From the NCBI GenBank assembly GCA_048571215.1, contig CP182352.1, positions 1 to 64,000 on the forward strand: a stretch of DNA of 64,000 nucleotides, written 5' to 3'. Made by a program: the position numbers and the translations under genes. Position 1 is the stretch's first letter; the number at the start of each line of letters is the position of its first letter. The notes beneath the pieces were generated by a model, which saw only the letters and a program-made list of their open reading frames with translations, did not search any database and was not told where the DNA came from. This stretch comes from Halarcobacter sp. GTDB lineage: Bacteria > Campylobacterota > Campylobacteria > Campylobacterales > Arcobacteraceae. Of the stretch, positions 1-64,000 are shown piece after piece.

Positions 1-2
1 TA

Positions 3-2030
3 AATGAACTTAGTATCGTAGATTCTCGATTTACTGGGCGTGGGGTAAAGGCTGATGAAGCTTATAGAATCACCTCTCAATATATGGCTGATACATTAAT
101 TGACGAGAATAGTAAATATAATTATTTTGATAAAGTATCAAATATGGTTGGAAAAGTTGAAACCATGTTTAGAGAAACAGATACTTCAGGTTTTTCTTTT
201 GATATGGATAGATATTTCCAAGCAGTTGAAAACTTAAGAGCTAACCCAAATTCAGAAATTCATAAAACAACAGTTCAAACTCAAGGGAAAGTTTTAGTTG
301 ATTCTTTAAAAAATCTTTATTCAAATATAGAGAAAGAAGAAAAGCTTGTAAAACAAGAGGCTGAAGAACAAGTAACAAAAATTAATGATATTTTAAAAAA
401 AATCGGTGAAATAAATGTAAAAATTGCTGATTTTAATGGGGTAACTAATGATCTATTAGATAAAAGAGATCAATTAGAAAATGAACTTTCAAAATATATG
501 GATGTAACTGTTGATAGAACAAACAATGAATATCAGCTAAGTATAGGTGAAACAGTAGCAATTAGATTTAATACAAATGTAAGAGAAGTAAATCTTGTAG
601 ATGAACCTACCCCACAAATTGATAAATTTGTTACAATTGGTTCAAATGGAAGTACAATAGATGGCATTAAAAATGTTGATGCAACTACAACTAGAGATTT
701 TAAAGTTGGTGATACTTTAACTTATAAATTAAATAATGAACATGAAGTATCAATTACATTTGGTGAAACACTTAATTTTGATTTAGATGGTGATGGAACA
801 ACAGAAAATGTAACAGTAGATGACTCAAATTATATAAGAGCATTAGCTCATAAAATCAATACAAATACTGATACTGCAAGTTTAGTTACGGCATATAATG
901 GTAACTATACAGTGGATGAAAATGGTAATAAAGTTACTGATGATAGAAAAGATAAATTTTTAGTTATAGAATCAGATGTTGCAGGAGAAGCAGGCAAATT
1001 TGAAGGTAGAATCTCACTTTCACAACCTGTAGTTGATACAGGAGATAGTTTTTCATATGAATATAATGGAACTAATGTATCTGTAAAGATAGGAGATACA
1101 TCAACATATGCAGCTGATGGTAGTACAGTACCAGCATATACCATAGATGATACAAATTATGCAACAGCATTAGCTGGTGCAATAAACAATAGTGCATTAA
1201 ATGCAGATTTAACAGCAGATGTAGACTCTGATGGATTTTTAACAATTACAGAAAATAGTTCAGGTACGGAAATAGACGGCAAATTATCTTTTACTTCTTC
1301 TATATATGGAACAGCACCTGAGTATTCAAGAGATAATATATTTAAAGATGATTATCAAAGTCAAGAAGCCGGAAATAGAGTTTATTTATCAGTTTATGGA
1401 AGTGAAGTATCTTTTAAATCAGGTAGTTTAAAAGCTCAGTTAGAAAATCTTACAACAGATTCAGGTAAAAATAAATTTACAGTATATAAAGAGAAACTTG
1501 ATGCTTTTGCTAGAGCATTAAGTGATGTTACTGATAAATATGTTAAAACTGGTACAGATGAGTATGTTTATGGTGAAGTTGCAAGTGATGAGTATAGTGG
1601 AACAGAAGATATTAGAACATTAAATTTGTTTACAGGAAGTAGTGTTAAAAGTTTAACTTTTAATGAAGATGCAGTAACTGAATTAAATCAAGAGGATTTA
1701 GATTATTTAGCACAGCTACAATGGAAAGGTGATATTGGTTTTGATGGCTTTGCACAAGATGGAAACAGTAGTGCAGCTAGTTCTTTTTCTGAGTTTTACC
1801 AAGAGATAAGAGTAAATATCTCAACAGATAAAGAAAACAATGACTTTTTACTAGAAACACAAAATAGTGTAAAAGAGGCTTTACAGTTTGATTATGATCA
1901 ATATACAAAAGTTGATGGTGACGAAGAGATGATTAATTTAATTAAATTTCAAGCAGCATATACAGCTAATGCAAAGATTATTACAGTAGTTGACCAAATG
2001 CTACAAACACTGCTTGGACTAAAAAGCTAG
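3..2030 (+). CDS. flgK: Flagellar hook-associated protein FlgK (5' end lies before the window)
   Basis: Frame is open from position 3 (NELSIVDSRFTGRGV...); NDLLDKRDQL motif; C-terminal VDGDEEMINLIKFQAAYTANAKII typical of FlgK; upstream of fliD-fliS. Confidence 0.92.
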   Translation, partial: NELSIVDSRFTGRGVKADEAYRITSQYMADTLIDENSKYNYFDKVSNMVGKVETMFRETDTSGFSFDMDRYFQAVENLRANPNSEIHKTTVQTQGKVLVDSLKNLYSNIEKEEKLVKQEAEEQVTKINDILKKIGEINVKIADFNGVTNDLLDKRDQLENELSKYMDVTVDRTNNEYQLSIGETVAIRFNTNVREVNLVDEPTPQIDKFVTIGSNGSTIDGIKNVDATTTRDFKVGDTLTYKLNNEHEVSITFGETLNFDLDGDGTTENVTVDDSNYIRALAHKINTNTDTASLVTAYNGNYTVDENGNKVTDDRKDKFLVIESDVAGEAGKFEGRISLSQPVVDTGDSFSYEYNGTNVSVKIGDTSTYAADGSTVPAYTIDDTNYATALAGAINNSALNADLTADVDSDGFLTITENSSGTEIDGKLSFTSSIYGTAPEYSRDNIFKDDYQSQEAGNRVYLSVYGSEVSFKSGSLKAQLENLTTDSGKNKFTVYKEKLDAFARALSDVTDKYVKTGTDEYVYGEVASDEYSGTEDIRTLNLFTGSSVKSLTFNEDAVTELNQEDLDYLAQLQWKGDIGFDGFAQDGNSSAASSFSEFYQEIRVNISTDKENNDFLLETQNSVKEALQFDYDQYTKVDGDEEMINLIKFQAAYTANAKIITVVDQMLQTLLGLKS

Positions 2031-2039
2031 GAGGCTATT

Positions 2040-3425
2040 ATGGCTAATGGAGTATTAGGACTAGGAAGTGGACAAGCCGCTTCACTTAACCAAGATGTAA
2101 TAGATAAGTTAAAAGAAGCAGATAGAGCAAGTAAAGTAGCACCACTAGAAGCTAGAATTGAAGATATAACTAGTGAGGGTGGTGAAGCTGAAAAGATAGC
2201 AGAGATAACTGCAAAAGCAAATGAATTATTAGATGCTATCAAACCCTTTGATTTATATGTAACAAATGGAGTTACTGCATTTGATCAAAAAACTGCATCA
2301 ACATCAGGTGATTCTGCTGTTTTTGATGCAGCAGATGAGAGTAAATTAAATGTAGGTACAACTACGATAGATATTACAACTTTAGCAAAAAGGGATGTAT
2401 TCCAATCGGATGTGGCTAGTGGTGCTACTAAAGATGCAGATTTGAATGCAGGAGATTTAAATATTGCAATAGCTGGAAGTGATGGTTTATATTCGACTAG
2501 TTATACAATAGATACAACTGGAAAAACATACCAAGAGATTGCAAATGAGATTAATACTTATTCTGATTTGACTGCATCTGTTGAACAAGTTGGAGATGAT
2601 TCATATAGATTAGTTGTTAAAAGTGCTGATTCTGGTTTAGAAAATGAGTTGAAAATTACAGGAGATGCAAGTTCAGCACTTGGATATACAACAGATGGAA
2701 CAACTGAAAAGGCAGGTTCAAATGTTCAACCAGCTTCAAACTTAGAAGCAACTGTAAATGGTGTTGCATATGATGTTTCTACAAATACTATTACAGTAGA
2801 TAATGGTCTTAAAATAACAGCTGTATCTGAAGGGGTTTCTACAATATCTATTGAAAATGATACAACTACAATAGAAGATGCAATGCAGAGTTTTGTTGAC
2901 AAATATAATGAGTTTGTTGCCTTAGTTGATACAGAACTTTATGATCCTGATAGTAAAGTAGATGATAAATCAACTTTAAGAACAATGATGTCATCTATAA
3001 AAAACTATTTGTTTGGTTCATATGGTACAGATAGCGACTTAAGTATTTTCAATTTTGGTTTTGGAGTTGATAAATACGGTTCTTTATCTTTAGATTCAAC
3101 GGAATTTAATGATGCTATAAAAAATAATATGGCAGATTTAAAAGACCTATTTCTAGGAAAAGCGGAATCTGAAGGTTTAGGTACCCAATTAAAAACCTAT
3201 GTGGATGCCTTAGATGGTTTTGATGGTTTATTATACCAATATCAAGAACATATGGTTGAGAGACAACAAGACTTAGAGGAAGAAAAAACAAAAGCTGAAG
3301 AGGATTTAGATAATAAATACTCTTTAATGTCTGAACAATTTGCAGCTTATGGAGCTATTATCACTCAATTTGAAGCTCAGTTCTCTGGCTTAAGATTAAT
3401 GATACAGCAATCAACTGCACAATAA
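2040..3425 (+). CDS. fliD: Flagellar filament cap protein FliD
   Basis: N-terminal LGLGSG...VIDKLKEAD, central YRLVVKSADSG, C-terminal coiled coil ending QFAAY; GGAGG RBS. Confidence 0.92.
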   Translation: MANGVLGLGSGQAASLNQDVIDKLKEADRASKVAPLEARIEDITSEGGEAEKIAEITAKANELLDAIKPFDLYVTNGVTAFDQKTASTSGDSAVFDAADESKLNVGTTTIDITTLAKRDVFQSDVASGATKDADLNAGDLNIAIAGSDGLYSTSYTIDTTGKTYQEIANEINTYSDLTASVEQVGDDSYRLVVKSADSGLENELKITGDASSALGYTTDGTTEKAGSNVQPASNLEATVNGVAYDVSTNTITVDNGLKITAVSEGVSTISIENDTTTIEDAMQSFVDKYNEFVALVDTELYDPDSKVDDKSTLRTMMSSIKNYLFGSYGTDSDLSIFNFGFGVDKYGSLSLDSTEFNDAIKNNMADLKDLFLGKAESEGLGTQLKTYVDALDGFDGLLYQYQEHMVERQQDLEEEKTKAEEDLDNKYSLMSEQFAAYGAIITQFEAQFSGLRLMIQQSTAQ

Positions 3426-3493
3426 AAAGTATTTTATAACTTTTTTAAGTAAATATATACTATACTATTCTCATAATCTAAGTGGAGTGTGTT

Positions 3494-3850
3494 ATGGGAA
3501 TAGAAGCTTACCAGCAACAAAATGCAGTATCTAATGATCCTTATGTTTTAGTACTAAAACTATATGAGGGTATCCTAAAATATCTATCTTTTGTAAAAAA
3601 TTCTATGGAAACAGGTGATGTTGAAGCAAAATTTACATATATAAATAAATGTGTGGCAATTTTTGATGAATTAAGAAACGTACTTGATTTTGATGGAGGA
3701 GACGTTGCTTACTACTTAGATGGATTATATTTATACCAAATTGAGACATTATTTACAGCTGGGGTTGATGATAATATAAACTCAATCAATCAAGTCATGA
3801 AAGTTGTTCAAGGTTTAATTGACGCATGGAAAGACGAGACAGGTCTTTAA
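3494..3850 (+). CDS. fliS: Flagellin export chaperone FliS
   Basis: AYQQQN...DPYVLVLKLYEG...LDGLYLY...LIDAWK motifs; ATG at 3494 follows GGAG (ORF track starts at GTG 3482). Confidence 0.93.
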   Translation: MGIEAYQQQNAVSNDPYVLVLKLYEGILKYLSFVKNSMETGDVEAKFTYINKCVAIFDELRNVLDFDGGDVAYYLDGLYLYQIETLFTAGVDDNINSINQVMKVVQGLIDAWKDETGL

Positions 3851-4095
3851 AGGCTTTAGAGGAATTGTTTTATATCGATTCCCTAGAGTCTTATGAAAGA
3901 GCTGAAGCTCTTGTTAAATGGCATAATAAATATCTAATAAATACAAATGTTACAGATTTTGATCTTGATATAGAAGATTTTAAAAAACTTTTGGAACTTT
4001 TTTATAAAAATATCAATTTTTTAAAAGAACATATGAAACAAACCAAAGATGATATGGTCACAAATAGGAAAATGGTTAGATTTCTAAAAAACTAA
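3826..4095 (+). CDS. Small helical hypothetical protein, possibly FliT-like
   Basis: 89-aa ORF overlapping the fliS end, in the position usually held by fliT; no diagnostic motif. Confidence 0.6.
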   Translation: MERRDRSLKALEELFYIDSLESYERAEALVKWHNKYLINTNVTDFDLDIEDFKKLLELFYKNINFLKEHMKQTKDDMVTNRKMVRFLKN

Positions 4096-5075
4096 AGAAT
4101 TTTTTTAATACTCTCAAATAAACTATTAATATACAAATAAGCTCTTATATTTTTAGGTATTTTATTTATTCTACAAAGTTCCTTAAACTCTTTTGGCATA
4201 GTTGTTGTTTCAAAGGGACAAATATAGATATATTTTGAAGTGATTGTTATAGATATTTTATGTGATACAACTATTTCTTTTTGTTTTATTATCTCATCCC
4301 TTTGTTTTTTTGTGAGAAGAAAACCTCTTTTTTTTAAATCTTTGTCGATAATTCTAATATTTAGATTATCATCATCAAAAGCTTTGAAGATTTTTAATTC
4401 TTTTTGATTTAAAATGGGATTTAAATCTATATTTAATGAGTCTAAATCATTTTGAAGATATTCAAAACTTTTTTTTACACCATCTTGGAATTTTTCTAAA
4501 AAACTATTTGAAAAATTTTTTCTAAAATAGTTCCTTCTATATTTTTCATCAAAATTTGATTCATCTATAAAGTATTTGATATTCTCATTATCTAGATAAG
4601 CTTGCAAATCTTTTTTTGTATAATCTAATAGGGGTCTATAAATAGTATAGTTGTTTTTTTGTGAAATTTTATTAAGTCCAATTAGTTCAATTAAACCAGC
4701 ACCTTGACTTAGTTGCATTAAAAACCATTCCAATTTATCATTTAATTGATGTGCTGTAATCAATGCTTCATAAGAGTTTTTTTGAATAATCTCTTCAAAA
4801 AAGTTGTACCTAATATCTCTGGCTTTTTTTTCAAAGTTTGAAAGCTCTTTTAACTCTAAATTTTTTACAAAAATTTGTTTGTCATATTTTTTTGCTAAAT
4901 CTTTTGCATATTTAACTTCATCTTTTGATTGTTCTCTTACATTGTAGTTTACAATGGCAATATCAAAAGGGATGTTGTTTTCTAAAAGAATAAAAAAAAG
5001 AGCAGTAGAATCAAGCCCAGCAGAAAATGCTAAAAGATTTTTTGTGGTGTTGATTTCTAAGGTTTCAAATTGCAT
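4092..5075 (-). CDS. tilS: tRNA(Ile)-lysidine synthetase
   Basis: AFSAGLDS PP-loop, EKKARDIRY, TAHQLND, DESN and RRNYFR motifs. Confidence 0.95.
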   Translation of the reverse strand: MQFETLEINTTKNLLAFSAGLDSTALFFILLENNIPFDIAIVNYNVREQSKDEVKYAKDLAKKYDKQIFVKNLELKELSNFEKKARDIRYNFFEEIIQKNSYEALITAHQLNDKLEWFLMQLSQGAGLIELIGLNKISQKNNYTIYRPLLDYTKKDLQAYLDNENIKYFIDESNFDEKYRRNYFRKNFSNSFLEKFQDGVKKSFEYLQNDLDSLNIDLNPILNQKELKIFKAFDDDNLNIRIIDKDLKKRGFLLTKKQRDEIIKQKEIVVSHKISITITSKYIYICPFETTTMPKEFKELCRINKIPKNIRAYLYINSLFESIKKIL

Positions 5076-6427
5076 TATCTAATCACAGTAGCTAAAAGCT
5101 TATCTCCAGCAAGTTCAGTAACCTTAACTTTATACTTTTGTCCAAATTTTAATTTTATAGCTTCATTATTTTCATCAAATAGTTCACTATCATTTATATA
5201 AATCTCTCCATCAATTTCAGGAGCCCAAGAGGTTTTTCTTGCACTTAGTAGATACTCATGTTCATCACTCTCTCCATCAATGTAAACTTCAAAAACATTT
5301 CCCACTTCTTTTTCTAGGGATTCTTGGGTAGTTTGCTCTATAATTCCACCTAAGATTAGAGCTCTTTGGTCAATAATCTCTTGAAGTACTTTATCTGGTC
5401 TCTCATAGGCATCAGTTCCCTCTTCATCAGAGTAAGAAAATACATTTGCCCTATCAAATTTATAATTTTTTACATATTCACAAAGTTCATCAAAGTCTTC
5501 TTGGGTTTCACCTGGGTGACCAACTATAAAAGTTGTTCTTACAAAAGAGTTAGGAGTGTTTTTCATAGCATCCATTAATTCTAGTAATTTATCTACTCCC
5601 TTACCTCTTTTCATAATTTTTAACATGTTTTGAGTAATATGTTGTAGAGGCATATCAAAATAGTTTTCAAAGATTTTTGAGTTTTCTATTTTTTTTATTA
5701 GATTTAGAGTTGTTGTTGATGGATAAAGGTATAAAATTCTCGCACTCTCTATCCCTTCTATTTTTTCAACCTCTTCTACAAGTAATTCAAGACCATTTTT
5801 AATATCTAAATCCCTTAAAAAAGATGAAGAGTCTTGTGAGATAAATGAAAAATCTTTATATCCATTTTTTACAAGATTTTTCACCTCTTTTATTAGTGAT
5901 TCTAAAGTTCTTGAATGAAGTTTACCTTTAAAGCTAGGAATTGCACAAAATGAACAGCTTTGATTACACCCTTCACTTAATTTAATATAAGCATGGTATG
6001 AAGACCCTGTAATAACCCTATCATTGTTTTCATTTAATAAAAATACATCATTTGTAAAAGCACTTCTTTTTTCATTTACAAGGGTATCAATCTTATCATA
6101 ATCACCAACTCCTGTAAAAATATCAATCTCAGGAAGCTCTTTTTGAAGCTCCTCTTTATATCTTTCACTTAAACAACCTGCCATTACAAGAACAGATTCT
6201 TCTTTTCTATCATCATGAAGATTTAAAATAGTATTGATACTCTCTTCCTTTGCACTATCAATAAATCCACAGGTATTTACAATAATAACATCAGCATTAG
6301 TAGCATCATCTATTATCTCATAATCTTTAAGTTTTCCAAGCATAATCTCAGAGTCAACAAGGTTTTTTGTACATCCAAGACTTACTAAGTGCAAAGATTT
6401 TGTAGGTTTTTTTTCGGTAAATTTCAT
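5075..6427 (-). CDS. rimO: Ribosomal protein S12 methylthiotransferase
   Basis: SLGCTKNLVDSE, NTCGFIDSAKEES, radical SAM CNQSCSFC, APEIDG. Confidence 0.96.
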   Translation of the reverse strand: MKFTEKKPTKSLHLVSLGCTKNLVDSEIMLGKLKDYEIIDDATNADVIIVNTCGFIDSAKEESINTILNLHDDRKEESVLVMAGCLSERYKEELQKELPEIDIFTGVGDYDKIDTLVNEKRSAFTNDVFLLNENNDRVITGSSYHAYIKLSEGCNQSCSFCAIPSFKGKLHSRTLESLIKEVKNLVKNGYKDFSFISQDSSSFLRDLDIKNGLELLVEEVEKIEGIESARILYLYPSTTTLNLIKKIENSKIFENYFDMPLQHITQNMLKIMKRGKGVDKLLELMDAMKNTPNSFVRTTFIVGHPGETQEDFDELCEYVKNYKFDRANVFSYSDEEGTDAYERPDKVLQEIIDQRALILGGIIEQTTQESLEKEVGNVFEVYIDGESDEHEYLLSARKTSWAPEIDGEIYINDSELFDENNEAIKLKFGQKYKVKVTELAGDKLLATVIR

Positions 6428-6495
6428 TAGCTTATTTTATCCATATAATTTTTGGCGAATTTTAGCATAATATGTAGATTTTGTAAACTTTGATT

Positions 6496-7314
6496 TTATA
6501 TCCAAATATTATCAAGTAGCCTTGTATTACCAAATCTTGCAACAACTAAAATAATGCTATTTTTAGGTTCTATTTCATTTATTTCATTAAATTCTCTATC
6601 CACAATAGCTACATACTCCACATCTAAAATACCCATAACCTCATAGATTTTATTTTTTATTGTTTCTACATCATATATTTTTTTTGCCACAAGTGAAGCT
6701 GCAAAATATAAAGATTTTGAGATAAGTAAAGCATCTTTTCTTTGTTGTTGGTCTAGGTATACATTTCTTGAACTAAGAGCTAAGCCATCTGATTCTCTTA
6801 CTATATCGCAGGGTACTATATTTATTGGTAAGAAAAGGTTTTTTACCATTTGTTGTATTAATGATAATTGTTGGGCATCTTTTTTCCCAAAATAAGCATT
6901 TGTTGGCTGACATAGGTTAAATAGTTTTAGTACAATTTGCAAAACCCCATCAAAATGGCCAGGTCGGCTTTTCCCTTCTAGGATATAACTTTTGCTTGGA
7001 GCTTTTATTAGTATCTCTTCTTTTGTGTACATAGTACTAATTTCTGGCATAAAAAGATAATCTACCTTGCACATTTGACAGATTTTTTTATCTGCTTCAT
7101 CTTTTTTTGGATAAGAAGCTAAATCTTCCCCTGGAAGAAATTGAGTAGGGTTTACAAAAATAGATACAATCACCACCTCATTCTCTTCTCTTGCTTTTTT
7201 TATTAATGTTATATGTCCATTGTGTAATGCCCCCATTGTGGGTACAAATCCTACAGTTGAAGTTATATTTTTTCTTATATTTTGTAGTTCTTCAATTGTT
7301 TTAATAATTTCCAC
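6496..7314 (-). CDS. panC: Pantoate--beta-alanine ligase
   Basis: GFVPTMGALHNGH, SIFVNPTQF, RPGHFDGV, FGKKDAQQ, RLLDNI. Confidence 0.97.
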   Translation of the reverse strand: MEIIKTIEELQNIRKNITSTVGFVPTMGALHNGHITLIKKAREENEVVIVSIFVNPTQFLPGEDLASYPKKDEADKKICQMCKVDYLFMPEISTMYTKEEILIKAPSKSYILEGKSRPGHFDGVLQIVLKLFNLCQPTNAYFGKKDAQQLSLIQQMVKNLFLPINIVPCDIVRESDGLALSSRNVYLDQQQRKDALLISKSLYFAASLVAKKIYDVETIKNKIYEVMGILDVEYVAIVDREFNEINEIEPKNSIILVVARFGNTRLLDNIWI

Positions 7315-7330
7315 TGATTATCCTTAAATT

Positions 7331-8290
7331 TTATTTACCATCATAATTTGGATTTAGTTTTAGTAAAACTAAATCTGCCAAGATATTACCTAAGAGTGTT
7401 AAAAAAGCACCAATAATCAAAATCCCCATAATAACAGGATAATCATGACTTAAAGCACTTTGATAAAAAAGTAAACCCATCCCATTTATAGAAAAAATTG
7501 ATTCTAAGATAACACTTCCTCCAATAATTCCTGGTAATGATAAGCCCAAAAGAGTTACTACGGGTGGATATAGATTTGGCAAAATATAATATCTTAGTAT
7601 TTTTTTATTATTAAGACCTCTTGCTCTTGCAAAAAATATATAATCAGATTTTAATATCTCAATAGTCAAACTTCTTATATATAAGGTTAAACTTCCAATT
7701 CCTCCAAAGGTGATAATAGAAATAGGAAGAATTAAGTGCCAAGCATAGTCTAGATAATAATTTAAACTTCCATCATCGGGTACAGAGTGAAGTCCTGCAA
7801 TTGGCAAAATTTCAAGTGAGATGGAAAATATAAGTACACATAGAAGTGCTAGATAAAATGAAGGCATAGAAAAACTTAAAAGGGATAGTTGCCCTGCAAA
7901 TTTATCAAAAAAGCTTTTTTTATTTAAAGCTGCTTTTATTCCTAAATATAATGAGATTACAAAAATTAAAAACATAGATAGTATGTTTATAATAAGTGTT
8001 ATGGGAAGTCTATCTAAAACTTCTGTTTTTACCATTTGACCACTTGCAAATGAGATACCAAAATCAAGTTGAATAATAGCAGTAATCCAAGAAAAAAACT
8101 GCATATATAAAGGTTTATCCAAACCATAAATAGCTTTTAATTGCTCTATTGATTCTTTTGTAATATTTGGATTTAACTCTCCACTTGCAAAAAAAGAGTT
8201 TGGAGCCATATGTATAGCTAAAAATGATATTAAGCTAATTATAAAAAGCATGATAATAAGATATAATAATTTGTTCATAAATAGTTTCAT
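7331..8290 (-). CDS. Peptide/nickel ABC transporter permease (DppB/OppB family)
   Basis: YGLDKPLYMQF, DFGISF, ARARGL EAA loop, ESIFSINGMG, DYPVIMG; start placed at ATG 8290 (ORF track 8311). Confidence 0.9.
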   Translation of the reverse strand: MKLFMNKLLYLIIMLFIISLISFLAIHMAPNSFFASGELNPNITKESIEQLKAIYGLDKPLYMQFFSWITAIIQLDFGISFASGQMVKTEVLDRLPITLIINILSMFLIFVISLYLGIKAALNKKSFFDKFAGQLSLLSFSMPSFYLALLCVLIFSISLEILPIAGLHSVPDDGSLNYYLDYAWHLILPISIITFGGIGSLTLYIRSLTIEILKSDYIFFARARGLNNKKILRYYILPNLYPPVVTLLGLSLPGIIGGSVILESIFSINGMGLLFYQSALSHDYPVIMGILIIGAFLTLLGNILADLVLLKLNPNYDGK

Positions 8291-8332
8291 GAGCGTATTA
8301 TACAAAGTCAAAGATTAAAAAGTTAGGTAAAT

Positions 8333-8683
8333 ATGATAGGGATTGATGTAGCTTCAACAAATAGAATAAAAAAAATGTATGAAAAATTTGGAAGAAAGGC
8401 TTATGAACGCTTTTTAGATGATGAAGAGATACTTCTTGTCAAAAGACCTGAAACCGCTGCTGGTTTTTGGGCAGCAAAGGAAGCTGCAAGCAAAGCTATA
8501 GGTACAGGTATTGGAAAAGAGTGTTCATTTCGTGATTTAAAAATAAAAAAAAGTAAGCTAGGTGCTCCTAAATTAAAATATTCAAAAGTTTTAAGAAAAA
8601 AATTCAAAATCAAAAAAACATATCTTTCTATAACACACGATCAAGGTTTAGCAATTGCAGTTGTCCATAATATAAAAAAGTAG
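8333..8683 (+). CDS. acpS: Holo-[acyl-carrier-protein] synthase
   Basis: IGIDV, AGFWAAKEAASKAIGTG, LSITHD. Confidence 0.95.
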   Translation: MIGIDVASTNRIKKMYEKFGRKAYERFLDDEEILLVKRPETAAGFWAAKEAASKAIGTGIGKECSFRDLKIKKSKLGAPKLKYSKVLRKKFKIKKTYLSITHDQGLAIAVVHNIKK

Positions 8684-8685
8684 GT

Positions 8686-9066
8686 TTATTTTTTACTTAG
8701 ATATCTTTCTAAGATTATTTTGGCTGCAATGGAATCTATTCTTCCATCCCTTTTATATTTGATTTCACCTTTTATTAAATCTTCTGCTTCAATTGAACTC
8801 ATATTTTCCTCTTGTAACTCATAAGGGATATTAAGCTCTAAAAGATTTACAAAATGTTTTATCCTTTTTTGCATATCAAGGCTTGCACTAGGGTAACCAA
8901 CAATAAGCTTTTCTATTTGCCACTCTTTTAAAAAGTTATTTACATCATTTGAAGCTTGGTTCCTATTTTTTCGTAAAATTGCTTTTTGTGGTGTTACAAT
9001 ATTACTTTGCATACAAATAGCTATTCCAATTCTTTTTAGTCCTATATCAATGCAAGCTAATCTCAA
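8686..9066 (-). CDS. ruvX: YqgF/RuvX family nuclease (pre-16S rRNA processing)
   Basis: IDIGLKRIGIA, LIVGYP, EENMSS, IDSIAAKIILE. Confidence 0.92.
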   Translation of the reverse strand: MRLACIDIGLKRIGIAICMQSNIVTPQKAILRKNRNQASNDVNNFLKEWQIEKLIVGYPSASLDMQKRIKHFVNLLELNIPYELQEENMSSIEAEDLIKGEIKYKRDGRIDSIAAKIILERYLSKK

Positions 9067-9132
9067 TCAGTTTCCTTTAGTCTTTTTTTCGCTAATATTA
9101 TATCCTTATAAAAATAAAATAGGAAAATATAT

Positions 9133-9753
9133 ATGAAATTAGCTGTTTTTGATTTTGATTCTACACTTATGGATGGTGAAACCATTGATTTTTTAGCAAA
9201 ACCATTAGGGCTAGAAGAAAAAGTTGCAAGAATAACAGAAAAAGCTATGGCGGGAAAGTTAGATTTTTTTGAATCTTTAGTTGAAAGAGTATCTTTATTA
9301 AAAGGTTTAGAGTATTCAAAAGCTGTTGAAATTTGTAAAGACTTACCACTTATGCCAGGTGCATATGAAACAATAAGTGAGCTAAAAAACAAAGGTTATA
9401 AAGTAGTTTGTTTTTCAGGTGGCTTTAGAATAGGTACAACTCCTGCTTGTAAAAAGTTGGGTGTGAATGCAGATTTTTCGAATATTTTACACGAAAGAGA
9501 TGGAGTTTTAACAGGACTAGTTGGTGGAGATATGATGTTTGGTTTTAGCAAAGGTGACATGATTCAAAGGGTTCAATCTCTTCTAGGGGTATCAAAAGAG
9601 GATACACTAGTAGCTGGTGATGGAGCAAATGACATTAGTATGTTTCCCTATGCATCAAAAAAAGTTGCATTTTGTGCCAAAGAGATATTAAAAAAAGAGG
9701 CTAATATTATTGTTGATGAAAAAGATTTAACAAAAATATTAGAATATATATAA
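9133..9753 (+). CDS. serB: Phosphoserine phosphatase
   Basis: HAD motifs FDFDSTL, SGGF, GDGANDISM. Confidence 0.95.
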   Translation: MKLAVFDFDSTLMDGETIDFLAKPLGLEEKVARITEKAMAGKLDFFESLVERVSLLKGLEYSKAVEICKDLPLMPGAYETISELKNKGYKVVCFSGGFRIGTTPACKKLGVNADFSNILHERDGVLTGLVGGDMMFGFSKGDMIQRVQSLLGVSKEDTLVAGDGANDISMFPYASKKVAFCAKEILKKEANIIVDEKDLTKILEYI

Positions 9754-9878
9754 ATTACAAAGCGTCCTTTGACGCTCTTTAGGGTTTTGTTTTTTTTAAT
9801 AGAAATTTATTTTCTATGATAAAAAGAAGACAAAGGATAAAAGGTTCCCTTTAATAGGGACTATTAAAAGGAGATTTA

Positions 9879-10874
9879 ATGAGTTTAAAAGAAGATATTG
9901 GTTTTACATTGTGGTGCGATTTTGTTGAAAGAGATTTTTTAGAAAATAAATTTAAAGAGTTAATTGAAGATGAGATAATACACGGTGCAACTTCAAATCC
10001 AGCTATTTTTGAATCATCTATTTCAAACTCAGTTGCCTATGGACAACAATTAGAGATGTTACAAGCAAATGAACCTAAAACAATCTATGAAGAATTAGCT
10101 ATTACAGATATAAAAAGAGCAGCAGAACTTTTAGATGATTTGTATAGGGAAGATATAAATGATGGTTTTATCTCTATTGAGGTTGATCCATCACTTTGTG
10201 ATGATGCAGCAGGGACAATTGAAGAGGGAATAAGACTAAATGCCCAAATAGGTGCAGATAATGTAATGATAAAAGTTCCTGCAACACCTGCTGGTTATGA
10301 GGCTATGAAAGAGCTTACATCTCAAGGTATAAATGTAAATGCAACATTGATTTTTTCTCCATCACAAGCTATTGCTTGTGCAAAAGCTTTAGATGAGGGG
10401 ATTAAACTTTCAAATAAAGATACAAAAGCTGTTGTTTCTGTTTTTGTATCAAGATTCGATAGAAAATGTGATACTTTATTTGTACAAAATGGTTTAAAAG
10501 CCGCAAAACTTGGAATTATGAATGCAACAAAGTGTTACCATGAAGTTGAAAAATTTGGGAACAAAAATATTAGGACACTTTTTGCAAGTACAGGAGTAAA
10601 AGGTGATGATTTACATCAAAGTTATTATGTAGATAAACTAATTTATCCAAATACTATAAATACAGCACCTTTAGCTACTATAGAAGATTGGGTTGAAAAT
10701 GGAGAAAAAGAGCCAAGTAAACTAATTGAAGAGAATGAATGTGATAAATATTTTGAGATAATCTCTAAAAAAGGGATTAAAATGAGTGATATTTATTCTT
10801 CTTTATTAAAAGAGGGATTGGATTCATTTAAAGAATCATTTAAAGACCTACTACAAAAACTACAAAGAGATTAG
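9879..10874 (+). CDS. tal: Transaldolase
   Basis: GATSNPAIF, SIEVDP, NVMIKVPAT, NVNATLIFS, SVFVSRFD, LFASTGVK. Confidence 0.96.
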   Translation: MSLKEDIGFTLWCDFVERDFLENKFKELIEDEIIHGATSNPAIFESSISNSVAYGQQLEMLQANEPKTIYEELAITDIKRAAELLDDLYREDINDGFISIEVDPSLCDDAAGTIEEGIRLNAQIGADNVMIKVPATPAGYEAMKELTSQGINVNATLIFSPSQAIACAKALDEGIKLSNKDTKAVVSVFVSRFDRKCDTLFVQNGLKAAKLGIMNATKCYHEVEKFGNKNIRTLFASTGVKGDDLHQSYYVDKLIYPNTINTAPLATIEDWVENGEKEPSKLIEENECDKYFEIISKKGIKMSDIYSSLLKEGLDSFKESFKDLLQKLQRD

Positions 10875-10962
10875 TCCTTGTAACTAGAAAGTAACCTTAT
10901 AAGGTTGCTTTTAGATGCTTAAGGCAAAATTAGATAAAATCCCAGATTATTAAAAAAAAGGC

Positions 10963-12321
10963 ATGATTATGAAAAATTGGAATCCTAATAGTTGGAGAGA
11001 TTTTCCAATAAAGCAACAACCAACTTATACTGACTTGGAGAAACTAAAAAAAGTTGAAGCTGAATTAGCCTCATATCCTCCATTGATTTTTGCAGGAGAA
11101 GCTAGAAATTTAAAAGCTAAATTAGCTGATGTTGCAAAGGGTAATGCTTTTTTACTTCAGGGTGGAGATTGTGCAGAGTCATTTACATCTTTTAATGCAA
11201 ACAATATTAAAGATTTATTTAAAGTTATGATGCAAATGGCAGTTGTTTTAACTTTCTCTGGTGGAAAACCAGTTGTAAAAGTTGGACGTGTTGCTGGACA
11301 GTTTGCAAAACCAAGAAGTGCAGATTTTGAAGAGATAAATGGTATTGCTTTACCTTCATATAGAGGGGATATTGTAAATAATATTGAATTTAATGAAAAA
11401 GATAGAGCACCAAAACCCAAAAAACTTTTAAAAGCATATAATCAAAGCGCAGCTACACTAAATCTACTTAGAGCATTTGCAAGAGGTGGAATGGCAGATT
11501 TAAATCAAGTTCACTCTTGGAATTTAGATTTTGTTAAAAACAATACCTTAGGTGAGATGTATGAACAATTAGCAGATAAAATATCTGAAACATTAAAGTT
11601 TATGGAATCATGTGGAATCACAAGTGAAAATACAAACCAACTAAGAGAAACTGTACTTTATACTTCTCATGAAGCTTTACTTCTAAACTATGAAGAGGCA
11701 CTTACAAGAAAAGATTCACTTACTGGTGATTGGTATGATTGTAGTGCTCATATGTTGTGGATAGGAGATAGAACCAGAGGTTTAGATGATGCACATATTG
11801 AATATTTTAGAGGGATTAAAAATCCTATAGGATGTAAAGTTGGTCCATCTATGAAAGAGGATGAACTTATCAAACTAATTGATACTTTAAATCCTGAAAA
11901 TGAAGCTGGAAGATTAAATCTTATAGTTAGAATGGGACATGATAAAGTAGCAGATATTTTTCCAAGCCTTTTAAAAAGAGTTGAGAGCGAAGGTAAAAAT
12001 ATTGTTTGGTCATGTGATCCTATGCATGGAAATGTTGAAAAAACACCAAATGGTTACAAAACAAGAGACTTTGCTAATATCTTAAGCGAAGTAAAACAAT
12101 TTTTCCAAATCCATAAGGCACAAGGAAGTGTTGCTGGTGGAATCCATTTAGAGATGACTGGACAAAATGTAACAGAGTGTACAGGAAGTACAAGTTCAGC
12201 CATAACAGCAGAGGGACTTAGTAGTAGATATCACACCCAATGTGATCCAAGATTAAATGCGGATCAAGCTTTAGAGCTAGCATTTATGATTGCTGAAACT
12301 TTAAAAGAGGCTAGATCTTAA
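10963..12321 (+). CDS. Class II 3-deoxy-7-phosphoheptulonate (DAHP) synthase
   Basis: [47 protein letters not shown]. Confidence 0.95.
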
Positions 12322-12333
12322 TTATATAACTAC

Positions 12334-12362
12334 AAAAAGGGAGAAAAACTCTCTTCCTTTTT
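12334..12362. terminator. Probable bidirectional intrinsic terminator
   Basis: Imperfect hairpin AAAAAGGGAGA...TCTCTTCCTTTTT between convergent genes. Confidence 0.55.
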
Positions 12363-12367
12363 AAATA

Positions 12368-12709
12368 TTATAAGAAAGTGTTTTTATAAATCTCTTCTTT
12401 AAATCCTACTAAAACATTATTTTCATATTTTACGACAGGTCTTTTAACTAACATTGGCTCTTTACATAACCATTCAAGTTTACCTTGCTCATTTAGGTTT
12501 AACTCTTTTAGTTTCAAGTCTCTATATTTTGTACCTCTATTATTGAAAACAATATCAATTCCTGCTTTCTCAACCCAAAATTTTACAGTATCAAAAGAAG
12601 GTGGATCTTTTCTTAAATCAGAAAATTCAACTTCTATATTATTATCTTTAAAAAACTTTAAGGCTTTTCTAACAGAGTCACAGGTTTTAATTCCATAAAC
12701 TGTAATCAT
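12368..12709 (-). CDS. ArsC/Spx family (YffB-like) protein
   Basis: YGIKTCDSVRKA, PMLVKRPV, LVGF. Confidence 0.88.
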   Translation of the reverse strand: MITVYGIKTCDSVRKALKFFKDNNIEVEFSDLRKDPPSFDTVKFWVEKAGIDIVFNNRGTKYRDLKLKELNLNEQGKLEWLCKEPMLVKRPVVKYENNVLVGFKEEIYKNTFL

Positions 12710-12719
12710 AGACTTCTCT

Positions 12720-13010
12720 TTACTCTATAATTTTAGGTACTATAAAGTAACCATCTTCGCTTTTAGGTGCATGGTTTAAAATATGATTAGATAGTTCTAA
12801 ATCTTGACTAGATACATCTTCTCTTAGTGGTGTTCCACCTTCAACTGTGTTAAATGTTGCTTCAATACTAGAAACATCTATCTCATTTAAATTTTCAACA
12901 AAATTTATAATATCTGCAAGCTCCGATTTTAGAGCCTCTTTTTTAGAATCTTCTATTTCTAAGCTTGATAGTTTTGCCAATTTTTCAATCAGTTTATCAT
13001 CAACTGTCAT
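12720..13010 (-). CDS. gatC: Asp-tRNA(Asn)/Glu-tRNA(Gln) amidotransferase subunit C
   Basis: LAKLSSL, TPLRED, APKSEDGYFIVPKIIE. Confidence 0.95.
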   Translation of the reverse strand: MTVDDKLIEKLAKLSSLEIEDSKKEALKSELADIINFVENLNEIDVSSIEATFNTVEGGTPLREDVSSQDLELSNHILNHAPKSEDGYFIVPKIIE

Positions 13011-13083
13011 AATCTTCCTTCAAAATACATTATTTTATATAAAAATTATAGCTAAAAAGAGTTTTGTTTGTGGTTAATAAAGA

Positions 13084-14214
13084 TTAAACCTCTACCCCTC
13101 TTTTTTTGTAAAACTCTTTTTTAAACTCCAGCCAGTTATCTTCTAAAATAGCGGCTCTTGCTTGTTTCATAAGATTTAAATAGTAATAGATATTATGAAT
13201 AGAACCTAGTCTAAAATATGTTATCTCTCCTGCTCTAAACAAGTGATTTAAATATGCCTTATTGAAGTTTTGACAAGTATAACAACCACACTCTTCATCT
13301 ATTGGAGTATCATCCTCTTTAAAGGTAGCTTTTTTTATATTTATCCTACCAAAGCTTGTAAATAAAGTTCCATTTCTAGCATTTCTTGTTGGCATAACAC
13401 AATCAAACATATCAACGCCTCTTTCAATATTTTCAATCAAATCTTCAGGAGTTCCAACACCCATTAGATATCTTGGTTTATCCTCTGGCATAAAATCTGT
13501 AGTCCATTCAACAGTCTCATACATAGCTTGATTTGGTTCACCAACACTTAATCCCCCAATTGCAAAACCATCATAATCATTCATAGCACAAAGTTGTTCT
13601 GCACTCATCTTTCTAAACTTTTTACTTGTACCACCTTGAATAATTGCAAAGATATTTTGATTTGTACCAATCCCTTTTGCTTGTTGTTCTTTATGGTATG
13701 TAATGGCCTCTTGTGCCCAAGCTGTTGTTCTTTCAATCGATTTTTTGATTCTTTCATCTGTATTAGGTAAGGCTACTAAATCATCTAATATCATCATAAT
13801 ATCACTATTTAAATCGTATTGAGTATCTAAAACACTTTGGGGTGTGAAGTAGTGTTTACTTCCATCTATGTGTGATTTAAACATAATCCCTTTTTCATCT
13901 GGCTTTGAATTATCACTAAGAGAAAAAGCTTGAAAACCACCAGAATCTGTTAAAAAAGAATTTGGAAATTTTGAAAAACCATGAAGTCCTCCAAATTTTT
14001 TAACAAGTTTACTTCCAGGTCTTAAATATAGGTGATAGGTGTTTCCTAAAATGATTTTTGCACCTAAACTTAACATATCGTTTGCATCAAGAGCTTTAAC
14101 CGTTGCTTGGGTCCCAACTGGCATAAAAACAGGTGTTTCAATTGTGCTATGTGCTGTTTTTATAGTACATGCTCTTGTTTTGTGATATGATTTTGCGTCA
14201 ATTTTAAATTCCAT
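13084..14214 (-). CDS. tgt: tRNA-guanine transglycosylase
   Basis: [44 protein letters not shown] zinc site. Confidence 0.97.
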
Positions 14215-14297
14215 ATAAAACTAATCCTTTTGTATAAAAAAGTGATTATATCTAAATAAAAGTAAATGATTAGAGATAAAAAGATATAATCTTGGTT

Positions 14298-15725
14298 ATG
14301 AAAAAAATATTAGTAATACTTGATGGGATTGTTGCAAAAAAACTTATGCAAAGAATAGTTCAGTCTAATACTAGAGAGAACTATTATGATGTTGTATATA
14401 TGAATGATGCAATTATTCCTAATCAAAAAGCATCTAACTTTACATTTTATAAATTTGATCCAACTTCTGAATCAAAACTTGCAATGGTTTTAGATAAAGG
14501 GGTTCATTCTCAAGTTTTAATTTCACTTAATTCAAAAGATGAAATGTTAAATGTAGTGAAAAATATAAAAGTAAGAAAAAAAAATCTTCAAATCACTATT
14601 TTAGATTATTGGGGAATAGAACTTGATGATCCATATGTAAATATCTATAAAGGGATTGAAGTTTTAGCAAATGGAATGGTTGAAAGATTGCCAAATGTTC
14701 CAGTTATGGCTCAAAATATAGGTTTAAGACAAGGTGAAATAATGGAGATTAAAATCCCATTTGGAAGCTCTTATGCCTATAGATATGTGGGCTCAATTGA
14801 ACAAAATGAGTGGAAAATCTTTGGTTTATATAGGGGTGAACATCTAATAGATATAAAACCTTCTTTGATTTTAAAACCAAATGATGTTATTTTGGTAATA
14901 GGAAAGCCAACAGTATTAATGCAAGTTTATAATGCAATAGGAAAATCACAAGGGCAATTTCCTATGCCATTTGGACATAATAATTATCTATTTTTAGACC
15001 TTTATTTACAAACAAAACATAGGGTTATGGATGTTATAAATGAGGTTAAATATCTAAATAAAAGATTTAAAAATAGAAAAATGGTTATTAGAATAACAAG
15101 ACCAACTACAATTGATGTTATCAATCTTATAAAAGATAGTTTTAAAGATGATGATACTGTTGAAATCAAAATGGATTATCATAATTTAGGGATGATAAGA
15201 CTTCTTAAGAGTGATTTGAAAACTTATGATATTGGTATGATTATACTTACAAATGAGATGTTTGATAAAAGAAGAGATACCAAAAGTTTATTGGAATTAA
15301 AAGTTCCAATTTTTAAACTTGGAGATGACCTTATAGGTTCAGTGAAAAGAACAGTTGTTGTAATCAATGATATTAACTCTTATGAGCAAATATCTCCTGT
15401 TGTATTTGATGTGGCAGGACAACTTAAAACAAAAACAAAAATATTTAATATGGATCCAATAGGTGAATATGAGGATAAGACAAATCTTCTTGATCATTTT
15501 GAGAATTTAGCAAAAATATTTAATGAAAAAGTTGAAATAATCTCAGGTGAGAAAAACCCTATCCGAGAGCTTAAAAAGTTAGATAATACATTACAAATAT
15601 TACCATTAAAAGAGCAGATGTTAAAACAACGATTTGCTTGGAGATTTTTATATACAAATCCTGATTTAATTTCTTTTGATTCAAATAGATTTAGTCAGTT
15701 ATTAATACCAATTATTGAGGAATAA
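14298..15725 (+). CDS. TrkA-C (RCK) domain protein, COG3400-like
   Basis: GEIMEIKIPFGSSYAYR...LILKPNDVILVIG RCK-C segment; start taken at ATG 14298. Confidence 0.75.
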   Translation: MKKILVILDGIVAKKLMQRIVQSNTRENYYDVVYMNDAIIPNQKASNFTFYKFDPTSESKLAMVLDKGVHSQVLISLNSKDEMLNVVKNIKVRKKNLQITILDYWGIELDDPYVNIYKGIEVLANGMVERLPNVPVMAQNIGLRQGEIMEIKIPFGSSYAYRYVGSIEQNEWKIFGLYRGEHLIDIKPSLILKPNDVILVIGKPTVLMQVYNAIGKSQGQFPMPFGHNNYLFLDLYLQTKHRVMDVINEVKYLNKRFKNRKMVIRITRPTTIDVINLIKDSFKDDDTVEIKMDYHNLGMIRLLKSDLKTYDIGMIILTNEMFDKRRDTKSLLELKVPIFKLGDDLIGSVKRTVVVINDINSYEQISPVVFDVAGQLKTKTKIFNMDPIGEYEDKTNLLDHFENLAKIFNEKVEIISGEKNPIRELKKLDNTLQILPLKEQMLKQRFAWRFLYTNPDLISFDSNRFSQLLIPIIEE

Positions 15726-15731
15726 AATTAA

Positions 15732-16868
15732 ATGAATTTTGAAAAATATCCATTTGAAAAATTAAATGAATTATTAGAAAATGTTACTCCAAATAGTAAA
15801 TATGAGTTATCAGCACTTACCATAGGTGAGCCAAAGTTTGAAACACCACAATTTATACAAGATGCACTTATAGAGTCAACACCTTTATTACAAAAATATC
15901 CAGCAAGTGCAGGAATGCCTGAACTAAAAGAGTCTATGATAAATTTTGTAAATAAAAGATTTAAAGTTGCTTTACAACTTGATGAAATAATTCCAACTTT
16001 TGGAACAAGGGAGGCTTTATTTAACTTCCCACAATATGTTTTATTTGATAAGTTAAATCCAACTATGGCATACACAAACCCTTTTTATCAAATCTATGAA
16101 GGAGCTGCAACTGCTAGTAGAGCTGAGGTTATTCATATAGATTTAATAAAAGAAAATAATTTTGAAGCAAAATTAAGTGAAGAAGAGTTAGAAAAATGTG
16201 ATTTGGTTATATTAAACTATCCTAACAATCCAACATCAGCACAAATGGCAAAAGAGAAGATGGTATCTTGGGTAAAAAATGCTTTAAAATATGATTTTGT
16301 TTTGGTAAATGATGAGTGTTATTCTGAAATCTATTTTGATGAAGAGGATAAACCTTGTTCCCTTTTAGAAGCAAGCATTGAAGCAGGAAATGAAAAGTTT
16401 AAAAATATAATAGTTATGAACTCAATTTCAAAAAGAAGTTCAGCTCCAGGTCTTAGATGTGGGTTTGTTGCTGGAGATAAAGAGATTTTAAAAGGGTATA
16501 TGCAATATAGAACATATGTAGGATGTGCTTCCCCTGTACCTTTACAAATTGCTGCTACTAAGGCTTGGAATGATGAAGAACATGTTCAAGGTTTTAGAAA
16601 GATTTATAAAGAGAATTTTAAAATTGCATATGAAATTTTAGGAATAAAAGCCCCACAAGCTTCTTTTTATATTTGGCTTGAGGTAAAAGATGAGTTGGAG
16701 TTTACGAAAAAACTTTTTGAACAAAAACATATAAAAGTTCTTCCTGGAAGTTTCTTGGGAAGAAATGGTATTGGAAAAGGGTATGTAAGAATCGCACTTG
16801 TTGAAAACCCTACTAAAACAAGGGAAGTTCTTACAAGACTTAAGGAGTTTATTGATGAACAAAAGTGA
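15732..16868 (+). CDS. dapC: Succinyldiaminopimelate aminotransferase
   Basis: YPFEKL, TIGEPK, NPFYQIYEGA, DECYSEIY, SISKRSSAPGLRCGF PLP site. Confidence 0.9.
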   Translation: MNFEKYPFEKLNELLENVTPNSKYELSALTIGEPKFETPQFIQDALIESTPLLQKYPASAGMPELKESMINFVNKRFKVALQLDEIIPTFGTREALFNFPQYVLFDKLNPTMAYTNPFYQIYEGAATASRAEVIHIDLIKENNFEAKLSEEELEKCDLVILNYPNNPTSAQMAKEKMVSWVKNALKYDFVLVNDECYSEIYFDEEDKPCSLLEASIEAGNEKFKNIIVMNSISKRSSAPGLRCGFVAGDKEILKGYMQYRTYVGCASPVPLQIAATKAWNDEEHVQGFRKIYKENFKIAYEILGIKAPQASFYIWLEVKDELEFTKKLFEQKHIKVLPGSFLGRNGIGKGYVRIALVENPTKTREVLTRLKEFIDEQK

Positions 16869-17436
16869 GTTAAATGAAGCTAGAACAAATCCAGATTTTC
16901 TAAAGTATTTAGAAGAAACAAGAGTTGATGCTATAAAAAGTAAAGATATTATGGCTTTATATGAGGTATTAGATTCTTTGTTGGTATTGGATTTAGAAGA
17001 GGAGAAGATAAACTCTGTTTATGAAAATATATTAAAAATCTCATTTGAAAATGTGGAAAAAATTATAAATGAAAATAGAAGATTAGATTTAGAAAATGAA
17101 AATCTGTTTTATGTAAGAGCTTTTTATGAATATGCTGTTGAAAAATGGAGTTATAATGACTTTAAAGGGGCAAAAGAATTGATCTTTGTTTTATTAAATA
17201 TACTAGAAGATGAGGAGTTAAATGACTCATTTAAAGTACATATTGTAGCCTTATCAAAAGAGAATGAACTTGATTCTTTTTATGAAAATGAAGTGGATCT
17301 AAACTTTGAAAGTGGTGATGAAAAATATGGATACTTTATCACAAACTTTAATTTTGATAAAAAAAGTTTTATAAAAGAAAATGAAGAGATTTTAAAAAAA
17401 GAGTATAAAAACTTAAAACATCTATTGGAAGCTTAA
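16855..17436 (+). CDS. Acidic helical hypothetical protein
   Basis: ORF between dapC and murC, overlapping both; AAGGAG before ATG 16855. Confidence 0.75.
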   Translation: MNKSELNEARTNPDFLKYLEETRVDAIKSKDIMALYEVLDSLLVLDLEEEKINSVYENILKISFENVEKIINENRRLDLENENLFYVRAFYEYAVEKWSYNDFKGAKELIFVLLNILEDEELNDSFKVHIVALSKENELDSFYENEVDLNFESGDEKYGYFITNFNFDKKSFIKENEEILKKEYKNLKHLLEA

Positions 17437-18749
17437 TGAAAGTACATTTTATAGGAATAGGTGGAATTGGCCTTTCTGCCTTAGCAAGATTTTTAAACTA
17501 TGATGGTCATGAGATTAGTGGTTCTGATATAAAAAGTTCACCAATAACAAAAGAGTTGATAAATGAGGGGATAAAAGTATCTTGCCCTCAAAGTGCTGAT
17601 AATATTAGTGAAGATTATGATATTGTTATCTATTCTGCTGCTGTAACAGATGAGAATCCAGAGCTTATTGAAGCTAGACTTAGACAAATAAGAACCTTAT
17701 CAAGAAAAGAGGCTTTGCCTATAATCTTAGGGGATAAGAAAAATTATTGTGTAGCAGGAGCTCATGGAAAATCAACCACAACTGCTATTTTGGCATCTAT
17801 TTTAAACTCTTCTGCGCTTATTGGAGCTATTTCTAAGGATTTTGGTTCAAATTTTAGGTATGTAAATGATTTAGTTGCCTTTGAAGCAGATGAATCTGAT
17901 GCTAGTTTTTTACTTTCAAATCCCTATTGTTCAATTGTTACAAATGCTGAACCAGAGCATATGGAGTATTATCAATATGATTATGATAAGTTTTTTGAAT
18001 CATATGAAAGATTTATAGAACTTGGTAAAAAAAGAGTTTTAAATGGGGAAGATGAATATATAAAAAAACTAAATGTATCTAATGCAACATATTTATATCC
18101 AAGTGTGGATATAAAAAACCTCTCTTTTATGTTAAAAGATGGGGAACCATGTACTAGATTCCAATTAAAAGATTTAGGATTTTTTGAGGTTTGGGGTTTT
18201 GGTTATCATATAGCAATTGATGCTTCATTGGCTATATTAGCTTCATTAGATGAGTTAGATATAGAGACTATTAGAAAAAATATTGAAAACTATAGGGGAA
18301 TTAAAAAAAGATTTGATATAGTTCAAAAAAATAAACAAATGGTTATAATAGATGATTATGCCCACCATCCAACAGAAATAGAAGCGACTATGCGTTCTAT
18401 TGAACTTTATGATAATCTAACAAATATCCAAAAAAGAGTTGTAATCTGGCAACCCCATAAATATTCACGTACAAAAGATAATCTTGAAGGGTTTAAAAAA
18501 TGTTTTAGACGATGTGATGAGTTAATTATTTTACCAATTTGGACAATCCCAGGTGAACAAAAAATTGATATAGACTTTAAGAAAGAGTTTGCAGCTTATA
18601 ATCCAATTTTTGCAGACTATATAAAAACTTCAGAAAATAAAATTGAATTGATAAAAGATGAAAAAATTGTAGCAACATTAGATACTGGAATAATTCTAGG
18701 TGTTGGTGCAGGTGACATTACATATCAGCTACGAGAACATAATAAGTAG
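17436..18749 (+). CDS. murC: UDP-N-acetylmuramate--L-alanine ligase
   Basis: HFIGIGGIGLSA, AGAHGKSTTT, EADESD, DDYAHHPTEI, QPHKYSRT. Confidence 0.97.
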   Translation: MKVHFIGIGGIGLSALARFLNYDGHEISGSDIKSSPITKELINEGIKVSCPQSADNISEDYDIVIYSAAVTDENPELIEARLRQIRTLSRKEALPIILGDKKNYCVAGAHGKSTTTAILASILNSSALIGAISKDFGSNFRYVNDLVAFEADESDASFLLSNPYCSIVTNAEPEHMEYYQYDYDKFFESYERFIELGKKRVLNGEDEYIKKLNVSNATYLYPSVDIKNLSFMLKDGEPCTRFQLKDLGFFEVWGFGYHIAIDASLAILASLDELDIETIRKNIENYRGIKKRFDIVQKNKQMVIIDDYAHHPTEIEATMRSIELYDNLTNIQKRVVIWQPHKYSRTKDNLEGFKKCFRRCDELIILPIWTIPGEQKIDIDFKKEFAAYNPIFADYIKTSENKIELIKDEKIVATLDTGIILGVGAGDITYQLREHNK

Positions 18750-18773
18750 GTAAAATAATTTTTACCTACTTAT
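18742..18773 (+). terminator. Inverted repeat at murC end, probable terminator
   Basis: ATAAGTAGGTAAAA-TAAT-TTTTACCTACTTAT, 14-bp perfect stem. Confidence 0.6.
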
Positions 18774-18933
18774 ATTAATAATAAAACTATCATAAAAATA
18801 ACTAAGCTTACTTATTGTACTGCTGGCTTTACTGCAAATTAACAAATTCTTATTATATTATTTATGCAAATAAATGTTACAATAATAATATTAGTATGCT
18901 ACGTTCATGCTACACTTTTATAAAGGGTTTTAC

Positions 18934-20937
18934 ATGTTTAAAAATTTTAGTACTAAAGCAAAACTTATGTCTTTGCCTATGGTATTTGTAGTCATTGTTA
19001 TTATCTCTGGTGTAATATACACATATTATGATGGTATAGTTAATAATAGAATAAGTTCTGCAACACAAACAGAAATCTTCACACAACAGGTTTTAAAAGG
19101 TAGAATTGCAGTTTATCAATTCTTACGAGCACCATCTGAAGAGAAAGCTCAAAATGTAGTTGATAGTTTTGATCTATTAGATAAAAATGTTTCAAGTTTG
19201 AAAGAAAAACTTTCTCTTGAAAAAGATATTAAAATTTGCGATGAGATTTTAGAAGAATCTGAAAGCTATATCAAATATTTTAATCAATTCTCTAAAAAAC
19301 GAATTACTGAGTTTAATAATGGTATAACAAAAGAATCTGAAGATTTAAAATCAATTATCTCTAATATGGTTAAATCGGGACAATCTTTAGAAAAAAGTTT
19401 ACAAAAGATAAATAAAAGTGCTTTATCATTAAGAGCAGAGGCAGAAACATCTTTGAAATACACTTTAATAGCAATAGCTATAGTATCAAATCTATTGTTT
19501 TTGCTTTTTTCAACAATATTGACAAATATAATATTATCAAGCCTTGAAAAATTTAAAAAGGGTTTATTTTCATTTTTTGCATTCATCAATAGAGAGACAG
19601 AAGATAGTGAACCATTACAAATAGATGGAAATGATGAATTTGCACAAATGGCAAAAGAGCTTAATGATAATATAAACAAAACAAAAAATGGCTTACTTAG
19701 AGATAATGAAGCTGTAAAAGAGGTACTTTCTATAGTTGAAAAAGCAAATGATGGTTATCTTGATTTAGAAGTAAGAAGTAAAGCTAATAATCCTCAATTG
19801 ATACAATTATGTAGTGCTTTAAATAGTATGTTATTTGGTTTTAGAACTCATATTGATGCAGTAAATAGTGTATTAAGTGAATTTAGTAACTATAAGTTTA
19901 CAAATACAGTTGATGAAAAAAATATACATGGAGATATGGAAAAACTTATAAAAAGTGTAAATTTTTTAACTGATGAGATTTCAACTTTATTAAAAAATTC
20001 ATATATTATTGGACTAACTTTAGATGAAGCTTCTGATCAACTAATCATAAATGTGGATACTTTAAATACAAGTTCAAATGAAGCTGCTGCATCCCTTGAA
20101 GAAACAGCTGCCGCATTAGAAGAGATAACTAGTACAATTGTTAATAATGCAGACAATGTTCAATCTATGAGTGATTATGCACTTAGATTAAGTGAATCAG
20201 CTAAAAAAGGTCAAACCCTTGCACAAAATACTTCAGGTGCTATGGAAGATATTACAGCGCAAGTTAATTCTATTAGTGAAGCTATTACTGTTATTGATCA
20301 AATTGCCTTCCAAACAAATATTCTTTCTTTAAATGCAGCAGTAGAAGCAGCAACAGCAGGTGAAGCTGGGAAAGGTTTTGCTGTGGTAGCCCAAGAGGTT
20401 AGAAACTTAGCTTCAAGAAGTGCAGAGGCTGCAAAAGAGATAAAAAGTATAGTAGAAAATGCAACTTCTAAAGCTTCTCATGGTAAAGAGATTAGTAATG
20501 AGATGATAAAAGGATATGATGAATTATTGGTAAATATTTCTAAATCTACTGAAAAAATTTCTGAAATTGCAAGTGCTAGTAAAGAGCAAGAACAAGGTAT
20601 TACTCAAATTAATGATGCTGTAACACACTTAGATCAACAAACACAAAAAAATGCACAAATTGCAGCTTATACTCACGATATTGCTGTTGAAACAGATACA
20701 ATTGCAAAAGAGATAGTAAAAGATGCACAAGAGAAAGAGTTTTTAGGAAAAGATAGTGCACAAGCAAGAAAACATAATAAAAGTTCAAATTTAAGCTCAA
20801 CAAAAGTAGAGAAGAAAGTACAAGCAGTTGATAAAAAAGTTTCAAAAACAGAGACTAAAAAAGCAAGCACAAAAGTTGAAGCAAAAAAAGTTATTAAACC
20901 ACAAAATCATGATGAAGATGAATGGGAGAGTTTTTAA
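18934..20937 (+). CDS. Methyl-accepting chemotaxis protein
   Basis: Two TM helices flanking a periplasmic helical domain, HAMP regions, [38 protein letters not shown]-terminal EWESF; alternative start 18907. Confidence 0.95.
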
Positions 20938-20960
20938 ACACCTTTTTGTAATGAAAAAAT

Positions 20961-20990
20961 AACCCATCTTTTTATATAAAGATGGGTTTT
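20961..20990 (+). terminator. Intrinsic terminator after the MCP gene
   Basis: AACCCATCTTT-N6-AAAGATGGGTT followed by a T-rich run. Confidence 0.8.
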
Positions 20991-21084
20991 CTCTTTTAAA
21001 AGTGAATACTAATATTATAGATTTAATATGAAATAAAGTTGATTATATTAAAATATATTATCTTTGCCTTTTAGGATATAGATT

Positions 21085-22272
21085 ATGAAAATTTTACTTA
21101 GAAAATATATACAAAAAGAATCTACTTCAGGTATTATTTTATTATTTGTTACAATCTTAGCTTTAGTGCTAAGAAATTCTATATTCTCAGAATTTTACAC
21201 AACATTTTTACATACTCCTATTGAGTTAAATATTGGTACCTTATTAAATATTAAGAAGCCTCTTATATTATGGATTAATGATGGACTAATGGTAGTATTT
21301 TTTCTTCTTATTGGTTTGGAGATAAAAAGGGAGCTTTTAGCAGGTCATTTATCTAGTGCAAAAAAAATAGCACTGCCAATTATTGCCGCCTTAGGTGGAA
21401 TGATTGTACCTGCAATTTTTTTCATTGCTTTTAATTTAGGAGATGATTTTGCATTAAAGGGTTGGGCAATACCAACTGCAACAGATATAGCTTTTGCCCT
21501 TGGTATTTTATCTCTACTTGGTAGAAGAATTCCTGCATCATTGAAAATTTTTCTTATGGCCTTAGCTATATTTGATGACTTGGGCGCTATTTTAATAATT
21601 GCATTTTTTTATACTTCTGATTTATCTTTTCATTCCATATCTTTTGCAGTTATTGCTATATTGGTATTGATTTTGATGAATAGATTTAAAGTAACTAGAG
21701 TTGGTTTTTATTGGATTGTGGGGATAATATTATGGGTATTTCTATTAAAATCTGGAGTTCATGCAACATTAACTGGAATCATAGTTGCCTTTGCAATACC
21801 TTTACATGCAATAAATGAAAAAAGAAAAATTGTCTCTCCAGCAAGATCCTTGCAACACCATATACACTATTGGGTTGCTTTTTATATCTTGCCACTTTTT
21901 GCCTTTGTAAATGCAGGAGTTGATTTAAGTGATTTGTCTTTTGCCAAAATTACAAATGGTGTTTCCTTAGGGATAATATTTGGCTTATTTTTTGGAAAAC
22001 AAATAGGTGTATTTCTATTTTCATTTTTAGCAATAAAATTTAAAATAGCAACTCTTCCTAGATGTACAAATTGGGCACAACTTTATGGAGTAGCAGTATT
22101 AACAGGGATAGGTTTCACTATGAGTTTATTTATAGATTCCTTGGCATACAACGACTCAGATATATTTTTTTATACGGATAGATTAGCTATCTTAATAGGT
22201 TCTTTTTTATCAGGGCTTGTAGGTTATATTATACTTAGACTTGTAAAAGGTAGAAGGAATTGTAATATTTAG
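21085..22272 (+). CDS. nhaA: Na+/H+ antiporter NhaA
   Basis: WINDGLM, GLEIKRE, GWAIPTATDIAFALG, LAIFDDLGA, GIGFTMSLFI. Confidence 0.97.
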   Translation: MKILLRKYIQKESTSGIILLFVTILALVLRNSIFSEFYTTFLHTPIELNIGTLLNIKKPLILWINDGLMVVFFLLIGLEIKRELLAGHLSSAKKIALPIIAALGGMIVPAIFFIAFNLGDDFALKGWAIPTATDIAFALGILSLLGRRIPASLKIFLMALAIFDDLGAILIIAFFYTSDLSFHSISFAVIAILVLILMNRFKVTRVGFYWIVGIILWVFLLKSGVHATLTGIIVAFAIPLHAINEKRKIVSPARSLQHHIHYWVAFYILPLFAFVNAGVDLSDLSFAKITNGVSLGIIFGLFFGKQIGVFLFSFLAIKFKIATLPRCTNWAQLYGVAVLTGIGFTMSLFIDSLAYNDSDIFFYTDRLAILIGSFLSGLVGYIILRLVKGRRNCNI

Positions 22273-23036
22273 TTTGGTTTTATATAACCATTCTCAACAC
22301 TAAATCTACCTTCAAGTTCTAACTCATAAAGTTTACTTCCAAGCTTTTTAAGGGCATCATCATAAAGTGGATTTGTACTTAAATAAACTTCATGGTTTTG
22401 TTCATTTTTCGTAAGTTCTCCAAATTCATCAAAAAACTCTTTTAGATTGTAAATAGGTTCTATTAAACCCCTTTCTAAAAATTTTTGTGTACCTTTACTA
22501 TCATCTAATTGATGTGGAATTGTATAGACTTTTTTTCCCATTTTTAAGGCATATTCAACAGAAGTTAAAGTACCACTTTTTTCATCTGCTTGGATTACTA
22601 TTAAAACTTCACCTAAACTTACAACTATCTCATTTCTTTGTACAAATGTATAATTTCTAGCTTCAAATCCATCCTCATAAGCACTTAGTATTAAACCTTC
22701 ATTTTCTATAGATTTAATCATATTTGCATTTATTCTTGGATATTTTATATCAAGACCATTGGCTACAACTGCAATAGTATTTTTTGGTTCTGCACCCTTG
22801 TGGGCTAAGGTATCAACACCAATAGCAGCACCACTTACAATAGCAACATTTCGTTTTGCTAACTCTTGGGCAATTTTAAAGGTAAGTTTTTTAGAATATG
22901 AGTTTGGATGTCTAGTTCCCACAATAGAGACTTTTCTTTTTTTTAGTAAATCTAAGTTTCCTTTATAAAAAAGTTTTTTAGGATAAACTTGCATTGAGGA
23001 TAAATCATCTATTTTAAAAGTTACTTCCTTGGACAT
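22269..23036 (-). CDS. dprA: DNA processing protein DprA
   Basis: SIVGTR, IVSGAAIGVDTLAH, FVQRNEIV, SGTLTS. Confidence 0.93.
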   Translation of the reverse strand: MSKEVTFKIDDLSSMQVYPKKLFYKGNLDLLKKRKVSIVGTRHPNSYSKKLTFKIAQELAKRNVAIVSGAAIGVDTLAHKGAEPKNTIAVVANGLDIKYPRINANMIKSIENEGLILSAYEDGFEARNYTFVQRNEIVVSLGEVLIVIQADEKSGTLTSVEYALKMGKKVYTIPHQLDDSKGTQKFLERGLIEPIYNLKEFFDEFGELTKNEQNHEVYLSTNPLYDDALKKLGSKLYELELEGRFSVENGYIKPN

Positions 23037-23071
23037 AAAAATCCTTTTATATAATTATATTTTAAAGTAGC

Positions 23072-24130
23072 TTATAAATAAGGTAATTGATTTAGGTAAA
23101 CTAAATCTAAACCTTCTAATAGATGTTTTGATTGTTTTAAAGCTTTTATTGTAGCTGGATGTGGATGGCAGATTGCTATTGCATTGCCGTTCTTTTTTGC
23201 TATTCTTATTGCTTTTTTTAATTGATTTTGAATATATTCTATATTTTGTTCATTGTCTAAAAACACATTTCTTGCAATATATGGCATCTCATATTTTTGT
23301 GCCATTTTTTTAGCAACACTTTTACTTGTAGTTCTACTATCTACAAATATAAAATTGTATTTTTTTAAGGCTTTAAAAAGTTTATCCATTGCCTCTTCAT
23401 TTGAAGTAAACTTACTTCCTGTATGATTATTTGTGTAAATAGCATTTGGATACCATTGTCTTATTTGGGCAACTCTTTTTTCAATTTTTTCATATGAGTC
23501 ATTTATATGTAAAGTATTATTCTCTTCATTTTTAAAATATCTTGCCTCTAGGGGAAAATGTATCATAAAAAAAGGTATTTTTTGGGCAATAGTTGCTGAG
23601 TTTTCATGTCTTTTTGTTGGAGGCATAAAAGACATGGTTGTAGTAAAACCTAAAGCTTTTATTTGTTTAACTTGATAAAGGGTTGTAACATCATCAATAA
23701 TAATTGCTAACTTTGGTTTAGAGTTTATCCCTACTGGTTTTTTATCATCTTCTTTCTTTTCATGTATTATAGGAGTTTGTTTTTTAATATCTTTATTTGT
23801 ATGTTTTTTTACACTTTTATCTAAATACTCTTCATAAAAATCTTTTGTATATTCTTCAAATTTATCTTTTTTTATTTTTATATCATTTGTATAGTTATCA
23901 ATCTCTTTTTTTGCTTTTTTTTCTATTACTGTTATTTTATTTTCAATGTTTTTTTGGATATTTTTTGAGTGTTTTAAGTTTCTTGTATCGAAGATAAATA
24001 GTACTAATATGATTATTATTAATATCAATACAATTATTATCAACAACAGGTTTAGTAGTTTAAAATTTAAACTCTGCTTTTGACTTGATTTTCTTTTGTT
24101 TGTTTTTTTTCTAGTTTTTCGTTTTGTCAT
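23072..24130 (-). CDS. Divergent polysaccharide deacetylase family protein
   Basis: N-terminal TM anchor; LAIIIDD, HFPLE, NNHTGSKFT, FVDSRT, RNVFLD, AIAICHP. Confidence 0.9.
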   Translation of the reverse strand: MTKRKTRKKTNKRKSSQKQSLNFKLLNLLLIIIVLILIIIILVLFIFDTRNLKHSKNIQKNIENKITVIEKKAKKEIDNYTNDIKIKKDKFEEYTKDFYEEYLDKSVKKHTNKDIKKQTPIIHEKKEDDKKPVGINSKPKLAIIIDDVTTLYQVKQIKALGFTTTMSFMPPTKRHENSATIAQKIPFFMIHFPLEARYFKNEENNTLHINDSYEKIEKRVAQIRQWYPNAIYTNNHTGSKFTSNEEAMDKLFKALKKYNFIFVDSRTTSKSVAKKMAQKYEMPYIARNVFLDNEQNIEYIQNQLKKAIRIAKKNGNAIAICHPHPATIKALKQSKHLLEGLDLVYLNQLPYL

Positions 24131-24141
24131 TAAAAAGAAAG

Positions 24142-24170
24142 ATAAAGTAAGGAGTTACTCCTTACTTTAT
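24142..24170 (-). terminator. Intrinsic terminator after ilvC
   Basis: ATAAAGTAAGGAG-TTA-CTCCTTACTTTAT perfect stem just past the ilvC stop. Confidence 0.75.
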
Positions 24171-24174
24171 AAAA

Positions 24175-25233
<1,059 letters not shown>

Positions 25234-25288
25234 TTAAGTAAACTAATTTTTAGATAAGATACAAATTGAATAATTATAAGGATATCTA

Positions 25289-27142
25289 GTGTTAAAAGAG
25301 CTTTTTACAAAACTGCAATCCCATAAAAAGGAGTTCTCTTCAAAGGAACAAGCACAATTAGACCAGTATATAAAAGAGGGTTTTGTTGTTTTTGAAAATG
25401 GAAATTATGAATTGAATTCAAAATATAAAGTTGGAATTATACGAATAGACAAAACTACTGCCTTACTTCAAGATTTATTAAATGAGCATAAAGATATACG
25501 CCTTGATTTTGATCATTTAAACGGGGCATATGATGGGGATTTGATTTTAGCAAAAAGGGTTTTCAACCCAAGAAGTAGGATTAAAGCAAAAGTTGAAAAG
25601 GTGTTTAATAGTAAAAATAGTGAGATTTTAGTTTATGTAAAAGATAAACAATATTTTACTCTAAAGGAGTCAATCTTACTTCAAAATAAACTAGATGTGA
25701 AAGAAAACGATGGGGATGTTTTATTAATAGATAATAAAACCTTTGAAAGAAAAGAGGTAATAGGAAATATAAGAGATGCTAAAATTGATGAAAAAATCTC
25801 TTTAATACTTTATAATGAATATTTTAGAATGAATACAAAAGTTGATGTATCTGCAAAAATGAATGATACTAAACAAAGAGTTGATTTAACACATCTTCCT
25901 TTTTGTACTATTGACCCAAATAGTGCGAAAGACCATGATGATGCTATATATTTTGATTGGAAAGAGAATATTTTGTATGTGGCAATTGCTGATGTATCAT
26001 ATTTTGTAAAAGAGGGTACAGCTTTAGATGAGCAGGCTTATTTAAAATCAACTTCTATTTATCTTCCTGGAAAAGTCTTACCCATGCTTCCAAATGAGCT
26101 TAGTGAAAATATGTGTTCTTTAAAAGAGGGGGTAAATAGATACTCTTATGTATTTAAACTTCATTTAGATATTGAAAATATGAAAGTGAAAAAATCAGAA
26201 CTTTTTGAAGCAGTTATAAATTCACATAAGAAGTTTTCATATGGAAGAATTGATAGGGTGTTAGAGGGGAAACTTGATAATTACAACAAAATAGAAAAAG
26301 AGATTTTTGATTATATTTTACCCCTTTATTCAGTGACAAAATCTTTTAGAAATAAAAGATTAGAAAAGGGTTATGACTTTAGAAGTAGTGAATGTTCTAT
26401 AAGATTGGATAAAAATGGAAAAATCCAAAATATAGAAATAGAATCCTCAACTGCCTCTCATCAATTAATTGAAGAGTGTATGTTATTAGCAAATATTGAA
26501 GCTAGTAAAAAAGTAAATCTAGTGGGAATTTTTAGAATCCATGAAGAGCCACCTTTTAAGGCTATTTCAAAACTTGTGGATGATGTAAATGCTTTAGGTA
26601 TAAATGTAAAACTTCAAAGTGATGTCCACACAACAATCTCACATATTCAAGAAAGAGCAAAATATAGTACCCTTAGGGATGAGATAGATGAGCTTATAAT
26701 CCATTCTCAAACTCAAGCAAAATATTCTTCAAAAAATCTTGGTCACTTTGGTTTAGGTTTTAGTTCATATTCCCACTTTACAAGTCCTATTAGAAGATAC
26801 TCAGACTTGGTTTTACATAGAATGTTAAAAAGCAAAAAAACTCCTAAAAATATTGATGATATTTGTGAATATATCTCAATACAAGAGAGAAAAGTAGACC
26901 AACTTGTATGGGATTTTGAAGATAGAAAATATGCAAGGTGGGCAAATGATAATATAGGCTTAGAGGTAAAAGCAAAAATTGTAGATACTGAAAGGGGAAT
27001 TGCCTTAACATATGGACAAATTTCAGGAGCTAAAATAAGAGTTGATAATTATAAGGGGCAAGTTTTATACTCAAAAGTTAGAGTTATTATAAAATCAAGT
27101 GATATAATCTCAAAACTTATAATAGGCTCTATAAGATATTAG
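25289..27142 (+). CDS. rnr: Ribonuclease R (RNB domain exoribonuclease)
   Basis: TIDPNSAKDHDDA, VAIADVS, LIEECMLLAN, HFTSPIRRYSDL; GTG start. Confidence 0.92.
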   Translation: MLKELFTKLQSHKKEFSSKEQAQLDQYIKEGFVVFENGNYELNSKYKVGIIRIDKTTALLQDLLNEHKDIRLDFDHLNGAYDGDLILAKRVFNPRSRIKAKVEKVFNSKNSEILVYVKDKQYFTLKESILLQNKLDVKENDGDVLLIDNKTFERKEVIGNIRDAKIDEKISLILYNEYFRMNTKVDVSAKMNDTKQRVDLTHLPFCTIDPNSAKDHDDAIYFDWKENILYVAIADVSYFVKEGTALDEQAYLKSTSIYLPGKVLPMLPNELSENMCSLKEGVNRYSYVFKLHLDIENMKVKKSELFEAVINSHKKFSYGRIDRVLEGKLDNYNKIEKEIFDYILPLYSVTKSFRNKRLEKGYDFRSSECSIRLDKNGKIQNIEIESSTASHQLIEECMLLANIEASKKVNLVGIFRIHEEPPFKAISKLVDDVNALGINVKLQSDVHTTISHIQERAKYSTLRDEIDELIIHSQTQAKYSSKNLGHFGLGFSSYSHFTSPIRRYSDLVLHRMLKSKKTPKNIDDICEYISIQERKVDQLVWDFEDRKYARWANDNIGLEVKAKIVDTERGIALTYGQISGAKIRVDNYKGQVLYSKVRVIIKSSDIISKLIIGSIRY

Positions 27143-27157
27143 TGTAAAGGTTAAAAC

Positions 27158-27496
27158 CTACACACTAATTATTGTATCCCCTGATTTTATCCAATCACTT
27201 AAAAACTCACCTGTATAAAATACATCAATATTGCAAGCAGTCAGTCCATCTTTTATATCCATATTATCTGCACATTTTAAACAAGCTACAACTTTAACTC
27301 CATCAGCTATCATGAGCTTAACTTTCTCTTGTATCTCTTTATCTTCATTTATAAGTTTTTGACTAGCACCCCAAACTAAAACTGTAACTTCTTCCATCCA
27401 GCCTTTTAGCTTGGCATTGTGAGCATATAAAAGAACCATATGTTCTGCTGTTTCTTTATTGTCTGTAGTCCATAAAATTTTTACCTCTTTTTGCAT
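27158..27496 (-). CDS. DsrE family protein
   Basis: VLVWGAS, GVKVVACLKCA motif. Confidence 0.8.
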   Translation of the reverse strand: MQKEVKILWTTDNKETAEHMVLLYAHNAKLKGWMEEVTVLVWGASQKLINEDKEIQEKVKLMIADGVKVVACLKCADNMDIKDGLTACNIDVFYTGEFLSDWIKSGDTIISV

Positions 27497-27761
27497 TTGA
27501 ATATCCCTTTAGTTGATTTAAAAAATTATAACATGGCTAACTTTTAATTTTATGAAGTTAATTTTTTAATTTTTGTATGAAAAGATATCAAATTAGTTTT
27601 TAAATTTAAGGAAATAGGATAGTTTTACTCCTAAATTATCTTTTTTTACTTTAAAGTAAAAGTAAAAAATCTGCTCAAGCTGGCTAAAAGTGGTTTTTTT
27701 ATCAATTTTTGAAGAAGAGATTTTTATTTATATGCACTATGCATATAGTAATTTAAAAAAA

Positions 27762-27790
27762 TTGACATAATAACATATAGATGTTATAGT
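27762..27790 (+). promoter_or_regulatory. Sigma70 promoter TTGACA-N17-TATAGT with an overlapping 7-4-7 inverted repeat
   Basis: TTGACA 27762-27767, TATAGT 27785-27790; ATAACAT-ATAG-ATGTTAT at 27770-27787. Confidence 0.75.
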
Positions 27791-27811
27791 TAAAAAGCAA
27801 AAGGAGTAGTT

Positions 27812-28303
27812 ATGTTAAGTGATAGGCAAATTGCAAAGAGGCTTAAGATTAGTTATGACACCTTTTTAAGATGGCGTAAAGATAAACCTTTACTTTATAC
27901 ACATATAAAAGAGGGCTTTGAATTAAAACAGTTAATTATAAATATGGATGAGACTATGAAACAAATTTTAAATCAAACTCAACATATAAAATTAAAAGAT
28001 TCTGTTTATAGTGAGGATGATGATAATCTTTATGAAGTTATCTCTTTTAAAGCAAATGAAAGCGATCCATTTTTGGTAAATAAACCATATGTTTGGCTTA
28101 GAACAAAAGATAAAAATGTTTTAAATGTTTTATCATATAAAGATGAGTTAGTAACAAGTGGAATAACAAACAATGAAGCTTTAATTGATATGAATAATTA
28201 TCAAGTTTATGACAATGAAGATAAAAGCCATTGGATAGTATCAAACAATATGAAAATAGAACATATAGATGAGTTTTTTACTTGGTATAAATTAAAAAAT
28301 TAA
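27812..28303 (+). CDS. Hypothetical protein with an N-terminal helix-turn-helix
   Basis: SDRQIAKRLKISYDTFLRWRK fits an HTH pattern; AAGGAG RBS; C-terminal ~100 aa not recognised. Confidence 0.7.
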   Translation: MLSDRQIAKRLKISYDTFLRWRKDKPLLYTHIKEGFELKQLIINMDETMKQILNQTQHIKLKDSVYSEDDDNLYEVISFKANESDPFLVNKPYVWLRTKDKNVLNVLSYKDELVTSGITNNEALIDMNNYQVYDNEDKSHWIVSNNMKIEHIDEFFTWYKLKN

Positions 28304-28332
28304 AATTTATTTAAAGAAAAGATAAGAGCAAT

Positions 28333-29016
28333 TTAATTGCAATTATCTTTATCTTCTAAATGTTGAGTTAAAGTTTTATATTGCTCTATTGGCTTTGGTT
28401 CAATCCCTAATATCTCTGTTAAAGATTTTACTCCCATAGATAGAAGATATTGTAAGTTATTATCAAAAGTTGCCTCTTGAATTACCCAAATTTTGTCTTT
28501 GTGCGTTTCAAACATATATCCACCATTTGGAATTGGTGTCATAGATAATACTACAGTATAATGATCTTTTATAGGAGACTCTTTTGTTGAATACATTAAG
28601 CCAATATTATAACTTTTTTTACCAAAACCATTAACCATAACAACAAGAACTTTTTGTTCTCCCGATTTTGAGGTATTAAAAATATTTATAAGCTCTTTTA
28701 TTGTCTCATAACCTGGGATTTTTGAGTATATTTTTTGTATAAAATCACCAAGACTTGATTCTACAAATACCCCAATTACATATGCAATAAAACATAAAAG
28801 TAAAAGACCTATTAAAGTCCACAAAAATGGAAAGTTTTCTGGCTGGAAACCAAATAGTGAGAACAATTGTCCAGTAATATAATCTATTTTTTCATACAAC
28901 CAAACTATTATCATAGTGATAGCTATAATTGGAGCCAACCAAAAAAGACCTTTTATAATCACTGTTACTATATGATCTTTTCCTAATCCCAAAAAATCTT
29001 TTATTTTATCAAGCAT
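28333..29016 (-). CDS. DUF502-like membrane protein
   Basis: Two TM helices, KIPGYETIKEL, TPIPNGGY, LLSMG. Confidence 0.8.
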   Translation of the reverse strand: MLDKIKDFLGLGKDHIVTVIIKGLFWLAPIIAITMIIVWLYEKIDYITGQLFSLFGFQPENFPFLWTLIGLLLLCFIAYVIGVFVESSLGDFIQKIYSKIPGYETIKELINIFNTSKSGEQKVLVVMVNGFGKKSYNIGLMYSTKESPIKDHYTVVLSMTPIPNGGYMFETHKDKIWVIQEATFDNNLQYLLSMGVKSLTEILGIEPKPIEQYKTLTQHLEDKDNCN

Positions 29017-29179
29017 ATATTTTCCTATTTTTTTTATAATTATAACTAAATTAAATCTATAAAAGGATTATAATTATATGAAATCTATACAATTAAATTT
29101 TTAATATCTTTTTTAAACTGAATATTAACTATACACATAATACAATAGCAAAAAAAAATTAATAGGTTAAAATACAAAA

Positions 29180-30781
29180 ATGGAAACAATATTACTTATA
29201 CTTTTTACATCGCTAGCCTTAGCTACAATTATTAACATTATATTTAAAAGATTTAATATCTCTCACATATTAGGATATATTTTAACTGGTACCATTATTA
29301 CAAGTTTATTTAACCTAAGCTCAGAAGATGGTTTACACACCCTTGACCTTATAGCTGAATTTGGGATTGTATTTTTAATGTTTACTATTGGTTTAGAGAT
29401 GCCAATAGATAGACTAAAAAAGATGAAAGAGCTTCTTTTTGTAAATGGTTTTATCCAAGTAGCTGTTAGTTCACTAATAATATTTTTTATTTCAAAATAT
29501 ATATTTGCAATAGATAGTACCTCTTCTATTATAATTGCTCTTGCATTTTCTCTATCTTCTACAGCTATAGTATTAACCTATTTAAAGCAATCAAAAGATA
29601 TTTATACCCCTTATGGAGAGAAGGCAACTGCTATTTTAGTTTTTCAAGATTTGGCAGTTATTCCTATACTTTTGCTTATTACATTTTTATCAGATAATGG
29701 TTCCTCTATAGATATAATCTTATATAAAACTCTAATTTCAGCAATTGTTATTATTATTTTTATGTTTACAATTGGTAAAAAAATCTTAAGTTGGTTTTTA
29801 CATTTTGCAACCAAATCAAAACTTGAAGAGTTGTTTTTAGGTTCAATTTTATCTATAGTAATAGGAACTTCTATATTGGCTCATCAAATGGGTTTTACCT
29901 ATTCACTTGGGGCTTTTATAGCTGGTATGATTATAGCTGAGACAAAATATCATATAAAAGTTGAGTCAGATATATCTTCATATAAAGATTTGCTTTTGGG
30001 TGCATTTTTCTTCTCTGTGGGAACAAAAATAGATGTGATGTATTTTATCTCAAATGTACATTATGTTATTTTGATATTTATTATGGTTATGCTAATTAAG
30101 GCTGCCGTTGTTTATGTATTGATAATTAGAAAATCAAATAAAAGTGATTCTATAAAATCCTCTTTAGCTCTTTGTCAAATAGGGGAGTTTTCTTTTGCTG
30201 TTTTTGCCCTAGCTTCGGCTGATAATCTATTGAGTGAAGAGTTATCTAAGTTTTTGATTCTTGTTACAGTTATGTCTATGATTATAACTCCATTTATAGT
30301 AAGCAATATCTATAAAATCGCTTCATATTTTGTTGTTGAGTATTATGAGTCTGATAAGATTACTCCAATTAATAAAAAAGGACATATTGTAATATGTGGA
30401 TACTCTATGTTAGGAAGAATTGTAGCTCACCAATTAAAAAAAGAGGGGAAACAATTTGTTATAATCTCAGATAATTTAAGGCATGTTCTTTTAGCTAGAA
30501 AAAATGGTTATATGGCATATTTTGGTCACTTGGAAAAGTTGCCAGTATTAGAATCTCTAAGTGTAGATGAAGCCTCAAGTGTAATTATAACTTTTAGTGA
30601 TTTAGTACAAAAAACTCTTATTTGTGAGGCTATAAGAAAATTTAATGAAAATATAAAAATAGTTGTAAAAGTTGACTCACTTGAGGAAAAAAGGGCAATG
30701 AAAGATTTAAATATAGACTCATTTGTTCATGCTCATCAAGAGATAGCTTCTTTACTTGTAAAAAACAGTTTAAATAAATAA
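29180..30781 (+). CDS. CPA2 cation:proton antiporter (Kef-like) with C-terminal KTN domain
   Basis: AEFGIVFLMFTIGLE, LSSTAIV, FQDLAVIP, QIGEFSF, IVICGYSMLGR. Confidence 0.92.
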   Translation: METILLILFTSLALATIINIIFKRFNISHILGYILTGTIITSLFNLSSEDGLHTLDLIAEFGIVFLMFTIGLEMPIDRLKKMKELLFVNGFIQVAVSSLIIFFISKYIFAIDSTSSIIIALAFSLSSTAIVLTYLKQSKDIYTPYGEKATAILVFQDLAVIPILLLITFLSDNGSSIDIILYKTLISAIVIIIFMFTIGKKILSWFLHFATKSKLEELFLGSILSIVIGTSILAHQMGFTYSLGAFIAGMIIAETKYHIKVESDISSYKDLLLGAFFFSVGTKIDVMYFISNVHYVILIFIMVMLIKAAVVYVLIIRKSNKSDSIKSSLALCQIGEFSFAVFALASADNLLSEELSKFLILVTVMSMIITPFIVSNIYKIASYFVVEYYESDKITPINKKGHIVICGYSMLGRIVAHQLKKEGKQFVIISDNLRHVLLARKNGYMAYFGHLEKLPVLESLSVDEASSVIITFSDLVQKTLICEAIRKFNENIKIVVKVDSLEEKRAMKDLNIDSFVHAHQEIASLLVKNSLNK

Positions 30782-30803
30782 AAATATTGTGAAATCTTAA
30801 AGT

Positions 30804-30832
30804 AAAAAAGAGCAAGTTATTGCTCTTTTTTT
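30804..30832. terminator. Bidirectional intrinsic terminator
   Basis: AAAAAAGAGCAA-GTTA-TTGCTCTTTTTT with U-tails on both strands. Confidence 0.85.
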
Positions 30833-30893
30833 CTACTATGAAGGACGTTTAATTAGTAGGTAGTGAAAGTATAACGACCTATAGTAGCAAAAC
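30804..30893 (-). ncRNA. Candidate ~90-nt small RNA
   Basis: Minus-strand TATAAT at 30900-30905, interrupted stem 30833-30887, terminator 30804-30832; no ORF in the track. Confidence 0.45.
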
Positions 30894-30965
30894 TGTAGCA
30901 TTATAAAAAATTTACCACATTTTAATCAAATTTCCTATAAAATATGCAAATTATAGGAGCATTTA

Positions 30966-32060
30966 TTGTACTCAAAAGAGCTAAATTCCATAAAAAAATC
31001 TAATAGGTATAGAAAAAGAGAAATTTTTGAAAAAGATTTAATTGATCTAGCATCAAATGATTATTTAGGTCTAGCTTCAAATAAACAACTTTTTGAAAAT
31101 GCATACAAAAGAGTTTATCAAGAAAAATTCACTTCCCCAAAAGCATCAATGTTGGTAAATGGTTATAGCCAAGTGCATAAAGATTTTGAAGATGCTTTAA
31201 AACTTGCCAATGGTTTTGAAGAAGCGCTTGTTGTTGGAAGTGGATTTTTGGCAAACCTTTCTATGATAGAAGCTCTTGTTAGAAAAGGGGATACTCTTTT
31301 TATAGATGAGGAGTATCATGCTAGTGGTATGCTTGCAACTAAACTTTTAAATAAAAATCAAATAATTCTTTTCAAACACAATGATGCCCAAGATTTAAAA
31401 GAGAAGTTTAATTTTTGTGAAAAAAAAGGTAGAAAAATCATAGCTATAGAGGGTGTTTACTCTATGCATGGGGATGTGGCACCAAAAGAGATTTTTGATT
31501 TTGCTGATGAAAAAGAGGCTTTACTTATTGTTGATGAAGCACACTCATCTGGGGTTCTAGGGAAAAATCTTCTAGGTATTTTTAGTTTTTATGATATCAA
31601 ACCAAAAAAAAATCATATAAAAATGGGAACCTTAGGGAAAGCATATGGAAGTTATGGAGCATATATTTTAGCGAGTTCCCATATAGTAGATTTTTTACTT
31701 AATCGTGCCAAAGCGATAATCTATACAACGGCACCTTCTTTATTTGATATGGCATTGGGACATGAGTCCTTAAAATATATTTTACAAAATACAGAACTAA
31801 TAAAGGGAAAAATACAAAACAATTTACAAATAATAAATGAAAATTTAGGTATAACTTCACATAGTTTAATTATTCCCATAGATATTGCAAATAATAAAAA
31901 AGTGCTAGATATTCAAGCAATTTTAAGACAAAAAGGTTATTTGCTTGGTGCTATTAGACAGCCTACTGTTAAAAGTGCAATAATTAGACTTATAGCAAAA
32001 GTAGATATTGAAAATGAAGATTTAATAAAAGTATGTAAACTAATTAAGGAATTAAAATGA
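30966..32060 (+). CDS. bioF: 8-amino-7-oxononanoate synthase
   Basis: ASNDYLGL, SGFLANL, EGVYSMHGD, VDEAHSSG, GTLGKAYG, AIRQPTV; TTG start after AGGAG. Confidence 0.9.
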   Translation: MYSKELNSIKKSNRYRKREIFEKDLIDLASNDYLGLASNKQLFENAYKRVYQEKFTSPKASMLVNGYSQVHKDFEDALKLANGFEEALVVGSGFLANLSMIEALVRKGDTLFIDEEYHASGMLATKLLNKNQIILFKHNDAQDLKEKFNFCEKKGRKIIAIEGVYSMHGDVAPKEIFDFADEKEALLIVDEAHSSGVLGKNLLGIFSFYDIKPKKNHIKMGTLGKAYGSYGAYILASSHIVDFLLNRAKAIIYTTAPSLFDMALGHESLKYILQNTELIKGKIQNNLQIINENLGITSHSLIIPIDIANNKKVLDIQAILRQKGYLLGAIRQPTVKSAIIRLIAKVDIENEDLIKVCKLIKELK

Positions 32061-32299
32061 GATTTATCTTAATACTAATTGTATTTACACTTTTCAGTTT
32101 TGCAAATGATAAGTTTTTAAATATGAAAACTTGCGAAACCTTCAAGTTATCAAATTTTAATACACTGTTATCTTGTCATAGTATTGATTACTTAATTGAA
32201 TATAGAAAAGTTGATGATGAAGAGAAAGATCCCATAAAAAAGATTACAGCAATAACAGTAAATGATCAAAGAGTTATAAAAGATATAGGTAAAAAATAA
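32057..32299 (+). CDS. Small secreted hypothetical protein
   Basis: Signal peptide MRFILILIVFTLFSFA; overlaps both neighbours. Confidence 0.7.
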   Translation: MRFILILIVFTLFSFANDKFLNMKTCETFKLSNFNTLLSCHSIDYLIEYRKVDDEEKDPIKKITAITVNDQRVIKDIGKK

Positions 32300-32946
32300 T
32301 GATTTTAAAAGAGTTGATAAAAGGTAATGAGCGTTTTAGGAATACTGATTTTAGATATTTAGAGCCAGAGATAAAAGACCTTGTAAAAAATGGACAAAGG
32401 CCTGAGGTGCTTTTTATAGGGTGTTCTGACAGTAGGGTAACCCCTGATTTGATGTTAAATACAAGACCTGGGGATATGTTTATTCTAAGAAATGTAGGTA
32501 ATTTTGTACCACCCTATAAACATGATGAAGATTTCCATGGAAGTGCTGCTGCTATTGAGTATGCTATATCGGTTTTAAAAGTGAAACATATTATAATTTG
32601 TGGACATTCACATTGTGGAGCCTGTAAAAGTTTGTATGAAGATATTCCTGATGCAAAAACTCTTGTACATGTGAAAGTTTGGCTACAACTAGGTCAAAAA
32701 GCAAAAGAAAGAACCTTAAAAAATAACAATTTTACAACGCGAGAGGAGATGTATAGAGCTACTGAAAGAAACTCTATAAGGCATCAACTAGACAATCTTT
32801 TAACTTATCCTGAAGTTATAAAACTCATTGATTTGGGACAACTTAAAGTGCATGGATGGTACTATGATATCGAAACTGGTAAAATAGACTATTATGATAA
32901 AGAAAAAGATACATTTAAACCATTGGAAGTAAATACATATGAATAA
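32299..32946 (+). CDS. Beta-class carbonic anhydrase
   Basis: GCSDSRV, RNVGN, AIEYA, CGHSHCGAC, HGWYYDI. Confidence 0.96.
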   Translation: MILKELIKGNERFRNTDFRYLEPEIKDLVKNGQRPEVLFIGCSDSRVTPDLMLNTRPGDMFILRNVGNFVPPYKHDEDFHGSAAAIEYAISVLKVKHIIICGHSHCGACKSLYEDIPDAKTLVHVKVWLQLGQKAKERTLKNNNFTTREEMYRATERNSIRHQLDNLLTYPEVIKLIDLGQLKVHGWYYDIETGKIDYYDKEKDTFKPLEVNTYE

Positions 32947-33277
32947 AAAAGATGAGATACAAATAAGAAGATTACCTAAGAAAACCATTATTATAATTGC
33001 TATTATAACAATATTGACAATTATTGGTTTTGGTTTTGTTGTTTTTACAAAGAATATGAAGATTACAGAAGTTCTAAATAATCTTGGTCACAAAAATATA
33101 AGTGATTTAAAAGTAGTAAATAAAATGGTAGTTGAAGATAAAGTAACAAAAATAAATAGTACAGTTTATAAGGTTGACTTTTTTGATAATATCCTAAATA
33201 AAGAGTGTTATGGGTTTATTATTAGAAGTAATGATGGAAAATATAGTAAAGATATAGACTGTAAGAAGGTTAATTGA
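32939..33277 (+). CDS. Membrane-anchored hypothetical protein
   Basis: One N-terminal TM helix, two Cys in the soluble part; overlaps both neighbours. Confidence 0.7.
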   Translation: MNKKDEIQIRRLPKKTIIIIAIITILTIIGFGFVVFTKNMKITEVLNNLGHKNISDLKVVNKMVVEDKVTKINSTVYKVDFFDNILNKECYGFIIRSNDGKYSKDIDCKKVN

Positions 33278-34341
33278 AAATGAGCATTTTAGAAAAATTA
33301 GAAACAAATAAGAGATTATCATATGAAGAGGCCTTAGGGCTTTATGATTTAGATCTATTTGTATTGGCACAATATGCTAATAAAATTAGAGAAGATAAAC
33401 ATGGTAAAAAAACTTATTTTAATATAAATAGACATATAAATCCAACAAATATTTGTAAAGATGTTTGTCAATTTTGTGCTTACAGTGCAAGTAGAAAAAA
33501 TCCAAATCCATATACAATGACACATGAAGAGATTTTAGATATTGTTGAAAATTCTACAAAAAAAGATATCAAAGAGGTGCATATAGTATCAGCACACAAT
33601 CCAGATACAGGATTAGAATGGTATTTAGATGTATTTAGAAAAATAAAAGAGAAATTTCCAAGTATTCATATCAAGGCATTAACAGCAGCAGAGATTCATT
33701 TTTTAGCAGAAGAGTATAATTTAAGTTATGAACAAATTATTGAAAAGATGGTCGAAAGTGGAGTTGACTCTATGCCAGGTGGTGGTGCTGAAATTTTTGA
33801 TGAGGGTGTACGAAAAAGAATTTGTGGTGGAAAAGTTACTTCACAACAATGGCTTGATATACATAAATTATGGCATAAGAGTGGTCATCAAAGTAATGCA
33901 ACAATGCTTTTTGGACATGTTGAAAGTAGAGAGCATAGAATAGACCATATGATAAGATTAAGAGATTTACAAGATGAAACTGGTGGCTTCAATGCCTTTA
34001 TCCCTCTTGTATATCAAAAAGAGAATAACTTTTTAAAAATAAAAGATTTTTTAACTGGTCAAGAGATTTTAAAAACAATGGCAATATCAAGAATTTTATT
34101 AGATAATATTCCACATATTAAAGCTTATTGGGTTACATCAACTATAAAACTTGCCCTTTTAGCTCAAGAGTTTGGTGCAAATGATTTAGATGGGACTATT
34201 GAAAAAGAATCAATTCAAAGTGCTGCAGGTGCTGCTAGTGCAAATGGTATGGCTTTTCAAAATTTTGTGGATTTGATAAAAAATTCTGGATTTTTACCTG
34301 TTGAAAGAGATTCTGTATATAATGAGATTAAAACGTGGTAA
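33274..34341 (+). CDS. mqnE: Aminofutalosine synthase (radical SAM)
   Basis: NRHINPTNICKDVCQFCAY, SMPGGGAEIF, NATMLFGHVE, HIKAYW, GANDLDGT. Confidence 0.92.
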   Translation: MKMSILEKLETNKRLSYEEALGLYDLDLFVLAQYANKIREDKHGKKTYFNINRHINPTNICKDVCQFCAYSASRKNPNPYTMTHEEILDIVENSTKKDIKEVHIVSAHNPDTGLEWYLDVFRKIKEKFPSIHIKALTAAEIHFLAEEYNLSYEQIIEKMVESGVDSMPGGGAEIFDEGVRKRICGGKVTSQQWLDIHKLWHKSGHQSNATMLFGHVESREHRIDHMIRLRDLQDETGGFNAFIPLVYQKENNFLKIKDFLTGQEILKTMAISRILLDNIPHIKAYWVTSTIKLALLAQEFGANDLDGTIEKESIQSAAGAASANGMAFQNFVDLIKNSGFLPVERDSVYNEIKTW

Positions 34342-34359
34342 AAGCTTTTTGCTTTTACC
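34337..34359. terminator. Inverted repeat between convergent genes
   Basis: GGTAAAAGC-TTTTT-GCTTTTACC. Confidence 0.55.
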
Positions 34360-34365
34360 TATTGT

Positions 34366-35931
34366 TTATTTAGGTTGATGGAACTGTAAGATAAACTCTA
34401 TTTCTATTCCAGCTTCGGTTTTTACAAAACTAATTGGATAGGTGATATTTACAGAATATAATTCATTATTTAGACCATCAATTATTTCAAAAAATTTAAT
34501 TGGATTTTTAACTACTACATTTATTAGATAGTTAAAAGTTATAACTTCTGATTTAAAGTTTGATTTAAATGTAACAATTGCATCCTTAGGGAAAAGCATT
34601 TTAATCTGCTCTGTTACTGTAATAATTGGCATAAACTCATTTGCCTCATATACATCACTATATTCTTTAAAAGTAGTTTGTTTTTTGTTTTTTAAACCTT
34701 CTGCTTCAATAACAGCATCAATAACTGCTTTCTCTTTATTTTCCTCTTTTATCTCAAAATTTGTAAGTTTATAATCATTTAATAATTTAGGTTCTAATAC
34801 CTTTATAAAGGTATCCTTATTTAACATATCTACACTCATTTTAAGTGAGTTTGATTCGATATATAACTCTTTTAAGACAACATCATATGGGATTAGTTCT
34901 AAAGATTTAAGTACTCTATTCTCAATTATGTTATTTTTTTCTTGATGATTTGGCAGTTTTACTACTCTTTTTACTTGTGTTTGTTTAACAGGTTCTTTTT
35001 TATTGAAAAGTTCATCAATTGGTATAAATAGATATCCAACTGCAATTATTGCAAAAATGGCAAGAAGTGGTGCTAACCATCTAAAAATACTTGGTTTTGG
35101 TTTTACTCTTGGTTTAAGAAAACTTTTTTTACTATGTTTATCTTTTGATAATTCAAAAAGTTCTTCATCTACAGAGATTGGATGATAAGTTACATCTATC
35201 ATAAAATCTTCACTCATAGATTGGATTTGATCTTCTGGTATTTGTTTTACATTATAAAGTAAAGATATTTTTTCAATAAAAGTATCTTTTGAGATAGTGT
35301 AAAACTCTTCTATCGTATTTTTTACAGCCTCATAAACCTCTAATGAGTAAACTTCATCAAAAAGTTTTTGACCTAAAACCTCATTTTCATAAAATTTACT
35401 ACTTTGAATATCTTCAAAAGGTGTAAGCTCTAATCTCTTATGGAAAACTATTTCACTTTTACTATCAACAACCATACAAAATGCCTGATTGTTAAAAAGA
35501 AGTATAACAAGGGAGTTATTACAAGGGTTTTGTTCTATATGTAAATTTAAAATATGAAAAGCTGAAAAAACATAATCAACTCCACATTTCTCAAAATAGT
35601 TTTTAGTTTCAAAAAGTAAACTTTTTGAAATAGCAATATAATAATCACTGTTAAGTAAGGTTACTGTGTTCTCTTTTATATTTATTTTTTCATTTTTTCT
35701 ATAGAGTTTTGTATCATCTTGAAGAAGTAGGGTTGAGATATATGTATCATTTATCTCTTCTGAGTGAGCTACTAGTTTTGAAGCTACATCTCTAGCTAGG
35801 ATTTCATCTTTTGCAATAAAAACAGAGTTATTAGCCTCTACAATATCTTCATTTTGTAATTTTTTATAACTTATTTTAAGTTGGGTTTTGTATTTGATAG
35901 CATTGATATATAAAGACTCTTTTGAGAACAT
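34366..35931 (-). CDS. Bitopic membrane protein, putative PilM/PilN/PilO-like fusion (flagellar cage-type)
   Basis: ~280-aa soluble N-terminus, one TM helix (WLAPLLAIFAIIAVGYLFIPI), PilN-like LELIPYDVVLKELYI, then a second alpha/beta domain; lies downstream of miaB-DUF374. Confidence 0.55.
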   Translation of the reverse strand: MFSKESLYINAIKYKTQLKISYKKLQNEDIVEANNSVFIAKDEILARDVASKLVAHSEEINDTYISTLLLQDDTKLYRKNEKINIKENTVTLLNSDYYIAISKSLLFETKNYFEKCGVDYVFSAFHILNLHIEQNPCNNSLVILLFNNQAFCMVVDSKSEIVFHKRLELTPFEDIQSSKFYENEVLGQKLFDEVYSLEVYEAVKNTIEEFYTISKDTFIEKISLLYNVKQIPEDQIQSMSEDFMIDVTYHPISVDEELFELSKDKHSKKSFLKPRVKPKPSIFRWLAPLLAIFAIIAVGYLFIPIDELFNKKEPVKQTQVKRVVKLPNHQEKNNIIENRVLKSLELIPYDVVLKELYIESNSLKMSVDMLNKDTFIKVLEPKLLNDYKLTNFEIKEENKEKAVIDAVIEAEGLKNKKQTTFKEYSDVYEANEFMPIITVTEQIKMLFPKDAIVTFKSNFKSEVITFNYLINVVVKNPIKFFEIIDGLNNELYSVNITYPISFVKTEAGIEIEFILQFHQPK

Positions 35932-35943
35932 TCAACTACTTCC

Positions 35944-36558
35944 TTATTTCATAGCGTTGATCAACATTTTTTCTTTTATTAGCTCTTTTGCCTCATTTAT
36001 TTCTAAGTTTTCTAAACAAAGAGGCTCTTGAATAAAAAACTCTATTGTTCCAAAAGGTTTTGGTACTATAAATTTATCCCAAGAGTTAAACTGCCAATAA
36101 TTTTTTGGTTTACAATTAAATATTAAAATTTTAGCATTAGTCTTCTTTGATATTGCTACAATACCATCAGCAACTGAATGTCTAGGTCCTCTTGGTCCAT
36201 CTGGTGTTATTGCAATATCATTTCCATTTTTTATCTCTTTGATTGCTGCAATTAATGCTTTTGCTCCACCTTTAGAGCTTGAACCTCTAATTGAGTCAAT
36301 TCCCAAATACTCTACAGTTTTTGTAATCGCTTCCCCATCTTTGTGTTCACTTATCATAGCACTTACTTTAGCATAAGGTCTAAGTTTTTGGTAGTTAAAT
36401 GGTTGCATAAGTAATTCTCCATGCCAAAAAGCTACAATAAATGACTCTTTATCATCAATTTTTGGGTGATGAAAAACTTTTTTATTTGTAAAATAAATAA
36501 TTTTTACAAAAAACTGCAAAATAAAGGGTGCAACTTTTGTTATAAAAAAATTTCTCAT
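35944..36558 (-). CDS. Lysophospholipid acyltransferase family (DUF374) protein
   Basis: AFWHGE, SEHKDGE, IRGSSSKGG, ITPDGPRGP, SWDKFIVPKPF. Confidence 0.9.
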   Translation of the reverse strand: MRNFFITKVAPFILQFFVKIIYFTNKKVFHHPKIDDKESFIVAFWHGELLMQPFNYQKLRPYAKVSAMISEHKDGEAITKTVEYLGIDSIRGSSSKGGAKALIAAIKEIKNGNDIAITPDGPRGPRHSVADGIVAISKKTNAKILIFNCKPKNYWQFNSWDKFIVPKPFGTIEFFIQEPLCLENLEINEAKELIKEKMLINAMK

Positions 36559-37887
36559 CTACTTTATCACATCACCTTTTAGTGAAGTTCTTGTGGTATC
36601 TGTAATTTTTACATCAACAAATTTACCTAGTAGCTCGTCACTACCCTTTACAAAAACTTGCATAAAATTGTCTGTATAGCCTGAAACTTCACCATTTGCT
36701 CTTAAACTATCAAATAAAACAGTAACTATTTTATCTTTATTTATTTGCATTAATTCACTTTGGTGTTCTTTATGTAATTCAATAACTTGAGTTAATCTTT
36801 GGCTACCAATTGAATCCTCTATCTCTTCATCTTTTAATTCTAAAGCTGCGGTATTTGGTCTAGGAGAGTATTTGAAGTTGAAAATTTGATCAAACTTAAC
36901 TTGATTGATTACATCTATAGTATCTTCAAAATCCTCTTGTGTTTCCCCTGGAAAAGCTACAATTATATCTGTAGTGATTCTTACATTTGGAACCAAACTT
37001 CTTATTTTTTTGGCTCTATTTAAAAACCACTCTTTAGTGTAGCCTCTTTTCATAGCTTTTAAAATCTTTGTTGAACCGCTTTGTAAAGGCATATGGATAC
37101 ATTTTGAGATTTTTGGATTTTTTGCAAACTCCTCAATAAACTCATCATCCATATGTAAAGGGTGGGGAGAGGTAAATCGGATTCTTTCCAATCCATCTAT
37201 TTTAGAAACCTCTTGTAAAAGTTTTGTAAAAGTTGTTTTTTCCCTTTTGTCACTAAATCTTCTACCATATGAGTTTACATTTTGTCCTAATAAAGTTACT
37301 TCTTTAGCACCTCTTAGTACATCTTTTTTTATTTGATCTATAATCATTTCAGGTGGGATAGAGATCTCCTCTCCTCTAGTAGCTGGAACTATACAATAAG
37401 TACACTCCTTATCACAACCAACTGAAATATTTACAGAAGTTTTATAAAGTGATGTTGAGGTTGAAGCAAATTGATAGGTTGAATCATCATAATCTATATC
37501 AATCTCAACAGCACCTTTTTTATCAATAACATCTTTTATTTTTGAAATATTTCTAGCCCCAAGTACAAAATCTACATATGGTGCTCTTTTCATAATATCA
37601 TCACCAAGATGGGAAGCAGTACAACCACACACCCCGATTTTAGCTTTATCTTTTTTCTTTTTATTAAACTGACCAATCTCTGAAAATAGTTTTGAAACAG
37701 GTTTCTCTCTTACTGAACATGTATTTATAATAATTAAGTCTGCATCTTCTATGTTTTCTGTAGGGGTATAATTTTTATGCTCTTTTAATTCAGCAATTAT
37801 GTGTTGGCTGTCAGTATCATTCATCTGACAGCCAAGTGTTTGTATAAATAGTTTTTTTTCTATTTTTTCATCCATTTGTTTATTCAC
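36559..37887 (-). CDS. miaB: tRNA-2-methylthio-N6-dimethylallyladenosine synthase
   Basis: [53 protein letters not shown] domain. Confidence 0.97.
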
Positions 37888-37895
37888 TTTATTTC

Positions 37896-38138
37896 CTATA
37901 AAGCATGAACCTCATACATATATTCTTCATCTGCTAGTCCATATTTTACTTCTCTAAAGTAAACATTGAATCCTTCATCTTCTAAAGTATCCACTAAAGC
38001 CATCATATCTTTGTGAGAATTGTCTCTATCAAAATAAAAGATTTTTTCACCATCTTTTTTTAAATCCTCTTTTATTTTATCAAGTAAAACTTTTTTTGGT
38101 TTTTCTGATAGCTCATTTCTTGCATATAATAATTCCAT
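37896..38138 (-). CDS. HP0268 family small nuclease
   Basis: [25 protein letters not shown]...YMYEVH; between nusA and miaB. Confidence 0.85.
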
Positions 38139-38285
38139 ATAACAAACCTTTTTGTATTTAATTAGCTAGATAGTCTATCTTAAAGTTGCTTTAATTTCTA
38201 TAAAAGTTGTTTATGGTATAATATCTGTCTACTCTACATTGAAAATCAAAAACATACATTTCAATGTCAATACAAAAGGTTATTA

Positions 38286-39458
38286 ATGGATAAAATTATA
38301 GATATTTTAGATTCTATTGCTTATGAAAAGGGCATAAAAATAGATGATGTTGAGAATGCGTTAAAAGAGGCATTGATTAAAACTGCGGAAAAAATGGTAG
38401 ATGCTACCTTGAAATTTGATGCAGAAATTGATAGAAAAAATAAAAAACTAGAACTATTTCAAAAAATAGAAGTGGTTGAAAATGATGATAAAAGATTAGT
38501 TGAAGATAACTATGATGAATATGAGAATCTTATAAATAAAGATAACTTCATCTCTATAGATGAGGCAAAAAATATAGACCCTGGTGTAGAAATAGGGGAT
38601 TTTGTAAACTATGATTTAGAATTTGAAAATATGGGTAGAAATGCTGCAACAATTTTGCACCATAATTTTGAATATAGAATACAAAGATTTTTAGAAGAAT
38701 CACTTTTAAATAAGTATAAAAATAAAATTGGAAAAACCATTAATGGAAATGTTACAAGGGTTGATAGACAAGAGAATACCTTTGTAGAGATTGGTGAAGT
38801 TAGAGGGATGCTTCCAAGAAAAAGTAGAATCAAAGGGGAAAGCTTTAGAATTGGAGATACCCTAAAAGCTGTTGTAAAAAGTGTAAATATAGACAAAACA
38901 AATGGTCTAATAATTGAACTTTCTAGAACTTCTCCAAAATTCTTAGAATCTCTTTTAGCTCTTGAAGTTCCTGAGTTAAAAGATGAAGTTATTATAATTG
39001 AAGCTAGTGCAAGAATTCCTGGTAGTAGAGCTAAGATTGCCCTTGTATCTACTGACCCACAAGTTGACCCTATTGGTTCAATTGTTGGGGTAAAAGGTGT
39101 TAGAATTACAGCTGTTTCAAGACAATTAAATGGGGAAAATATAGATTGTGTTGAATACTCAACTATACCTGAAATGTTTATATCACGTGCCTTATCACCT
39201 GCTATTATTACAAGTGTAAAAATAGAAAAACCAGCAGAGGGCAATGAAAAAGGTAAAGCAATAGTTACTATTCCTAGTGATCAAAAATCAAAAGCTATTG
39301 GTAAAGCTGGATTAAATATTAGATTAGCTTCAATGCTTACAAAATATGAAATAGAGTTAGTTGAGGTTGGGGGAGATCTATTGAGTTCTGCTGTAACTAG
39401 CGAATCAAAAACTGAAAAAGTAACAGATACTGCAAGTTTAGAGGCACTATTTAAATAA
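38286..39458 (+). CDS. nusA: Transcription termination/antitermination factor NusA
   Basis: S1 and KH domains: LSRTSPKFL, ARIPGSRAKIA, DPIGSIVGVKG, AIGKAGLNIRLA. Confidence 0.97.
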   Translation: MDKIIDILDSIAYEKGIKIDDVENALKEALIKTAEKMVDATLKFDAEIDRKNKKLELFQKIEVVENDDKRLVEDNYDEYENLINKDNFISIDEAKNIDPGVEIGDFVNYDLEFENMGRNAATILHHNFEYRIQRFLEESLLNKYKNKIGKTINGNVTRVDRQENTFVEIGEVRGMLPRKSRIKGESFRIGDTLKAVVKSVNIDKTNGLIIELSRTSPKFLESLLALEVPELKDEVIIIEASARIPGSRAKIALVSTDPQVDPIGSIVGVKGVRITAVSRQLNGENIDCVEYSTIPEMFISRALSPAIITSVKIEKPAEGNEKGKAIVTIPSDQKSKAIGKAGLNIRLASMLTKYEIELVEVGGDLLSSAVTSESKTEKVTDTASLEALFK

Positions 39459-40861
39459 TGAATAAACTATTTATATATGATTCTGTAAAAAAACAAAAAG
39501 TTCCTTTTGAAGCAATAAAAGACAAACAAGTAAAAGTTTATGTTTGTGGACCAACTGTTTATGATGATTCACATTTAGGTCATGCAAGAAGTGCCATTGC
39601 ATTTGATTTACTTCATAGGGTTTTAAAAGCAAATAATTATGATGTAATCATGACAAAAAACTTTACTGATATTGATGATAAAATTATCAAAAAGATGTAT
39701 GAAACAAAAAGAACTTTAGAAGATATTACAAGTGAATATATAAATGCATATAAAAATGATATGGAGATTCTAAATATTTTACCAAATAGTTTAGAACCAA
39801 AAGCTACACAAAATTTACAAATCATGATAGATATGATTGAAGATTTGATGGCTAAAGATATAGCTTATAAAATCTCAGATGGTATCTATTTTGATGTTTC
39901 AAAAGATTCAAACTATGGAGAACTTTCAAAAAGAGCAAGTGATGAAAATTCACAAGCAAGGGTTGAAACAAATAGTGAAAAAAGAACTCCAAGTGATTTT
40001 GCCCTATGGAAGTTTGAAAAAGAAAATGATGTAGCCTATGAGGCACCTTTTGGAAAAGGACGACCTGGTTGGCATATAGAGTGTAGTGCTATGATAAATA
40101 AACATTTAGCCTATAAAGATGAACCCTTTCAAATAGATATTCATGGGGGAGGAGCTGATTTGCTTTTTCCACACCATGAAAACGAAGCGGCACAAACTAG
40201 ATGTTCTACAAAAACCAATTTAGCAAAATACTGGATGCATAATGGATTTGTAACAATTGATGGGGAGAAGATGAGTAAGTCTTTAGGTAACTCATTTTTC
40301 TTAAAAGATATTTTAAAATCATATAGTGGAGAGGTTGTTAGATTTTATCTTTTAACAGCACAATATAGAACTAATTTTAATTTCAATGAAGAGGATTTAG
40401 TATCTTCTAAAAAAAGACTTGATAAATTTTACAGACTTAAAAAAAGAGTTTATGGACTTGGTTCAAGTGATGTAAATAAAGATGTAAAAGAGCAACTATT
40501 AAATGCCCTAAATGATGATTTAAACTCAGCAAAAGCTATTTCAGTAGTAGATGAGTATGTTTCAATGGCAAATGAAACATTAAATAAAGAGCCAAAAAAT
40601 AAAAACTTTAAAAAAGAGTTAGTATCAACTTTGAACTTTATAGGAGATATTTTAGGAATAGGGGAAGATGATGCCTATAAATATTTTCAATTTGGTATAG
40701 ATCAAGAAACTATTTTAAAAATAGAAGAGCTTATAGAAAAAAGAACTCAAGCAAAAAAAGAAAAAGATTTTGAGTCTGCTGATAAAATTAGAGATGAATT
40801 AACATCAATGGATATTTCTGTTATGGATACACCAAATGGTGTAGTTTGGGAAAAGGTATAA
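39458..40861 (+). CDS. cysS: Cysteine--tRNA ligase
   Basis: YVCGPTVYDDSHLGHAR, GRPGWHIECS, DLLFPHHENE, KMSKS. Confidence 0.98.
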   Translation: MNKLFIYDSVKKQKVPFEAIKDKQVKVYVCGPTVYDDSHLGHARSAIAFDLLHRVLKANNYDVIMTKNFTDIDDKIIKKMYETKRTLEDITSEYINAYKNDMEILNILPNSLEPKATQNLQIMIDMIEDLMAKDIAYKISDGIYFDVSKDSNYGELSKRASDENSQARVETNSEKRTPSDFALWKFEKENDVAYEAPFGKGRPGWHIECSAMINKHLAYKDEPFQIDIHGGGADLLFPHHENEAAQTRCSTKTNLAKYWMHNGFVTIDGEKMSKSLGNSFFLKDILKSYSGEVVRFYLLTAQYRTNFNFNEEDLVSSKKRLDKFYRLKKRVYGLGSSDVNKDVKEQLLNALNDDLNSAKAISVVDEYVSMANETLNKEPKNKNFKKELVSTLNFIGDILGIGEDDAYKYFQFGIDQETILKIEELIEKRTQAKKEKDFESADKIRDELTSMDISVMDTPNGVVWEKV

Positions 40862-41034
40862 AACTTTTACGAAACAATAAATAAACACTAGGCTTCTTAA
40901 CTATGGGAAGCTAACTTTTCAAGACAATTGCATACAATTAAAACTATCAAAAAAATAAACTAAAAAATAACCTTTTTTTTAATCAAAAATCCAAATTTTT
41001 TAGTATAATCCAAAAAAAATATTAGGATATAAAA

Positions 41035-41829
41035 ATGGTAAGCATCAAATCACTAGTAGAATCAAAACTATTTCAAAATTTTATTATCTCACTTATTATA
41101 CTAAACGGTATAACAATGGGTTTAGAAACTTCAAAAAATATAGTTGAAACTTATGGAAACTTTTTAAATGTATTTGATAAATTTGTTATCTCTATTTTTA
41201 CTATTGAGATAATTCTTAGAGTTTATACATATAGAATATCTTTTTTCAAAGACCCTTGGTCTTTATTTGATTTTTTTATTGTTGCAGTATCTTTGATGCC
41301 TACAAATGGAGGTTTTTCAATCCTAAGAATTTTAAGGGTATTAAGACTTTTTAGACTTATTACTGTAGTACCTCAAATGAGAAAAATTGTAGCTGCTCTT
41401 ATAAGTGTAATACCTGGTATGTTATCTATTGTTGCCTTGATGACACTTATTTTTTATATATTTGCCATAATGGCAACAAATCTATATGCTAATAGTTTTC
41501 CCCAGTGGTTTGGAACATTAGGGGAATCATTTTATAGTTTATTTCAAATTATGACTTTAGAATCCTGGTCTATGGGAATAGTTAGACCTATTATGGAATC
41601 ACATCCCTATGCTTGGGTGTTTTTTATCCCTTTTATTTTTATTGCAACCTTTGTGATGGTTAATCTTGTAGTTGCAATTATAGTTGACGCAATGGCAATA
41701 TTAAAAGAGGAAGAGAAAACTATGATAAAAGAGGTGCAAGATTCAGAAGGGGAATTAAAAGATGAGATTAAAACTTTACAAAATGAGATAAGAGAATTAA
41801 AACAAATAGTTTTAAAATCTAAGGATTAA
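41035..41829 (+). CDS. Bacterial voltage-gated sodium channel (BacNav, NavAb-like)
   Basis: S4 [12 protein letters not shown], selectivity filter TLESWSM, S6 [12 protein letters not shown]-terminal coiled coil. Confidence 0.95.
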
Positions 41830-42181
41830 AAGTTAAAACAACTTTTCCCACAATATGAACATCTTTTTTCCCATATACCAAATGGGAAAATAAAGAGTTT
41901 ATAGAAAAAAATACCTCTTTTTTTTCATTATATTTTTTTACCCACATTTTATTTTCATAATATACTAAATAGATACCACCATCTATTAAAACTTTATTTG
42001 ATATATCAGATACAATTACTGCTTTATCAGATATAAGTGGTTCCATAGATTTACCATCTATGATATTTACAAAAAGTGAACTTTCTTTGAAAGGCTCTTT
42101 TATCTCACCTTTTGAAAATCTTATCTCTTTTGTTTTATTTTCATCAAAAATATCAATATACTCTAAAGTTATCTCTTCCAT
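41819..42181 (-). CDS. Stand-alone S24 (LexA/UmuD-type) peptidase domain protein
   Basis: GKSMEP catalytic Ser motif and VKK Lys motif; no HTH. Confidence 0.8.
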
Positions 42182-43183
42182 TTAAATAAACTCTTTTACT
42201 ATTTTTATATGATTTATATTTATATCCAAGAAACAATTAGTTTTATCTTCAATAGAATCTAAACATGATGTTTTTATTAGCAGTTGTTTTTTTTCAAAAT
42301 CATCTAGACTAACTTGAAGTTCATAATAATCACCACAAAAAGAGATATCTATAATTGTTGCTTTAATTTTACTATTATCATTTGTAACTTTTATATTATC
42401 TATTGAGATTATTCCAACATTCTCTTTATTTTTTTCTATACCTAAATCTTCTAGTAACTTATTTGGTAATAGATTTATTTTATTTAAAAAGTTTGCCACA
42501 TAGAGTGATTTTGGATTATTAAATAGTTCTTGGGGAGTGCCAAATTGCTCTATTTTTTTATTGTTTATTATTGCTATTTTATCTGACATACTTAAAGCTT
42601 CTTTTTGGTCATGGGTTACAAGTATAGCACTAAGACCTAAATCTTTGATTATCTTTTTTAACCAAACTTTTGTTTTATTTCTCAAATGGGTATCTAAGTT
42701 TGCAAAAGGCTCATCTAGTAGCAAAACCTTTGGTTCATAGGCTAAGACTCTAGCTATTGAAACCCTTTGTTGTTGACCACCACTTAACTCATGTATTTGT
42801 TTATGTCTATGTTCTGTTAAATCAAACTGTTTTAGAAGTTTATCAACCCTTTTTTGTCTTTCTAATTTATTTAATTTATACAAGGCAAACTCTATATTCT
42901 CTTTTACATTTAGATGGGGAAAAAGTGCATAATCTTGAAAGATATAGCCTATATCTTTATTGCATTCACCTTTACTGTTTACTAAACATTGTTCATTTAG
43001 ATAAATATCACCTTCATATTGTTCTTGAAGTGAGGCAATGCTTCTTAAAATCGTACTTTTCCCACATCCACTAGGACCTAAAATAGTTACAATCTCACCT
43101 GCTTGAACCTCAAAAGAGATATCTTCTAAAATTTGTGTATCACCAAATGCTATTGAAAAGTTTTTTATATTTATACCTACCAT
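42182..43183 (-). CDS. Fe3+ ABC transporter ATP-binding subunit (FbpC-like)
   Basis: GPSGCGKST, FQDYALFPHL, LSGGQQQR, LLDEPF, VTHD. Confidence 0.9.
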   Translation of the reverse strand: MVGINIKNFSIAFGDTQILEDISFEVQAGEIVTILGPSGCGKSTILRSIASLQEQYEGDIYLNEQCLVNSKGECNKDIGYIFQDYALFPHLNVKENIEFALYKLNKLERQKRVDKLLKQFDLTEHRHKQIHELSGGQQQRVSIARVLAYEPKVLLLDEPFANLDTHLRNKTKVWLKKIIKDLGLSAILVTHDQKEALSMSDKIAIINNKKIEQFGTPQELFNNPKSLYVANFLNKINLLPNKLLEDLGIEKNKENVGIISIDNIKVTNDNSKIKATIIDISFCGDYYELQVSLDDFEKKQLLIKTSCLDSIEDKTNCFLDININHIKIVKEFI

Positions 43184-43184
43184 A

Positions 43185-44765
43185 CTAATCCTTTACCATC
43201 TTTCTTGCCAATATTAAAACAGATACGATACCAAATAAAACAATAAACATAGCAGGAACTGCTGATTCTATGATTTGTGCTTGTCCCACAAGCTCATGGG
43301 ATAATACAGGCAAGGTATCAAAATTAAAAGGTCTTAAAATCATTGTTAGTGGTAACTCTTTCATTGTTTCAATAAACACTACAATAAAACTTACCATAAC
43401 AGAACCCTTTATCAAAGGGAAAATCACCTTATAAAAGGTATAAAAAGAGTCTATTTGCATAGTTTTACAGGCATCATCGTAAGATAGGGGTATTTTACTA
43501 AAACCTGACTCATAATTGTTTATTGAGATTGCTATAAACCTTACAACATATCCAAAAATAATCCCAACAATAGTACCACTTATTAAAATATCAAAACTTT
43601 TATCTATGATTGAAAAGAAACTTAATATTCCAACAGCAACAACAGCCCCTGGAATTGAGTATCCTAATTTTGATATTTGTACTAGATTATCTGCAATTTT
43701 ACTTTTATGAACTCTTACATTATAAACAATAACAAAAGCTAAAATTGTAATCAAAATCGAACTAAATACTCCTAAGCCGACAGTTTGATATAAAATTGTT
43801 AAAAAGTCTTCATCTATAATCTCTTCATATGAAAGGTAAAACCAATAACTCATTTGGGTAAAAGGCAATAAAAATCCAAAGAAAAAGGGGATAAAACATG
43901 CAATAAAAGCAAATATATTTTTACTTCCATTTAGTTTTTGTTTTATAATGGGTTTAAAATCTTTCCCTTCACTTTTATATCTTTTGTTTTTTCTTTGGAA
44001 TCGTTCACAAAAAATCAATAAAAAAATAAAAAGCATTAGCATAGAGGCTAGTTTTGAAGCATCTTCAACACTTCCCATTCCAAGCCAAGTTCTAAAGATA
44101 CCAGTTACAAAAGTAGATACTCCATAATAATCCATAACACCAAAATCAGCAACAGCTTCCATAACAGCTAAAATAACACCTGCAACAATTGCTGGTCTTG
44201 ATATGGGTATTATAACCTTATAAAAGATTTGAAAGTTTGATAAGCCCATGGTTCTAGCTGCATCTATTACAGAAGATGATTCAGCTTTTAAATATGTTTT
44301 TGAGATTAGATAAACATAAGGGTAAAGTACTAAAGACATAACAATAATCGCACCCTCAATTGACATAATATCAAAAAAATAAACCTCACTTAGATTTTTA
44401 CCTAATAAGTTTAAAATAAAAGTTGTTACAGTCCCTGTTATATCAAACATTCCTCCATAAATATAGGACATAATATAAGTTGGTATTGCAAAGGGTAAAA
44501 TCAAAGCATAATGAAAAAATCTAGACCCTGTAAATTTAAAAAAAGTTGTAATATATGCTGTTGTAAATCCTAATAAAGAGGTTAAAAGCGCAACACCTAC
44601 CATGATATATAGTGAGTTATAAATATAATCAAAAAGTACAGTATCAACAAGATGTTGCCAATTCTTGCTATCTGCAAATATATTTGAGATAAGTATAAGT
44701 GCTGGTATAGAGATAAGTAGTGTTAGAAAAACACTACTTATTGTTAGTTTGTTAAATATTTTCAA
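43185..44765 (-). CDS. Fe3+ ABC transporter permease (FbpB-like)
   Basis: Duplicated permease domains, LPFAIPTY, ADFG, MKELPLTMILRPFNFDTL. Confidence 0.92.
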   Translation of the reverse strand: MKIFNKLTISSVFLTLLISIPALILISNIFADSKNWQHLVDTVLFDYIYNSLYIMVGVALLTSLLGFTTAYITTFFKFTGSRFFHYALILPFAIPTYIMSYIYGGMFDITGTVTTFILNLLGKNLSEVYFFDIMSIEGAIIVMSLVLYPYVYLISKTYLKAESSSVIDAARTMGLSNFQIFYKVIIPISRPAIVAGVILAVMEAVADFGVMDYYGVSTFVTGIFRTWLGMGSVEDASKLASMLMLFIFLLIFCERFQRKNKRYKSEGKDFKPIIKQKLNGSKNIFAFIACFIPFFFGFLLPFTQMSYWFYLSYEEIIDEDFLTILYQTVGLGVFSSILITILAFVIVYNVRVHKSKIADNLVQISKLGYSIPGAVVAVGILSFFSIIDKSFDILISGTIVGIIFGYVVRFIAISINNYESGFSKIPLSYDDACKTMQIDSFYTFYKVIFPLIKGSVMVSFIVVFIETMKELPLTMILRPFNFDTLPVLSHELVGQAQIIESAVPAMFIVLFGIVSVLILARKMVKD

Positions 44766-44774
44766 ACGGACTTC

Positions 44775-45776
44775 TTATCTCCACCCTGCCAAATCAAAGA
44801 TTCTCACAGCTTGTGCATTATATTTTCCAAGTGTATTTATAGAGATATTATCATCTTTAAACTCTCCCCAAGAAGAAACAACACTATTAAGTTTCATCCC
44901 TTTTACCACAGGATATTCAAAGTTTCCATTTGCAAATAACTCTTGGGCTTGTGGGCTAGCTAAAAACTCTATAAATTTGATTGCATTTTCTTTATTTGGA
45001 GCATACTTAGCTACACCTGCACCTGATACATTTATATGAGTTCCCCCATTTTCAAAAGTTGGGAATATGATTTTTACTTTTTTTACCGCTTCAGATTCAG
45101 AGTAATCTTTATTTCCAATCATTTTACCCACATAATATGTATTTGCAATGGCAATTTTACCAATCCCATTTGCTACAGCTTTAACTTGATATCTATCATT
45201 ACCTTTAGGTTTTCTAGCCATATTTGCTACAACACCTTTAGCCCATTTTAAAGCATATTCTTCTCCATGATGGGCAATAACAGCAGCTAGTAATGATTGA
45301 TTGTAAACATGACTTGATGATCTTACCATAATCATATTTTTATATTTATCTTTAATCAAATCCTCATAGGTATCTATTTTCACATCGCTATCTTTTGGCA
45401 CAATAAAAGCTCTAACTCTTTTTGTAAGGGCAAACCACTTATTATCCTCATCCCTTAAAGCAGCTGGAATATTTTTGATTAAATATTCAGAGTCAATTGC
45501 CTGTAATAAATCCTTTGATTTTGCTTGGTAAAGTCTTCCCGCGTCTACTGTGATTAATACATCTGCAGGTGAGTTTTTACCTTCACTTTCTAATCTTTTT
45601 ATTAGTGCATTTGCATCTGCTTTTACTACATTTACTTTTATACCTGTTTTTTCTTCAAACATTTTAAATAATTGTTTATCTGTATCATAGTGTCTGTGTG
45701 AATAAATATTTACTTCATTTGATGCATAAATTGTACAGCTTAAGGCAAGTATTGCCAAAACTAATTTTTTTATCAT
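44775..45776 (-). CDS. Fe3+ ABC transporter substrate-binding protein (FbpA/FutA-like)
   Basis: Signal peptide, YSHRHY, SPADVLITVDAGRL, ANTYY iron-ligand motif, NFEYP. Confidence 0.93.
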   Translation of the reverse strand: MIKKLVLAILALSCTIYASNEVNIYSHRHYDTDKQLFKMFEEKTGIKVNVVKADANALIKRLESEGKNSPADVLITVDAGRLYQAKSKDLLQAIDSEYLIKNIPAALRDEDNKWFALTKRVRAFIVPKDSDVKIDTYEDLIKDKYKNMIMVRSSSHVYNQSLLAAVIAHHGEEYALKWAKGVVANMARKPKGNDRYQVKAVANGIGKIAIANTYYVGKMIGNKDYSESEAVKKVKIIFPTFENGGTHINVSGAGVAKYAPNKENAIKFIEFLASPQAQELFANGNFEYPVVKGMKLNSVVSSWGEFKDDNISINTLGKYNAQAVRIFDLAGWR

Positions 45777-45799
45777 ATTTTTATCCTTTAATATATCTT

Positions 45800-45865
45800 T
45801 GATAATAGTTATTGAAATTATAATTAAAACAACTTAATAACAACTTATATTAAGAACCATTATCA
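45800..45865. promoter_or_regulatory. Two candidate Fur boxes upstream of the Fe3+ ABC operon
   Basis: TGATAAT-A-GTTATTG (45800-45814) and TAAGAAC-C-ATTATCA (45851-45865), each with one perfect half of the TGATAAT-N-ATTATCA consensus. Confidence 0.6.
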
Positions 45866-45881
45866 TAATAATTTTAAAGAT

Positions 45882-45915
45882 AAAAAAAGGGAAGCAGCAA
45901 AAGCCACTTCCCTTT
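45882..45915 (-). terminator. Intrinsic terminator of rpsF-ssb-rpsR
   Basis: Minus strand GGGAAGTGGC-TTTT-GCTGCTTCCC-TTTTTTT. Confidence 0.85.
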
Positions 45916-45936
45916 AGATATACATAAAGATAATAA

Positions 45937-46194
45937 TTATCTTGCGTATGCTGCGTCAGTTACATCTTGTGTATTAACAATATATGGAACTAATGCCATG
46001 TGTCTTGCTCTTTTAATAGCTTTTTCAACCATTTCTTGAGCATTTTTAGAGTTTCCTGTAAGTCTTCTAGGCATAATTTTACCTCTTTCACTCATAGAAA
46101 TCTTTAATAGTTCAGTATTTTTATAATCTATATACTCAATTTTCATTTCTGTATATTTACAGAATTTTTTTCCGTATTTTCTTTTTTCTGCCAT
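45937..46194 (-). CDS. rpsR: 30S ribosomal protein S18
   Basis: [31 protein letters not shown]. Confidence 0.98.
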
Positions 46195-46210
46195 TTTTTA
46201 TCCTTGTATT

Positions 46211-46714
46211 CTAAAAAGGTATTTCATCATCAATATCGATTTCAGGTATTTTTTGTTCTCTTTGTTGAGAAGAGTTCATACCACCATAATTGTTTGGTTG
46301 ACCTTGTTGAGGATTGTATTGATTGTTTTGTTGTGGTTGATTATAACCTGACTGATTGTTGTCAGCTTGGTTATTGTTTTGTGAATCTGCTTTTGAATCT
46401 AGCATTTTCATTGTATCAACTCTCAAAGCATGTCTACTTCTATTAGTACCATCTTGAGCTGTCCACTGTTCAAAAACCAATCTTCCCTCTAATAAAACTT
46501 TAGAACCTTTTCTTAGGTATTGGTTAGCAACTTCGGCACTTCTACCAAAAATATTAAAATCAAGAAAACAAACTTCTTCTTTTTGTTCACCTGTTTGAGA
46601 CTTGTATCTATGGCTTGTTGCGATTGCACTTTTTGCTAGTGCTGCACCATTTGGCATATATCTAAGTTCAATATCTCTTGTTAAGTTTCCTACCATTACT
46701 ACTTTGTTATACAT
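46211..46714 (-). CDS. ssb: Single-stranded DNA-binding protein
   Basis: NKVVMVGNLTRDIELRY, Q/N-rich linker, acidic DDEIPF tail. Confidence 0.98.
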   Translation of the reverse strand: MYNKVVMVGNLTRDIELRYMPNGAALAKSAIATSHRYKSQTGEQKEEVCFLDFNIFGRSAEVANQYLRKGSKVLLEGRLVFEQWTAQDGTNRSRHALRVDTMKMLDSKADSQNNNQADNNQSGYNQPQQNNQYNPQQGQPNNYGGMNSSQQREQKIPEIDIDDEIPF

Positions 46715-46735
46715 AAGACGATCCTATTGTTCTTG

Positions 46736-47092
46736 TTATTGGTTTGCTTTTTTAGCAGCCTCATCACTCATTTTTGTCCATGCAGCAATCTCTTTTTTGC
46801 TTTCATACTTGATAAAAATAAATCTCATGATATTTTCATTGATTCTGTATTGTCTTTCAACTTCTAAGATTCCACTTGGTTGACCTTTGAAATATACTAC
46901 AAAGTAGTAACCTCTTTTGTTTTTTTCAATCTCGTATGCAAGTTGTCTAGAACCCATATCGTCGCAAGCTGCGATCTCTCCACCATTTTTCTCAATGTGT
47001 GATTTAACTAAATCAATTTGAGCTTTAGTTTCCTCTTCAGTAAGAGTTGGTTTTAAAATAAACATTGTTTCATAATGTTTTAATTTTGACAT
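46736..47092 (-). CDS. rpsF: 30S ribosomal protein S6
   Basis: [27 protein letters not shown]. Confidence 0.98.
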
Positions 47093-47100
47093 CTAATTTC

Positions 47101-47144
47101 TCCTTATAGTTTGTGCCGGTATCTTTACATAGTATCAGCAAGGA
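47101..47144 (-). promoter_or_regulatory. rpsF leader hairpin, S6:S18-type autoregulatory RNA candidate
   Basis: Minus strand TCCTT...AAGGA outer helix sequesters the SD; inner TGCTG...CGGCA hairpin. Confidence 0.55.
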
Positions 47145-47163
47145 TTTTGTAAAGTCTGTGATT

Positions 47164-48144
47164 TTATCTAATTAAAACTGATATTTTTCTGAGACAAGCT
47201 TGTAAATAAAGATTTGAGTCTGGAATTTTTGAAGATTTTAACTCTAATTCAATTTTTAAGAGATAATCTAAGATCTCTAAAAAATGTTCAGGTTTTATGT
47301 TTATAGCTAGTCTACTCTTTTTTTCCCAGATATTTTTAGGAGGAATAAAACCTAAAATATCTTTTGCATTTGCACTACCATAAACTCTTGCGTAGGAGCT
47401 TATCATAAATAGTTGTTGCACAAAAGAGCTTATTTGATTTAGAAGATAAATCTCATTCATTCCCTCTTCTAATAACATTTGCAAATCTTCACTAATATCT
47501 TGAGCTGCCATTAGATTGTGTAAAAAATCTTCAAAATTTACAGCACCTATACCAAAGCAGTGTTTATTTATACTATCACTACTTATTTTTTCATCCAAAA
47601 TTGCAAGTTTTTTCAAATCATTCATACAAAGAGACAAATCTTGTCTATGCATAAAATATAGGTGATTTAATGCTGATATATCAAAAAGAATCCCCAGTTT
47701 TTTAGCCTCATTTTCAAGTAGTCTTATTGCTTCATTTTGAAATGGAGCAAACATTCGCACACTAACTGCATTTAGCTTTTGGGTAAAATATCCACCCATA
47801 GTTTTAAAATCTGTATCTCCCATACAAGCAAAAATAACTTTAGAATCGGGATTTGTAGTGCAAGCTTGTATTAAAGTTGTTACTTCATCCTTTGGAAGTT
47901 TTTTTTCTAGTTTTATCAAAAGTATATTGTTTGAAGTAAAAAGTGATGATTGCAATAGTTTATCTTTAGCGTATTTGAAATTATAATCATCAAAATATAG
48001 TTTTTCTATCTCATCAGGTGAGCCTAACATATTTGCTATTTTATTAGAATAGAAATCTATTAGAAAGTTTGATTGCCCATAAAACATATAGGCATTAAAA
48101 AGTTTATTGGAAGCTATTGCATTATCAAATTCATTTTTATACAT
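47164..48144 (-). CDS. holA: DNA polymerase III delta subunit
   Basis: YMFYGQSNF, QSSLF motif, NDLKKLAIL, size and position upstream of rpsF. Confidence 0.85.
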   Translation of the reverse strand: MYKNEFDNAIASNKLFNAYMFYGQSNFLIDFYSNKIANMLGSPDEIEKLYFDDYNFKYAKDKLLQSSLFTSNNILLIKLEKKLPKDEVTTLIQACTTNPDSKVIFACMGDTDFKTMGGYFTQKLNAVSVRMFAPFQNEAIRLLENEAKKLGILFDISALNHLYFMHRQDLSLCMNDLKKLAILDEKISSDSINKHCFGIGAVNFEDFLHNLMAAQDISEDLQMLLEEGMNEIYLLNQISSFVQQLFMISSYARVYGSANAKDILGFIPPKNIWEKKSRLAINIKPEHFLEILDYLLKIELELKSSKIPDSNLYLQACLRKISVLIR

Positions 48145-48182
48145 GGTGTAATATTAGCTAATAATTGCTTTTTTTGTACTTT

Positions 48183-48515
48183 TTATATAGTTATATTTTC
48201 TAAAAATTCTATTTCATTATCAATTACTATAATTGCATCAATACAAAAACTAACATGTAGTTTTTTGCTTTGTAAGTAGTAATCAACACTTCTTTTTAGT
48301 TTTGATAGTTTTGAAGGGGTGATATTGTTTACAGCTATTTCATAAGTCTCTGCTGATTTAACCTCTATGAAATGGTAAGTTTCATCTTTTTTACAAATGA
48401 TATCTATCTCACCTAATTTTTTGGCGTAAAAGTTTTGTTCAAGTATTTTAAAACTTTGTGAGTTTAAAAACTCACAAGCTTTGTTTTCTGCTATATTACC
48501 TTTAGATCGGCTCAA
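48183..48515 (-). CDS. YraN family (UPF0102) nuclease
   Basis: GNIAENKA, GEIDII, HFIEVK, CIDAI. Confidence 0.92.
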   Translation of the reverse strand: MSRSKGNIAENKACEFLNSQSFKILEQNFYAKKLGEIDIICKKDETYHFIEVKSAETYEIAVNNITPSKLSKLKRSVDYYLQSKKLHVSFCIDAIIVIDNEIEFLENITI

Positions 48516-50583
48516 TTTCCACTCTAAGAGATTTAAATCTTGCAGTCATAATAAGTTCATCTGCTTCATCCCCAAAGATAAAGTTAACCTTTGAACTAGC
48601 ATGATGGAAGGTTGTAAAAAGTGTACCTGTTTTTATGGTTTTTACATATTTGACTGGCATAATAGCAGTTTCTCCATATTGGGTTCTCATAATAATATGA
48701 TCACTTCCAATTCTTTTTTTGTCATCTATTGAAGCTAAGACTACATCTTTGTCATATCTTGAATTTAAAGCTTCACTTTGAACTGTTTGGGCTGCATTGT
48801 TATAATGAACTATTGTTCTTCCTGTTGTTAGATAAAACTCATTTTTAGCAAACTCTTCATTGTTTACTAATTTTTTTACCTGCTCTCTTAGTTGGTATTG
48901 ATGATAGATAAATTTGCCTTTTCCATCTTCTGTTCTAAATTGATCTATATGTAAAATAGGGGTATCATCTTTTTTAATAGGCCATTGCATACCTCTATTT
49001 CTATTTTTTGATAGTTTATGGTAGGTTGCACCTGAATATCTAGAACCAACAGCTTCTTTTGCTTCGTTCCAAACATCTTCACTGTTTTCATATACAAATT
49101 CACCATTTATTTTATTTTCAATATCTTTTAAAACTTCCCAATCATCTGGTAAATCTGTTTCAACCAAAGGTTGAGATAGGTGAAGTCTTCTCATGGCATT
49201 TACATAAACACCAGTTTTTTCATAAGCTGATTTAACACCAAAAATTATATCTGCCATTTTTGAGATTTCATTCATAAATAGTTCATTTGAGATGATTAAC
49301 TCTAAGTTAGCTAAACCTTTATGAACTTTATTTTGATTTGGATGGATATGGGCGATATCTTCTCCCATCACATACATAGCTTTAACTTTTCCTTCAATCA
49401 TCTCATCAATTAGCTGGGGAGTCATAAGTCCTATCTCTTTTGGTACTTGATAATCTGGGTCAAAATATGGTAAACATCCTGTATCACAGGCACCTTGAAC
49501 ATTGTTTTGACCCCTTAGAGGCATAAGACCAGCTCCTGTTTTTCCGATATTCCCTGTTAGCATTGCAAGATGTGTTATAGCCATAACAGCACAACTTCCA
49601 TCAAGGTGTTCAGTTATTCCAAGTCCCCAAAAAAACATAGATTTTTTTGTAGCATAAAGTCTTGCTACTTTTGGTATTTGTTCTGCAAGTTCCTCATAAC
49701 CTTTTATTTTTTTCATATATTCAGGGTTTGCAAACTCATCATTTAGAATCGAGTCTTTGTACTCTTCAAAACCTGTACATCTTGTATCTATAAACTGGTT
49801 ATCATATAGTTTTTCATTTAAGATTACATATGCCATCATATTTAAAACTAGTAAGTTTGCTTCATATGGGATGATTAACTGTTCTCCAAATTTTGAAAGT
49901 TGGATTTTTCTTACATCTATAACTGTCAAACTTGCAGTTTTTGCCCTTGCAGCCTTAATAATCCTATTTGCCACAATAGGATGAGCTTCAGTTGTATTTG
50001 AACCCATTACTATAATATTTTCAGCCTCAAAAATATCATCATAAGGATTAGTTGCAGCACCTTCCCCTATAGTTGTTTTCATCCCTTTAAGTGAAGGTGA
50101 GTGACAAACCCTAGCACAGTTATCAACATGGGGAGAATCCATAGCAATTCTTACAAATTTTTGAAACATATAAGAGCTCTCACAAGAGGTTCGTGCCCCT
50201 CCCATCCCACAAAAAGAGTGTCTTCCATATTTCTCTTTTATCTCCATTAGTTTCCATGCTGCAAGGGAAGTTGTGAACTCATATGGAGCTTCAAAATAGT
50301 TTTCATCAAAATCTTTTAGGGTTTTAGCTCTAGCTTTAAGCTCCCTTGGTAACTCTTCGAGATTTTTTTCTATAAAGCTTTTTTTGACTCTAGCATTTCT
50401 AATTCTTTGTTCAGAGTGAACAAAATGGTAGCCTTGGGCCCCTTTGATACAAAGTTTTCCTTGGGATACATATCCATCGTTTTGGGCATAGATTTTTACA
50501 ATCTTATTATCTTCAACTTGAGCTGTTATATCACATCCTACACCACAATAAGTACAAACTGAGTTTATATCAGAAGAGTGCAT
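48502..50583 (-). CDS. Molybdopterin oxidoreductase, formate dehydrogenase H-like (Cys-type)
   Basis: CTYCGVGC...LCIKG [4Fe-4S] site, DNCARVCHSPS, GSNTTEAHPI, PLRGQNNVQGACD, LTTGR; ATG at 50583 just after the thiS stop. Confidence 0.88.
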   Translation of the reverse strand: MHSSDINSVCTYCGVGCDITAQVEDNKIVKIYAQNDGYVSQGKLCIKGAQGYHFVHSEQRIRNARVKKSFIEKNLEELPRELKARAKTLKDFDENYFEAPYEFTTSLAAWKLMEIKEKYGRHSFCGMGGARTSCESSYMFQKFVRIAMDSPHVDNCARVCHSPSLKGMKTTIGEGAATNPYDDIFEAENIIVMGSNTTEAHPIVANRIIKAARAKTASLTVIDVRKIQLSKFGEQLIIPYEANLLVLNMMAYVILNEKLYDNQFIDTRCTGFEEYKDSILNDEFANPEYMKKIKGYEELAEQIPKVARLYATKKSMFFWGLGITEHLDGSCAVMAITHLAMLTGNIGKTGAGLMPLRGQNNVQGACDTGCLPYFDPDYQVPKEIGLMTPQLIDEMIEGKVKAMYVMGEDIAHIHPNQNKVHKGLANLELIISNELFMNEISKMADIIFGVKSAYEKTGVYVNAMRRLHLSQPLVETDLPDDWEVLKDIENKINGEFVYENSEDVWNEAKEAVGSRYSGATYHKLSKNRNRGMQWPIKKDDTPILHIDQFRTEDGKGKFIYHQYQLREQVKKLVNNEEFAKNEFYLTTGRTIVHYNNAAQTVQSEALNSRYDKDVVLASIDDKKRIGSDHIIMRTQYGETAIMPVKYVKTIKTGTLFTTFHHASSKVNFIFGDEADELIMTARFKSLRVEIEPI

Positions 50584-50584
50584 C

Positions 50585-50785
50585 TTAACCACCACCAACA
50601 AATTGTAGAAGTTCTAGTTTGTCGTCATTTACAGGTCTGTACTCTTTCCAGTTCTCTTTTTTTACTATATCCATGTTAACAGCAGCTGCCATAACTTTAT
50701 CTTCAATTTTTAGTGAAGTGATAACTTCTTGTAGAGTTATACCCTCTTGAAAATCTTTAGATTCACCATTTATAATTAGAGTCAT
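50585..50785 (-). CDS. thiS: Sulfur carrier protein ThiS
   Basis: 66 aa, IINGE, AVNMDIV, C-terminal FVGGG. Confidence 0.9.
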   Translation of the reverse strand: MTLIINGESKDFQEGITLQEVITSLKIEDKVMAAAVNMDIVKKENWKEYRPVNDDKLELLQFVGGG

Positions 50786-50905
50786 CTTTACCCTCTTATT
50801 GTATTTTAAATAAAGATTTTATCAAAAATATCTTTATATTAAATCAAAGTGAAAAATTAAGTTTTAACTTGATTATCTTTGATAAAATATTTCAAAAGGA
50901 TAAAA

Positions 50906-52342
50906 ATGAAAATAGAGTTAGTTGAAGATTGTAAATATGATATTGAGCTTATTGTTTTAAAAAATTTTAAAAGTTTTCAAAAGAGTGAAAAGAAAATTCT
51001 CAAAAAAAGTGGTTTTGAAGCAAAAGAGAATCAAATAGAGCTAATAGGCAGTAGATTATTTGTAGGCATTGAGAAATTTAAAAATGAGGATATCAAAATA
51101 GCTTTTGCAAATGCAATTAAATTTTTAAAGAAAAGTAAATTTGAAAAGATAAAAATAGACCTAGCTAGGGAAAATCAAGAGTATAAGTTAGAAGATATTG
51201 TCCAAGGTTTACTTTTGGGTTCTTATGAATTTGATAAATATAAAAGCAAAAAAAGTGAAAATAAAAAAAGAATATTTATAGATATAAGTAAAAGTGCAAA
51301 ATCAAAAGAAAATTTACAAGTAGCATTAGAAAAGAGTTTAAATATTTGTTCTAGTGTAAATATGGTAAGGGATATTGTAAATACTGCACCAGAAGATTTT
51401 TATCCAAAAACTATGGCATCAAAAGCTAAAGAGATTGCAAAAAATAACAATTTGGAATGTAAAATTTATGGGGAAGAGTACTTAAAAATAAATAATTATA
51501 ATGCAATGTACGCAGTGGGTCGTGCCTCAAGACACGAATCTCAATTAATCCATCTTAATTATAAACCATCTAATCCCGCAGGTACGAGGAGAAAAAACCC
51601 AAAAGGAAAAATTGTACTTGTGGGAAAAGGATTGACATATGATTGTGGTGGATTGAGTTTGAAATCTGGTGAGGGAATGGTTTCTATGAAGTGTGATAAA
51701 AGTGGAGCAAGTGCTCTTTTAGGGATTATGAACTCTTTAAATGCAATTAATTGTGAGTATGAAGTTGATGCAATTTTAGGTGCAGTTGAGAATATGATAG
51801 GTGGTGATGCTTATAAACCTGATGATATTTTAAAAGCTAAAAATGGGGTAACAATAGAGGTTAGAAATACAGATGCCGAGGGTAGGTTAGTTTTAGCAGA
51901 TTGTTTATGTTATGCCCAAGAAAATATAAAAGATATAGATACAATCTTTGATTTTGCTACTTTAACTGGAGCTTGTATTATAGGGCTTGGAGAGTATACA
52001 AGTGCAGTTTTAGGACATAATGAAAAACTAAAAAAACAGATTAAACAAGCTTCAAAAAAATCTGGAGAGTTAGTGGGATTTTTACCCTTTAATAGATATT
52101 TACCAAATATGATAAAAAGTGAAATTGCAGATATTGTTAATTCAACTTCATCAAAAGCTGGTTCAACTATAACAGCAGCACTATTTTTAGATAAATTTAT
52201 AAAAAAAGAAAACAAGAAAAAATGGCTTCATTTTGATATAGCAGGACCTGCATATAGAGAAAAGTCATGGGGATATAATCCATATGGAGCAACAGGTGCA
52301 GCTGTTAGACTTATTTTAGAGTTTTTACAAAGGGAAAAATAG
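50906..52342 (+). CDS. pepA: Leucyl aminopeptidase (M17)
   Basis: VGKGLTYDCGGLSLK, MKCDKSG, NTDAEGRLVLAD, ATLTGA, HFDIAG; ATG 50906 after AAGGA. Confidence 0.95.
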   Translation: MKIELVEDCKYDIELIVLKNFKSFQKSEKKILKKSGFEAKENQIELIGSRLFVGIEKFKNEDIKIAFANAIKFLKKSKFEKIKIDLARENQEYKLEDIVQGLLLGSYEFDKYKSKKSENKKRIFIDISKSAKSKENLQVALEKSLNICSSVNMVRDIVNTAPEDFYPKTMASKAKEIAKNNNLECKIYGEEYLKINNYNAMYAVGRASRHESQLIHLNYKPSNPAGTRRKNPKGKIVLVGKGLTYDCGGLSLKSGEGMVSMKCDKSGASALLGIMNSLNAINCEYEVDAILGAVENMIGGDAYKPDDILKAKNGVTIEVRNTDAEGRLVLADCLCYAQENIKDIDTIFDFATLTGACIIGLGEYTSAVLGHNEKLKKQIKQASKKSGELVGFLPFNRYLPNMIKSEIADIVNSTSSKAGSTITAALFLDKFIKKENKKKWLHFDIAGPAYREKSWGYNPYGATGAAVRLILEFLQREK

Positions 52343-52367
52343 CAAATATAGCTATTTTTCTTTTTTT
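52334..52367. terminator. Terminator between pepA and the convergent quinoprotein cluster
   Basis: GAAAAATAGC-N7-GCTATTTTTC then a T run. Confidence 0.65.
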
Positions 52368-52373
52368 GGAAAC

Positions 52374-53294
52374 TTAGTATAGTTTTTTATTTACTATATT
52401 TTCTTTTTTATTGTAAAGATTTATAATACTTCTTTCATACTCTTGTTCAAATATTGAAAAACCTCTAATATCTTTAGGTACTTTTAAGTCTAAAACTTCA
52501 AATACATCTAAACCATTTTTTAATCCATAGTTTATATTTTTTCTAATTGTTTTTAGATATTTTATATTTTCTTCTATAGCTTTTTTATTTTCAAAAACCA
52601 AACCATGCCCAGGGAAACAAAGTTTAAAATCTATATTTTTTAATTTATTTAAGCTTTCAATCCATTTATCCAAATTTGCATGGGGCGTTGCTAAAGCTCT
52701 ATGGTTAAATACTAAATCAGAAGCATATAAGATTTTTGTATTTTCATCATAGATTACTAAATCATCTTCAGTATGACCACTTAGATAAATAAAGTGAAGT
52801 TTATATCCATCAAAGTCCATAACTTTTTTATTAAGTATCTTATCAACTTTTTTTACTGAGGTATCAGTCATTGCCGAACCCACTAAATTTACAAGGTTTT
52901 CAATATATAAATTTCCATTTGTTTCAATCTCATCTGCTGTAAATTGTGTAGCAAAGATAGTGCTATCTTTAAAGGCATTATTTCCTAAAAAATGATCTGG
53001 ATGATGATGGGTATTTATCACATATTTTATAGGTTTGTTTGTAACTTTTGCAATAGCTTTTTTTAATTGTTTTCCATAATTAAAAGAGCTTCCTGTATCT
53101 ATTAAAATGACACTTTTATCAGTTTCAATAAAAGCAGTATTTGAAATATTTCCTCCATTTTTATTAGAAAAATACTCCTCCTTTCCATAGAAATAGTAGC
53201 TATTATTAGAAAGTTTTATGGGTTTTAATTTATAGTTAAACTCTTTTGATAATAAAGGTATAAAACAAATTAACAGGCTTATTAAGAGTCTCAT
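52374..53294 (-). CDS. Secreted MBL-fold zinc metallohydrolase (quinoprotein relay system type)
   Basis: Signal peptide, NGGNISN, LIDTG, THHHPDHFLGN, GHTEDD, PGHG; next to a SoxYZ-like gene. Confidence 0.85.
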   Translation of the reverse strand: MRLLISLLICFIPLLSKEFNYKLKPIKLSNNSYYFYGKEEYFSNKNGGNISNTAFIETDKSVILIDTGSSFNYGKQLKKAIAKVTNKPIKYVINTHHHPDHFLGNNAFKDSTIFATQFTADEIETNGNLYIENLVNLVGSAMTDTSVKKVDKILNKKVMDFDGYKLHFIYLSGHTEDDLVIYDENTKILYASDLVFNHRALATPHANLDKWIESLNKLKNIDFKLCFPGHGLVFENKKAIEENIKYLKTIRKNINYGLKNGLDVFEVLDLKVPKDIRGFSIFEQEYERSIINLYNKKENIVNKKLY

Positions 53295-54031
53295 TTTGTA
53301 TCCAATAAAAACTCATTTGCATCAATATCATAGAATTTTAGTTCATACTCTTTTGAAGCAGTTTTTGTTTCAAATATAAATCTAGGATTTTCACTAATTG
53401 GTGAATAAGTTTTGATTGTTGCTAAAGTCTTATCTTTAGTTTTTAGAACAATTTTATTGATATAAAAGGCACTATTACCAAATACTAAACCTGTTTCCAT
53501 AGGGTGAAAAATAGAACTTTTTATTCTATATGCATCATCTTTTTTAAAATATGTGATTTTACCCTTTCCTAAAAGTTTGTCAAAATCAGTATTACTTGAA
53601 GCTACACTTGCAACTGCACATCCTCCTCCAAAACTTTTGATATTGTTACTACCAATATGCCAAACCCCTTTTTCATCTAATACTAAAGCTCGAAGGGGTG
53701 TCTCTTGAGCTACTCTTATATTTAAAGAGATAAAAGGCAAAAGGTTTGTTAAATCCATATCTATAATTTTTGGAATAGGATTTAAATCAGCAAATAAAAT
53801 CATTCTTTTTGCATCTTTTATTTTTTTGGCATTGACTAAAATAGGAACCTGTACAGGGTTATCTGCAAAGCTTGGTACCTTTACGATAACATTTTTATCA
53901 TCAAAGATATACTCTTGATCCTTTATTATCTGTTTTATAATATCCTCAAATGTTGGAGATATGATGGGATTTTTAGCATATAAATTATGCGAAAATAAAA
54001 AAGATACTAGTAACAAGAGTATATGTTTCAT
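53291..54031 (-). CDS. Quinoprotein dehydrogenase-associated fused SoxYZ-like carrier
   Basis: Signal peptide; SoxY-like half ending GGGCA; SoxZ-like half with HPMETG and ISENP. Confidence 0.85.
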   Translation of the reverse strand: MKHILLLLVSFLFSHNLYAKNPIISPTFEDIIKQIIKDQEYIFDDKNVIVKVPSFADNPVQVPILVNAKKIKDAKRMILFADLNPIPKIIDMDLTNLLPFISLNIRVAQETPLRALVLDEKGVWHIGSNNIKSFGGGCAVASVASSNTDFDKLLGKGKITYFKKDDAYRIKSSIFHPMETGLVFGNSAFYINKIVLKTKDKTLATIKTYSPISENPRFIFETKTASKEYELKFYDIDANEFLLDTK

Positions 54032-54041
54032 GATAATTCCT

Positions 54042-54911
54042 TTATTGTGTTCTTGAAATTGGTGGTAGATAATCTACCCCATATTTTTCAAATATTTTTT
54101 TAATATTGCCTTTTTCATATTGTTGAGAGATAACTCCATCAATATAATAACTAAGTGGTTTATAACTAATTTCTACAGCTGTTGCCAAATCCCAGTGATT
54201 TCTTGCCACTTGTGGAATCGAATCACTTATGTAAATTTTGTCTTTGTTGTGTTTATAATCTAGATAAAATTCTAATTGAGATTTTAATCCTGCAATTGCA
54301 TCAAGTTTCCCATTTTTGAAATCTTTTATTGCATCTTCAAAATGGAAGTAGTGTTTAACATTTTTATTAATAAGTCCTCTGGCAAAAGCTGATAAGTGGG
54401 CATCTGGAAGCGTATCAAGTTCAACACCAACAGTTTGATATGCAAATATACCTAGTGTTGTGATTTTAGGGATTATTTTTTTATGAGTTGCAATCACCCA
54501 TTTTTCACTATGGTATGGTCCTTTTATTGAGACCATTTCAGTTTCAAGTTCACCTGTTTGTTTATCTGTAAGTCTCATATAATCATAATCATATGGGATT
54601 CTAAACATCATATCAGCTTTATTTTTATGAACTAAATTACCTTTCCAAATTACATTTCTTAAATCATCAGACAATGTTTCATCTGATCCTGTTAAATACC
54701 ATTTTGCTTTTACCCCTAGTGATTTAGCAATGATTTTTCCAAGATCAACATCTATCCCTTTTAGTTTCCCTTTTTCTTCAAATGAATAGGGTGGAAAGTC
54801 TTTATATACAGCAATCATAATATAACCACTGTCTTTAATCTCCTCAATACTTCGTGCATTTGCAAAGACTACTAAAAGAATAAATATTGTAGATAATTTA
54901 AGAAGTTTCAT
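54042..54911 (-). CDS. Periplasmic binding protein, family 3, of the type associated with quinoprotein dehydrogenases
   Basis: Signal peptide, VYKDFPPYS, GIDVDLG, DDLRNVIWKG, RIPYD; follows pedF. Confidence 0.8.
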   Translation of the reverse strand: MKLLKLSTIFILLVVFANARSIEEIKDSGYIMIAVYKDFPPYSFEEKGKLKGIDVDLGKIIAKSLGVKAKWYLTGSDETLSDDLRNVIWKGNLVHKNKADMMFRIPYDYDYMRLTDKQTGELETEMVSIKGPYHSEKWVIATHKKIIPKITTLGIFAYQTVGVELDTLPDAHLSAFARGLINKNVKHYFHFEDAIKDFKNGKLDAIAGLKSQLEFYLDYKHNKDKIYISDSIPQVARNHWDLATAVEISYKPLSYYIDGVISQQYEKGNIKKIFEKYGVDYLPPISRTQ

Positions 54912-54912
54912 C

Positions 54913-55332
54913 TTATTCTAAACCAGCTTCTATTCTTTGAGATACTATATATGTTCTAATAGCCCAAATAGCTTCTTGACTTAATACTTCTGCAAATGAT
55001 GGCATATAAACATTACCATTTCTAGTTACACCACTTAAAACTTTACTAATAAAATAAGCATCTTCATCAGTTGGTAATTCTCTTAAATCAGGAGCAATAC
55101 CACCTGAAATAACATCTAAACCATGACATCTTGCACAGTTTTCACTATAACCTATTTTACCTACTTCTTGAGCTCTAGCATTTTCTTGTTTATATGGATT
55201 TTCGTCAAACCATTGATCTCCAAATTGTTTTAATCCTGTTGTGTCAACTTTTTGAGGTGTTACACTTCCATGTCCAAAAGCAAACACTGTTGCAAATAAA
55301 GTTGCAAAACCTAATTTTTGAATTTTATTCAT
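54913..55332 (-). CDS. pedF: Cytochrome c550, PedF/ExaB type
   Basis: Mature N-terminus HGSVTPQKVDTTGL, heme motif CARCH, GGIAPDLR, YMP axial Met, QEAIWAIRTY. Confidence 0.9.
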   Translation of the reverse strand: MNKIQKLGFATLFATVFAFGHGSVTPQKVDTTGLKQFGDQWFDENPYKQENARAQEVGKIGYSENCARCHGLDVISGGIAPDLRELPTDEDAYFISKVLSGVTRNGNVYMPSFAEVLSQEAIWAIRTYIVSQRIEAGLE

Positions 55333-55381
55333 ATTCTTTTCCTTTGAGATTTTTTTTAGATTTTGGAATTATATATGCTTT

Positions 55382-55399
55382 ATATAGCCTGATTATAGC
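55382..55399 (-). promoter_or_regulatory. Direct-repeat box 1 (pedF promoter)
   Basis: Minus strand GCTATAA-TCAG-GCTATAT, then 8 nt, then TATAAT. Confidence 0.8.
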
Positions 55400-55420
55400 G
55401 AGTAAAAAGTTTTGAATATT

Positions 55421-55438
55421 GCTAAATTGAGGCTATAA
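55421..55438 (+). promoter_or_regulatory. Direct-repeat box 2 (ABC operon promoter)
   Basis: GCTAAAT-TGAG-GCTATAA, then 8 nt, then TACAAT. Confidence 0.85.
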
Positions 55439-55478
55439 ATCTGTTATACAATTTGAGAATAATTTTTAAGGATTGAAA

Positions 55479-56453
55479 ATGAAAAAACATATTATTCTAT
55501 TTTTTATATGTAGTTTAGTTTTAGTTTTTGCTAATGATAAATTAAAAATTGGAGTCTTATCTTATGGAACAGTTAATTGGGAATTAGATGTTTTAAAACA
55601 TCATAATTTAGATAAAAAGTATGGCTTTGATTTAGAGTTAGTAAATATAGCTTCAAAAAATGCTCAATCAATAGCTTTATTGGCAAATGAAGTAGATATG
55701 ATAGTTCATGATTGGGTTTGGATAAATTTACAGAAAAGTAAAAATAGAGATTATATGTTTTATCCCTATTCAAAAGCTACAGGTACATTAGTTGTAAATC
55801 AAAATATAAAAGATTTTGCAGATTTAAAAGAAAAAGAACTAGGAATAGCTGGGGGAAAGTACTCTAAAACTTGGCTTTTATTTAAGGCTTTTTATGAAAA
55901 AAAATATCAAAAAGATTTTCAAGATGAGGTTTCTGTCTTATATGCATCCCCTTCAATTTTATATTTGAAGATGTTAAACAACTCTTTAGATGCAGCAATT
56001 AATTTTTGGCATTTTAATTCAAAGTTGGAACCAAAAGGGATTAGACCACTTATCTCTATAAAAGAGGTTTTAAATGAAATAGGAATTAAATCGGATATAC
56101 CTTTTATAGGTTGGACGTTTTCAAAGAAGTTTGCTATGAAGAATAAAAAACTTATAAACTCTTTTATAAGTGCAAGTCATGAAGCAAAAGAGATTTTAAA
56201 AAATAGCGATGAAGAGTGGAATAGAATAAAAAGAATAATGAAAGTAAAAGATATAAAAACTTTCAATGCATTAAAAAACGGATATAAAAAAGGGATAATA
56301 AATCATCTTGATAAAACAACAATTGAAGATATGAAAAAAGTTTATACCATATTGGCAAAACAAAGTGGTTTTAAATATGTGGATAAAAACAGCACTTTAG
56401 ATGAAAGTATTTTTTGGAATTTTAATAAAGTAAAGTTAAAAGCAAATGAATAA
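55479..56453 (+). CDS. ABC transporter substrate-binding protein (TauA/SsuA-like fold)
   Basis: Signal peptide, GTVNWEL, DWVW, AINFWHF; ATG 55479 after AAGGA. Confidence 0.85.
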   Translation: MKKHIILFFICSLVLVFANDKLKIGVLSYGTVNWELDVLKHHNLDKKYGFDLELVNIASKNAQSIALLANEVDMIVHDWVWINLQKSKNRDYMFYPYSKATGTLVVNQNIKDFADLKEKELGIAGGKYSKTWLLFKAFYEKKYQKDFQDEVSVLYASPSILYLKMLNNSLDAAINFWHFNSKLEPKGIRPLISIKEVLNEIGIKSDIPFIGWTFSKKFAMKNKKLINSFISASHEAKEILKNSDEEWNRIKRIMKVKDIKTFNALKNGYKKGIINHLDKTTIEDMKKVYTILAKQSGFKYVDKNSTLDESIFWNFNKVKLKANE

Positions 56454-57183
56454 TACCCAATCTAAAATATGTGCTATTTTAATATTTGTAATAATCTGGC
56501 AAGGAGGATCTTTAATGGTAGATTCAAGCCTTTTCCCAAGTGCGATGGATGTGCTTAGGAATCTTTATTATAATATCTTTGAAGATGATTTATTACATCA
56601 CCTTTTTATTACTTTGTATAGGGTATTTATCTGTTTTTTTATAACTTTGTTTATAGGGATGATAATGGGTTTATTAATGGGTTTTTATGAGGAGTTAAAT
56701 GAGGTTTTAGATTTTGTATTGATTTTGGCTTTAAATATCCCAGCACTAGTAACAATAATTATTTGTTATATTTGGTTTGGGCTTACAGATTTTGCAGCTA
56801 TTTTAGCTGTAGTTATAAATAAAGTTCCCATAGTAATAGTAAATATTAGAGAGGGAACTAGGGCTATGGATAAGAAATATAGCGATTTTGCAAAGGTTTA
56901 TAAATTATCACAAAAAGAGGTTTATAAAAATGTGTATCTACCCCAATTATTCCCTTATATAATGGCTACAGTTAGACTTTGTTTATCCTTGATTTGGAAA
57001 ATTGTTTTAGTGGTTGAACTATTAGGAAGAAGTGATGGTATTGGTTTCCAAATCTCGCAGTTTTTTCAGTTTTTTGATATCACATCAATCTTATCATATA
57101 CAATATCTTTTGTTACTGTGGTGGTTTTAATAGAAAGTTATATATTAAAACCTTTAGAATTAAAAACTAAAAGATGGAAATAA
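56446..57183 (+). CDS. ABC transporter permease (TauC/SsuC-like)
   Basis: TLYRV, LNIPALV, LPQLFPY, WKIVLVVELLGRSDGIG. Confidence 0.88.
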   Translation: MNNTQSKICAILIFVIIWQGGSLMVDSSLFPSAMDVLRNLYYNIFEDDLLHHLFITLYRVFICFFITLFIGMIMGLLMGFYEELNEVLDFVLILALNIPALVTIIICYIWFGLTDFAAILAVVINKVPIVIVNIREGTRAMDKKYSDFAKVYKLSQKEVYKNVYLPQLFPYIMATVRLCLSLIWKIVLVVELLGRSDGIGFQISQFFQFFDITSILSYTISFVTVVVLIESYILKPLELKTKRWK

Positions 57184-57184
57184 G

Positions 57185-57883
57185 ATGATAAGTATAAATA
57201 TTAATGAGAAGCGTTTTAATGAAACTGTCATTTTAAAAGATCTAGATTTTTCTTTAAACAAAAGTGAATTTATATCTATAATTGGACCATCAGGTTGTGG
57301 TAAATCAACCCTACTTAATATAATCTCTTTTTTAGATAATGATTATGTAGGGAAGATTAAAGGGGAGTTTTCAAATATATCTTTTATGTTTCAAGATCAT
57401 AGACTTCTTCCTTGGCTTAGCGTAAAAGATAATCTATTGTTGGTTTCAAAAACAAAAGATGAAAAAGAGATTATTGATTTATTAGAACTTATAGGTTTAG
57501 AAAATATATTGCATGAATATCCTAATAATCTATCAGGGGGGATGTTAAGACGTGTTTCTTTAGTTAGAGCTTTTATCAACAAACCCGATTTGATACTTTT
57601 AGATGAACCTTTTATCTCTTTAGATTATCCAACTTCACAAGCTTTAAAAAAAGAGCTTTTAGCTTTTTATAATAGGTTTAAAGCAACTATAATTTTAGTT
57701 ACACACGATATAAGTGAGGCTATATTATTATCAAATAGGATTTTGTTTTTTAGTAAAAATCCAGCAAAAGTTTTATTAGATTTCAAAAATCATGATAATC
57801 AAGTTTTTAATCAAAAAAGAAATGATGAGATAAAAAACAAAATTTTAGAAAAATATCCAAAAATATTAGAAGGAAAATTATGA
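57185..57883 (+). CDS. ABC transporter ATP-binding protein (TauB/SsuB-like)
   Basis: GPSGCGKST, FQDHRLLPW, LSGGM, LLDEPF, VTHD. Confidence 0.92.
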   Translation: MISININEKRFNETVILKDLDFSLNKSEFISIIGPSGCGKSTLLNIISFLDNDYVGKIKGEFSNISFMFQDHRLLPWLSVKDNLLLVSKTKDEKEIIDLLELIGLENILHEYPNNLSGGMLRRVSLVRAFINKPDLILLDEPFISLDYPTSQALKKELLAFYNRFKATIILVTHDISEAILLSNRILFFSKNPAKVLLDFKNHDNQVFNQKRNDEIKNKILEKYPKILEGKL

Positions 57884-58290
57884 TTACATACAAAAAAAGC
57901 ATAGCTATAGCGCTATTATTAACAGCCTTAAACCTAGATGCTCAAAAAATACAGGTTTTTAAACCAATTGCAAGTACTTGTCCACAAAATTGGTTGGAAG
58001 ATATGAAAGAGTTAACTAATGAAGTTGAAATTGTAAATTTAAAAGATGTAAAAAGATTAAAACATGAGATGAAAATTCCCTATGAATTACGCTCTTGCAA
58101 TACCTCTATTATGGATGATTATATATTTGAAGGAAATGTACCTAAAGAAGCTATGAAAGAGTTTTTAAAAAACCCTGTTAAAGATGCTTTAGGACTTAGC
58201 TTACCAGCCTCAGAAAATCTTAAAAAAGAGAAAACTGTATATATACTTTTTAAAAACAATACTTATAAAGTTTTTGGAAAATACAAGTAG
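57880..58290 (+). CDS. Secreted DUF411/CopG-like protein with degenerate metal ligands
   Basis: Signal peptide; IPYELRSCNTS, YIFEGNVP, GLSLP align with the DUF411 SCHTA, EGHVP, GLAVP motifs. Confidence 0.65.
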   Translation: MITYKKSIAIALLLTALNLDAQKIQVFKPIASTCPQNWLEDMKELTNEVEIVNLKDVKRLKHEMKIPYELRSCNTSIMDDYIFEGNVPKEAMKEFLKNPVKDALGLSLPASENLKKEKTVYILFKNNTYKVFGKYK

Positions 58291-58310
58291 CTTTAAGCTA
58301 TTTGTATTTT
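58278..58310 (+). terminator. Hairpin at the end of the ABC-DUF411 operon
   Basis: AAAATACAAGTAGCT...AGCTATTTGTATTTT. Confidence 0.6.
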
Positions 58311-58373
58311 ATTAAAAATAAACAATAAAATATTAGATAAATAAGTTATTAAATTTTTTATTTTACCCATATA

Positions 58374-58391
58374 GCTATAATCTAGCTATAT
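58374..58391 (+). promoter_or_regulatory. Direct-repeat box 3 (porin promoter)
   Basis: GCTATAA-TCTA-GCTATAT, then 8 nt, then TATAAT. Confidence 0.75.
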
Positions 58392-58452
58392 CAAAAAGTT
58401 ATAATTTTAATCAAGCTTTTATTAGTTTGACAAAATTATATAGGGGAAAGAA

Positions 58453-59655
58453 ATGAAAAAAAGGCTAGGGTTAATTAGTTTAGTTGCATCAATTGCAGTT
58501 ACATCTATGCAAGCGGGAGAGTTAGATTTAATCTCAGATTTAAAGATTAGTGGAGATGCAAGAGTTAGAGGAGTTTCAGTAAAGGGTGATACTGCAACTT
58601 CAGGTTCAACAGCTGCTACAAGACAAGATAAACAAAAATTTGAGTCAAGACTTAGATTAAATCTTGATTTTAAAGTAGATGATAGTGTAAGTATACATAC
58701 TAGAATTGTTGCAGATAATAATGCATGGGGAAACAATAATAATGATACTTTTACTTGGGATGAAGCTTATGTTGTTGTCCCATTCAATCAAGATAAGTTT
58801 TTATTAGCTGGTAGAATAGAAGATAGTTATGGTACTAAATTTTATGGTAGTAATGGTGATCCTATTGATTTAGCTTTAGTGGGATATAACCCAAAACCAA
58901 ATATTTTATTATATGCTTTTGATTATAAAGCAGTTGAGGGGTCTGTTGTAGATCAAGGTTCAAGTCTAGGTTTAAGTAATACTGGAAATGGGGACTTTGA
59001 CGCATACTCTATTGGTGGGCAAATCACTATTGATGAGATGTTAATGGGTGGTAGATATGTTTATTTACAAAATAATACTGCAATTGGTGGTGGCGCTTAC
59101 GCAGATGCAAATAGCCATATGTATAATGCTTTTGCCCTTGGGAAATATGCAGGACTTGATATTCAAGCACAAGTTGAAAAAAGAACAGGGGATAAATACT
59201 CTGGTGGTATTGTTGATGAAAAGATGTTTGGTGCATATCTAAATATAGCAAAAGATTTTGGAGATTTCAAAGCAGGACTTTCTGCTGTTAAAACTGAAAA
59301 GGGTTATGTTTCTGGCTCTGAATTACCTGTGTCATATTTAACTAATGATGATTTAGGTATGGCTGCACTTGGTAGAGTTGGAGCTTATGGAGATACTTCA
59401 CTTTATGCAGCAAATTTTTCTTATTCTCCTAGTGCAGATTTAACTTTTGAAGCAAATCTTGCTCATCATTCTATTGATAATGCAAGTTTTAATAGTATAA
59501 ATAAAGATTTAGAAATAATGGAATATGATGTAGGTTTATCTTATAATCTTACAAAAAACACTCAATTATCTTTAAGATATGCACAGGGTAATTTTGATGA
59601 GGGGAATTTAGAGGATCTATCAGTAGTAGTTGGTGCAGTAGAAATTAGTTTTTAA
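58453..59655 (+). CDS. Outer-membrane beta-barrel porin
   Basis: Signal peptide, first strand ISGDARVR, alternating amphipathic strands, terminal VEISF. Confidence 0.85.
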   Translation: MKKRLGLISLVASIAVTSMQAGELDLISDLKISGDARVRGVSVKGDTATSGSTAATRQDKQKFESRLRLNLDFKVDDSVSIHTRIVADNNAWGNNNNDTFTWDEAYVVVPFNQDKFLLAGRIEDSYGTKFYGSNGDPIDLALVGYNPKPNILLYAFDYKAVEGSVVDQGSSLGLSNTGNGDFDAYSIGGQITIDEMLMGGRYVYLQNNTAIGGGAYADANSHMYNAFALGKYAGLDIQAQVEKRTGDKYSGGIVDEKMFGAYLNIAKDFGDFKAGLSAVKTEKGYVSGSELPVSYLTNDDLGMAALGRVGAYGDTSLYAANFSYSPSADLTFEANLAHHSIDNASFNSINKDLEIMEYDVGLSYNLTKNTQLSLRYAQGNFDEGNLEDLSVVVGAVEISF

Positions 59656-59665
59656 TCTTAAAACA

Positions 59666-59698
59666 TAGTAAAAAGATTCATGATGAATCTTTTTACTA
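59666..59698. terminator. Bidirectional terminator
   Basis: TAGTAAAAAGATTCA-TGA-TGAATCTTTTTACTA perfect inverted repeat between convergent genes. Confidence 0.8.
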
Positions 59699-59701
59699 AA
59701 T

Positions 59702-60166
59702 TTAAAAAATAACCTCTTCAATAATCTTTTTTATATTTTCATTTATCTCTTTTGCCATTTTTTCATCTTTTTTCAAAGGTTTAAATTTCATATATGAAAT
59801 GTAAAAGAAGTTTTGATTTTTTGTTTTATAAACAGCAAGTGAAAATGGACAAAAAAGAATATTATCTGGATTTTCAGCTAAAAGTCTAAAGGTAACAGAA
59901 CTTTTGCAAAAGGCAAGTTTTTTACTAAATTCTAAGTTAGATTTTTTATCTATAAGTTTTCCAATATTTTTAGTAAGCTTTGCAAAATCACCTTCATAGA
60001 CTATTTTATATCCATTTGCAAGTAGTTCATTTTTTAAAAGTAAGTATGTAGTTTGAATACTCTCTTGGCTTAGTTTATATTTTACAAAATAATCAGTCTC
60101 ATAAACTTCAATTTTAGCAAACAGCGTAGAAAAAAGTAAAATTATAAGTATAAGATATTTTATCAT
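59702..60166 (-). CDS. Secreted DUF302-like protein
   Basis: Signal peptide, LAFCKS, ILFCPFSLAVY, ISY. Confidence 0.7.
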   Translation of the reverse strand: MIKYLILIILLFSTLFAKIEVYETDYFVKYKLSQESIQTTYLLLKNELLANGYKIVYEGDFAKLTKNIGKLIDKKSNLEFSKKLAFCKSSVTFRLLAENPDNILFCPFSLAVYKTKNQNFFYISYMKFKPLKKDEKMAKEINENIKKIIEEVIF

Positions 60167-61311
60167 TGTTCACATCTCATCTCAAACTTTGCAACACCTA
60201 AGGTATCTAAATCTGTTAGGGGATGTAAGAATCCAACTTGTGGGGAAGTTGATATTAGTGCTCTTGGTTGAACTAAGGCTATTGGGGTTCTTAATTGACC
60301 ATTAAAGTCTCTAAAAGAGAGCTTTCTTCCCATATATGCACCAATTTCAAACTCTTTTGAACGTATAAATTTTATATTTTTTTCCAATGAAGCTGTTTGG
60401 GTTTTTGCAATTGAACTAATAATTGTTCTAATAGCAACCCAGTTTGAAAAATCTTTTTGTTCCATCCATCTTTTAGCAAATTTTTCAAATCTGCTTTGCA
60501 TTTGTGCAGCTCCCCAGGCTTCTATTACTTTATGCCATTGTAAAGGTTTAAGTCCTTGAGTTCCAGCTATTGGTCTAGGAAGCCAGGTATTAAAAGATAA
60601 AAACTCACCAAAATCTCCATAAAAATCTGCCACCATTACAAGATCATAATCGCTAGCTTGTGTAAATGCTGGAAATTCAGCTGTTGCTTTTCTTCTAATA
60701 TCACTATTGTTTTCCCAAACTTTTTCTTTAACAATAGAAGCACCAAATTTTTTGATTGACTTTTTCATATCCTTTTTTATCTCAATATCTTTTGGATTTG
60801 TTCCACTAATCAAAAAAATCTTTTTAAAATTTCGTTTTACTAAAAACTGAACTAGTCCATCATAAAGCATACTATTACTAGGAATTGTATGTATAAAGTT
60901 TTGTTTACAATAGTCTTTTCTAAGATTTGTATTAAGACTGCTTGCATTTATAAGTAAGGCTTTTGAAGATAATTTAGAATTGATTAGTTTTTTTAGTAAT
61001 TTAGTTTCAACATTTAGTATAATATATGAGTTCCCTTCATTTATAAACTTATTAAAAGCTTCAATAAGTTCATTTTCATCATAAGATATTTTTTCAATTA
61101 GATTAAAATGTTGGTTTAGAAATCTTGCACTTTTATTACTATCTTTTACTGCAAGTCTTGCACCTTGTATTCCTAAATCTTTTGGTTCTTCAATTACATT
61201 TGAAAGTACGGGTGGTTTTTTAATTTTTTGTTCTAGGTATAAAATATTTACATCCAAAGTTTGTGCACTTAAAAAACTTGTTAATAAAAATAAATAGATA
61301 ACTAATCTCAT
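60163..61311 (-). CDS. ABC substrate-binding protein of PQQ-dependent alcohol dehydrogenase systems (branched-chain-type fold)
   Basis: GARLAVKDSNKSARFLNQ, HTIPS, ADFYGDFG, WLPRPIAGTQGL, WGAAQMQSRF, SPQVGFLHP, LDTLG; ATG 61311 with signal peptide and AAGGGA RBS. Confidence 0.87.
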   Translation of the reverse strand: MRLVIYLFLLTSFLSAQTLDVNILYLEQKIKKPPVLSNVIEEPKDLGIQGARLAVKDSNKSARFLNQHFNLIEKISYDENELIEAFNKFINEGNSYIILNVETKLLKKLINSKLSSKALLINASSLNTNLRKDYCKQNFIHTIPSNSMLYDGLVQFLVKRNFKKIFLISGTNPKDIEIKKDMKKSIKKFGASIVKEKVWENNSDIRRKATAEFPAFTQASDYDLVMVADFYGDFGEFLSFNTWLPRPIAGTQGLKPLQWHKVIEAWGAAQMQSRFEKFAKRWMEQKDFSNWVAIRTIISSIAKTQTASLEKNIKFIRSKEFEIGAYMGRKLSFRDFNGQLRTPIALVQPRALISTSPQVGFLHPLTDLDTLGVAKFEMRCEQ

Positions 61312-61351
61312 AGTATCCCTTTTAATTGATTTTAATAAGTATATTAAAGTT

Positions 61352-61369
61352 TTATAGCCTGAATTTAGC
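61352..61369 (-). promoter_or_regulatory. Direct-repeat box 4 (SBP-DUF302 promoter)
   Basis: Minus strand GCTAAAT-TCAG-GCTATAA, then 8 nt, then TATACT. Confidence 0.85.
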
Positions 61370-61381
61370 AAGAATTACCTT

Positions 61382-61399
61382 GCTAAACTGAGGCTATAA
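61382..61399 (+). promoter_or_regulatory. Direct-repeat box 5 (beta-propeller/ABC promoter)
   Basis: GCTAAAC-TGAG-GCTATAA, then 8 nt, then TAGAAT. Confidence 0.85.
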
Positions 61400-61440
61400 A
61401 GATGGTATAGAATGGCATAAATAAAAAATTGGAGTGGGAA

Positions 61441-62400
61441 ATGAAAAAATTGATTTTATCTGGAGTTCTAATTTCAAGTGCACTTTTTGCCGATACAATT
61501 TATGTATCAAATGAAAAGGACAATACAGTAAGTGTAATTGACTCTAAAACAAATAGTGTTGTAAATACTATAGAGGTTGGTCAAAGACCAAGGGGTATAT
61601 TATTATCAAATGATTATTCAAAACTTTATATTTGTGCAAGTGATGATGACACTGTCCAAGTTATGGATACAAAAACAAATAAAATTTTATATAATCTACC
61701 ATCAGGAGAAGATCCAGAACAATTTGCATTAACTCCAGATAATAAAGAGCTTTATATCTCAAATGAGGATGATGCAATTGTAACAGTTGTTGATACTGAA
61801 AAGAGAACTGTTTTAGCACAAATTGATGTTGGAGTTGAGCCTGAAGGGATGGCAGTAAGTCCAGATGGTAGTGTTGCAATAAATACAACTGAAACTTCAA
61901 ACTTTTTACACTGGATAGATACAAAAACAAAAAAAATCATCCACAATACTTTAGTAGATCAAAGACCAAGACATATTGAGTTTTCCAAAAATGGGGATAT
62001 GGTTTGGGCATCAAGTGAGATTGGTGGAACAGTTATGGTTGTAGATGCAAAAACTAAAAAATCTGTTGCTAAGATAGGTTTTAAAATACCTGGTATATTT
62101 AAAGATTTGATTCAGCCAGTTGGAATAAAACTAACAAGTGATGGAAAATATGCTTTTATAGCACTTGGACCTGCTAATCATGTTGCGGTTGTTGATGCCA
62201 AAACATATAAAGTAATCAAATATTTACTTGTAGGAAAAAGAGTTTGGCAATTAGCTTTTGTAAATGGGGAGGATAAACTTTACACAACAAATGGAGTTAG
62301 TGGGGATGTATCTATTATAGATGTGCCTTCATTAAAAGTTGAAAAAAGTGTAAAAGTTGGAAGATACCCTTGGGGACTTGCTGTAATACCAAGTAAATAG
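61441..62400 (+). CDS. PQQ-dependent catabolism-associated YVTN beta-propeller protein
   Basis: Signal peptide, YVSNEKDNTVSVID, VGQRPRGI, LPSGEDPEQF, VGVEPEGM, VGRYPWG repeats. Confidence 0.9.
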   Translation: MKKLILSGVLISSALFADTIYVSNEKDNTVSVIDSKTNSVVNTIEVGQRPRGILLSNDYSKLYICASDDDTVQVMDTKTNKILYNLPSGEDPEQFALTPDNKELYISNEDDAIVTVVDTEKRTVLAQIDVGVEPEGMAVSPDGSVAINTTETSNFLHWIDTKTKKIIHNTLVDQRPRHIEFSKNGDMVWASSEIGGTVMVVDAKTKKSVAKIGFKIPGIFKDLIQPVGIKLTSDGKYAFIALGPANHVAVVDAKTYKVIKYLLVGKRVWQLAFVNGEDKLYTTNGVSGDVSIIDVPSLKVEKSVKVGRYPWGLAVIPSK

Positions 62401-62402
62401 TT

Positions 62403-63125
62403 ATGAAAGAAAATATCTTAGAGTTTAAAAATGTAAATTTTTCATATGGTAAAAAAGAGGTTTTGAAAAATGTATCTTTTAATATTAAAGAGGGTAGCTT
62501 TTTTGTTCTTCTTGGATTGAATGGTGCTGGTAAATCAACGATTTTTTCCCTTATTACAAGACTTCTAAAATTGGAAGAGGGAGAGATTAATATCAATTCA
62601 AATCCGATAAAAAACTACTCAAAAGCTTTAAAAGATATTGGAATAGTTTTTCAAGAGCCAACCTTGGATTTGGATTTAAGTGTTAAGCAAAATCTTTATT
62701 ATTATGGGGCATTAAAAGGGCTTAGTTTTAAAAAAACTATGGAAAGTGTAAAAGATGAAATAGAAAAACTTGAACTTCAAAACCATTTAGATATCCCTGC
62801 AAGAAAGTTAAATGGTGGTCATAGAAGAAGGGTTGAAATTTTAAGAGCTTTGATAGATAAACCTAAATTACTACTTCTTGATGAAGCAACAGTTGGTTTA
62901 GATTTAAAAAGTAGATTTGATATATTGAAATATGTAAAAAGTTTGGTTAAAACTCAAAATATATCAGTGTTATGGATTACTCATCTTTTTGATGAGGTTG
63001 ATGAAGAGGATTTTGTAGCTTTGATAAAAACGGGAGAGATAATTGAACAAACTACAGTAAGTGAACTTTTATCAAAACATAAACAAGAGAATTTAGTTGA
63101 TACTTTCAACTATCTAACAAGGTAG
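62403..63125 (+). CDS. ABC ATP-binding protein of the PQQ-ADH-associated system (PedB-like)
   Basis: GLNGAGKST, FQEPTLDLDLSV, LNGGHRRRVE, LLDEATVGLD. Confidence 0.9.
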   Translation: MKENILEFKNVNFSYGKKEVLKNVSFNIKEGSFFVLLGLNGAGKSTIFSLITRLLKLEEGEININSNPIKNYSKALKDIGIVFQEPTLDLDLSVKQNLYYYGALKGLSFKKTMESVKDEIEKLELQNHLDIPARKLNGGHRRRVEILRALIDKPKLLLLDEATVGLDLKSRFDILKYVKSLVKTQNISVLWITHLFDEVDEEDFVALIKTGEIIEQTTVSELLSKHKQENLVDTFNYLTR

Positions 63126-63128
63126 ATT

Positions 63129-63911
63129 ATGAATATATATTTAAATTGTCTAAAAGGGATAATATACAAAGAATTAATAAGATTTTTAAAACAAAAAAGT
63201 AGATTCTTTTCAGCACTTGTAAGACCTTTGCTTTGGTTATTTATTTTTTCAGTAGGATTTAAAACTGCTTTAGGTTTAGCAATAATTCCTCCATATGAAA
63301 CCTATATCACTTATGAAACATATATAGTTCCAGGTCTTGTGGGGATGGTTTTGCTTTTTAATGGGATGCAAAGTTCTTTAACTATGATATTTGATAGAGA
63401 GATGGGAAGTATGAAAATACTTTTAGCATCTTATATAAATAGAAATTATCTTTTATTTTGTAAAATGTTTGCAACCTCTCTTGTCTCAACTATGCAGGCA
63501 CTAACTTTTTTAGTGATTGCAAAACTTTATGGAATTGATATCTCCATTATTGCTATTATTGCTACTATTCCAGTGATAATAATCTCTTCAATTGTTTTAA
63601 ATGCTTTTGCACTTTTTATCTCTTCTGTTATAAGACAGTTAGAAAACTTTGCAACAGTTATGAATTTTGTAATTTTTCCTATGTTTTTCTTAAGTTCAGC
63701 ACTTTATCCCCTTTGGAAAATAAAAGATTCTTCACTTATTTTATTTAACATCTCATCATCTAATCCTTTTACTTATATTGTAGAAGCTATTAGGTTCAGT
63801 TTGTATTTAAAAGTAGATGAAAAAAGCTTTATAATAGTTGGTATTTCCTTGGTTATAACCCTAGTTATGGCATTTTTAGGATTTAAATCTAAAAAAGTTA
63901 ATAATGGCTAA
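63129..63911 (+). CDS. ABC-2 type permease of the PQQ-ADH-associated system (PedC-like)
   Basis: SALVRPLLWL, PPYETYITYETYIVPGL, NGMQSSL, DREMGSM, QLENFA, SSALYPLWK. Confidence 0.9.
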   Translation: MNIYLNCLKGIIYKELIRFLKQKSRFFSALVRPLLWLFIFSVGFKTALGLAIIPPYETYITYETYIVPGLVGMVLLFNGMQSSLTMIFDREMGSMKILLASYINRNYLLFCKMFATSLVSTMQALTFLVIAKLYGIDISIIAIIATIPVIIISSIVLNAFALFISSVIRQLENFATVMNFVIFPMFFLSSALYPLWKIKDSSLILFNISSSNPFTYIVEAIRFSLYLKVDEKSFIIVGISLVITLVMAFLGFKSKKVNNG

Positions 63912-63924
63912 ACTGAGGCTATAA
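63907..63924 (+). promoter_or_regulatory. Direct-repeat box 6 (promoter of the gene leaving the window)
   Basis: GCTAAAC-TGAG-GCTATAA, identical to box 5, overlapping the permease stop; then 8 nt, then TATACT. Confidence 0.85.
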
Positions 63925-63988
63925 ACCTCATGTATACTTTCGCTAAGACAAATTTTTAGTTTGTTATGAAATTAATTAAGGAGAAAAA

Positions 63989-64000
63989 ATGCTAAGCAAA
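63989..64000 (+). CDS. Start of a gene running off the window (MLSK...), product not determinable
   Basis: AAGGAG at 63978-63983, then ATG CTA AGC AAA; own promoter box upstream. Confidence 0.6.

Follow-up and report, generated by a model that had tools for sequence, protein, structure and literature searches.

What is the function of an 18-bp direct repeat that recurs before the genes of a quinoprotein cluster in a Halarcobacter sp. genome, and which protein reads it, in answer to which signal? The repeat lies toward the end of a 64,000-nucleotide stretch of DNA (the window), and a sequence-only reading of that stretch had proposed that it is the site of a single activator, probably of the OmpR family and encoded elsewhere, which switches on the whole cluster. 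The genes behind the repeats are as follows (positions beyond 64,000 here and below are those of the contig, G000:C1, of the 3.6 Mb genome under study, G000):

52374..55332, minus strand: operon of cytochrome c-550 PedF (54913-55332), a family-3 binding protein, a SoxYZ-like carrier and a quinoprotein relay zinc metallohydrolase (NCBIfam TIGR04494, TIGR04557 and TIGR04558 over cut-off; PF00497)
55479..58290, plus strand: operon of an NMT1/THI5-like binding protein, a permease, an ATPase and a DUF411 protein
58453..59655, plus strand: putative porin (weak Porin_5 match, E 0.004)
59702..61311, minus strand: PQQ-ADH system substrate-binding protein (TIGR03863) and DUF302 protein
61441..63911, plus strand: beta-propeller protein (TIGR03866), ABC ATPase (TIGR03864, just below cut-off) and PedC permease (TIGR03861)
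63989..64000, plus strand: start of a PedH-type PQQ alcohol dehydrogenase with a D-x-D motif, running to 65767
Past the window, downstream of pedH: pqqA (65791-65865), then pqqB, pqqC, a pqqD-like gene, pqqE and SulP

The PedH-type enzyme has the extra aspartate of the metal site (D-x-D), as do 30/30 of its best matches, and the motif is also present in its best PDB matches, 6zcv and 6zcw, which we take to be PedH structures. In mainly non-subscription literature we found no published account of PQQ/lanthanide-type alcohol oxidation (PedH) in Arcobacter or Campylobacterota, and the PQQ enzymes in the accessible part of PMC7284936 come mainly from Colwellia.

Six 18-mers had been placed before these genes, and all six were located in the window at the positions and on the strands claimed, each followed after 8 nt by the TAnnnT hexamer assigned to it. 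Every box is oriented toward the next gene, with one per apparent transcription unit (scores are from a 32-bp matrix rebuilt from sites of other genomes):

55368..55399, minus strand: box 1 (55382-55399) with -10 TATAAT (55368-55373), toward pedF, matrix score 32.9
55421..55452, plus strand: box 2 with -10 TACAAT, toward the NMT1/THI5-type ABC transporter operon, score 34.3
58374..58405, plus strand: box 3 with -10 TATAAT, toward the putative porin gene, score 26.9
61338..61369, minus strand: box 4 (61352-61369) with -10 TATACT, toward the PQQ-system substrate-binding protein gene, score 37.0
61382..61413, plus strand: box 5 with -10 TAGAAT, toward the beta-propeller/pedB/pedC operon, score 35.0
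63907..63938, plus strand: box 6 with -10 TATACT, toward pedH, score 36.3

At 63907, the box and the pedC stop codon overlap, that ORF ending at 63911. As had been noted, the first 52 kb hold no box: the top matrix score across positions 1-52,000 is 7.3, versus 26.9-37.0 for the six. These are 6 pattern matches (at most 2 mismatches) against 0.33 expected, a number reached in 0/100 shuffles, although the shuffle figure is optimistic since the search pattern was derived from the same six sites.

The element had been described as a 7-4-7 direct repeat. Its 11-bp period stands, but the supposed 4-nt spacer is conserved too, positions 8-10 being T-C/G/T-A in 133/160 boxes, so that the box consists of head-to-tail copies of an 11-bp unit, with a GCTA core at positions 1-4 and 12-15. 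Most promoters have two units and the aldehyde dehydrogenase promoter about four. Among 130 distinct terminal boxes of other genomes, from loci collected by protein homology, the TAnnnT hexamer stands at 8 nt in 128 and at 7 or 9 nt in none. The box is a conserved 11-bp-period element standing 8 nt ahead of a TAnnnT -10 hexamer; very probably it is, as predicted from sequence, a functional activator site. A repressor operator covering the -35 region would likewise occupy the polymerase-binding region, and OmpR-family proteins can repress. We nevertheless consider an operator very unlikely: repression would work without a spacing fixed at 8 nt; in the 60 of 63 promoter-like sites listed, no TTGACA-like -35 goes with any of the six -10 hexamers; and PceP, a regulator bound at the same position, is argued to activate in the available text of PMC7755780.

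If the box is an activator site, it should not be scattered over the genome, and it is not: only 9 matches score above 22 in 3.6 Mb, all of them intergenic and pointing at a gene, while each of 5 shuffled genomes gave 0-1. Beyond the window, the three further strong boxes lie before an aldehyde dehydrogenase, an Ndh-like oxidoreductase and a FIST chemoreceptor. Two matches scoring about 15 were set aside, being inside ORFs and equal to the shuffle level. A weak match at 734518 (score 17.7) lies upstream of eutB, yet it is directed away from it toward two SCO4226-like genes and is doubtful. The OmpR-family two-component system expected outside the window is found 8 kb past it, divergent from the boxed aldehyde dehydrogenase:

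72393-73052, minus strand: OmpR-family regulator P0002 (PF00072 and PF00486 over cut-off)
73049-74944, minus strand: soluble FIST-domain kinase P0003 (PF08495 and PF10442 over cut-off)
75059 and 75094, plus strand: two boxes with -10 TAAACT, before the ExaC-like aldehyde dehydrogenase
75192-77124, plus strand: ExaC-like aldehyde dehydrogenase with DUF779

P0002 has receiver and winged-helix domains, with its phospho-acceptor D51 conserved across all aligned rows. The recognition-helix segment TIRxExNR is kept in P0002 orthologues, and it differs in each of the genome's 33 other OmpR-like regulators. No box points toward the P0002/P0003 operon itself, which is probably expressed constitutively. 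The repeat period, the fixed position over the -35 region and the linked regulator are those of OmpR/PhoB-type activator sites, and the neighbouring regulator, the conservation and the absence of genome-wide scatter support the earlier interpretation of the box. P0002 is, in all likelihood, its reader, a prediction from these same features.

The distribution of the box across the Arcobacteraceae follows that of the pair. Conservation in the family, which had been anticipated, was borne out by a strict pattern present in 69/151 genomes, with 0 in all 151 for the reversed control. The pattern occurs in 65/78 genomes with a kinase orthologue versus 4/73 without, a count from which G073 was excluded, its kinase being a paralogue (45%, no aldehyde dehydrogenase). 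The 13/78 kinase-bearing genomes that miss the strict pattern have promoters that score by matrix. Of the 4 exceptions, G069 has a frameshifted pair beside the cluster, and the single matches in G012, G058 and G109, where the regulator orthologue is absent (best 45-52%), were treated as chance or sister boxes; the G012 match concerns a citrate-synthase-like gene, judged by its N-terminus. Aldehyde dehydrogenase promoters score at least 14 at 45/45 scored loci beside the pair (5/50 kinase loci, with no aldehyde dehydrogenase start in view, were left unscored) and at 0/15 in genomes without it, a comparison in which the matrix was partly trained on boxed promoters it later scored and in which 13 of the 15 regulator-less genomes belong to one genus, giving about 2-3 independent contrasts. 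The evidence is comparative throughout, and relatives are not independent. That the box disappears together with the regulator pair also bears on whether the half-sites could instead serve as extended -10s (GCTAnAAT-like) in RpoD promoters arranged in tandem, or as a -35 recognised by an alternative sigma factor. The half-site does resemble the Campylobacterota extended -10, but a last -10 T is found within the second half-site in only 67/160 boxes, against 159/160 for the downstream hexamer. In A. butzleri, ECF sigma 2 raises the aldehyde dehydrogenase transcript, according to the accessible part of PMC3445524, but the mapped clusters showed no sigma gene, and we regard both versions as highly implausible.

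The same survey changes the scope of the regulon that P0002 would control. The pattern was found in 43/43 of the PQQ-ADH genomes among the 151 searched, and orthologous pedH promoters are boxed in 28/28, so the quinoprotein cluster is boxed as had been proposed. It is not the core, however: the kinase occurs without PQQ-ADH in 36 genomes, and the core is aldehyde oxidation, with the quinoprotein cluster as an add-on. Boxes had been predicted before the PQQ-ADH, pqq and aldehyde dehydrogenase genes, and they precede the first and the last; in PedH clusters the pqq genes lack a separate box and are apparently transcribed by read-through from pedH. Boxes track their genes through rearrangements and are also found before inserted pedE genes, and EutB is boxed in G150 (3 copies) and G130.

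A related element qualifies how the box is recognised. Before pta and before the acetate-symporter operon, in genomes without the FIST pair, a sister box shares the geometry GCTA-7-GCTA-11-TAnnnT and scores up to 17.3, exceeding the cut-off of 14; a variant of this geometry is kept in 8/14 regulator-less aldehyde dehydrogenase promoters. A paralogue of P0002, 56% identical, adjoins the acetate symporter (G000:C1:2391910), its helix is similar, and its likely targets share the geometry. It could thus be asked whether the box is read mainly by this paralogue or, in a genome with 34 OmpR-like regulators, by a PceP-like regulator, given that PceP, whose helix is different, recognises CTATA repeats of the same spacing (accessible text of PMC7755780), or by an AraC protein encoded near the cluster in some genomes. 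The paralogue, however, is present in 5/5 tested genomes without the box, and C/G-A at positions 9-10, present in 118/160 aldehyde boxes, is absent from 10/10 sister boxes. The AraC and PceP-like regulators were rejected: the AraC gene is missing from the L133 and L134 clusters and lies 2.5 Mb away in G000, and the nearest PceP homologue of the genome is 40% identical and far away. A main reader other than P0002 is therefore quite unlikely.

What the P0002/P0003 pair responds to is suggested by its targets in other Campylobacterales. There the pair flanks a box directed at an NAD-type aldehyde dehydrogenase (loci L290, L291 and L162), at a Mo aldehyde oxidoreductase (L284 and L286; NF045668 over cut-off) or at a W aldehyde:ferredoxin oxidoreductase (L301). 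Because the same pair and box serve all three types of aldehyde oxidiser, the signal is likely to be an aldehyde, an assignment that we make with moderate confidence. Against this reading, only 13/41 of the boxed genes examined outside the family are aldehyde oxidisers and 3 more resemble cofactor or metal supply; the remainder are 4Fe-4S proteins, chemoreceptors, transporters or unclear. At L298 and L299, same-clade regulators accompany short non-FIST kinases and the box is directed at a TAXI transporter, and three FIST-kinase paralogue loci (L075, L085 and L300), although their helix is almost the same, contain neither an aldehyde gene nor a box toward one; these cases too weigh against it. 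GTDB-wide, 4 of the 80 matches listed fall outside Campylobacterales, with no related genes nearby.

P0003 combines FIST-N and FIST-C (PF08495, PF10442) with a kinase, which is a NosP-type architecture, and it has no hydrophobic window above 1.6, so its signal would be cytoplasmic or membrane-permeant. Most FIST domains have no known ligand or are taken to bind haem/NO. The same box and regulator could accordingly serve a kinase that senses haem, nitric oxide or redox state like NosP: NO sensing has been ascribed to FIST proteins, NO rather than, or besides, alcohols is considered as the signal of the Pseudomonas nosP-nahK pair (available part of PMC12997753), H198 is invariant in 59/59 full-length kinases, and the regulon includes redox genes (Ndh-like, NosR-like and 4Fe-4S proteins). 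We think this unlikely, while taking it seriously, as three unrelated families of aldehyde-oxidising enzymes and EutB have been recruited to the box, no NO-detoxifying gene was seen among the boxed genes examined, and the Pseudomonas NosP pair itself lies inside an alcohol-oxidation cluster in the same source.

An aldehyde signal finds a structural counterpart in human FBXO22. The FIST domain model (pLDDT 89) has FBXO22 (PDB 8s7d, 8ua6) as its best structural match (Z 20.8, rmsd 3.4, 254 aligned; Foldseek E 3e-9), a shared fold at 13% identity. Sequence searches of the PDB with a profile of 18 FIST domains and with two single distant FIST proteins gave no significant match and did not reach FBXO22, and a protein database search gave close relatives only, among 120 of 1281 matches listed. 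According to the accessible part of PMC13316043, FBXO22 is an E3-ligase substrate receptor reacting with synthetic degraders, its C326 forming a reversible hemithioacetal with aldehydes assisted by E362. In the kinase, an invariant C305 and E337 lie close to where the FIST domain ends, and from position and spacing they may correspond to that pair; the Cys-to-Glu spacing is 32 in the kinase and 36 in several other bacterial FIST domains, as it is in FBXO22 by the numbering of that paper. The cysteine is present in all 12 FIST domains aligned and is therefore not diagnostic, which leaves room for the haem/NO alternative. By analogy with FBXO22 C326 and drug aldehydes, we tentatively suggest that FIST domains are natural covalent aldehyde sensors, in which acetaldehyde or a related aldehyde might be bound reversibly as a hemithioacetal by the conserved FIST-C cysteine, C305, assisted by E337. 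If so, no earlier two-component system would be known to detect aldehydes by this route, a single regulon would have captured aldehyde oxidisers of the NAD, Mo and W types together with a lanthanide-type alcohol dehydrogenase across Campylobacterales, the NosP of the Pseudomonas ethanol cluster would be recast, and a natural ligand class for FBXO22 would suggest itself. With target genes that point to aldehydes and an aldehyde-reactive cysteine in the closest solved fold, this general idea on the FIST domain, from bacteria to humans, is readily testable. The literature searched contained no description of an aldehyde as signal for a bacterial FIST domain, nor, in its mainly non-subscription part, of a FIST-domain histidine kinase linked to acetaldehyde.

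A probable model, drawn from the genes and sites above, is that an aldehyde such as acetaldehyde acts on the FIST kinase, which would phosphorylate P0002, and that P0002 would then activate the alcohol- and aldehyde-oxidation genes via the box. Two P0002 subunits would sit head to tail across the -35 region and, in the manner of PhoB, bring in RpoD polymerase. Periplasmic PedH/PedE would convert alcohol to aldehyde and EutB ethanolamine to aldehyde, so that the aldehyde would induce both the aldehyde dehydrogenase that removes it and further expression of the oxidase cluster, in a feed-forward loop. The box, regulator, sensor and targets make up a complete, testable regulon for alcohol and aldehyde oxidation in Arcobacteraceae, in which PQQ alcohol dehydrogenase is encoded by 43/151 genomes searched.

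Overall, this is a conventional PhoB-type regulon with an interesting sensor. The PhoB core is GTCA, and with GCTA aligned to it the box, shifted 2 nt upstream, also lies 10 nt before the -10. The E. coli pho box likewise consists of tandem direct repeats with an 11-bp period, 10 bp before a TAN3T -10 (available text of PMC1906773), but it differs in sequence, the targets here include alcohol and aldehyde genes and no phosphate genes, and P0002 reaches 86-91 bits against PhoB model cut-offs of 270-296. No description of the box had been known to the sequence-only reading, yet a closely similar element is published: the closest one is the CTATA repeat of PceP (RR2), an OmpR-family regulator of Campylobacterales, in the organohalide-respiration regulon of Sulfurospirillum, with 6-nt gaps and an 11-bp period over the -35, read as CTATW-N17-CTATW in the accessible part of PMC7755780. 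In G325 and G355 the end of the pceA promoter is arranged as in the box, with GCTATAA, 8 nt and TAnnnT, but it scores 12.7 compared with 26.9-37.0 for the six; PceP and P0002 share about 25% identity and differ in recognition helix, PceP is distant in the tree, and its kinase is membrane-bound where P0003 is soluble, and G000 has no reductive dehalogenase match. We found no description of P0002 itself, and promoter lists may stand in the supplements of PMC7755780, PMC3445524 and PMC6242987. The Pseudomonas ped/exa regulon (NosP-NahK PA1975-PA1976, PP_2663-PedS1; AgmR/ErbR; PedS2-PedR2) controls PedH/PedE, PedF, PedABC and pqq and has a FIST protein and a soluble kinase inside the cluster; there, a separate FIST protein works with a hybrid kinase and a LuxR-type activator, according to the available part of PMC12997753, whereas in P0003 one protein combines FIST with a simple kinase, and the partner is OmpR-type. 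SulRS of Sulfurimonas is another Campylobacterota system in which an OmpR-type regulator sits on two direct repeats, over -51 to -17, but with TTACA half-sites, a periplasmic thiosulfate sensor and sox targets (accessible text of PMC12936845).

The six 18-bp direct repeats that the sequence-only reading placed between 55382 and 63938 are present at those coordinates; a search pattern derived from those very sites gave six matches against 0.33 expected, and 0/100 shuffles reached as many. The TAnnnT hexamer claimed 8 nt downstream of each box, and the orientation toward the next gene, are borne out, and the box has the proposed arrangement of OmpR/PhoB activator sites. Among the promoter-like sites listed, a consensus –35 is absent at all six boxed –10 hexamers. 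Boxed units in the window encode PedF, a SoxYZ-like carrier, a relay metallohydrolase, an NMT1-type ABC transporter, a putative porin and PQQ-system ABC proteins. Just beyond the window, downstream of the last box, lies a PQQ alcohol dehydrogenase gene, and behind it come pqqA, B, C, a pqqD-like frame and pqqE. The best solved-structure matches of this enzyme are 6zcw and 6zcv, and it has the D-x-D metal motif that marks lanthanide PQQ alcohol dehydrogenases.

Genome-wide (3.61 Mb, 28.5% GC), a 32-bp matrix spanning box and –10, built from sites in other genomes, gave nine matches above 22, compared with 0–1 in each of five shuffles. All nine are intergenic and point at a gene; three are additional to the six:

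Strong boxes besides the six (same contig; matrix score >22)
75094, aldehyde dehydrogenase
3430479, Ndh-like oxidoreductase
2911700, FIST chemoreceptor

The latter two genes are boxed in several relatives too. The box pattern occurs in 69/151 Arcobacteraceae genomes (reversed control, 0), and exact matching across 185,579 genomes gave 99 stretches; among the 80 listed, 76 were titled Campylobacterales or had cluster genes, the titles being mostly Arcobacter, Aliarcobacter, Halarcobacter and Poseidonibacter. In loci fetched by protein homology, with boxes located without using the –10, TAnnnT stands at 8 nt in 128/130 distinct terminal boxes and at 7 or 9 nt in none. The pedH promoter is boxed in all 28 orthologues with upstream sequence, and boxes stay with their genes through rearrangements, calcium-type pedE included. 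The box is a real, conserved cis-element.

An OmpR-family two-component system had been predicted outside the window, and one was found at 72393–74944, divergent from an ExaC-like aldehyde dehydrogenase gene:

72393–73052, minus strand, OmpR-family regulator (P0002)
73049–74944, minus strand, kinase (P0003) with FIST-N, FIST-C, HisKA and HATPase domains and no predicted membrane helices

By a chosen orthology cut, 78/151 family genomes have the kinase, and the strict box pattern is found in 65 of these 78 versus 4/73 others, one of the four having a frameshifted pair beside its cluster. Family genomes that have the PQQ enzyme average 5.3 boxes, those with only the kinase 0.9 and those lacking both 0.04. 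Of 50 loci adjoining the pair, 45 had the aldehyde dehydrogenase gene start in view and were scored, and all 45 promoters reach at least 14 (the promoter cut-off), versus 0/15 genomes retaining the enzyme without the pair; these 15 come from two genera and so amount to a few independent comparisons, and the boxed promoters formed part of the matrix's own training set. Orthologues of P0002 keep the recognition helix almost unchanged, and it differs in each of the 33 further OmpR-like regulators that the genome encodes. A tree of 37 regulators groups 22 of them in a supported clade (97/95) that excludes the acetate-linked paralogue and is distant from PceP of Sulfurospirillum. Two members of this clade are paired with kinases that lack FIST, and their box faces a TAXI transporter; this supports the regulator as reader of the box but means that box and FIST need not go together. 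At three FIST paralogue loci there is no aldehyde gene.

What does the regulon serve? Across the order, a looser box pattern occurs in 41/301 genomes (reversed control, 0), mainly in families f1 (10/24), f23 (17/24) and f19 (7/24). Outside Arcobacteraceae, the pair flanks a box facing a Mo aldehyde oxidoreductase, a W aldehyde:ferredoxin oxidoreductase or an NAD enzyme, and some pairs sit instead among Mo-enzyme maturation genes. A sample of 41 boxed genes there (one per genome from the search plus 20 chosen regions, several classed by N-terminal likeness to a scanned member) comprises 13 aldehyde oxidisers, 3 cofactor/metal-supply-like genes, 7 for a 4Fe-4S protein, 3 chemoreceptors, 8 transporters or others and 7 of uncertain class. 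The ethanolamine ammonia-lyase gene, whose product releases acetaldehyde, is boxed in two family genomes. The Mo aldehyde oxidoreductase of Sulfurospirillum multivorans is reported to be 142-fold up in pyruvate fermentation (PMC6242987), which shows strong regulation of that enzyme. Aldehyde oxidation is the common denominator of the boxed regulon. The proposal that the box outlines a quinoprotein-cluster regulon holds insofar as the cluster units are boxed, but the cluster is an add-on, converting alcohol to aldehyde.

The box geometry is not unique to this regulon. A paralogue of P0002 (56% identical) adjoins an acetate-type symporter:

2390346–2394896 and 2404959–2406012 (L324), sister two-component system, symporter operon and pta

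The symporter operon and pta carry GCTA-7-GCTA-11-TAnnnT here and in 5/5 tested genomes without the FIST pair. These sister boxes score at most 17.3 with the aldehyde-box matrix, and the two kinds differ at positions 9–10 (C/G-A in 0/10 sister versus 118/160 aldehyde boxes); the sister system and its box likely form an acetate regulon. A variant of the sister geometry is retained in 8/14 aldehyde dehydrogenase promoters without the regulator, which could reflect either decay or hand-over to the paralogue. A paper on A. butzleri lists aldehyde dehydrogenase, ackA-pta and a sodium:solute symporter side by side as controlled by a single ECF sigma factor (PMC3445524).

The closest published element to the box is the CTATA repeat of PceP (PMC7755780). 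In two genomes (G325, G355) the pceA promoter shares the final half-site and the 8-nt spacing, but it scores 12.7 with the box matrix, and PceP is 25% identical to P0002 with another recognition helix. Pho boxes are placed 10 bp before the –10 element (PMC1906773). The box would work like PceP and PhoB elements, yet belongs to neither regulon, and the literature searched describes neither the regulator nor the box. By analogy with pho boxes, the phosphorylated regulator would bind head to tail over the –35 region and recruit RpoD polymerase. The regulon is well supported, but conventional in kind.

A specialist may find the sensor the surprising element: it is a soluble FIST kinase, its targets suggest aldehydes, and its fold is one in which an aldehyde-reactive cysteine is known. 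We infer an aldehyde as its signal with less certainty than binding and recruitment. The FIST model (pLDDT 89) best matches human FBXO22 (E 3e-9; Z 20.8), whose C326 reacts reversibly with aldehydes to give a hemithioacetal, E362 assisting (PMC13316043). Kinase residues C305 and E337 are invariant in 18/18 aligned FIST domains; however, the Cys occurs in 12/12 and the Glu in 11/12 diverse FIST domains, which makes them a family trait rather than a mark of this kinase, and sequence searches gave no residue-by-residue alignment with FBXO22. Covalent aldehyde sensing is a tentative reading, less likely than not. The kinase may instead sense haem/NO, H198 being invariant in 59/59 kinases.

The genome encodes five FIST proteins. 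One, a soluble chemoreceptor (2909692–2911671, L004), is boxed, has a homologue inserted within the ped cluster in G145 and G121, and may direct cell movement in response to the signal that the kinase senses. In f23, a 216-aa 4Fe-4S protein, which we take to resemble the first gene of the hyf hydrogenase operon, is boxed in seven genomes (L351, L359, L362, L364, L365, L371, L375). G108 and G147 have boxed genes for NosR-like FMN/4Fe-4S membrane proteins, and the G135 cluster has a similar-looking gene and an ApbE gene in place of the SoxYZ/metallohydrolase pair (L115, L116, L144). A boxed 139-aa protein without Pfam match, not found in the source genome, lies upstream of a beta-propeller gene in many clusters (L125:12557-12976, L131, L136, L138, L139, L144). 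A block of genes that look CRISPR-associated, judging from N-termini only, is inserted into the G017 ped cluster (L142:4783-13763), whose boxes are undisturbed. A weak box (17.7) upstream of eutB (734518–735714, L325) faces the opposite way, toward two SCO4226-like genes.

PQQ alcohol dehydrogenases occur in 43/151 family genomes, and the lanthanide-type D-x-D is present in 30/30 best matches (63989–65767, L007-L035). PedH and calcium-type PedE occur together in some genomes (G018, G038, G061, G074) and PedE only in three (G120, G132, G082); the ped clusters mapped showed no PedS2/PedR2-like pair. The NMT1/THI5-type binding protein (55479–57883) and the TIGR03863 protein (60163–61311) are candidate lanthanide uptake parts, since they are present in 2/2 PedH genomes tested and were not found in 3/3 PedE-only genomes. 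A short inverted repeat (GACAAA, 6–9 nt, TTTGT; 63945–63966) begins at the predicted pedH start site and recurs by regular expression in 23/28 orthologues; its variable loop length favours a 5′ RNA hairpin over an operator. Near the cluster, a stand-alone formate-dehydrogenase-alpha-like molybdoenzyme (48502–50601; 519 bits, below the 666 cut-off) has no box, and a Mutator-family transposase, apparently in two frames, lies between SulP and the response regulator (71113–72329; L001:11113-12329).
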